From a virus (Duplodnaviria > Caudoviricetes), in IMG/VR virus record IMGVR_UViG_3300020045_012128, positions 1 through 37,855 of that record: DNA of 37,855 nucleotides. The stretch is one strand, 5' to 3'. The notes under the pieces are model-generated. The model ran no database searches. It was not told the DNA's origin and worked only from the letters and a program-made list of their open reading frames with translations. This document shows, piece by piece, positions 1 through 37,855 of the stretch (position 1 is the stretch's first letter; each line of letters opens with the position of its first letter). The translations under genes and the position numbers were made by a program.

Positions 1-126
1 AAATGGTCAAGCGGAGGCATAAAGGTAATGATCGAAAGTCTAGAGATTGCTGCTAATAAAAAAATAAGCGAAGAAATAACTAAATACCAAAAAGACTCTA
101 ATTCAAAGCATATAAAGCATAGATAA
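1..126 (+). CDS. Hypothetical protein, 5'-truncated
   Basis: Frame 1 is open from base 1 (KWSSGGIKVMIE...KHR) to TAA 124-126, which overlaps the next ATG (TAATG). Confidence 0.6.
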   Translation, partial: KWSSGGIKVMIESLEIAANKKISEEITKYQKDSNSKHIKHR

Positions 127-413
127 TGTTAGAAAGTAGAATACAATCAAGTGTTGTTCGTTATGCTAAAAGTAAAGGCTATATTGCTAGGAAATTTTCT
201 TCGCAATATGATGTAGGTAATCCGGATTATATTTTTATAACACCTAATGGAATAGTTTTATTCATTGAGTTTAAAGGCTCAGGAAAAAAACCAACACAAA
301 AACAAGAATTGATTATTAATTTACTAATAAACCAAGGTTGTTTAGTCTTTGTTATAGATAATATTGAAGATGGAAAAAGATTAATTGATAAATATTTAGA
401 GAAAAGTATATGA
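126..413 (+). CDS. VRR-NUC domain nuclease (PD-(D/E)xK)
   Basis: LESRIQ...GNPD...FIEFK.SGKKPTQKQ pattern; 95 aa; lies upstream of a phage SNF2 helicase as is typical. Confidence 0.9.
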   Translation: MLESRIQSSVVRYAKSKGYIARKFSSQYDVGNPDYIFITPNGIVLFIEFKGSGKKPTQKQELIINLLINQGCLVFVIDNIEDGKRLIDKYLEKSI

Positions 414-919
414 GTATAAAACGAATCATGAATGAAATTAATTCATTCACAAGATATGATACAATTAGAGATCAACAAATAGAAGGTTTTTTAAACAGTA
501 CTATTAGTACTCAAGGAGAATTTGAATATAATATTAGTCAGTATTACTCTTTTCGTTGTAGTTTATGTGAAAATTGTCTAGTAACGAATAGTAATGATTT
601 TACTAATATTAACTGCCCTTCATGTGATATTGATATTGATATTAAATATTTAAAATTAGACGAACAATCTTTAGAAATACTAGTTTTTACTGAGTTTTGC
701 TTTTATAATATTATAATAACAAACGATAAAATGAATTCAGCTACTGTAGCTTTAAAGTCGTTTGTTAAATATCAAAGCACTTCTCTTTTTAAAAGCTCTG
801 TCATTGAAACAAAAATATACTTTCGTGATTATGCTTTTAAGATATGTTATAATTCTGCAGATAAAATTACCGCTGGATTTCTTGAAAGGCTAAAATCTAA
901 TGCAATAGATCTTAATTAA
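410..919 (+). CDS. Hypothetical protein with putative zinc ribbon
   Basis: CSLC...CPSC pair; ATGA overlap with the VRR-NUC gene. Confidence 0.65.
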   Translation: MSIKRIMNEINSFTRYDTIRDQQIEGFLNSTISTQGEFEYNISQYYSFRCSLCENCLVTNSNDFTNINCPSCDIDIDIKYLKLDEQSLEILVFTEFCFYNIIITNDKMNSATVALKSFVKYQSTSLFKSSVIETKIYFRDYAFKICYNSADKITAGFLERLKSNAIDLN

Positions 920-961
920 TAAATTAACACTTCGATAATTAACAAATTAACAATTAAAATC

Positions 962-2152
962 ATGATAACATCTTCAACAAAACTATCAATAATAGTTATC
1001 TTTGCAATGAATACACTACTAGCAGTTGTAACAGCTGTCGGTATGACAATTGCACCGTTCATGCTAGTAGAAAACTTAGGCATTTCATTTATACTACTTG
1101 GTGTAATTGAAGGAGTAATGGAAATGTCAAGTAGTTTAATAAAATTAATAAGTGGCGTTGCATTCGACAAAATAAAGAATGTAAAACATTTGTTCCTTAT
1201 TTCCTCAATTCTATCAGCATTATCTAAATTACTACTATTTTTCCCTAATTCTTTAACTATAGTTCTAAGTAAAGGGTTTGAAAGAGTAGGTAACGGTATG
1301 TTTGCCACTCCTAGAGATGCTTATATACTAGAGAATACTAAAGATAGAGGTTTCAGCTATGGATTACTAAATGCCTCTAAAACAGTAGGTTGCGTATTAG
1401 GATCTTTATTAGTAAGTATTTTAGTTTATTGTTCAGGTAATACCTTAGAATCTAATATAAACTATATTGTTTCTATATCCATTATTTTAGCTCTTATAGC
1501 CGCTGTGTTATCTGATTTTATTAAAGGGAGTGAAATAAAGAGGTCAGTAGATAATAGTTTCAGTTTACTAAAAGCTAAAGATCATCTGATCAGTTGTTTT
1601 AGAAATACTAAGATGCAATTAGCTTTACTCCCTATATATTTAGGTGCATTTGTATTCTTTTTAGGGAGATTTAATGATGGAATGTTAATGTTCTATTTAA
1701 AGAATCTAGGGTATCCGTCTTGGTTATATCTATCAACCATTTCTATATTTAATACCGCTATGTTCTTAGTAGCTCCGATTTTAGGTATGTTAATTGATAA
1801 AAAACATACTAAAGTAGTATTAGCCACGACAGTATTTTCGCTATTATTATTTAATGTTATATTTCTATATTTAGCTGAATTACCTAGTTTCTTCGTATTT
1901 ATAGGATTAGGTCTATGGGGCATTCAACGGACAGGAGCTGCAATTATATTCTCTTATTTGTTATTCCAAAAGTCTGAAGATAAGAAAGTTTACGGGACTA
2001 ATTTAGGAATATTATTATTTATTATGGGCATTGGTTCATTATTTGGATCTATGATAGCTGGATATTTAATAACTATAGACTTTCGGTATATATTTCTGTT
2101 TAGCGGAACTTGCGCAACATTATCTGCCTTGACCAGTAGGTATGTGAAATGA
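962..2152 (+). CDS. Major facilitator superfamily (MFS) transporter
   Basis: 396 aa with about 12 hydrophobic segments; motif-A-like GVAFDKIKNVK and GMLIDKKHTK in the two halves; ERVGNGMFATPRDA segment. Confidence 0.9.
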   Translation: MITSSTKLSIIVIFAMNTLLAVVTAVGMTIAPFMLVENLGISFILLGVIEGVMEMSSSLIKLISGVAFDKIKNVKHLFLISSILSALSKLLLFFPNSLTIVLSKGFERVGNGMFATPRDAYILENTKDRGFSYGLLNASKTVGCVLGSLLVSILVYCSGNTLESNINYIVSISIILALIAAVLSDFIKGSEIKRSVDNSFSLLKAKDHLISCFRNTKMQLALLPIYLGAFVFFLGRFNDGMLMFYLKNLGYPSWLYLSTISIFNTAMFLVAPILGMLIDKKHTKVVLATTVFSLLLFNVIFLYLAELPSFFVFIGLGLWGIQRTGAAIIFSYLLFQKSEDKKVYGTNLGILLFIMGIGSLFGSMIAGYLITIDFRYIFLFSGTCATLSALTSRYVK

Positions 2153-3480
2153 GCAGAAAATTACTATTACATGAATATCAAAAGAATTGTGTAAGGCATA
2201 TATATAAAAAAAAGAAAGTAGGTCTTTTTATACCTATGGGTATGGGCAAGACATCTATAACTTTAGTTGCGATAAGTTTATTACTTAGAGACCAGAAAGT
2301 TAAGTCTATACTTATCGTTGCTCCGCTTTACGTTGCTGCCAGTGTATGGCACGTTGAGGCGGCGAAGTGGCTAGTATTAAATCAACTTAAGTTTTCATTA
2401 ATTCTTGGTACTGAAAAACAAAGAGTAGAAGCTCTTAATTCTACAGCTCATGTCTATATTATTAATAGAGAAAACTTAGTTTGGCTATCTAAATTTAAAC
2501 GTAATTTTGATATGATAGTCCTTGATGAATCATCAAGTTTTAAGAATCCATCTACACAAAGATTTAATGCACTTAAGAGAATGAAGAGCGAATACTTAGT
2601 AGCATTAACAGGAACACCTTCGCCTAATGGATTATTAGATCTTTGGTCTCAAGTTTATTTGATGGATAGAGGATTAAGATTAGGAACGTCAATGAAAGAC
2701 TATAAAGAAAAATATTTTAATTCTGATTATATGGGGTTTAACTTTAAACCTAAAGATCCGGAAGCTATTTACAAACAAATTGAAGATATAGTTATATCGA
2801 TGCGTTTAGAAGATTATTTACAACTTCCTGAGCGTATAGATATTATTACTCCTGTTTGCATTGAAAAGACTAAGGAATATAAACAATTGGAAGAAAAGTT
2901 CGTAACCCATATCAATAACTTTGAGATTACAACTTCAAATGCAGCAACTTTAGCCGGTAAATTATTACAGTTTTGTAATGGAGCTGTATACGATGAAGAG
3001 AAGAATATCATTGAAGTTCATAGTTCTAAATTAGATGCATTAGAAGGTCTTATAAACGACAATCCTAACGAAAATGTATTAGTAGCTTATAACTTTAATA
3101 GCGACTTAAAACGTCTTAAAGAAAGGTTTAAATATGCACATGTATTTACAGCTGGTGGAGATATAATTGAACGTTGGAATAAAGGTGAAATAAAGATGTT
3201 ATTATGCCATCCAGCTAGTGCTGGTAAGGGGTTAAACTTACAAGCCGGAGGCTGTAACATAATTTGGTTTGGTTTAACTTGGAACTTAGAAGATTACTTA
3301 CAATTTAATGCAAGGCTTCATAGACAAGGACAGACGAGACCCGTAGTTATAAATCATTTAGTAGCTAAAGGAGGTATGGATGAATTAGTTATGAAAGCCT
3401 TAAGAAATAAAGAGGTTAATCAAAGGGAGCTATTAAATAGTTTAGCAGTTTGTATTAAGGATATTACAGGGCAGATATGA
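2149..3480 (+). CDS. Phage SNF2-family (SF2) helicase
   Basis: MGMGKT (Walker A), VLDESS (Walker B), LTGTP, GKGLNLQ, QFNARLHRQGQ motifs. Confidence 0.95.
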   Translation: MSRKLLLHEYQKNCVRHIYKKKKVGLFIPMGMGKTSITLVAISLLLRDQKVKSILIVAPLYVAASVWHVEAAKWLVLNQLKFSLILGTEKQRVEALNSTAHVYIINRENLVWLSKFKRNFDMIVLDESSSFKNPSTQRFNALKRMKSEYLVALTGTPSPNGLLDLWSQVYLMDRGLRLGTSMKDYKEKYFNSDYMGFNFKPKDPEAIYKQIEDIVISMRLEDYLQLPERIDIITPVCIEKTKEYKQLEEKFVTHINNFEITTSNAATLAGKLLQFCNGAVYDEEKNIIEVHSSKLDALEGLINDNPNENVLVAYNFNSDLKRLKERFKYAHVFTAGGDIIERWNKGEIKMLLCHPASAGKGLNLQAGGCNIIWFGLTWNLEDYLQFNARLHRQGQTRPVVINHLVAKGGMDELVMKALRNKEVNQRELLNSLAVCIKDITGQI

Positions 3481-3596
3481 GAAATTTTATACTATTACTA
3501 ATGATTTTTTTTGCTCTTAAGTCATATCATTTTGAAAGCATAAAAAAAATGGACGACATATTAAATGAACTAAAACTTATTAGGAGTAAAAAATGA
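3477..3596 (+). CDS. 39-aa small protein with hydrophobic N-terminus (not in ORF track)
   Basis: MRNFILLLMIFFALKSYHFESIKKMDDILNELKLIRSKK; ATGA overlaps at both ends (3477-3480 and 3593-3596). Confidence 0.7.
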   Translation: MRNFILLLMIFFALKSYHFESIKKMDDILNELKLIRSKK

Positions 3597-3823
3597 ATAT
3601 ACCAACGAATATAACTTTAGTCGGTTTATACTTATTACTAGTACTCTGTTTTCATTTTTCAATTTTTTGTAATATTATTGAAAATAAGTATAGAAAAATT
3701 ACACATAAAATAATAGATATTTTAGCTAGGACAATTATATTATTTGGCATAACAGTACTATTTATGGCTTATACACATATTATAATATCAATAGGTGAAT
3801 ATATTTATAAGCTAATACCTTAA
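3593..3823 (+). CDS. Small two-TM membrane protein (holin candidate)
   Basis: Two hydrophobic stretches separated by a basic loop; close to the lysozyme-like gene. The holin role is inference. Confidence 0.55.
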   Translation: MNIPTNITLVGLYLLLVLCFHFSIFCNIIENKYRKITHKIIDILARTIILFGITVLFMAYTHIIISIGEYIYKLIP

Positions 3824-3856
3824 TAATTTTACTATAAATACTAGAGATAACTTAAA

Positions 3857-4045
3857 ATGAATTACTTAATATCGACAGTAACACTTACTATAGCAATAAT
3901 AGTCCTATGGACTCAACTTCTATTAACATGTACTGTTTGGAACTTAGCAGAAAATGTAAGCGAAGTAAACCATAAAATACAAATAAACAAACAAATCAAG
4001 GAACAAAAACATGAAAAGAAAAAACAACTACTCCATAACCGCTAA
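3857..4045 (+). CDS. Small single-TM protein
   Basis: Hydrophobic N-terminal helix and basic C-tail; GAG upstream of the start. Confidence 0.55.
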   Translation: MNYLISTVTLTIAIIVLWTQLLLTCTVWNLAENVSEVNHKIQINKQIKEQKHEKKKQLLHNR

Positions 4046-4550
4046 TATAAAATCTTTTATAACTAATACTAATAAACTAACTCTTACACCAAAAAACGGC
4101 ATTGTCGGATATAACCATTTAATGAAGGCTGGAACTTCAAATAAAACTATAAATTCAGAAACTGCTTATTATTTAATGTTAAGTGATTTAAATTCGATAT
4201 GTTCAGCTTTAAATGAATATTTAGAAGTTGAGTTATCTGAAAATAAATTATGTGCTTTAGTTAGTTATTTTTATAGTAACCATACTATACCATCTTCTTT
4301 TGCTTTAGTTGAAATTAATAAAGGAAATCTTCAGTTAGCCGGTGAATTGTTATTTTTAAATAATTCTTCTAAAGAAATAAGAGCATCAAGAGATAGTAAC
4401 GATGGTAATTTTAAATTAGGTATTAAATCACTATTTTTAGGTAACGTACCTAAAGAAATGAGAGCGTTAAGAGCTCAAGAATATATACTTTGGAATGATG
4501 ATAAGCTTGAGATTTTGAACTTAAAACCATGTGAATTTATGTTTTTATAA
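4011..4550 (+). CDS. GH24 (phage lysozyme/RrrD-like) homologue, catalytic triad apparently lost
   Basis: IVGYNH (cf. TIGYGH), AYYLMLSDL, VELSENKLCALVSYFYS (cf. V.L.QNQFDALVSF.FN), INKG...AG, RALRAQEYILW (cf. RR..E..LF); no Glu-Gly/Asp/Thr motif in the N-terminal lobe. Confidence 0.7.
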   Translation: MKRKNNYSITANIKSFITNTNKLTLTPKNGIVGYNHLMKAGTSNKTINSETAYYLMLSDLNSICSALNEYLEVELSENKLCALVSYFYSNHTIPSSFALVEINKGNLQLAGELLFLNNSSKEIRASRDSNDGNFKLGIKSLFLGNVPKEMRALRAQEYILWNDDKLEILNLKPCEFMFL

Positions 4551-4569
4551 AAATTATAGTTTTTTTAAC

Positions 4570-4598
4570 TTGACGTTACTAAAATACCGTATTAGTAT
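4570..4598 (+). promoter_or_regulatory. Sigma70-type promoter
   Basis: TTGACG (4570-4575), 17 bp spacer, TAGTAT (4593-4598). Confidence 0.65.
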
Positions 4599-4641
4599 AA
4601 GTAAGCTAGATCAATGGCAAACAAAAACATGGAGATTAAAA

Positions 4642-4791
4642 ATGAATTTTAATTATAAGGATAAACAAATTACCGGACTTGAACTTTTAGATATTTTAGA
4701 AAATAAATCAGATCCTTTTACTTATAAAGAGTTAGCTGAATATAAAAACTTGGTTACTAAAGCTTTAGCTAAATTAAGAGCAGGTAACTGA
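4642..4791 (+). CDS. Hypothetical protein (49 aa; start revised from 4531)
   Basis: GGAG RBS at 4631-4634 before ATG 4642, downstream of the promoter; the GTG start at 4531 would span the promoter. Confidence 0.65.
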   Translation: MNFNYKDKQITGLELLDILENKSDPFTYKELAEYKNLVTKALAKLRAGN

Positions 4792-4952
4792 TGGGAGTAA
4801 TGCATAATGATTTAAAACTACTAAATGAAATGTTTAAACAAAACCCTATAGTCCCACTAACCACATCTGAAATACTTGTATTTATAGCATTAGTATTAAT
4901 AGGTTTTGCTAGTATTTTATATATGGATAGACCGGAAAATGACACAAAGTAA
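4791..4952 (+). CDS. 53-aa single-TM protein (not in ORF track)
   Basis: MGVMHNDL...ILVFIALVLIGFASILYMDRPENDTK; TGATG overlap with the upstream ORF; fills the gap before the XRE gene. Confidence 0.65.
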   Translation: MGVMHNDLKLLNEMFKQNPIVPLTTSEILVFIALVLIGFASILYMDRPENDTK

Positions 4953-4964
4953 AAGAGAATAAAA

Positions 4965-5345
4965 ATGACTGATCATAGAACGCTAAAAGATGATGTACTT
5001 ATAAATAGGGCTATGGGAGAGAAGATTCGTCAACTTAGATTATCTAACAGCTGGTCTCGTACACAAGTCGTTAGACATATAGGAGTATCTAATCAACAGT
5101 TATTAAAATACGAAAGAGGGCAAAATAAAGTATCTATGGGTAGGTTAAAACTAATAGCTAAACTATTCGAAAAACCTATATCTTATTTTTATGAAGAGCC
5201 TAAAATTGATAATTATGCTCCTGAGTTAACTTGTAAACTCGCTACTGGAGTATATAATAATTTTATAAAATTAAAAAACGAAAAACTTAAAAAGTCTATT
5301 AGTAATTTAATTAGAACTTTAGTTGACAATGAATCTAAAGGCTAA
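4965..5345 (+). CDS. XRE/Cro-family HTH transcriptional regulator
   Basis: GEKIRQLRL...IGVSNQQLLKYERGQNKVSMGRL..IA...PISYFYE, the QQ.QKYE.G.N type common in Alphaproteobacteria. Confidence 0.9.
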   Translation: MTDHRTLKDDVLINRAMGEKIRQLRLSNSWSRTQVVRHIGVSNQQLLKYERGQNKVSMGRLKLIAKLFEKPISYFYEEPKIDNYAPELTCKLATGVYNNFIKLKNEKLKKSISNLIRTLVDNESKG

Positions 5346-5445
5346 TAATCGTTAGAATAATAATTAATTTTATAGAAATATGGGATTTTATAAAAAATAA
5401 ATATTTTTGACTTGACGAGTTTATTATCATTTACTATAAGTAAAG

Positions 5446-5503
5446 AGCCTCTAGTTGCGTTTATTGCATTATAAACCTTAGCCCAGCAACTAGAGGTATT
5501 TAT
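5446..5503 (+). ncRNA. Candidate small RNA or terminator between convergent operons
   Basis: Perfect 11-bp stem CCTCTAGTTGC (5448-5458)/GCAACTAGAGG (5486-5496) enclosing a GTTTAT/ATAAAC stem; T-rich tail; TTGACG-17-TATAAG (5412-5440) just upstream with no ORF to drive. Confidence 0.5.
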
Positions 5504-5504
5504 T

Positions 5505-7268
5505 TTATTCTGTTATTATTTGACCTCTACCAGTTTGATCAGTTATACCTTGTGGTGCATTCCTTAATCTTATTACTGCATTTAAATAGTCGTCAGCAAA
5601 TATATCTTTAGCTGTTGTTACGAGTGTATGTCTATAATCTCCTCCATCAATTACTAGTCCAGCTTGTGCAACTACGGCTGGTTTTAATGATGTACTTGTA
5701 TTTTTCATAGTACAGTTAGTAAGAACGCTTTGCACAGTACTACGATAAGTTAGAAAGAATATATTTATATTTGATGCGCAGGTAACAGTGACATTATTGA
5801 ATATAGCTTGCCCTCCTATACCAAATAAAGAGCTCGTATTTGCATTTTTTATTACTGAACCAAAATTCACATTTTGTATAGTAACAATGCCACCTGCATT
5901 AATTATAGCTTGTGTATCTGAAGTATTATTTTTCATTGATACTATACCAGAATAGTAATTGAATACCCCATGGTCACCGCTATATATAAGATCATAATTA
6001 TTAATATTTACATTCTCAAGGCTTATATTATATGTATAACTATAACTATAAAAAGTAGTTGCTGGGGCTCCAGTTCCTGTATTATTTATAGTAGCATTCT
6101 TAAACGTCAAATTTACTCCAGTTGCTGTAGTATCTATTAAGAAATGTATAGTAGTCGAATGTGTAAAACTACAATTAAAAATTCCAGTAAAAACTACACT
6201 TCCATAATTGATGAATCTTACTTGTTCAGTAATACTATTCCCTAATGTAGCAGATTTTATTGTTATCCATGGTGTGTTATAGGATATGGCTGATTCAGCA
6301 GTTCCCCATATATAATCTGAATCAAGTTGTATAGTTACCTTCCTACCTCCTCCGTTTTCTGTGTATGAAGTAATAAGCTGGAATATAGCTTGAGTAACAT
6401 ATTTTAAAGTTCTTGAAGGACCTACATTTATAATTTCATCAGCTGGAGGATCTATAGGGTCAAGTGGTTCAATTTGGGAGAACATACGTTTTCTAAATAC
6501 TGTACCATCATAAATAGCTGTAATAGCTTCTTTAGCCAGCAAGTTATTGGGTATGCCATCTCCTTCAGGATCTTGCAATGACTTCTCACCTAATCCATCT
6601 ATATTAAGTATAATAGCTCCTTTACTTGCTATATCCGTAGTAAATAGAGCCGCCATACCGTTATAATAACCTGTGACTGTCTTAGGCGTACCAATAGCCG
6701 TAGTTAATGCATATTTAGTTGCTACATCGCCAGGCTGTACCGTTCCAGCAGCTATATACTCATTAGTGAATATATATGGAACGACTAAGTTTGTTTGATA
6801 GAACTTAGTATCAGCAAGGCTATAGATAGCAGTATAATATTTACCTGTTACTAATGACGATGTGGTTGTACTACCTAATTCCTGTAATAGTTTAAGAGGT
6901 AATCCTGCAATCTGAATGCTTACAGCTCCATCACTTGTTATAGGAGATATAAAAGTTACAACCATTTGGTCATAGTATTTATCTACTACAACATCATTAG
7001 ATGGAGTCAATACAATTTGATTAGCTACGGTACTTGTAGCTATAAATCCTACAACTGAAGGATTTCCTAGCGTTTGTATGAAAGTTTGTTGGGTAATAGC
7101 TTTGTCAACTCCTTCACCTGTCTTTCTAAGTAAAAGTAGATCCCCTGCATCGAATGATGTAGCTAAGGCTAAATCTGTTATTTGTTTACTTACAAGATTA
7201 GGAGTATCTAGGGATTTTTTATCATCGCTTTTTAAAGCCATATTCTTTTCTTTATTTAGTTTTGTCAT
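5505..7268 (-). CDS. Tail fibre/tailspike receptor-binding protein
   Basis: Last gene of the tail module; two copies of a YY..M...F......G...I.I.GL..K.LQ domain, Pro linker EPLDPIDPPAD, then an Asn/Thr/Ile-rich beta-helix-like C-half. Confidence 0.8.
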   Translation of the reverse strand: MTKLNKEKNMALKSDDKKSLDTPNLVSKQITDLALATSFDAGDLLLLRKTGEGVDKAITQQTFIQTLGNPSVVGFIATSTVANQIVLTPSNDVVVDKYYDQMVVTFISPITSDGAVSIQIAGLPLKLLQELGSTTTSSLVTGKYYTAIYSLADTKFYQTNLVVPYIFTNEYIAAGTVQPGDVATKYALTTAIGTPKTVTGYYNGMAALFTTDIASKGAIILNIDGLGEKSLQDPEGDGIPNNLLAKEAITAIYDGTVFRKRMFSQIEPLDPIDPPADEIINVGPSRTLKYVTQAIFQLITSYTENGGGRKVTIQLDSDYIWGTAESAISYNTPWITIKSATLGNSITEQVRFINYGSVVFTGIFNCSFTHSTTIHFLIDTTATGVNLTFKNATINNTGTGAPATTFYSYSYTYNISLENVNINNYDLIYSGDHGVFNYYSGIVSMKNNTSDTQAIINAGGIVTIQNVNFGSVIKNANTSSLFGIGGQAIFNNVTVTCASNINIFFLTYRSTVQSVLTNCTMKNTSTSLKPAVVAQAGLVIDGGDYRHTLVTTAKDIFADDYLNAVIRLRNAPQGITDQTGRGQIITE

Positions 7269-7277
7269 GTTTGTTCT

Positions 7278-7745
7278 CTATATTATAGTGTTATCACTTA
7301 CTTTACGCCAGTTAGTTCCATCGCTAAAAACTATTGATCCGCCTACTCCTAGATCTGATATATAAATCATTTTACCTGCTACATAATCATTGGCGGTTGG
7401 TTTTTCTGCATTTAAATATTCTTTAGGAGTATGAAGGGCGCCGTTTAAAAATTTTATCCATAAGCATATGTTTCTAAACATCCAATTTAGAAAATTACGC
7501 TCTAGCACTCCTGAATAAGATGCACCGAATTGCTTTTTTTCATTCGGCGGCTCAATGCAGTTATTAGAACCGCTTATTGGATCAACAACATCAGTCATAG
7601 CCCAATCAGGGTATGATGTCGGCGCTACATTTACGGATAAAATTACGCTTGATTTGTCTTCAATATTAGTAATATCTTTCGAACTTTTTTTATTAGTTGC
7701 TATTTCTATTATTTTTTTTTGTGTATTTTTTATTACATCTATCAT
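7278..7745 (-). CDS. Short tail-fibre adaptor/attachment protein
   Basis: PDWA...EPP..K..G......R.FLNW resembles the N-terminal baseplate-docking motif of myovirus fibres; position after the wedge genes. Confidence 0.6.
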   Translation of the reverse strand: MIDVIKNTQKKIIEIATNKKSSKDITNIEDKSSVILSVNVAPTSYPDWAMTDVVDPISGSNNCIEPPNEKKQFGASYSGVLERNFLNWMFRNICLWIKFLNGALHTPKEYLNAEKPTANDYVAGKMIYISDLGVGGSIVFSDGTNWRKVSDNTII

Positions 7746-8545
7746 GTTCTTACCTCTGATAATCTTCCACCGAAGATACTTACTGTATAATCTTCGTTAG
7801 AGTTTATTAATTTTAAATCCAATTGGCTTCCATCTCCTAAATCATACTCATATAAAGCACCACCAAAATCTACATTTAAAAATGACTTAGTTAAATATAC
7901 TTCTGCTAGTATTCCGCCAGCAGAAAAACTATAAACTCCTAAAGCTTCGATACTTAGATTATCTGCTGCACTAACATTATAACTATCAAGGGCTGATGGT
8001 AGTGGTGTAGCTTGTACCATGAAATCTACCGGTTCACCTTTTACTTCACTTAATGTTAATAATGGTAAACCTGATGGTAATGTAGTTACAGTACTACCTA
8101 CTCCTGCTGGTGATATCTCTTTTACAATAGTAGCAATATTAGATATATTAACTGAGCTTTGTATAAATAAAGTAAAATATGCAGGTGCTGGCTCTGTAAA
8201 ATCAATAAATGTAGGATTCATCCATTGCTTGATAGAGTCTATAATAGTATTAGGTTCACCAGCTCCTACATTTAACTTTATTCTGGCAAGTATTGCTATT
8301 CTATAGACTTCATCATCTCTACCGACTCTAGCTTCTCCTACAAGCAATCCTACGACATCTAATTGAGCTCCAATAGCTGTATATATTCCGCATTTAGTGT
8401 AGACATCATACATTGCATCTTCGGCTTTTTGAACTTCAGATACAAGGGTTGAAATAATAGTTTTGGTATTTACTCTCTCTTTATCTTGCTCAAGCATTCT
8501 ATTTTGAGCATTAGAGATTAAATTTGTAATTTTAGTTAATCCCAT
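7742..8545 (-). CDS. Baseplate wedge protein (DUF2612/P2 gpI-like)
   Basis: AIGAQLDVVGLLVG..R.G..DE.YR..I.ARI motif; follows gpJ. Confidence 0.85.
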   Translation of the reverse strand: MGLTKITNLISNAQNRMLEQDKERVNTKTIISTLVSEVQKAEDAMYDVYTKCGIYTAIGAQLDVVGLLVGEARVGRDDEVYRIAILARIKLNVGAGEPNTIIDSIKQWMNPTFIDFTEPAPAYFTLFIQSSVNISNIATIVKEISPAGVGSTVTTLPSGLPLLTLSEVKGEPVDFMVQATPLPSALDSYNVSAADNLSIEALGVYSFSAGGILAEVYLTKSFLNVDFGGALYEYDLGDGSQLDLKLINSNEDYTVSIFGGRLSEVRT

Positions 8546-9972
8546 TATACTATTGTTACCTTTGCCACATCACTTACAGCTACTTGAGATGCACCTACTG
8601 TTACGTTAGCACTAGCTAGAATTGGAGGTGTTTCAACTAATGAACCTCCTATTTGAATAACTGCTGCTGTAATTCCCGGCACGCTATAAACGGATTGATA
8701 AAGGGATTGGTAAACAACGTCTTCGCCCACTTCTAAGTTCATTATTTGCTTGACAACCGCCGCTTTTATTACATCATCACCATTGATAGGATACAAACTT
8801 ACATCTTTAGTTAATGTAATACTTGCATATATATATAGTTTAACCGGTCTAGAAAAATAAACTATGTGAGTCTTACCTGCCGTATCTATAATAGTATTTG
8901 TTACATTACCATAAGTTGCTATACCAGCTGGTTTAGCTCCCCAAATCGTATTAGCTATCAATTGGTTGGTTCCACCTAATACTAATGACTCGAAGCTATG
9001 CGGAGGCAATCCATCAACTGTAGTATCTGTAGAGTTTTCGCTTACTGTAGCAGCTGTTACACCTTCGATATTAAGTATTCTAGCTCTTATAGCATCTACA
9101 GTACCGGCACCAGCTAGTTTTAATGACCTTTCTCTTCTAGATCTTAGTTCATCGTCTATTTCTAGGTTTCTTCCTGTTAATCCCGGTGTGTAGTTATAAA
9201 CTGATATCCAACCGGCTACCGGTGTTTGAATGTTAGTTAAAGTACCTGCAGCTAGTGGTATATCTCCTTTATCGTTAGCAGTAAAAGTACCATAAGAAAA
9301 TATTTCTACAAAAAACATATTCTCATTATGTAATAAGTTTAAAGCTAAATTAGTATTGCTAGTTAATGATAACGTATCATTTATATTACTAGCTGTTGCT
9401 CCTATAGCAGCTGTATTAATACTATCAACTAAAGCGTCTGTAACTGTAGCCTTTACTTCTAGTGGAGCAGCTGTATGGCTATAAATATTACCATTAATAT
9501 TAACTTGATAGATATTACCTTCTACAAAATTAAAATCGATTACTGCACCTTCGCATTGTAAATTACTTAATGTTACATCGTTATCTAACTTAAATACTGT
9601 ATTTACGTTTATAGCAGTTACTTCACTACCTGCGGGTATAACAGTTTGGTTAACTCCACCTAATAAAGCTTCTACTGTAGTAGCAGTCGCCTCAAGTCTC
9701 TTAATACCGATATAAGCAGCTATATTATCTAAACTAAAATCTGTAGCTGTATTGGGATTTAATGAATTATAAACAGCTTCTAAGGCCAACCATTCTTGAG
9801 CCGTAGGCTCAGTGAATACGCCGACAAGTTGGCCAAATACTGACTCCTCATCTATTCTAATAGTACCAAATGCCTCATAGAGCTTTTGTAATATATCTTG
9901 CTTTATAGAGTTGAAGCTTTTAGTATTAAAACCTGTTGCTGTTACTCCATAGGGAGGTAGTGAATCAACCAT
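8545..9972 (-). CDS. Baseplate J/Mu gp47-family protein
   Basis: N-terminal GVT..GF; LD.IA...GI.R; GR..E.D.ELR.R; GLPPHS; IA..IW..KP.GI..YG. Confidence 0.92.
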   Translation of the reverse strand: MVDSLPPYGVTATGFNTKSFNSIKQDILQKLYEAFGTIRIDEESVFGQLVGVFTEPTAQEWLALEAVYNSLNPNTATDFSLDNIAAYIGIKRLEATATTVEALLGGVNQTVIPAGSEVTAINVNTVFKLDNDVTLSNLQCEGAVIDFNFVEGNIYQVNINGNIYSHTAAPLEVKATVTDALVDSINTAAIGATASNINDTLSLTSNTNLALNLLHNENMFFVEIFSYGTFTANDKGDIPLAAGTLTNIQTPVAGWISVYNYTPGLTGRNLEIDDELRSRRERSLKLAGAGTVDAIRARILNIEGVTAATVSENSTDTTVDGLPPHSFESLVLGGTNQLIANTIWGAKPAGIATYGNVTNTIIDTAGKTHIVYFSRPVKLYIYASITLTKDVSLYPINGDDVIKAAVVKQIMNLEVGEDVVYQSLYQSVYSVPGITAAVIQIGGSLVETPPILASANVTVGASQVAVSDVAKVTIV

Positions 9973-10338
9973 TTATATCTCTAATTCTATTACATTTCCG
10001 TCATCATCACGGACTGTAAAATTTATTTTAAGTTTTCTTAATATCGGGTCTTCTTCTATATTAAATTCCAGTATTTCAGCCACTTCGGGTACTGATTGTA
10101 TCTCCCTTAGATAGATGACTTTTATATCTGAAAGGAATTTACCCTTACCCAATATATCGTCGAAGTAAGGTAAGCCTATAGACTCATCTAAAAACCATTC
10201 ACCTTGAAATGTACTTAATCTACGTCTAATTGCTTGTGCTGTATTATTACTTGAATCAGTTAATAATAAGTCACCTTTTACTATTGCTAGATCACCCGTT
10301 GAACTTATTAATAAATCTCTATTAAATGTCTTGCTCAT
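9973..10338 (-). CDS. Baseplate wedge/sheath initiator (gp25/gpW-like)
   Basis: Q.I.RRL.TF.GEWFLD...GLPY motif. Confidence 0.88.
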   Translation of the reverse strand: MSKTFNRDLLISSTGDLAIVKGDLLLTDSSNNTAQAIRRRLSTFQGEWFLDESIGLPYFDDILGKGKFLSDIKVIYLREIQSVPEVAEILEFNIEEDPILRKLKINFTVRDDDGNVIELEI

Positions 10339-11222
10339 GTAGGAGTACCTACGGTAGATGGAGTAACTCCTGTTGGAGAACTACCGGCTATAGGCATACT
10401 ATAAGAGTGAGTATGTGTACCTAATGTTACTGAACCAGACTTAATAGCTCCGGTAGATGTAATACTACCTGTCGTAGTAATATCTCCTGTAATTGTAAGT
10501 TTTCCTGTATGAGTGAAGTTAGTAGCTGATGTTTTTATTTCATTACTAGCCGCTATAATAAGATCTTTACAGTTTAAAGTAGATGTTTCATCAATATTTA
10601 CAGAGGCTGACTTTGCATTTAAACTTAATGAATCACTAATCTTTACAGTAGCAGTCTTGCAATCTGCGCTTAATAGATCTGTAGCTTTAATAATTACATT
10701 CTTAGACTCTATATTAACATTCTCAATAGACTTTACATTCACGCTTTTCGTAGTCAAAATATTAATCTCTCCATTTTTAGCTATATTAATAGTAGATCCG
10801 GCGTAGTTAATAGCTAGATCTTCATTATTCTTAGCTCCGCCAACTTTAGTGAACGGTTGAAGACCCATGATTGCTATAGCATCACTTAAATTATGCATTC
10901 TAGTTGAGTCAGGTTTACCACCAACCCCACCTCTAAGCCATGCTCCCATATCTCTATCTGCAAACATTATAAGGCATGTATCTCCTCTATTTACAGGTAA
11001 CGTGATTGAAGCCCCACCGCTAGAAGTAAAGACGACGGGTACACCATTAACTACAGGATAATCTAACTCCTTACCGTTATTATAAAGCTCTTTCATGCTT
11101 ATTTTAACACTAGCTTTCTGAGTTTTATAATCGTAAGACTCAATAGTAGCCGGCATACAAACACGTAATCCACTAGATATACTAGAGTTCAGCTTTTGTA
11201 CGAAGTTTATTATATCATCCAT
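10335..11222 (-). CDS. Baseplate central spike (phi92 gp138/P2 gpV-like)
   Basis: OB-fold-type N-terminus (VPV.F..GG...TLPV..GD...I.FADR), RMHNLSDA, beta-strand repeats, C-terminal HTH(S) metal-binding tip motif. Confidence 0.9.
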   Translation of the reverse strand: MDDIINFVQKLNSSISSGLRVCMPATIESYDYKTQKASVKISMKELYNNGKELDYPVVNGVPVVFTSSGGASITLPVNRGDTCLIMFADRDMGAWLRGGVGGKPDSTRMHNLSDAIAIMGLQPFTKVGGAKNNEDLAINYAGSTINIAKNGEINILTTKSVNVKSIENVNIESKNVIIKATDLLSADCKTATVKISDSLSLNAKSASVNIDETSTLNCKDLIIAASNEIKTSATNFTHTGKLTITGDITTTGSITSTGAIKSGSVTLGTHTHSYSMPIAGSSPTGVTPSTVGTPT

Positions 11223-11285
11223 AATTAATGAACTTTAGCTTAGATTTTATATTTGTATATAAGAAAGTTAAATTATAGACTATTT

Positions 11286-12113
11286 TTAACGATTTGTAAC
11301 TATAATTTTTGTATACCATTCACTACCTCTAGTATCACCTAGATGGTTAAGTTCTTTAACCACAAAAGTACCATTTAGTACTTTTGATTTAACGTCTATT
11401 AAGTCTCCGGCTTCTAATTGAGGCTGTAGTAGAGCAGTTATTTTATATTCATTCCTATTCATTAAATCTAAGTTTTTAGTTTTAATGATAAGCTCTGGTG
11501 ATTCTATTAATCCTGTTTCAGCTGATAGACTTACGCTTTTATTCTTATTAGATCCATTTTTACGAATAATCATTAATTGATCATTCTGTATTGACCAATT
11601 AAAATTAAATTGCTCTCCTAACTGATCTAATGCATTAGGTATAGATCCAAGATATGAATAACCGTTTTTAAATGTAGCTCCTTGATCATAATCAGCAAAC
11701 TTAACCGGTAACTTAAGATCCTTAGCTATAGAATCAATAACAGATTTTAACGAAGTGTTATCTTTAAACGATAGACTTATATTATTATCTATTATCGAAT
11801 TAAAACCATCCTTAGAATATATTGTACTTATAATATCAGGATTCTGCGGTATATGTATAACATTACTTATATTGCCTTGACCAATACTTATAGCTCCGCC
11901 ATTTTGAATATATCCGGCTTTAATCCTTACTAAACTTGATTGATTGCTTGTGATTTTATTACGTGTTATTTGTGATAAATTAGTAATATCTACACGGCAA
12001 TGATTTTGATTAGAAAAAACACTTTTCTTTATATCGAATTTTATTCGTAAATCTTTTATTTGTATATCAGGTGATATTTCAACAATACATATACGATCAA
12101 AGTACTTCATCAA
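11286..12113 (-). CDS. Baseplate hub protein (T4 gp27/Mu gpP-like)
   Basis: I.FDI.K...ITNLS...AGY, WSIQN..L, TGLI.SP, H.GDTRG.EW motifs; position. Confidence 0.85.
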   Translation of the reverse strand: MMKYFDRICIVEISPDIQIKDLRIKFDIKKSVFSNQNHCRVDITNLSQITRNKITSNQSSLVRIKAGYIQNGGAISIGQGNISNVIHIPQNPDIISTIYSKDGFNSIIDNNISLSFKDNTSLKSVIDSIAKDLKLPVKFADYDQGATFKNGYSYLGSIPNALDQLGEQFNFNWSIQNDQLMIIRKNGSNKNKSVSLSAETGLIESPELIIKTKNLDLMNRNEYKITALLQPQLEAGDLIDVKSKVLNGTFVVKELNHLGDTRGSEWYTKIIVTNR

Positions 12114-12420
12114 ATCCTATAAATATTAATAATATATCAATACCCATGTTTGATTGTGTAATAGGTACAACAATCGGAGTTACGGGAACAGCCATCAAAT
12201 AACCTTGTGGCTTATTTTTAGAATGAACGCTATCTAAGATATCCGTATTTATAATAATTCTTCTATTAGTTACTAATATTTCATTATCTGTAGTAGATAG
12301 ACTAATCGCCCAAGATTCATCCCTAGTATTCCATGTAGCAGACATTATAAAAGGTCTATCACCCAATAATATATCCTGAGTGAAAAAACTTTCTTCTAAT
12401 GGCCAATTTATAACTTGCAT
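12097..12420 (-). CDS. Small baseplate protein (plug-like)
   Basis: Q.I.L......WN.R...W pattern; between the Dit-like and hub genes. Confidence 0.65.
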   Translation of the reverse strand: MQVINWPLEESFFTQDILLGDRPFIMSATWNTRDESWAISLSTTDNEILVTNRRIIINTDILDSVHSKNKPQGYLMAVPVTPIVVPITQSNMGIDILLIFIGFDEVL

Positions 12421-12435
12421 AATATATTATTAGTT

Positions 12436-13119
12436 TTATAAAAATGGTATATAAGTTTTTACAAAATTCTTTGCAATTTTCCCTGCGTTATATAATGCCG
12501 TATTAGCTTTTACAGCTTCATCCTGTGTTACAGGTTTATTAGTCTGTTTACCTAAATTAACTTTGCCATTAACATTATATTTATTATTTAAAGATGTAGT
12601 TCGTGCAACAGTGGCATAAGTGATTTGTTGCAATGTTATTGTAAAATATAATCTATCCCCAGTCTCGCTATTTCTAGGCATACTAATTGACTCAACAGCC
12701 ATATTAGGTAATACATCAAGTTTACTAACTATTGTTACTGTAGATTTACTGCCCGCTAAATCTTTTAAAAACTCATATGCTGCAGTTTGCTTTGCTCCTT
12801 TGCCCTGAAACTTATTGCTAAGGTTAGTAAGAAAATTACCTTTAAATAACGATCCTATCTCTCTAAAATTATCAACTATATTACCTGCTGAATCAGTAAT
12901 GCTACATTCCATAGTGACCCTTAATGGGTTAATATAAATATGGTCGGCAATATAAGCTCCTGATTCAATAGGATGCGTTGTTATATTATTACTATAAGTA
13001 ATAGTCTCAAGATGCGTTCCATCAATAACTAAATCGCCTATTTGACTCTTATTATTAAATAATATCTTTTTGCCTACACCGACAATATTAGATAGTTTTG
13101 CTAATAAATTTATTCCCAT
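12436..13119 (-). CDS. Tail tube initiator/Dit-like baseplate protein
   Basis: IT.HPIESGA.IADH....P...NM.VESI...F.I.LQQI; directly after the TMP. Confidence 0.8.
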   Translation of the reverse strand: MGINLLAKLSNIVGVGKKILFNNKSQIGDLVIDGTHLETITYSNNITTHPIESGAYIADHIYINPLRVTMECSITDSAGNIVDNFREIGSLFKGNFLTNLSNKFQGKGAKQTAAYEFLKDLAGSKSTVTIVSKLDVLPNMAVESISMPRNSETGDRLYFTITLQQITYATVARTTSLNNKYNVNGKVNLGKQTNKPVTQDEAVKANTALYNAGKIAKNFVKTYIPFL

Positions 13120-13120
13120 A

Positions 13121-14743
13121 TTATCTATTGCTCATCCCGTCAATACCACGTAACATATTAAAACTAATTTGCATTTGCATAGCTTCGGTAACTTGAGTAG
13201 CTATAGCTCTTGCTTGTTCAGCCGTAGTTCCTGATGGAACATTTACCGTTACATTCTCAGTAATATATTGGCTTATTTTACTACCGGGGTTATAAGGATT
13301 ACTTGCCATAATACCACTTGTATTAGATGTAGGCAACACTATCGGTCTATCTATATAATCAGAAAAACCTTGGGATGCATTTAATAACTTCTGCTCAAAA
13401 GAAGCAAAATTATTAGATTTTACCTTAGGAGCTACAGTTTGTGCATGATTAACAGCGTGATTATGAACTCCTGTAATAAAACTTTTTGCTTTAGATATAG
13501 TATTAAGTATAGTTTCAAAATTTCCGCTAAACCAATCGCTTAAATCTTCAAACTTTTGCTTAAAATATCCGGTTACGCTATCTACTATATCTTTAAATGA
13601 ACCTTCAAAACCTAACCATTCTTTTAATACGTACCCTATTACAGAATTATTATCTTGTGACCAACCCCAAAGGTCATCAACTAGTAATCCTATAGCAACT
13701 GTTAATGCTCCAACTGCTATAGTAATCCAAGTTACAGGATTAGCTAATAAAGCTATAGTCCAAGCTTTGGTTGCTAATACAGCATCCCATATCCTTCGTG
13801 TGTAGATTACTAGTAATGCCGTTCCGAATACTCTAAGTGCATTCTCTAAACTGCCAAATAAAGTTATAACTATATTTATCGGAGCTATGATTAATTGAAA
13901 TGCTTTAAATAATACTCCTAAAGCAATGCTTAATATATTAATAAATGAAGATATACTTTGAGATATTAATTTTCTATTCTCTCCAAACCAATCTTTGAAG
14001 GCTTTCATCATTCTATTAAAGACAGGCATAAATTTAACAGATATTTCCTTTTTTACGCTGCCTATTATTATTTGAAAGTTTGACCATGACTTTAAAAACT
14101 CCTTAGAGCTCTTAATGCCTTTAGAGTCAATAATGTAACTTATCTTCTCTATTTCTTCACTTTGAGCTCGTATAGCAGCTCCGCCATCCCTAAATAATTT
14201 AGCTAGCTCAATATTATCTGTTCCCAAAACTCTTTGCAAAGCAGCTGCTTTAGCTATAGGGCTTTTGATTGAATCGATCTTTTGGGCTAATTCCTTATAT
14301 AATTGAAATGAAGATTTAATCTTTCCATTATTACCGGTAAATACAATACCTAGACGCATCATTTCCCTTGATGCGTCTGTACTGCCTTGACCTATATCAC
14401 CTAGCTTCTTATGAAATGCATTCATAGAGTCGCTAAGCTCATTGACTCCTAATCCTGTTGATTGAGCTGCTAACTCTATAGTTTGTAACTCTGTTGATGT
14501 TAACCCTAACTTATCGGCTAATTGGTCGACACTCCTTGCAGCTTTTGCCGTATGTACACTTAATAAAGTTAGACCTGTAACTGTTGCTACTAGGCCATAA
14601 AAAGCTTTTTTAGCAAGATTAGTATGGTTAGTTAATGATTGTATATTAGTTTTAGCTTGATATATTAAGCCATTTAATTTTGTTATCTTAGCTTCATCTA
14701 TAAGAAAACCAAATTTAGTAACTATCTCTCTTAAAACACTCAT
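13121..14743 (-). CDS. Tape measure protein (short, 540 aa)
   Basis: LRE..T.FGF..D start, helical Ala-rich body, hydrophobic ANPVTW segment, DDL..W; follows the chaperone. Confidence 0.9.
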   Translation of the reverse strand: MSVLREIVTKFGFLIDEAKITKLNGLIYQAKTNIQSLTNHTNLAKKAFYGLVATVTGLTLLSVHTAKAARSVDQLADKLGLTSTELQTIELAAQSTGLGVNELSDSMNAFHKKLGDIGQGSTDASREMMRLGIVFTGNNGKIKSSFQLYKELAQKIDSIKSPIAKAAALQRVLGTDNIELAKLFRDGGAAIRAQSEEIEKISYIIDSKGIKSSKEFLKSWSNFQIIIGSVKKEISVKFMPVFNRMMKAFKDWFGENRKLISQSISSFINILSIALGVLFKAFQLIIAPINIVITLFGSLENALRVFGTALLVIYTRRIWDAVLATKAWTIALLANPVTWITIAVGALTVAIGLLVDDLWGWSQDNNSVIGYVLKEWLGFEGSFKDIVDSVTGYFKQKFEDLSDWFSGNFETILNTISKAKSFITGVHNHAVNHAQTVAPKVKSNNFASFEQKLLNASQGFSDYIDRPIVLPTSNTSGIMASNPYNPGSKISQYITENVTVNVPSGTTAEQARAIATQVTEAMQMQISFNMLRGIDGMSNR

Positions 14744-14747
14744 AAAA

Positions 14748-15002
14748 CTATCCTTTCTTTAAAGAAGCTTCTCTTTCCATTTGATTTTTAATGTCAGCTT
14801 GCATATCTAATAATGCATTAATCTCAAATAAGTCATTAATTGTTATGCAAGTATCTAACTCAGCCATTGTTACTTTTCCTTCAAAGACGGGTCTATACAT
14901 AAACCATTTCATCTTTAAAGTTTCGTCTAAAGTTCCGTATTCTCTATTGTTTCCATCGGATCTTTGAAAAGGAGTCCAGAGATTTGGTCTATTGGCAAAA
15001 AA
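14748..15002 (-). CDS. -1 frameshift extension of the tail assembly chaperone (gpGT-like; not in ORF track)
   Basis: Slippery T TTT TTG at 15002-14996; the -1 frame is open to TAG 14750-14748 and encodes ...RPVFEGKVTMAELDTCITINDLFEINALLD. Confidence 0.8.
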   Translation of the reverse strand, partial: FFANRPNLWTPFQRSDGNNREYGTLDETLKMKWFMYRPVFEGKVTMAELDTCITINDLFEINALLDMQADIKNQMEREASLKKG

Positions 15003-15358
15003 TCCTGAAAATGTACTTTGATTGATTCAGTTAATGCCCCCATCATTTCTTTAATATTCCCTGTATAGAATTGGTCAAATGTAGAGTCATTAATACCCTT
15101 ACCGTCTCTAGTGGTTTGCGATAATATTTCTAACATCAAATCACCCTTCGGATCATTCTCACGTAATGCTTTCAATATTAATCCTAAACCTTCTCCTAAA
15201 CCACCAGCTCCTGCTCCTGAGGCTGAACTAAAAATACTTTTTAGACCACCACCGACTACAGAACTTAACTTAAGGAATAAAGAGTAGTTATACTTAGCAG
15301 GAAAGGCCATGATCTCATATTCATGGCCATTGATATTTTTCTTTACTTTATCAAGCAT
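14927..15358 (-). CDS. Tail assembly chaperone (gpG-like)
   Basis: Between tube and TMP; contains DF-slippery site near the C-terminus. Confidence 0.85.
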   Translation of the reverse strand: MLDKVKKNINGHEYEIMAFPAKYNYSLFLKLSSVVGGGLKSIFSSASGAGAGGLGEGLGLILKALRENDPKGDLMLEILSQTTRDGKGINDSTFDQFYTGNIKEMMGALTESIKVHFQDFLPIDQISGLLFKDPMETIENTEL

Positions 15359-15803
15359 TCATACCTCCTACAAATACAGCAGCATCTCCCATTAATATAG
15401 TCCAAACTCTATTAGTTGAAGTTGTACCAAGATCTATATTCCCCATACTTAATACTTTTGCAAATGCACTAGATATTAATGTAGGACTGTTATTATCTTT
15501 AATTAATACCGAAAAACTTCCGCCTACACCTACAGCTTTATCTAAATTAGCAAATGTAGATAGAATATCATTAGATGCCGACCCTTGATGTAAAGTTAAA
15601 TTAAACTTTGCATTATAGTTATTATTTTTATAGGTAAATACATTACCGTTTGCGTCATTATCATAATTAAATAAGTCTTCATCAAAAGTTACACTTATTG
15701 ACGTATCTTTCGCTAAACCAGTAACTATGTGACTTATACCCGCTGTTGCCGATACAAGAGTTATAGTTACTTGATTTATATCAAATGATTTATTTTTAGC
15801 CAT
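15351..15803 (-). CDS. Tail tube protein (DUF3277-like)
   Basis: 150 aa; L.Q.S.SN..LS, IKD, R.W motifs; follows the sheath. Confidence 0.85.
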   Translation of the reverse strand: MAKNKSFDINQVTITLVSATAGISHIVTGLAKDTSISVTFDEDLFNYDNDANGNVFTYKNNNYNAKFNLTLHQGSASNDILSTFANLDKAVGVGGSFSVLIKDNNSPTLISSAFAKVLSMGNIDLGTTSTNRVWTILMGDAAVFVGGMNA

Positions 15804-15822
15804 TTTGTTTCCTCTCTTGTAT

Positions 15823-16896
15823 TTATAGTGTTACGTAACCGTTAACAAAGATATGATTAATTGCACCTGTAGCTATAGCTTGGAAGGTCACACCTTTTAG
15901 ATTTCTATTTGATTTATCAGCAAATGAAACAGTTGTAATATCCGGTGTAGTTACTGTATAACTTGATATAACGCCTTTTATCTTGAAGGACTCTAGGACC
16001 GATCTAATACCGTTTTCAATTAATCCAATACCTTGATTTGTATATGGAATTTTCGGAGTATTAGCATAAATATTAAATAACTCTTGTTGCATCGAATACT
16101 CTAATGCATCAATTCCATAGATAATATCGATATACTCACCGGATGCCATCTTACCATTAAAGGTTAGGTTTCTTCCTCCTACCGATGTATAAAAGTTACC
16201 GTTATAGCTATAGATCTTTGTAATAGATGCATCTGTCAATAACCCATCTGCAGCGGTATCTACTCCTAGACCTTTTATAGTTTTCCCAGCCCAATTATAT
16301 GTACCCGGCTCTGTTGGTAATAGTTTACCTAGTAATCCGCCCTGTATATATTGTCTTGTTACATCGGGAGGGGTAGGAACTGGTCTTCTACTATACCAAA
16401 CAGATGTTCTAGATAAATTTGCAACAAATGTTTTACTCATATCCGAATCGTCATCTAAAGCAGAATCTTCTTCTCTTAATATTAATATATTAGACTGACC
16501 ATCCGCTTTTGATGCTTCAATAGCATTAGCTAAAGGCATTACATCTTCGTGGACATCATTAGTAATACACACAGCATAAAAGTCATATATTACTCTCATT
16601 CTGTTGTACGCTTCTAATAATGTTTCACCATTATTCCTTTGTGTAATATATATTTTTTGTATTTGAACATCTTGTATAAAGATGTTCCTTGCCATCTGAT
16701 ACTCTAACGTATCAACAGCGTAACCGCCATTAGGTATATCTCCTACCGCAGTTAATGATGTGAATTCTCCTACTTTAGGTAATACTCCTACGCCAACGGC
16801 TTCACTAATTACTAAAATTGTTCCGAACTCTTTCTGCGTAATACCTAGTGTATTTCTTGATATTTGAATATCAACAATACTATCTATTAAAGCCAT
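15823..16896 (-). CDS. Contractile tail sheath protein (DUF3383-like)
   Basis: IV.I.ISR start; PG...WA.K.I.G; GKMASGEYID...G.D; KIPYT..G; GAI..I.V.G.V end. Confidence 0.9.
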   Translation of the reverse strand: MALIDSIVDIQISRNTLGITQKEFGTILVISEAVGVGVLPKVGEFTSLTAVGDIPNGGYAVDTLEYQMARNIFIQDVQIQKIYITQRNNGETLLEAYNRMRVIYDFYAVCITNDVHEDVMPLANAIEASKADGQSNILILREEDSALDDDSDMSKTFVANLSRTSVWYSRRPVPTPPDVTRQYIQGGLLGKLLPTEPGTYNWAGKTIKGLGVDTAADGLLTDASITKIYSYNGNFYTSVGGRNLTFNGKMASGEYIDIIYGIDALEYSMQQELFNIYANTPKIPYTNQGIGLIENGIRSVLESFKIKGVISSYTVTTPDITTVSFADKSNRNLKGVTFQAIATGAINHIFVNGYVTL

Positions 16897-16903
16897 TTTT
16901 CCT

Positions 16904-17422
16904 CTATTTGTTAATTATAATTTCATCGCCATTTGTCAGATCTGTAATAAATATATGTTCTATTAATCCGACATTACTTGTGACGCTTTGAGTTAAGTAA
17001 AATTCTAACTCTAGAATTGCTCTACTTTCATTTATACCACTTATAGCCGCCGGTATAGCTGATACACCTAACACTGTTTTCGAATAAGCTATATCCCCTT
17101 TAAATATGCTGTAAGCTTGTTCGGTATATAAATAATTTTGTATTTTATTAAGTACTTCTTCGGCTAGATGTAATTGATCCGCATAAGACTCTAAAGTTAC
17201 TATAAATGATTTATTTAGTAACACATTCTGTTGCCCTGCATCGTCAATATCATATTTCATAGCTAAGCTCATATCGCTTAATTTTCCTATAGACATAGTT
17301 ATGAAAGGCTTAGTAGCTCTAGGAGCAGTTGGTTGATTTGCATAAACAACAGTTAATGAAGGCATCTCTAAAATGCTTTCTATAAACTCTCTTAGTAGAT
17401 TATATACTTCGCTAATTAACAT
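16904..17422 (-). CDS. Neck/tail terminator protein
   Basis: ANQ..APR..PFI...E.RA..E motif; precedes the sheath. Confidence 0.75.
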   Translation of the reverse strand: MLISEVYNLLREFIESILEMPSLTVVYANQPTAPRATKPFITMSIGKLSDMSLAMKYDIDDAGQQNVLLNKSFIVTLESYADQLHLAEEVLNKIQNYLYTEQAYSIFKGDIAYSKTVLGVSAIPAAISGINESRAILELEFYLTQSVTSNVGLIEHIFITDLTNGDEIIINK

Positions 17423-17762
17423 CTTTCTCTTCTTTAACTACTACAATTTGATAATGAGAAAGAATTGTCCGATCTCTTATTTCTTTCTTAGTTACAAAAT
17501 ATTTTTTACCATAAAGAGTTACTATATCAGGGTTACTAAGGTCATCTTCTGAAGTAAATAACTCTGTATTTGTATAAAGCACATAAGCTGACTTAGTTCT
17601 GTAACCTTCAGGTAAAGTCTCCATTATAGTAGCTGGAGCAGGTTGTACATCAGCTCTTATAGTAAAAGTAGTAGAAGGAGCATTAAGCCAAACTCCATCT
17701 ACGTAACCACCTAACCCCGGTCTAATTACTTCAACATTAGTTTTAAAGATATCAGGCAACAT
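17412..17762 (-). CDS. Head closure/head-tail joining protein
   Basis: GGYVDG.W...A.VQP...LPEG.R...D.V...HY pattern. Confidence 0.75.
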   Translation of the reverse strand: MLPDIFKTNVEVIRPGLGGYVDGVWLNAPSTTFTIRADVQPAPATIMETLPEGYRTKSAYVLYTNTELFTSEDDLSNPDIVTLYGKKYFVTKKEIRDRTILSHYQIVVVKEEKDVN

Positions 17763-17764
17763 AA

Positions 17765-18265
17765 TTATTCTTCGTCTTTGTTAGCAAATTTATAACTAAT
17801 AGAGTTCCTTAATAATCCCGTATCTATAAGAGGATGATCGCCTACTTTTCCACTTATGGTTTTCTTTTTTATAGTAGATGCAGCGTTAGGTGGCGGTACT
17901 CCATCACTAATAGTCTTTATAATGTCATCTCTAGCTATAATTCCAACTTTTGCAATTGAAGATATAGCCGTATCTCTTCCATCTATTATTGCGTTATAAG
18001 CAGCTTTAATCTCTTTCTTCCAGTAATCTTTTTTATCGGTTGTAGATCTTATAAAAGACCTTTCCGGTATAACTACATTTCTAGATTTACCCGCATTCCT
18101 AGTGCCGAACTCATTAGCTGCTGCATAAGTAACAACAGTTGTCCCATTATTTAGTCTACTTGCATCTCTGCCTTGTACACCTACTTTAACAACTAAACCT
18201 TTAAATTCCTTTAATCTTCTTTCTAGGTCTTTAAAGCCTTTATCTATGTCTTTATAACTCGCCAT
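17765..18265 (-). CDS. Neck/tail-completion protein (start probably ATG 18265 rather than GTG 18286)
   Basis: V.VG...A..NEFG...IPERSF.R...PNA.STI..K...PLIDTG.L..SI.Y. Confidence 0.8.
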   Translation of the reverse strand: MASYKDIDKGFKDLERRLKEFKGLVVKVGVQGRDASRLNNGTTVVTYAAANEFGTRNAGKSRNVVIPERSFIRSTTDKKDYWKKEIKAAYNAIIDGRDTAISSIAKVGIIARDDIIKTISDGVPPPNAASTIKKKTISGKVGDHPLIDTGLLRNSISYKFANKDEE

Positions 18266-18629
18266 ATATTGACGTCCTACAAACACAATTTACTCTAGTT
18301 CTCATAGCAACCAAACACCCACGTCTCAAGCGATCAAACTCTTCACCGAATGAAGTATTTGATAGACCTGTGCTCTCTAAATATCCTTTTTTATTTACAT
18401 AGGTAACGGTAACTTCACCTTCTGTAATAGAGGCTATAGACCCTGTAGCTCCACCACCTCTTCTACCCATAGTTAATATATGTGCAGCAAGATAAGCGAC
18501 TAATAATGGCCGCTTATCTCCGCACAAATTCGGAGCTATTTGCATATCTGCTACAGTAATTGCCCCTGAAGTATCAATACCATCGAACTCAGGTGCTATA
18601 TCAGCTAATAGCTCCGCAGGTGTAGACAT
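18252..18629 (-). CDS. Head-tail adaptor (DUF4054-like)
   Basis: APEF...YLAAH.L...S.TEG.V.V.Y...T.FG.EF..L; follows the MCP. Confidence 0.8.
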   Translation of the reverse strand: MSTPAELLADIAPEFDGIDTSGAITVADMQIAPNLCGDKRPLLVAYLAAHILTMGRRGGGATGSIASITEGEVTVTYVNKKGYLESTGLSNTSFGEEFDRLRRGCLVAMRTRVNCVCRTSIYGEL

Positions 18630-19573
18630 TAGATACCTGTTCTAATAACTTGAGTTTCAGGTCTAGCAACAATAGTTCCACCATGTCTAGAGTGACAAGG
18701 GATCTGATAAGCTAAGCTCTTCCACTGTGGAGTAAGCATTTGGAAATCCAGCGGGATTTCTTGCCAGAAGTCATCTTCACGTTTTCTGTAAGCAATCATT
18801 CCGTCTAATGATCCGAATGCGCCTTTTAATTCATTAGCCCATTCAATGCTTACATTAGGATTGTTTCTTGAGAAATATTCAAGAACAGTTAAATCGGATC
18901 CCGAACCAATCCTTAACCCTTGGATTAATGTATATTGAGCTAAAGGCATTACAATAGTATCAGCTACATATAAGCCATCTGAAGTAAGTTCAGTAGCGTG
19001 TGCTATCTCGTTTAAGTCTCTTACAATCAGCATAGGATCAGTAACTTCTTTATAAGTCCAAAGTCTATGTGCTGAAGTATCACCTTCTACAGGTTGGGAA
19101 GAAATATAAGGATTATTTAACCAACCATTTAGGCCGCACTCTGCAATACCAAAAAACGCAGTGTTGTTCATCCATACTAAGTGTGATTCTAACGCAGCTC
19201 TTGCTTTCATTCCGAAGATATCTTTTGAAGCAAATCTAGCTGCAGCTAGGTCTTGGACTGATATAATAAAGCTAGCACCAAATGACCTAATAGGATTGGT
19301 AGCAATTTTACCCATCACCTCAACAGTAGGCAGATCGTCAGCATAGTTACTTATGACTTTACCGTTGTTAGTTCTATCATACATAGTATAAGTAACTGTT
19401 TCCGCACCTGGATCAGTAGTTCTGCTAACCGGTATTAATTCATTAGCTTTTAAAATAGGAAGAGGACGATCATAAAGAGTCGTCTTCATTCTATTTAATT
19501 CATTCATGAAGAAAATAGTTTCCGCAGCATCAAAGTGTGTAAGATTAGTATTATTATGTAAAAAGTTATTCAT
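18629..19573 (-). CDS. Major capsid protein (DUF2184/HK97 fold)
   Basis: 314 aa; LIPV....PGAE..TY...YADDLP...FFG....GL.G.LN.P...R.GG.....P. Confidence 0.92.
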   Translation of the reverse strand: MNNFLHNNTNLTHFDAAETIFFMNELNRMKTTLYDRPLPILKANELIPVSRTTDPGAETVTYTMYDRTNNGKVISNYADDLPTVEVMGKIATNPIRSFGASFIISVQDLAAARFASKDIFGMKARAALESHLVWMNNTAFFGIAECGLNGWLNNPYISSQPVEGDTSAHRLWTYKEVTDPMLIVRDLNEIAHATELTSDGLYVADTIVMPLAQYTLIQGLRIGSGSDLTVLEYFSRNNPNVSIEWANELKGAFGSLDGMIAYRKREDDFWQEIPLDFQMLTPQWKSLAYQIPCHSRHGGTIVARPETQVIRTGI

Positions 19574-19591
19574 TTTTTTTTATTTCTTTAA

Positions 19592-20059
19592 TTATTGTTG
19601 AAATCCAGGGATAAGCTCAAGCTCAAATAATGCTGTACCTGTTAAACCATCAGATGTTCCACTTGATTTGAATCTACCGATTACAATCTGATCTGAAGTT
19701 GAAACGTTAGTAATATTGTTAGTAACTTGGTTTAGATAAGCATTTTGTCCAGCAATAACCGTTAATCCTGTTACTAAACGTACCCAAACACTACCGACAT
19801 CCATTACACTAACCATGCTTCCTATTTGATAGGTGCCATCTATTGGAATTGGACTGCGAGCTGAAACTCCGAAAAATTTAACTGTACGCCCTACATCTGC
19901 AACAAAATTTTTACATTGAGTTTCTGGATTAGTTCCACGCATTAAGGGACGACCGAACTCAATTGTCTGTTCTGCCGCAGAACTTAAAATATTTCTTGGT
20001 GTAGTATCAGCTATCTGCCCTACTAAACATTTAGTGATTGTACTTCCTGCTAATGTCAT
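19592..20059 (-). CDS. Capsid decoration/cement protein, paralogue 1
   Basis: Between scaffold and MCP; I.FG...V.V...G.VWV; shares PLMRGTN.ETQCK and LELIPGF with its neighbour. Confidence 0.75.
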   Translation of the reverse strand: MTLAGSTITKCLVGQIADTTPRNILSSAAEQTIEFGRPLMRGTNPETQCKNFVADVGRTVKFFGVSARSPIPIDGTYQIGSMVSVMDVGSVWVRLVTGLTVIAGQNAYLNQVTNNITNVSTSDQIVIGRFKSSGTSDGLTGTALFELELIPGFQQ

Positions 20060-20625
20060 TATTTTTTCTCTTTTTGTTTTTTAAAATTAACTTCTAAAGT
20101 TTTTTCCTTAGATACTTCTTTGTTAGCTTGAGTTGCAGGGATATTTTCTGAAAACCCTGGTATAAGTTCAAGCACAAAAACTGATACATAATCTTCATTT
20201 ACACCACCGGTTAAAAACTTACCGATCGGTAATGACTGAAATTGATCTACATAAACGTTCGTGATTTTATCAAGCAATGTATCTATATAAGCTGTATCTC
20301 CTACTGCTATAGTTAACGAACCATAAAGGGGGGCATATATTTTACCCGCATGAACTACTGTCACGGGTGTATACTGAGTATAATAACTTTGTGGTCTAGT
20401 TGCCGAATAAGCAGGAGTAACCTGAAGGTGTGAAAACCCAGCGATTCCAATCATTTCATCCGTAATGCCACCATTATAGACTTTACATTGAGTTTCCTTA
20501 TTAGTACCTCTCATCAATGGAGAGCCAATCGGTATATCTTCTTCAGCAAATAATGACCAAGTTGTTCTTTCAGAACCGTCATAAAACTGTCCTACAATTC
20601 CTTTTCTTGCTTTCGATACAAGCAT
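20059..20625 (-). CDS. Capsid decoration/cement protein, paralogue 2 (start revised to 20625)
   Basis: GAGG RBS before ATG 20625 (MLVSKARKG), immediately after the scaffold stop; paralogous motifs as above. Confidence 0.75.
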   Translation of the reverse strand: MLVSKARKGIVGQFYDGSERTTWSLFAEEDIPIGSPLMRGTNKETQCKVYNGGITDEMIGIAGFSHLQVTPAYSATRPQSYYTQYTPVTVVHAGKIYAPLYGSLTIAVGDTAYIDTLLDKITNVYVDQFQSLPIGKFLTGGVNEDYVSVFVLELIPGFSENIPATQANKEVSKEKTLEVNFKKQKEKK

Positions 20626-20626
20626 G

Positions 20627-21733
20627 TTAAACCTCTTTTTGACGTTTTTTGATTGCATCAAATAAAGATGACGGCTTAACCTCTGTTACTTTTGAATCAA
20701 TATTTGTCATTTGCCTTTTAATAGGAGCAAATTGTGAATCTTCAATAATTGAATCAAATCTACCGGCAATATAATCATCGGACTTATCTGAAAAATCTTT
20801 ATTAACCGATATCTTAGAAGAAATAACGGCTTCCATTATTTCACGCTCTGATTTATCAATTAACGAATCGATATGTACGATACTTGAAGCTTTATTTAAT
20901 AAGATTGCTCTTTGTTTTGTTCTTTCTATAACTAATGAATCAATATTAATGCTTTTTAACTCTTCGTTCTCAGCCTTTAATTTTTCTATAGTAGAATATA
21001 AAGAATCATTATTTGAATGTACTTCATCACTTGAGTTCTTATCTTCGACGGCTTTTTTCACTTCTGCTATCCCTTCGATGATTTTCGGTACGTCAATACC
21101 TGTAACTTCTTCAGCAACTGTCTCAGCTAACTTCTCGATTTCATTAGCGATGTCATTATCTTTTTTTATTGTCATGTCTTCCTTTGTTTCTTTAATTTCT
21201 TTGCACTGAATATATGCACCATCTAAATTAAGACGTACATCGGCTCCAGCTCTTCCCTTGTCCACAAAAGCTAAGTGGTTGTAATTTATGTCTGTTTGTT
21301 TATGAGTGTATTTTTTACCGTTGTACTCTCCCACTTCTGGGATAACGGTAACAGTGTATCCGCATGATAATTCTTGCTTACCATTTTTGATCGCAGCAAT
21401 AGCATCTTTATGCGTTATATTTAAAGAAACCATAACATGGTTATCTTTAATTGAGATTGTTTCTCCGGTCATTCCAACACTTAACTTCGCTGCATTATCG
21501 GCATTAACTAACTCTAATGGATGATCGTTAGTAATAGGTAAAGATTTTAACGATTCTAAGCTTTCTTGCCTAAAAACTTCATCCGGATGTCTAAGTTCAA
21601 ACCTTTGCGTTCCGTCTAGATTGTAATATTCAAATACTCCAACTCGAGTTGCAGCCGCACGTCCTTTTAAAAACCCGTTAGCTGTTTCTGAAACTTTACC
21701 TAGTTTCAATCTATCAATACGTATTTCGGCCAA
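20627..21733 (-). CDS. Prohead protease/scaffold (DUF2213-like)
   Basis: GFL....TR.GV..Y, E.R.P.EVF..ESL.S....PIT.DHP, ELSCGY, NHLA.V..GRAG; acidic coiled C-terminus; TTG start. Confidence 0.92.
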   Translation of the reverse strand: MAEIRIDRLKLGKVSETANGFLKGRAAATRVGVFEYYNLDGTQRFELRHPDEVFRQESLESLKSLPITNDHPLELVNADNAAKLSVGMTGETISIKDNHVMVSLNITHKDAIAAIKNGKQELSCGYTVTVIPEVGEYNGKKYTHKQTDINYNHLAFVDKGRAGADVRLNLDGAYIQCKEIKETKEDMTIKKDNDIANEIEKLAETVAEEVTGIDVPKIIEGIAEVKKAVEDKNSSDEVHSNNDSLYSTIEKLKAENEELKSINIDSLVIERTKQRAILLNKASSIVHIDSLIDKSEREIMEAVISSKISVNKDFSDKSDDYIAGRFDSIIEDSQFAPIKRQMTNIDSKVTEVKPSSLFDAIKKRQKEV

Positions 21734-21767
21734 GAATATAATGTGTCTTAATTAATGTATTACTAAG

Positions 21768-21840
21768 ATTTTAACTAATTTAACATTAATGTCAACATTA
21801 TTAATAACTTATTGCAAAATTAATTTTTTTCGTATACTAT
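21768..21840. promoter_or_regulatory. Divergent sigma70-type promoters
   Basis: Minus strand: TTGACA (21795-21790)-16-TAAAAT (21773-21768) towards the capsid genes. Plus strand: TTGCAA (21812-21817)-17-TACTAT (21835-21840) towards the beta-barrel gene. Confidence 0.6.
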
Positions 21841-21869
21841 TGGCATTCCTATAAATTAAAAAAAAATAT

Positions 21870-22541
21870 ATGAAATTAAAAGCCGCTATTTTACTAATTA
21901 CTTTATTAACTAGTACTGCTCTTGCAAAAACGGGGGAGTATTATGCTAAAATAAAGGTCTCTAGACATCATCCTTCGGATATTAAAGAAATGGTGGGAAA
22001 ACCTATTGTTTTACCTGGCTTTGCTATAGGTTTTAATTTTACAGATAATGCTAGAGTAGATGTTTCTATTGACCATTTTACAGATATAAAGCATACTGCA
22101 GCTGTTGATAATGATCATCCTGTCCATTCACATATACATACAGTTAAGACTTGTTCTGCCGAAGCCTATTCACCGCCAGCCTACGACTCTATACACCCTG
22201 CATCTATTGTAGTTGAACCAAAGAGAGCTTTATGTACTCATGCTAAAATTACAACTGCAAAAGTTAATCTATTTATTGATTTAATGAAAATTAAAAAGAG
22301 TTCGGTTTTTGTAGGGGCGGGTACAGGTGTATCTAAAATATTAGGGGCTGTAACTGTTGATAAAGTTATTAAACCTATTAAACCATCGTATACAATGGCT
22401 TATGATCTGCATTTCGGTGTTGCACAAAGAATACTTGATGATGTTAATCTAGAGGTCGGATATACTTACCAATATTTAACTAATCATATTTATAATTATA
22501 AAGGGCATAGCCTTGCTAGCTCTATAAGAATAGATCTATAA
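21870..22541 (+). CDS. Outer-membrane 8-stranded beta-barrel protein (Opa/Ail superfamily; resembles Rickettsia Adr1/Adr2)
   Basis: Signal peptide ending TALA; GF.IGF.FTDNARVDV, VFVGAG.G, GVA..I.D.V.LEVGY.Y, terminal YKGHSLASSIRIDL strand; inverted relative to the head genes. Confidence 0.85.
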   Translation: MKLKAAILLITLLTSTALAKTGEYYAKIKVSRHHPSDIKEMVGKPIVLPGFAIGFNFTDNARVDVSIDHFTDIKHTAAVDNDHPVHSHIHTVKTCSAEAYSPPAYDSIHPASIVVEPKRALCTHAKITTAKVNLFIDLMKIKKSSVFVGAGTGVSKILGAVTVDKVIKPIKPSYTMAYDLHFGVAQRILDDVNLEVGYTYQYLTNHIYNYKGHSLASSIRIDL

Positions 22542-23381
22542 ATTAACAATAGCAGCTAAAGAACAACGACATTGGTAATCTTGTCCTACTTGTAAAGGAA
22601 CCCCACCAATAGAGCTCTTTTTCTTTAAGCTGCTATTTTCTTTATCTCTATAAGTTAGCGCATCTTCCCACTGACATATCTTACCATTCAGTACTCTATG
22701 ACTAGTCCTTGTACGTTCATCATTTGTCGTAAGCCAAACATACTGAGTTATACCAAGTTGTTTATGCTCATGTTTTATATAATCAGAATGTAGTTTTGCC
22801 GTTTGATCTCTAGCTATTAATCTAGCTCTATTACGTGATATATTAAATTTAGCTTGAAGTTGTTTAGTTAAATCAGGAATTGATAATCCAGACCTATAAC
22901 TACTTTCAATAATTACACCTACTTGTTCTAGCAGATCAGTTTGTATTGTTTTTATTAAACTTGTATTCGTAGATACCCAAGACTTTACCATGAGATCTAT
23001 TTGCTTATCTAGTAATGGATACTCAAAAACATTAACGCCGATACTAGGCGCAGCAACTTTAATTGATATAATATCTTTAAATGACTCATATAACTGTTTT
23101 TGGGTATAACTAGCTAATGACCTTCCATATACTAATAAGTCTCTTATTAAATAAGTATCTATAGTATTTATAAAACTAGTTATATCTTCTAAAATTCTTT
23201 GTAAGTCATCGACATAATCATCCTTTCTATAATCATTATTAATCTTATTATTAAGAAAGAATGGTTTTAGTTCTGAATTTAACATCGATATAGTAGTCTT
23301 TAACCTCTTAAGTATGTATTTCTCATACTTAAGAGTCAAAGTCTTCGGGAAAGTAATAGTCTTAGCAACTTTATAAGCCAT
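22536..23381 (-). CDS. Head morphogenesis protein (SPP1 gp7/Mu gpF)
   Basis: RARLIARDQT.K, Y.W.T..DERTR.SH..L.GK...W, G.DYQCRC. Confidence 0.95.
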   Translation of the reverse strand: MAYKVAKTITFPKTLTLKYEKYILKRLKTTISMLNSELKPFFLNNKINNDYRKDDYVDDLQRILEDITSFINTIDTYLIRDLLVYGRSLASYTQKQLYESFKDIISIKVAAPSIGVNVFEYPLLDKQIDLMVKSWVSTNTSLIKTIQTDLLEQVGVIIESSYRSGLSIPDLTKQLQAKFNISRNRARLIARDQTAKLHSDYIKHEHKQLGITQYVWLTTNDERTRTSHRVLNGKICQWEDALTYRDKENSSLKKKSSIGGVPLQVGQDYQCRCSLAAIVNL

Positions 23382-23389
23382 TAGTAAGT

Positions 23390-23632
23390 TTATGCTTCGT
23401 CTGTTGTGGTAGACTCATTGGTTGAAAGAAGAGATATTAACGATTCAGCTGAAAGCACTACCTGCTGACAGAGGCTCTGCAAACTACCACAATATTCTTT
23501 AAATTCTATAGTTGGCGTTGCATAAAAAAGTTTTTGAGCTAGATCAGCTGAATTTCTAGCTTCAATTATGTAATCATTAAATATTTTAGAGTTTTCTTTT
23601 TGCTTCTCTACATGTCCTAAAAAATCTTGCAT
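23390..23632 (-). CDS. Hypothetical helical protein (80 aa)
   Basis: ATG with GAG upstream; weak own promoter TTGATA-16-TATTAT (23697-23670). Confidence 0.65.
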   Translation of the reverse strand: MQDFLGHVEKQKENSKIFNDYIIEARNSADLAQKLFYATPTIEFKEYCGSLQSLCQQVVLSAESLISLLSTNESTTTDEA

Positions 23633-23714
23633 TATAATCTCATTTATTAATTAAAATGTATTTCATTATATAATAATTAATTTCTATAAAATATCAATTA
23701 AAATATTATAAAAA

Positions 23715-26522
23715 TCAAGCGGGAGCAAGTATTGTTACTGATCCACTACTTCCTCTATATCTTAATGATCCGGCGCTTATATATAATATTCCTCCAAGCG
23801 AAGGATTAGTAGTTGGAACAGTACGGGCATTTGCTAAACATAATACTCCTGAACCACTGCCTGTGCTGCTGGTATTAATACAGAAATTATCTGATGTAAT
23901 TAATAGATCTGTAAGAGTTACCCCTTGCGCAATTGTTGTAATTTCCCCTCTACCATTAGCTCCATATGAAGTATTGTAAACCATTTGAATTTGCTTTACA
24001 TTAGATAGAGTCCCTCCATCAGTGCAATTGATGCCACCAGATCCTACTACTTCAAGTGGATATAATGGTGAAGTTCTATTAACTCCTATTCTACCATTAG
24101 CTGCATCTAAATAAACTTTATTAGTATTAAGTATAATGCTAGCTGTGCTTTTAATTTTTGTAAGTGCTGTATTACCTAAAGTCATTGAATTACTTTCCGA
24201 CTCTATTGCATTGTAACCTACAGCATTAGCATTTATTACACCACTAACAGAAGCATCGGCTCCTGATCCTAAGAAAGTACACTGCGTGTAGTTTATTTTT
24301 GCTACTCCGGCTCCTGACCCAATAGCGGTATTAAATCCTGATCCGGCATTTAAATTATCAAGTGCAGCATATCCTACCGCTGTATTATCTGTAGTAGAAA
24401 CATTAGTATAAATGGTATAGGAACCAAGCGCAGTATTGTTGCTACCTTTATTAGCACCAAGGGAGTTATACCCTACTGCTGCGCAATTAAATGTACCACT
24501 TGCCAATATGTTACCTAAACATAATATGCCGATACCGGTATTTGATGATGAGTTAGTAAGCGCAGTGCTCCCACATGATGTACCTAGAAAAAAAGATCCT
24601 GCATTTAATCCTGAAGTACCGTAATCTATAATACGTGAGCCCCAAGATGGAGCAGATGAAGCGCCTGATATTAATAATTGATTGGATGTCACTGTTCCGG
24701 AGAGTATTGCTCCCGCAGATGCTGTAGAATAGAATATACCACCACTAGATGCAGTTAATGATGCGCTGGTACCACCATTAGCTAAGGTTGTTACACCTAC
24801 AGAGCCTGAAGGCGTAGCCCACGTGCCGTTACCACACCAAAAAGTTGTAGCTGATGCACCTGTACCATTATTTAAATTCCCGACCGGTAAATTACCTTTT
24901 ACTCCGGTCGTTAATGATACTCCTCCACATTTTGATAAATCTCCACTTACCGGAGTGCCTAATGTCGGACTAATTAAAACCGGCGAATTCGCAAGAACTG
25001 GAGTACCTGTACCTGTAGCAACCAAAAATGCAGGCGCTCCTACCCCATTTGTGGTTAAAACGGCATTATTACTCGTCGCCATCCCTTTAACTACGTTTGC
25101 TGATGAAGAATACAAAACCTGATTTGCTGTAGTTGTTGCCGGCCATGTGACTGTAGACCACGAAGGTGCTCCCGATGCTCCTGATTGCAACATTTGCCCT
25201 GCTGTTGCTGTTCCTGAAAGTATGGCTCCTGAAGTATTTGTACTATAAAATATACCACCGTTAGATGCAGTTAATGATGCTTCGGTTCCACCATTAGCTA
25301 AGGGGAGATTGCCTGTAAAGGTAATATTTGGAGTCGCTCCTCCACTAGACGTAATATTTCCCGATCCTGTTACATCTGTTACAGTACCCCCACTACCTGT
25401 AGGTGTAGACCATGTACCATCACCACGCCAATACGTAGTACCAGAAGCCGAAGTTCCGCTATTTAAATTTGTAACCGGTAAATTGCCTGTGAATGAAACG
25501 ATGGGATCTTGGCCACTTGTTACATTTATATTAGTACCACCTGTAACTGTTTTTATATATGTATTACCGATTGCAGTTACTTGCGAAACATTTGCTATAT
25601 CTGTAGGATTAACTCCTGCAGCTAAGTTTATACCTTTAAAATTATTAAAATCAACATCACCAAAATTCCCCAATCCGTTTAGCCCTAAAGCCTTAAGTGC
25701 ATCAAGATAACTTTTCGAATCTAATGAATAACCTTGAGAAGCTGTAGCTGCAGCTTCGGCTTCTATCTTTCTCTCATTTGCTGTTGCTGCTGATTTACCA
25801 GCTTCTACAGCTTCAACCGCCGCTGCATCCGCAGAACTTAAGGCTAATGTTGCCGATGCTGCTGCTCCGCTAGCTGACAAAGAAGCCGCTTCGGCTAAAG
25901 AAGACGCCGAACTTGCATAAGAGCTTGCTTGTGCCGAAGATGCTACAGCTGAAGTAGCTGCAGCTGTAGCATAACCTGACTCTTTAGATGCTGTAGCTGC
26001 AGACGTAGCCGCATCAGAAGCTGATGCCGATGCAGCATCAGCATAAAACTTCAACTGTGTACTTGTTGCATAGTCAGTACCTTCTACCGCTATTTTTAGT
26101 AAACTGCTTATTGAATCATATTTAAGCATTCCGCCAGAACTTAAATCATCAGCCGGAAGATTAGTGATATTAATTGTTTGAGTTTCTGTAGCTGTATTTG
26201 TATTATCGCCAATAAATAATTTGCCTTTTGATAGTCCTATAGATGGATTACTGATAATAATTTTATTATCAGGTGATATACTAAATATACTAACCCACTT
26301 TGTATTATCAGTACCTCCTACTAGTTGATGTAACTGCTTTATATCACGAACAAATACTTGCATTCCTTCTGTTCGACGGTCTGTAGCTATAGCATTACGC
26401 TCTGTAGTATCAGTTACAGTTCTATAGCCACCTCTGGCATATTTATCCCAATGTGTAGGGTATGTATCTAATTCGTTTGTTGTTGTTATAGTCCCTGTTA
26501 TTGGAACTGTTCCTTTACTCAT
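23715..26522 (-). CDS. Long fibre/adhesin-like structural protein (935 aa)
   Basis: Ala/Ser-rich SASA stalk (lambda Stf-like), duplicated Gly/Thr/Ser modules, NTA.G..AL beta-roll repeats, GRIGVN..SP. Confidence 0.75.
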
Positions 26523-27845
26523 TTAAAAAACTCTTATTTTTAGTGCTGCATTTAATACAAAATATGAACGATAGGCATAGTAAGCTTGAGTAACTCCAAA
26601 GTCGTTTGTTACATTTACAACTTTTGGATCATCCATTGATACCTCAAGATCTGTTGCATCGTCTATGAAATTAAGTCTTTGCCCCATGTATACAGGAAAA
26701 CAAAACCATTTATACCCTCCTGATTCAGTCTGATAATCTCCATTAATATTGTCACTAAGTCTTGAGATCCTTAATGCTTTAATTGCCGTCGAATCGAGAA
26801 TAGCTGACGTACTCTCTCCAATATAAATTCTACTATAAAAAGACACAGACATTGATTTAGAAAATTCTTCATCTAACGTACTTGCTGCTGTGATTTTAAA
26901 TGAAATAGTTGTAGGAGCTGAAAAAGTAATAGTCGGAATATTTATAGAAGCAGGCACAATATTTGGCATATTATTTTCTATATTTGTAACTATCGACCCG
27001 TTAATATAATCTATTCTTATACTATTAGTTATTAAGAATTGTGGATATGTAAGTGACCAAACTGCTTGGTATAGACCAGATGCTATAGCATCTCCAACCT
27101 CAATTATTAATGCACTTAAATTAATATTAAATGAGGTAAAGACAGGCCTTTCGGCATTATATAATAATCCTGTCCATAACGAGTTTAGCGTAGTGTTTTC
27201 AAATGTAGTACCTTCAGGAAACCCGCCTACAGATGCCGGCATTGGAGCGGAGTTATTATATAAGAAAGGCTTTACTCCTCCGCCTCCACCGCTAACTGAT
27301 TTTACTCCTTGACTCTTTATATAACCTAAATCAAATTTTTTACCAAAGATCTCTATTATTAAGTGGCCAGCTTTATTAATGTAACATTTTGGATCAGGGA
27401 TTACATCGAAGGGGTTTCCTGTATCCCCTTTTAGTCCTTGATCCCCTTTGTCCCCTTTATCCCCCTTGATTGAAAGCCCACGGTCTCCTTTCTCTCCTTT
27501 TGGTAATTCAAATTCAAATTTCTTACCAAAGATCTCTATTATTAAATGACCCACTTCATTCATATAACATTTTGGATCTGGTATCGCATCAAAGGGATTT
27601 CCCGCATCCCCTTTCAGTCCTTGATCCCCTTGATCCCCTTTGTCCCCTTTATCCCCCTTGATTGAAAGCCCACGGTCTCCTTTTTCTCCTTTTGGCAATT
27701 CAAATTCAAATTCATTCCCAAGTTTGTTTTTGAATTTTAAATTATTATCCTCCCGTTTTATTGATACTATAGCATTATCTTCTTGGACTCTCTTTAAAGC
27801 CATTGATAACGTAGTTGTCATAAGATTTTGAAAATTACTGTCCAT
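26523..27845 (-). CDS. Collagen-repeat structural protein (440 aa)
   Basis: Two Gly-X-Y tracts (GEKGDRG...GDKGDKGDQG), GGGGG hinge, beta-rich C-half; overlaps the portal stop. Confidence 0.8.
   Translation of the reverse strand: MDSNFQNLMTTTLSMALKRVQEDNAIVSIKREDNNLKFKNKLGNEFEFELPKGEKGDRGLSIKGDKGDKGDQGDQGLKGDAGNPFDAIPDPKCYMNEVGHLIIEIFGKKFEFELPKGEKGDRGLSIKGDKGDKGDQGLKGDTGNPFDVIPDPKCYINKAGHLIIEIFGKKFDLGYIKSQGVKSVSGGGGGVKPFLYNNSAPMPASVGGFPEGTTFENTTLNSLWTGLLYNAERPVFTSFNINLSALIIEVGDAIASGLYQAVWSLTYPQFLITNSIRIDYINGSIVTNIENNMPNIVPASINIPTITFSAPTTISFKITAASTLDEEFSKSMSVSFYSRIYIGESTSAILDSTAIKALRISRLSDNINGDYQTESGGYKWFCFPVYMGQRLNFIDDATDLEVSMDDPKVVNVTNDFGVTQAYYAYRSYFVLNAALKIRVF
27333..27711. repeat. Tandem intragenic duplication (about 185-190 bp unit)
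   Basis: Two copies encoding FEFELPKGEKGDRGLSIKG...GNPFD.IPDPKCY.N..GHLIIEIFGKKF, one with an extra DQG triplet; boundaries approximate. Confidence 0.9.
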
Positions 27846-29355
27846 TGGTCATATCCTTAAGAGTTTTTACCATATACTGCATTGCCTCTATTTCTAAAGA
27901 TCTCTTTTTATCTTCATATAGAAAAGCAGAATCTAAACTAGCTTGTTTCCCCTTTTCTAAAAGCATAATATCTTTAATTTCTGTAACATCTTTCATCGTA
28001 TTTTCATTCGATGCTTCTATCATCTCATTATCAGTATCAATCTCTGCCATATCTTCTTCAGATATAAATATATCAGTTTGAAACCCGCCTTCAGCATATC
28101 TCTTTTTAAATAATAAAATTGGATCTACTCCTCGATCCATATATATTTGATCTGTTTGCGCTGCTAAAAGTCTATTTTTAGCTTCTTCATGTTCATTAGA
28201 TACTTTCAATGGTGCAAACGTCCAATCAAATGATTCTGGCTTATCATCCCATAGTTTTTGAGCTTCAAGCATTGTAATTAGCCAATCAATACATGGTTCT
28301 AATTCATCACATCTATAAGCTTCAGTCGTAATATTATCATTGTCTGAATCATCGTTGCCTGAGTTACCTAATCCTTTACTTGTAATACCAAATAATCTAG
28401 TCATTGATCTTCGTGCACAAGCAGCTATTTGCTCTTGTATTTTTTCTATAATATCGGATAGACCTGATACACTACTTGCATGTTTACTATAAGTTTCGTC
28501 TTGAGCATCAAGCATTACAGTATTAGAAATAGAACGAGTCATATCATTAATTTGTAATCTCTTTATTATCTCGCCTTCATTACCTGAACTTAATACTTCT
28601 GTAAGGTTATTAATGCTTATAGTTGTTTGAATAAAGTCTTGAGTTATTTCAGCTAATGCATTCATAGACTGGCCATAATTTCTTAATGGCTCATATAAAG
28701 ATTGAAGAACTGAGTCACCCCATTTTCCATTATTTATATAGTCTTGCATAGGGACTCTTTCTCCTGAGAACATATGCATACGACTTCTATGAACACGAAA
28801 TGGCTGTCCTGATGTCGGCATAATTGTATAAACTTCTACTTCCCCATAGTGTTCACTGTAGAAATCATTAGATATATCTTCAGGCATTGAGCTAAGTTGA
28901 TAACGATCATAAACTTGTAGACTTATAACCTTTTTTAAATTATCAAGATTTAATGGCTTATCCATAGATTGCCCGTCATCTACGAAAGCAACTAATACCG
29001 ATCCTCCAAATAATCTAGCCCAAGTTGCTGCATCTGTGATCTTTTGTTTTGAACTTATACGCTTCAATTCAGTTAACAAATCTTGATCTGCATTAATGAA
29101 TCCACGCATTGCATCATCAACTATCATATTAACAACTTGACGTGTTATACCATCATTTGCATACATTTTTACTAAGGTAGATTTATCTAATTTAGGTGAC
29201 CAAGCATAAGTCGTAGTATTTATTCGGCTATTTTGAGATCCAAGATTGGTAAGTAAATTACTCCATCCATCTCGTCTTACTACTTGACTATTAGGAATTT
29301 GAACTAAATTACTTGACTTTTTTTGATTTTTGTACTTACTACGTTTATTCGACAT
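27835..29355 (-). CDS. Portal protein (DUF1073-like)
   Basis: DG..N....LG, ARLFGG, VH.SR...F.G, WG.SVL, TRLFG....GL; follows TerL. Confidence 0.92.
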   Translation of the reverse strand: MSNKRSKYKNQKKSSNLVQIPNSQVVRRDGWSNLLTNLGSQNSRINTTTYAWSPKLDKSTLVKMYANDGITRQVVNMIVDDAMRGFINADQDLLTELKRISSKQKITDAATWARLFGGSVLVAFVDDGQSMDKPLNLDNLKKVISLQVYDRYQLSSMPEDISNDFYSEHYGEVEVYTIMPTSGQPFRVHRSRMHMFSGERVPMQDYINNGKWGDSVLQSLYEPLRNYGQSMNALAEITQDFIQTTISINNLTEVLSSGNEGEIIKRLQINDMTRSISNTVMLDAQDETYSKHASSVSGLSDIIEKIQEQIAACARRSMTRLFGITSKGLGNSGNDDSDNDNITTEAYRCDELEPCIDWLITMLEAQKLWDDKPESFDWTFAPLKVSNEHEEAKNRLLAAQTDQIYMDRGVDPILLFKKRYAEGGFQTDIFISEEDMAEIDTDNEMIEASNENTMKDVTEIKDIMLLEKGKQASLDSAFLYEDKKRSLEIEAMQYMVKTLKDMTNGQ

Positions 29356-29494
29356 GAAGTATAGTTAATTCTATTAATTTGAAATTAACTCATATTAAAA
29401 CATATCTAAACAAAAAATGCTAGATATTAATATATTAATTGACAAATTAAGAGTTCATTGTAGATGAGGAGTAATAAAATAGAAGAGAAAGAAT

Positions 29495-29531
29495 AAAAAA
29501 AGATAAGACATGATTTTACTATGTCTTATCT
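29495..29531 (-). terminator. Rho-independent terminator
   Basis: AGATAAGACAT (29501-29511)/ATGTCTTATCT (29521-29531) perfect stem followed on the minus strand by a U-run. Confidence 0.7.
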
Positions 29532-29584
29532 CCTATAACCAATCGCAACCCAGGTATTAATATTTGACTAAATTAAAAAGGTCA
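29495..29584 (-). ncRNA. Candidate small RNA 2 (about 90 nt)
   Basis: Own promoter upstream; 5' TGAC/GTCA hairpin; ends in an 11-bp hairpin plus U-tract; no substantial ORF seen. Confidence 0.5.
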
Positions 29585-29589
29585 GATTT

Positions 29590-29618
29590 AGTATAATGAA
29601 ATATAGATTACTAAGCAA
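29590..29618 (-). promoter_or_regulatory. Sigma70-type promoter for RNA 2
   Basis: TTGCTT (29618-29613)-17-TATACT (29595-29590). Confidence 0.6.
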
Positions 29619-29620
29619 GT

Positions 29621-29788
29621 AAAAAGGTGCGCAGTAAAAATACATGAATAAAAATACTGCGCAAAAGAGAATCGTCAACCCTAATTACTTAGAGTTGACG
29701 ACAACAAACAATCATGAAGTATATAAAACTTAGCCCCGGATCTTATACGTTAACCCCGCTAACATCTTCAACAAAAATAACAAGGTTA
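29621..29788 (-). ncRNA. Candidate small RNA 1 (about 165 nt, multi-hairpin)
   Basis: Promoter upstream; 13-bp stem 29672-29701 whose G-U pair and GUAA (GNRA) loop form only on the minus strand; terminal TGCGCAGTA/TACTGCGCA stem followed by CCTTTTT. Confidence 0.65.
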
Positions 29789-29793
29789 AAAGC

Positions 29794-29822
29794 ACAATAT
29801 AATCATAGTTAAATACTGTCAA
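29794..29822 (-). promoter_or_regulatory. Sigma70-type promoter for RNA 1
   Basis: TTGACA (29822-29817)-17-TATTGT (29799-29794). Confidence 0.75.
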
Positions 29823-29883
29823 CTATTTTATTTGATTTTTCTTTGTATTTTGTAATTTTTATATACTTTAGACTTATTTTTGT

Positions 29884-31089
29884 TTACCACGCATTTGCAA
29901 TGGTGTAATTAGAACCTTTTCGCTTACTTATTCTTTCAACTGCATATCTTAATGCGTCGATTAAGTGGTTGTTCGCATCTATAATAACTGGTGTAATATC
30001 TCCACTTCTTGCATCGACTTTATATGAATAGGTACTTAGTTCTTTGATCATGTATTCACATCTAGGATGTACCACGATTCTTTCAAATGATCTTAAGAAC
30101 GATATAAGATCTTCCACGCTCCCTTTACCCTTAACTGCTGGGTTAACATTATAACCTTGGTGTCTAAGAAATGAAATATTACCGGGGTTTGCGCTATCAC
30201 ATATAATTAATGATTTTTTAAATCCTTTTATTGCTTCCTCACATCCTCGCCCTATATTGTTAATCTCGACTTGTCTTTTATAATATTCATGACTTACATA
30301 TAAAGTATTATTTACTATATAACATCGAATAGCAGCTGTTGGATCAATAAACCCAAAGTCTAGACCATAATATGCATATATATTATCTGGCTCTTCAAAA
30401 TCATCTACAACCCATTTACCTTTGAATACAAGTGCATCAGAATGTTGTATAGGTTCTCCTTCCCATATATGACGATACATGTCAGGATCACCTTTAAGAT
30501 CTATTTGTCTTAAGTTTTCATTCTCTTGTGTAAAAAATGGATTATTATTCCAATTTACTTTTAATACTAATGAATTAGGGGGAGGTTCATTTATAACAAA
30601 TTTTTTATATATACAATCTTCTTTACTCTGAGGGTTCATACTAACCCATATCTGAGAACCTTCTTTTCTTATAGTGGGAAGTATAGTTCTCCAAGTTTCC
30701 TCACTTAAAGTAGCCGCTTCTTCGATCCAGACATGATCAATGTTAGTCATTGACTTAAGCCCTTCAACATTCATCTTTAATCCTGCGTAAAAAAACTTGC
30801 TACCGTTACGTTTACATATTATTTCATTTTGAAGTATACGAAATGCATCTGTCATTTCCATTTCTTCAATTGAGTCTTTTAAAAGCTGGTGCACTGAATG
30901 GTTCAACTGAACTAAATATTCACGTCCGCATAATATAAGTTGCTTTTTTTCGTAAGCCCTAGCTATAAGGGTTCTAGCAATAGTTGTTGACTTACCTGAT
31001 CCACGGCCACCAACTAGAATGTTATATCGATGATTAGATTGAATAACTTGTTTCCCCCATAAAGGAAACTTTATATTAGACTTTAACAC
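29884..31089 (-). CDS. terL: Terminase large subunit (PBSX/SPP1-like family)
   Basis: GGRGSGKS Walker A, WIEEA Walker B, GLDFGF and NHLIDALRYA nuclease motifs. Confidence 0.97.
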   Translation of the reverse strand: MLKSNIKFPLWGKQVIQSNHRYNILVGGRGSGKSTTIARTLIARAYEKKQLILCGREYLVQLNHSVHQLLKDSIEEMEMTDAFRILQNEIICKRNGSKFFYAGLKMNVEGLKSMTNIDHVWIEEAATLSEETWRTILPTIRKEGSQIWVSMNPQSKEDCIYKKFVINEPPPNSLVLKVNWNNNPFFTQENENLRQIDLKGDPDMYRHIWEGEPIQHSDALVFKGKWVVDDFEEPDNIYAYYGLDFGFIDPTAAIRCYIVNNTLYVSHEYYKRQVEINNIGRGCEEAIKGFKKSLIICDSANPGNISFLRHQGYNVNPAVKGKGSVEDLISFLRSFERIVVHPRCEYMIKELSTYSYKVDARSGDITPVIIDANNHLIDALRYAVERISKRKGSNYTIANAW

Positions 31090-31531
31090 GACTAGAATTA
31101 TATTCTTTTAGAGCATTAGAATAACATTCGAAGGCTTCCTCTTTAGTATTATGATTTTTTTGTAATAATAACTTTTTATCACGTACTAATCTTGCCATCC
31201 ATTTATTATTAGCTTTAACAAACGATATGCCAGCTAATCCAGATTTATTGCGTGATGATTTTTTGAATTCTATTAGATTAGAAGGATTAAGATTTGTTTT
31301 TATTCCGTCTAAATATGTGATATATGATGGCCAATATCCTCTTGTAAAAAAGAATATTATTCTTGATTTATAAACAAAATAATTATTAAGTTTAATCTTT
31401 AAGCATTTACCTTTACCGGCAATCTTACCTTTTTGGATCTTACGATTTATTGTGGTTTTCCAATATAGATTGGAATTTTTGTATTCTAAGAGTTGATTAA
31501 CTATACTAGTTAATTCCGTAGAGTTATACAT
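31076..31531 (-). CDS. HNH-AP2 homing endonuclease homologue, degenerate active site
   Basis: LYWK...GKIAG...GYWP..ITYLDG.KTN..PSNL...NKSG..GI......KW.A layout; ITY replaces IDH and KSR replaces AHR. Confidence 0.75.
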   Translation of the reverse strand: MYNSTELTSIVNQLLEYKNSNLYWKTTINRKIQKGKIAGKGKCLKIKLNNYFVYKSRIIFFFTRGYWPSYITYLDGIKTNLNPSNLIEFKKSSRNKSGLAGISFVKANNKWMARLVRDKKLLLQKNHNTKEEAFECYSNALKEYNSSRVKV

Positions 31532-31623
31532 ATTATTTTTGCTGAAAATGTTATCTCAGCAGTTTACAATAGTTAATCTAATTAATCAATGTAATATTTT
31601 TATATATTAATTGTTATATATTG

Positions 31624-32577
31624 TTATCTAATTTTCTCTGCTAAAGATTTGAACATATTAAGTGCTATTCTATTAATTACATTAATAGGCACACTATTAC
31701 CGAATTGTTTATAGGCTTGAACATCGGAAACTTTGATCAAAAAGCTATCAGGAAATCCTTGTAGGCGAGCGCATTCTCTAGGAGTTAGTTTTCGAGGGTT
31801 TAAACCATCCCCTTGATCAATTAAAATCTCGCTACCGTCTTTGTAGTATCTTGCAGATAATGTGCTTACATAAACGGATTTTTTAAAAAACAACCTATAG
31901 CCAAAACCATTGCCTTTGTGTTGGTGCTCAAGTTTTCTTCGCTGATGACCTATCCATAATTTATTTGAGATAGTATATTTATTATCTACTTCCTCAATAA
32001 GTATATCGCTAAGTATTGTTTGTTTGTTATCCGAGACCGGAAAATCAAAGTTTATATTATTATCTAAAAAACCTATTATAAAAAGCCTATCTCTATTTTG
32101 AGGTAAGCCAAAATCCTTAGAGTTTAGTATCTTATAATAAACTTTGTAACCAATATCTTCAAGAGCTTTTATAATAATTGAAAACGTCTTTCCTTTATCA
32201 TGACCTTTTAAATGTTTTACATTTTCTAATAAAAATGCTTTAGGTTTTTTATGCTTTATAATTTGCTCTATATTAAAAAATAACGTACCTCTTGTATCAT
32301 TAAAACCATTCTTAAGACCCGCTTGGGAGAATGGTTGGCACGGAAATCCAGCTAATAGTATATCATGGTTGGGGATTCTTGAAGGTTCTAAGTTATTTAT
32401 ATCGTTATGTATATCTACATTCCCGAAATTTGATCTATATGTAGTTTGACAGTGTTTGTCAATTTCACAGGTAAACATACATTCTATAGAGGCGCTAATC
32501 TTAGATGCTGCTTGTTCAAAAGCTAATCTAATACCACCAATACCTGCAAATAGATCTATTATTCTATATTGAGTCAT
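31624..32577 (-). CDS. DNA (cytosine-5) methyltransferase, orphan
   Basis: Motifs FAGIGG, GFPCQ, ENV, QNR.R, LTPRECARLQGFP, KQFGNSV; TRD TLSARYYKDGSEILI resembles Dcm/EcoRII/SsoII-type enzymes. Confidence 0.96.
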   Translation of the reverse strand: MTQYRIIDLFAGIGGIRLAFEQAASKISASIECMFTCEIDKHCQTTYRSNFGNVDIHNDINNLEPSRIPNHDILLAGFPCQPFSQAGLKNGFNDTRGTLFFNIEQIIKHKKPKAFLLENVKHLKGHDKGKTFSIIIKALEDIGYKVYYKILNSKDFGLPQNRDRLFIIGFLDNNINFDFPVSDNKQTILSDILIEEVDNKYTISNKLWIGHQRRKLEHQHKGNGFGYRLFFKKSVYVSTLSARYYKDGSEILIDQGDGLNPRKLTPRECARLQGFPDSFLIKVSDVQAYKQFGNSVPINVINRIALNMFKSLAEKIR

Positions 32578-32596
32578 AATTAATCTATTTATACTT

Positions 32597-33043
32597 TTAA
32601 ACGCTCTCTTTTACCTCTTTCATATTATCCTTAACATCTATGAACTCAATATAACGTTTAGGATATCTTTCATATTCAAGTTCATTCTCGCAGTCTATTT
32701 CTGATTCGCTTTTTTCTCTCCAACCACACTGAGTCTTTAGATAAAAGATCATAGCAGCTACATTGCCTGCATCTGCAGCCTCAATTAACTTACTTGCAAC
32801 AAATTCTCCTGCAAGAACCCTACCTTTTTTGTATACTAAATCAACTTCTGGCTGACGTTTTCTTATTTCTATAAACGTAGCATGTGATATGCCGAAGTAA
32901 TCGGCTATCTGATTTTGAGAGCATGTCTTGCTTAGTCTAGCTAAATCAACTAAGTCCTCTTTACTTAAAGTTTTAGTTCTACGACCACCTTTATCTTTTA
33001 TAGATATCTCTTCGGATGGAGAGGTTTGTTGTTTATCCTTCAT
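32597..33043 (-). CDS. Terminase small subunit (HTH type), probable
   Basis: GGR start, QIADYFGIS HTH, G.VAAMIFYLK...GWRE; upstream of TerL. Confidence 0.75.
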   Translation of the reverse strand: MKDKQQTSPSEEISIKDKGGRRTKTLSKEDLVDLARLSKTCSQNQIADYFGISHATFIEIRKRQPEVDLVYKKGRVLAGEFVASKLIEAADAGNVAAMIFYLKTQCGWREKSESEIDCENELEYERYPKRYIEFIDVKDNMKEVKESV

Positions 33044-33067
33044 TGTTCAATACTCTATATATATGTA

Positions 33068-33301
33068 TTAAACTCTTTTTTCTATAGATCCGAAAACGGG
33101 ATTTATATGTAAGTTTGATGCTACATATCCCTTACCATGATTCATATCTATTTTAACTGCTGACCCGAACATCTGCATGTATACATGTCTAGCGGCTTGA
33201 GGGATGGTCCATAATCTATTTTCTGCAAGTAATACTATTTGCTCGTAAATATGCGGCGGTACAGTTGTTGTTATTGGTATTTTTCTTTCAGCTTTAGCCA
33301 T
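33068..33301 (-). CDS. Ribbon-helix-helix (Arc/CopG-like) DNA-binding protein (start revised from 33367)
   Basis: AAGGA RBS before ATG 33301; KIPITTTV-PP-HIYEQIVLLAENR-LWT-IPQAARHVY fits a strand-helix-helix layout. Confidence 0.65.
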   Translation of the reverse strand: MAKAERKIPITTTVPPHIYEQIVLLAENRLWTIPQAARHVYMQMFGSAVKIDMNHGKGYVASNLHINPVFGSIEKRV

Positions 33302-33327
33302 TAGATCCTTTCTAATTAATTGGTTAA

Positions 33328-33367
33328 TTACAGTTTTTACAATAACTATAAAAACTGTAATAGTCAA
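33328..33367 (-). promoter_or_regulatory. Promoter with overlapping 12-bp inverted-repeat operator
   Basis: TTGACT (33367-33362)-17-TATTGT (33344-33339); TTACAGTTTTTA (33328-33339)/TAAAAACTGTAA (33349-33360) brackets the -10. Confidence 0.75.
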
Positions 33368-33511
33368 GCGTTTATAACCAAAATCCTTAAAAGCATACCT
33401 TTATATAAAATATTTATTGTAAGATTTCTATATATATGATAATTATTATAAATAATGATAATATTTATCATTAAATTACTAAATTTTAATTAAAGCAAAA
33501 ATGGTACAAAA

Positions 33512-33724
33512 ATGTTTAATATAATAGTGAAAATAATAAATGGCTTATGTTGTATAACGACTGCAGCTGCTCAGGCTCAAAGTGCAGTTAATTCTAGTTT
33601 ATGCTGTTTACCTGTAAAATGCGTTCTAGAGATAAAAGATTGCTATGATCATTGTAATTCAGATGTAACGCCTACAAATGACGTTCAAATGGCTGGTGCT
33701 CCTTCTGCCGAAATTATGGCATAA
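33512..33724 (+). CDS. Cys-rich 70-aa hypothetical protein
   Basis: Seven Cys including two CC pairs; standalone ORF followed by a terminator. Confidence 0.65.
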   Translation: MFNIIVKIINGLCCITTAAAQAQSAVNSSLCCLPVKCVLEIKDCYDHCNSDVTPTNDVQMAGAPSAEIMA

Positions 33725-33727
33725 TTA

Positions 33728-33805
33728 ATATCAAGGGTGGGGATAAATTGTCCCTATCCTTTCTCTTCTTCTTATCATTAATTCTAATGATTCAACTAAA
33801 AAGCG
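33728..33805 (+). repeat. 78-bp exact direct repeat, copy 1
   Basis: Identical to 37778-37855. Confidence 0.97.
33734..33770 (+). terminator. Rho-independent terminator
   Basis: AGGGTGGGGATA-aat-TGTCCCTATCCT stem (G-U pairs work on the + strand) followed by TTCTCTTCTT. Confidence 0.7.
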
Positions 33806-34530
33806 TAAAACTATCCTATAAATACCTCTTATTAGCTTAATATATAGTTAACAACTGTATAGAATCGCTATGAAAAAATATATAAATCGCTGTGAAACAC
33901 CGTGGAACTGTAAAATTGGTTAATTCGGGTTAAAGACCGTTAATCAAATCGGTAAAAAAGTGGGTAAAATCGACTATTTTTTGTGTATAACTTTGTCTGT
34001 TTATTAACAGCTGGCAATAAGATTTATATTATCATATAAAGATTAATGGTTAGCAATGATATGAAAAAATAAATAGTGATAAATCTTTCCAGTTATTAAC
34101 CATTGAAAAATCTAATATTTAAAGGCTAATTATCTAAAAATAGTATATATACTCTATGTTTCACGGATATAGTTAAAATATTAACTATATTTTTAATATC
34201 CTCCCTTAAATGCTAATATTACCTAGCTAACACCCACTTAAAATTACGCATTTTGGTCACTTAGTTTATGCTTATAAACTGTTCTGTAACTATATGGTTT
34301 TTCCACGGTTGCTATGCGTAATAGGTTAGACCTATGTTTCACGGTTTTTTAGCTTATTTATTAATTTTACTACTATTACTACTACCCCCCCTCCCTACTT
34401 AAAAAAAGACTAGTTAGAGTAGAATGTAATAGTTAATTTTTAAGAAAATAATATAGAGAGTAGAAAAACGTGTTTTTGCTAGGGGTGGGGTGTAAACCTA
34501 TAAAAAATATAGTCAAAAAAATTAAAAATC
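33806..34530. other. Candidate replication origin
   Basis: Long ORF-free stretch directly upstream of the primase-helicase with direct repeats (CTATGTTTCACGG twice), palindromes and C/G tracts. Confidence 0.55.
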
Positions 34531-34533
34531 AAA

Positions 34534-34568
34534 ATAAGATTGCATCTTATATCGTAAAATATTATGGT
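34534..34568 (+). promoter_or_regulatory. Primase-helicase promoter with palindrome over the -35
   Basis: TTGCAT (34540-34545)-17-TATGGT (34563-34568); ATAAGAT-tgc-ATCTTAT (34534-34550). Confidence 0.55.
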
Positions 34569-34597
34569 CGAATCTCAACAAAAATAACGAGCCAATC

Positions 34598-36766
34598 ATG
34601 AAATTTAAAATATCCGTTGTTACGAATTTTCGTGACAACCAACCATCCGATAAAACCCTGACCTATGACGAACTGGAAAAGCTATTAACCACTTTTCCTA
34701 TGAACGTAAAACCTAAAGATCAAAGTAGAGGCTTTATAGCCGGACATTTTGGAAAATCACAGCGCTTAACGACAAATTTACTTAGCAGAACGCTAATAAC
34801 TCTAGACGTAGATCATTACAATAGCGATTTAACGAGCTTAGACGCCCTTTTAACGAGAGATTTAGAGGGTCAACGGTACATTGCCTATTCAACCTCATCT
34901 CATACGTTTAAAAGGCCTAAAATCAGGATTGTCGTATTACTAGAAAAAGATATACCGACTGAACATTATAGAACCGTAGCATTGAACTATATAGAAACTT
35001 TGCAATTAAGACCGTACCTTGACATAGATTCATCTACAAAACCTAATCAACTTATGTACCTGCCTAATAGACCTAATGACCAATATATCGAGTGGTCTAG
35101 GATAGAAAATGGCGATTTATTAAACCCAGATTATTATTGCGTTGATTATAGTTTTCCTGATCTAGTAGATGATATACAAGGATTAGTTGCTATTAAGCAT
35201 AAAAAAGTAAAATCGGTTGATAAAAAAGTTAATTTAGATAATATGTTATTAACTATTAGAAACCAACCTTTAGATATAAAAGATAATAAAATAAGAGATA
35301 TTCTAAGTTCTTATAAAGCTGAAAACGTAGACTACAAATCATGGATTGAAGTGGGTATGGCTTTATCACATCAATATCAAGGATTAATCGAAGGAGCTCA
35401 ACTATGGTATGATTGGTCTAAATTAGATCCTAGAGATGATCATAAACATAGATTAGATAAAATAAAATATAAGTGGAACACATTTGGCGAATCTATTAAT
35501 CCAATTAAATTTTCGACAATTATAAAAAAATCTCAACAAAATAAAGTTATGAAAATAAATACTAAAGTAACTCCGATTGATATCATGACGTCAACTTTGT
35601 CTAGAACTAAATTTATTCATACTACGGGAGAAAAGCTATCGCCTCTTAATACGATAGAAAACTTTATGGTTATATTGAAGGAATACAATATTTCAATTAA
35701 TTTCGATATAATCTTAAAAAGGAAGGAAGTGTATTTTAATGATGTTTTAGAACTAGATTTAAATATCGCACAAACAAAAATTGAAAGTCTATGCATTCAA
35801 AACGGGATGTCTGCAGTTTCCGTCGCTAAATACATGGACTTTATTAAAGTTGAAACTAATAGTTGGCATGAATGGATTAAGTCAAAGGCTTGGGATGGGA
35901 AGGATCGATTATCTGATTTATATAATACGGTTGAAGTAGATCCGGAATATGTGGAACTTAAATGCAAGTATCTAAAAGCTTGGTTTATGCAAATGATACA
36001 TCTTAGTTGTTTAAATGACGGAGAAAATGGAAAGATGGGACGTTCTGTTTTGGTATTCCAAGGTGATCAGCGTATAGGTAAAACAAGTTGGTTTAAAGCC
36101 TTATGCCCTAAGACTCATCAAAAATACCTTCAAGAAGGGATGATGCTTGATACTAAAGATTCTATGAGTGTTTTAGGATGTATACAGAATGTATTTGTTG
36201 AATTAGGAGAATTAGGATCTACATTTAAAAAATCTGATTCTGATAATCTTAAAAACTTTATTAGTAGTACTACGGATCTAATAAACGTAAAGTACGTTGC
36301 TAATCATGTTTCCTATCGCAGACGAACAGTATTTTTTGCCTCTATAAATGATCATGTTTTTTTGCAAGATACTACAGGCAATACACGTTACTTAATACTT
36401 CCTGTATTAAGTTGTAACTTTAATCATGATATCGATATGCAGCAATTATACGCGCAACTTTATGTAATGGCTAAAAATGGAGATGGTTACGAGCTTGACA
36501 ATGAGTCATTAATAAAACAAAAGGATTTAAATAGTGAATTTGAGAATCCAAGCTACTTAGAAGAGAAGTTTTTAAGTATTTTTAATACTGAGCTTGAATC
36601 TAGAAGTAACATACTAAATATACCTAGTATCTTAGAGTTACTAGGTATAGTGCCAAGTTCAATAAAACAATCGCATATGACCGAGATGTCAAGAATTCTT
36701 AAGAACCTAGGTTACACTAAGCGTTCAAACAAACCTAGACATTGGCAATTACCTCCACGTAGATAA
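34598..36766 (+). CDS. Primase-helicase (N-terminal primase, PriCT-2, VirE/VapE SF3 helicase)
   Basis: ITLDVD / YST.SH...PK.R primase motifs; DY..W..VGMAL...W.DWS PriCT-2; QGDQRIGKT Walker A, ELGEL, LK.FIS, L.D.TGN.RY. Confidence 0.93.
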   Translation: MKFKISVVTNFRDNQPSDKTLTYDELEKLLTTFPMNVKPKDQSRGFIAGHFGKSQRLTTNLLSRTLITLDVDHYNSDLTSLDALLTRDLEGQRYIAYSTSSHTFKRPKIRIVVLLEKDIPTEHYRTVALNYIETLQLRPYLDIDSSTKPNQLMYLPNRPNDQYIEWSRIENGDLLNPDYYCVDYSFPDLVDDIQGLVAIKHKKVKSVDKKVNLDNMLLTIRNQPLDIKDNKIRDILSSYKAENVDYKSWIEVGMALSHQYQGLIEGAQLWYDWSKLDPRDDHKHRLDKIKYKWNTFGESINPIKFSTIIKKSQQNKVMKINTKVTPIDIMTSTLSRTKFIHTTGEKLSPLNTIENFMVILKEYNISINFDIILKRKEVYFNDVLELDLNIAQTKIESLCIQNGMSAVSVAKYMDFIKVETNSWHEWIKSKAWDGKDRLSDLYNTVEVDPEYVELKCKYLKAWFMQMIHLSCLNDGENGKMGRSVLVFQGDQRIGKTSWFKALCPKTHQKYLQEGMMLDTKDSMSVLGCIQNVFVELGELGSTFKKSDSDNLKNFISSTTDLINVKYVANHVSYRRRTVFFASINDHVFLQDTTGNTRYLILPVLSCNFNHDIDMQQLYAQLYVMAKNGDGYELDNESLIKQKDLNSEFENPSYLEEKFLSIFNTELESRSNILNIPSILELLGIVPSSIKQSHMTEMSRILKNLGYTKRSNKPRHWQLPPRR

Positions 36767-36793
36767 TTTATTGTGTTTTTATAAAATAGTTAC

Positions 36794-36822
36794 TTGACAA
36801 CTTGTACTTATACCTTTAGTTT
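36794..36822 (+). promoter_or_regulatory. Sigma70-type promoter
   Basis: TTGACA (36794-36799)-17-TAGTTT (36817-36822). Confidence 0.65.
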
Positions 36823-36864
36823 GAATAACAACTATTTTATTTAAAATTTTAAAAAGACAAAATT

Positions 36865-36957
36865 ATGAAAATTTTTATTTCTAAATTAATTATTGATTTA
36901 AAACCTACGTGGCTATATGTTGTTAACTTATGTGTAATATTAAAGAGGAACTTTTAA
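36865..36957 (+). CDS. 30-aa small ORF (not in ORF track)
   Basis: MKIFISKLIIDLKPTWLYVVNLCVILKRNF; first ATG after the promoter; stop abuts ATG 36958. Confidence 0.4.
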   Translation: MKIFISKLIIDLKPTWLYVVNLCVILKRNF

Positions 36958-37371
36958 ATGAACGTAATAGATAAGATCAAAGAAGAAAGAAACAGAATAG
37001 ATAATCTAATTATTAAAAAAATAAAAAATTATAGACTTCATGTTTCTAAAGAATTTGATGACAATAGTATACAATCTATAATTTATACAAATCTTTATGC
37101 TAACTTGAATCATAATTTATATATAGATCTATTAATTGATAGATTATTTGAACTTGGAGTTATAAAAGAAGAATCAAATAAAGAAATTACTTTTAACGAT
37201 TTAGAAAAGTTAAAACATAATATATTCGATATTATAGAAAAGTCCTATGATAACATAGAAAAGGAGATAAAGTATTTCATGCCATTAACTGGATTTAGAA
37301 GCCTAGTGGCTCTTAAATATAATATAAATTATTTATTCAATAAATTAGAGAGTAAAAATAATGAACAATAA
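36958..37371 (+). CDS. Hypothetical protein
   Basis: GAGG RBS; 137-aa ORF. Confidence 0.75.
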   Translation: MNVIDKIKEERNRIDNLIIKKIKNYRLHVSKEFDDNSIQSIIYTNLYANLNHNLYIDLLIDRLFELGVIKEESNKEITFNDLEKLKHNIFDIIEKSYDNIEKEIKYFMPLTGFRSLVALKYNINYLFNKLESKNNEQ

Positions 37372-37555
37372 AATGCTTAAACTTTCTATTGAAGATGAAG
37401 AAAGGATAGTTAAATTAATGAGTAAAATAGAAGATATAGCTGTTAATTATATATCGACCGAAGAAGCTAATTGTTTAATAATTGATATGATGTTCATGTT
37501 TAAAAGGACTATTATTAAAATAAAAAATCGTGAGATTGATTCATGGCTAATTTAG
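37361..37555 (+). CDS. Hypothetical protein
   Basis: Overlaps the upstream ORF by 11 nt; GAG RBS. Confidence 0.65.
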   Translation: MNNKMLKLSIEDEERIVKLMSKIEDIAVNYISTEEANCLIIDMMFMFKRTIIKIKNREIDSWLI

Positions 37556-37855
37556 ATGAAAATAAAATGAGAGAAATTTGTCAATATGTTTTAACTAACG
37601 TCTTAACAACAGCTGCCAATAATTTAGTTATTGAGGCTACTATATGTTTTAACATAGTTAATCAAAATGAAAATGAGTCTAGATTTAGACAAAGCAAATT
37701 CATGAAAGTAATTAATCTTATTAAAAGATCAATTTACTATTTCAAGCCACGGGATAAGGTTATGGAGTTGGATAATTATATCAAGGGTGGGGATAAATTG
37801 TCCCTATCCTTTCTCTTCTTCTTATCATTAATTCTAATGATTCAACTAAAAAGCG
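37543..37855 (+). CDS. Hypothetical protein, open to the window end (not in ORF track)
   Basis: MANLDENKMREICQY...DKVMELDNYIKGGDKLSLSF... with no stop; reads into the 78-bp repeat. Confidence 0.6.
   Translation, partial: MANLDENKMREICQYVLTNVLTTAANNLVIEATICFNIVNQNENESRFRQSKFMKVINLIKRSIYYFKPRDKVMELDNYIKGGDKLSLSFLFFLSLILMIQLKS
37778..37855 (+). repeat. 78-bp exact direct repeat, copy 2 (window end)
   Basis: Identical to 33728-33805; offset 4,050 bp. Confidence 0.97.

Follow-up and report, generated by a model that had tools for sequence, protein, structure and literature searches.

The C4 RNA of phages P1 and P7 is cut from a precursor by RNase P and acts on the antirepressor operon with which it is transcribed, and the RNA-OUT of IS10 is encoded opposite its single target. 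As described in the available part of the source, C4 carries two single-stranded segments (a' and b'), one of which pairs over the ribosome-binding region and the other upstream of it for specificity (PMC5320573). The CI RNA of phage P4 is cut from the transcript that it controls and pairs with the flanking seqA and seqC, which results in early termination (PMC4825925, available sections). In IS10, the loop of the RNA-OUT hairpin makes first contact with the mRNA at its unstructured 5' end, and the duplex then grows to include the ribosome-binding site (PMC4737173, available sections). Further, several phage RNAs, including sar of P22, OOP and aQ of lambda, 24B_1, VpdS and PreS, are described in the accessible part of a review as tuning lysis, lysogeny or replication by pairing (PMC12197685).

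Here we consider a unit that sits between the terminase and portal genes of an uncultured tailed phage. The window, meaning the whole stretch of 37,855 nucleotides that was analysed, is an incomplete genome. We put at roughly 0.6 the probability that the unit encodes a trans-acting antisense RNA of 125-170 nt, the hairpin-1 loop of which would pair with the starts of the primase-helicase, HNH and MFS genes and block their translation together. The features of the window on which this reading draws are as follows, the hairpins and targets being predicted.

31089-29884: terminase gene
29794-29822, minus strand: sigma-70-type promoter TTGACA-17-TATTGT (-35 box 29822-29817, -10 box 29799-29794), 10 of 12 consensus positions
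29751-29788, minus strand: hairpin 1, 11-bp stem and 16-nt U-rich loop (29777-29762); the loop and the inner part of the 5' arm make up seed 1
29721-29748, minus strand: hairpin 2, weak, 9 bp; a hairpin stands at the equivalent place in the related contigs L003 and L004
29703-29720, minus strand: single-stranded linker with seed 2 (anti-AUG; core 29718-29709)
29671-29702, minus strand: hairpin 3, 14-bp stem and GUAA tetraloop; possible terminator
29621-29663, minus strand: hairpin 4, large loop with UCAU, then a U tail; possible 3' end and weak third seed
29355-27835: portal gene
34575-34602, plus strand: predicted target 1, leader and AUG of the primase-helicase gene (ORF 34598-36766; PriCT_2 and VapE-like domains)
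31531-31553, minus strand: predicted target 2, entire leader of the HNH gene (ORF 31531-31076); 23 contiguous pairs, 3 of them G-U
958-982, plus strand: predicted target 3, start of the MFS transporter gene (ORF 962-2152); 17 perfect pairs at 966-982 (codons 2-7)
2149-3480: SNF2 helicase gene, its start overlapped by the stop of the MFS ORF 962-2152

On the evidence of sequence, the unit is best read as an antisense RNA of a new family, encoded in trans to its several targets, that would work like C4 and RNA-OUT and belong to neither. The original prediction had likened it to P1/P7 C4 and P4 CI; this is apt for its predicted working, but by the features compared below the unit falls outside both groups. 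As in C4, which in the available text has a role in immunity and lysogeny, there are two segments and variable seeds on a kept scaffold (PMC5320573), and the two segments, predicted to be unpaired, would lie upstream of and over the ribosome-binding region, both on the primase gene and on an HD-domain gene of L003. Unlike C4, the RNA has no match to a C4-type covariance model of Rfam in the window or the related loci, is predicted to be a linear row of hairpins instead of a ~77-nt three-stem fold, and has its own promoter and three unrelated targets 1.7-28.8 kb from its gene. Like P4 CI, as presented in the available sections, it would be an RNA that keeps replication genes of its own phage silent by pairing (PMC4825925), but its targets (958-982, 31531-31553 and 34575-34602) are start regions of other transcription units and none of them flanks the RNA within one leader. 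The geometry of RNA-OUT fits the HNH and primase genes, for which the transcription start sites are predicted only, and the MFS site is internal; unlike RNA-OUT, the RNA is encoded apart from its targets (the nearest at 1.7 kb), pairs imperfectly and has several predicted targets. The other phage RNAs, as far as the accessible part of the review describes them, differ in that they act on one phage gene or need Hfq and address partly host mRNAs, and that part contains no case of one loop for several of the phage's own starts and none encoded between terminase and portal (PMC12197685). A search of mostly open-access papers returned no description of this RNA. Rfam likewise gives no family: the unit had no match at E<=10 except two unrelated weak ones, and 6 related loci had none.

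The hairpin unit itself is real and conserved. Its near-consensus promoter can be read directly at the place where it had been predicted. The region has no excess of promoter-like sites (28 observed against 33.3 expected), so the support for this promoter is its conservation in two relatives, the viral contigs L003 and L004, which have the closest portals (56% and 59%, respectively) and in which the unit likewise precedes the portal gene. Both repeat the promoter layout of the window: the -35 box is identical, TTAA follows it at a distance of 4 nt, and 6 nt separate the -10 box from the hairpin-1 motif. The TTAA (29812-29809, minus strand, in the window) is invariant in all three promoters and could be the half-site of a host regulator such as CtrA, with a spacing that is not canonical. 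The whole unit is predicted to fold into four hairpins and one single-stranded linker, with a folding z of -4.95 that none of 200 shuffles equalled, and the homologues reach -7.65 (L003) and -4.46 (L004). A row of three to four separate hairpins is predicted in all three. In hairpin 1, 30 of 31 cells are paired across the homologues and 3 of 11 pairs have changed on both sides; this covariation, taken from three distinct sequences, is not significant alone (35 of 500 shuffles were as high). The predicted GNRA-capped stem is present at 29702-29671, with 14 pairs rather than the 13 given earlier. A transcript of ~165 nt with a terminator had also been proposed, and the end of the last hairpin does give ~167 nt; it is the GUAA stem, not the last hairpin, that scored terminator-like. 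The 3' end is thus uncertain, lying after hairpin 3 (~125 nt) or after hairpin 4 (~167 nt). L004 has a similar hairpin 3 followed by a U run. A small peptide encoded in the RNA was considered and rejected by eye: the frame has 8 codons in the window, and the homologues show no conservation. The unit is followed by another strong terminator and by a promoter-like site close to the portal gene.

The two pairings originally described are both present as predicted, with 17 pairs (one G-U) between seed 1 (29784-29768) and the primase leader (34575-34591) and 10 of 10 between seed 2 (29718-29709) and 34593-34602. Seven of the 17 seed-1 bases belong to the 5' arm of hairpin 1 (29788-29751) and 10 to its loop. 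The two seeds are not collinear, and looping of the linker was expected on that account; pairing of both at once could leave the stem closed, with the 5' part of the leader taken up by the loop and the AUG by the extended linker. As for the further claim that the pairing begins about at the predicted primase transcription start, no primase promoter is among the sites listed, so that start is a presumed one. That the primase is the sole or main target is not supported, since seed 1 pairs better with the HNH and MFS start regions, which the first reading had overlooked. The HNH gene is the strongest predicted seed-1 target. For the loop alone the energies are -19.3 (HNH), -19.9 (MFS) and -12.5 (primase). 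The extended linker contributes a further -18.9 kcal/mol on the primase, whose combined seed 1 and seed 2 energy is the best (-38.6, next -33.9). Eight nucleotides of seed 2 pair over the MFS AUG. All three window targets are predicted to be unpaired or weakly folded. The N-terminal stretch matched by seed 1 is absent from the MFS relatives in two other contigs (L236 and L229). The HNH ORF ends within the terminase start, and directly upstream of its leader is a promoter-like TTGATT-17-TAAACT that is common to L004. The core of seed 2, TCATGA, is palindromic, and 11 contiguous nucleotides of seed 2 are identical in sense to the portal start.

The same motif could instead be a DNA operator for a phage or host repressor behind the RNA, primase and HNH promoters, with the complementarity a by-product of motif orientation. 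Three of the four motif copies do lie directly behind a predicted -10 box, and the window encodes an HTH_3 protein (4965-5345). We nevertheless hold an operator to be unlikely: the motif is not palindromic, it is in sense at all three genes and antisense in the RNA only, its MFS copy is within coding sequence, and in the RNA it is part of a hairpin kept in three phages. In addition, the HNH and primase helices deviate from a perfect match at four positions, all G-U-compatible, which is weak evidence because transitions are common. By fitting RNA-RNA pairing, the G-U pairs also speak against a scheme in which the RNA activates its targets or directs a protein to DNA of matching sequence and so blocks transcription. 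The position of the sites at predicted transcription starts would suit such a scheme, but the targets are without an inhibitory structure that could be opened, and no RNA-guided effector was found among the 26 ORFs scanned in the incomplete window; we regard it as very improbable.

In favour of translational repression by pairing, the reading we prefer, stand the three start regions taken together. On both strands of the window, the top three helices are those with HNH, MFS and primase, all of them sense-strand start regions, and the same three lead by duplex energy. Scored among 46 start regions, the three reach 22.4, 22.1 and 18.3 (primase), with the next at 14.4, and the opposite strand of these regions gives at best 13.0. 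A third-best score of 18.3 was reached by none of 2000 dinucleotide shuffles of the whole RNA; among mock RNAs made from 898 window tiles it was reached only by the two that cover the RNA unit (next 15.2). The outcome of the shuffled control foreseen in the original prediction is therefore split, since three start regions at once stand out and the primase match alone does not stand far out: its score was met at some start by 54 of 2000 shuffles (p ~0.03), which is modest. Duplex energies over 53 starts are -25.9, -22.8 and -22.3, next -14.3 (0 of 150 shuffles); genome-wide the margin is thin, with the primase at -22.3 against a non-start site at -21.4. For the MFS match, 17 exact bases anywhere in the window were found in 1 of 3000 hairpin-1 shuffles. 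As a separate seed, which is how it had been presented, seed 2 ranks the primase first and is not above chance alone (10 of 150 shuffles); with one mismatch allowed it has 5 sites against 3.67 expected. Seed 3, in the loop of hairpin 4, pairs no better than chance in the window (38 of 150 shuffles) and is borderline in L003, on that contig's own lysozyme start (7 of 150); the limits of the seeds were set after the matches had been seen.

The homologue in L003 provides independent evidence. Its changed seed finds its best start in the leader of its own HD-domain (HD-hydrolase) gene, at -22.8 against -12.4 for the next of 43 starts (0 of 150 shuffles), and this target is also first genome-wide, by 0.9 kcal/mol only (-22.8 versus -21.9). 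The L003 linker is complementary at 9 of 9 positions to the AUG region of that gene, a match which alone was equalled in 63 of 150 shuffles, and the pairing repeats the loop-plus-linker layout of the window primase. Four seed positions differ between the window and L003; three keep their pair through a changed partner and one is bulged, the targets being different genes. On 4 of 4 targets the own seed is better than the foreign seed. In L004, by comparison, no start stands out among 43 (46 of 150 shuffles); this contig has an HNH gene, and its leader does not match the L004 seed. The best L004 match is a perfect 15-mer inside a late virion coding sequence (L004:15937-15951; 9 of 3000 shuffles), which our model leaves unexplained. 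The complementarity expected of homologues thus appears in one and not in the other, and, as both records are fragments that lack the primase and MFS genes, no target is shown to be conserved.

The L004 result, together with the modest primase score (p ~0.03) in an AT-rich genome, would suit a cassette, either a structured RNA or a terminator, whose function is to insulate the portal operon or to act on mRNAs of the host or of other phages, some or all of the matches within the genome being AT-rich chance. The further strong terminator and portal-proximal promoter-like site that follow the unit point the same way. Such a cassette seems to us improbable, because three start regions at once occurred in none of 2000 shuffles and the independent L003 start-region match in none of 150. 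Of the original proposal of a trans-encoded antisense RNA, what stands is the conserved structured non-coding unit, the strand-specific match to the primase start and the two-segment layout recurring in L003; the exclusive aim at the primase does not.

A fourth homologue was not found. Below E=1, model R2 recovered nothing in 81 sources beyond the three sequences on which it had been trained, and it found no match in 131 Rickettsiaceae genomes (one partly scored) or in 30 further pattern loci. Pattern scans gave 3 and 31 loci, among which only the L003 and L004 homologues hold. One model match, in contig L249, was rejected, as it is antisense inside a capsid gene. Close relatives of the primase (57-78% identity) are known as proteins; single-protein scans of viral contigs yielded no close relative, and an annotated phage collection contained distant primases only. 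Near-identical DNA assemblies of low depth are among the matches listed: within these matches, one piece has 0 differences over 29565-29715, a second has 3 over 29722-30046 (2 of them in the terminase), and the primase has 17 in 306. The two near-identical assemblies are too close for covariation. In seven more distant primase-bearing records, the score of a non-coding antisense element against the primase start never exceeded 15.0 (18.3 in the window).

Three of these seven records have a hairpin in the primase leader itself (L006:447-520, minus strand; L115:236-299; L153:392-452), with a pyrimidine-rich loop complementary to the 8-10 bases just 5' of the AUG. Stem changes between L006 and L115 keep the pairing, and the L153 sequence is different. 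To judge from these sequences, the hairpin may possibly form a pseudoknot or act as a switch. The window primase leader has no such hairpin and is predicted to be unpaired, and we infer that the trans RNA replaces the cis hairpin of the relatives. After the terminase, other promoter-driven rows of large-loop hairpins occur, namely at L005:3795-4070 (four), L006:3373-3592 (three) and L007:7496-7625. Several of these loops contain an anti-AUG stretch; they had no strong target in the fragments examined and were not detected by model R2.

Leader hairpins that match pre-AUG bases point to RNA control of the primase in the wider family, and with the combined seed energy, which favours the primase (-38.6 versus -33.9), they speak for the role first proposed, a late RNA that is aimed at the primase leader and switches the phage from replication to packaging. 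That role is nonetheless quite unlikely, because the HNH gene, which overlaps the terminase start, is itself a predicted target and the strongest for seed 1; the promoter, moreover, is of the plain sigma-70 consensus type and has no sign of late control. Since the HNH gene overlaps the terminase start and the MFS gene the SNF2 start, the RNA would damp entry into packaging besides replication, which suggests a general brake, like P4 CI in effect, rather than a switch.

As a multi-target brake, the RNA would be made by the host sigma-70 polymerase from the moment of infection. Its exposed loop would catch an unstructured target, which for HNH and primase is at or near the mRNA 5' end, and the pairing would then zip into the 5' arm of hairpin 1. 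On the primase mRNA, the single-stranded linker would also cover the AUG, and the stem could stay closed. Translational coupling at the HNH/terminase and MFS/SNF2 helicase overlaps could extend the block. The outcome would be a dose-dependent brake on replication, packaging entry and an accessory gene, serving a quiet or carrier state or acting against a superinfecting relative. Helices of 17-23 bp would work without Hfq. Hfq was found in none of the 4 incomplete genomes of candidate hosts, all Rickettsiaceae, that contain portal relatives, and Rickettsia species are not known to encode it, according to the available part of the source (PMC4896933); such an absence fits the long helices.

A wider and more tentative idea, which we hold to be possible and rather doubtful, is a family of reprogrammable anti-start RNAs in Rickettsiales phages: a fixed scaffold beside the terminase, with loop and linker rewritten in each phage for its own replication, nuclease and accessory genes, would serve as an Hfq-free, RNA-only master repressor. 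It may have originated when the cis primase-start hairpin of the relatives moved out to act in trans. If the multi-target antisense reading is right, a single small phage RNA would use long loop pairing to coordinate replication, entry into packaging and an accessory transporter, in hosts that seemingly have no Hfq, and its seeds would change with the gene content of each phage. The way in which phages of slow-growing intracellular bacteria stay quiet would then have a testable model, and the RNA-leader pairs would be compact, orthogonal and open to assay in E. coli.

Portal relatives are present in a Rickettsiaceae contig and in 4 of 130 Rickettsiaceae genomes, which makes a Rickettsiales host probable; by sequence relationship, the window phage and its relatives are probably phages of Rickettsiaceae. 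Relatives with both portal and primase are 45-48 kb long, so that ~8-10 kb are probably missing from the window. No integrase was found among the 26 ORFs tested in the incomplete window or the 35 tested in relatives, and a search for tRNA and tmRNA genes found none. An exact 78-nt direct repeat (33728-33805 and 37778-37855, the contig end) flanks a 4050-bp unit with the primase-helicase gene, which may be a circular sub-unit. The hairpin of this repeat recurs upstream of the primase in contig L235, so the repeat may be a genuine terminator, present in more than one copy, at which the assembly broke.

Between the unit and the portal gene lies a possible second small RNA (29583-29490, minus strand) with a promoter-like site and a strong terminator; its best start-region score is 14.7, a figure with no shuffles behind it, and none is outstanding. 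Its possible counterpart in L003 (1105-1260) differs in sequence. The accessory MFS transporter gene (962-2152) and a probable outer-membrane beta-barrel gene (21870-22541) are both common to relatives, the latter label being given by resemblance, as Pfam gave no match for the window copy. Two further relatives (L242:7153-8378, G364:C2, and L227:8091-8765, G005) have the same head-tail module and carry ParA; one of them also encodes a Fic protein, an ankyrin and a ProQ/FinO RNA chaperone. The two are possibly phage-plasmids of Rickettsiales.
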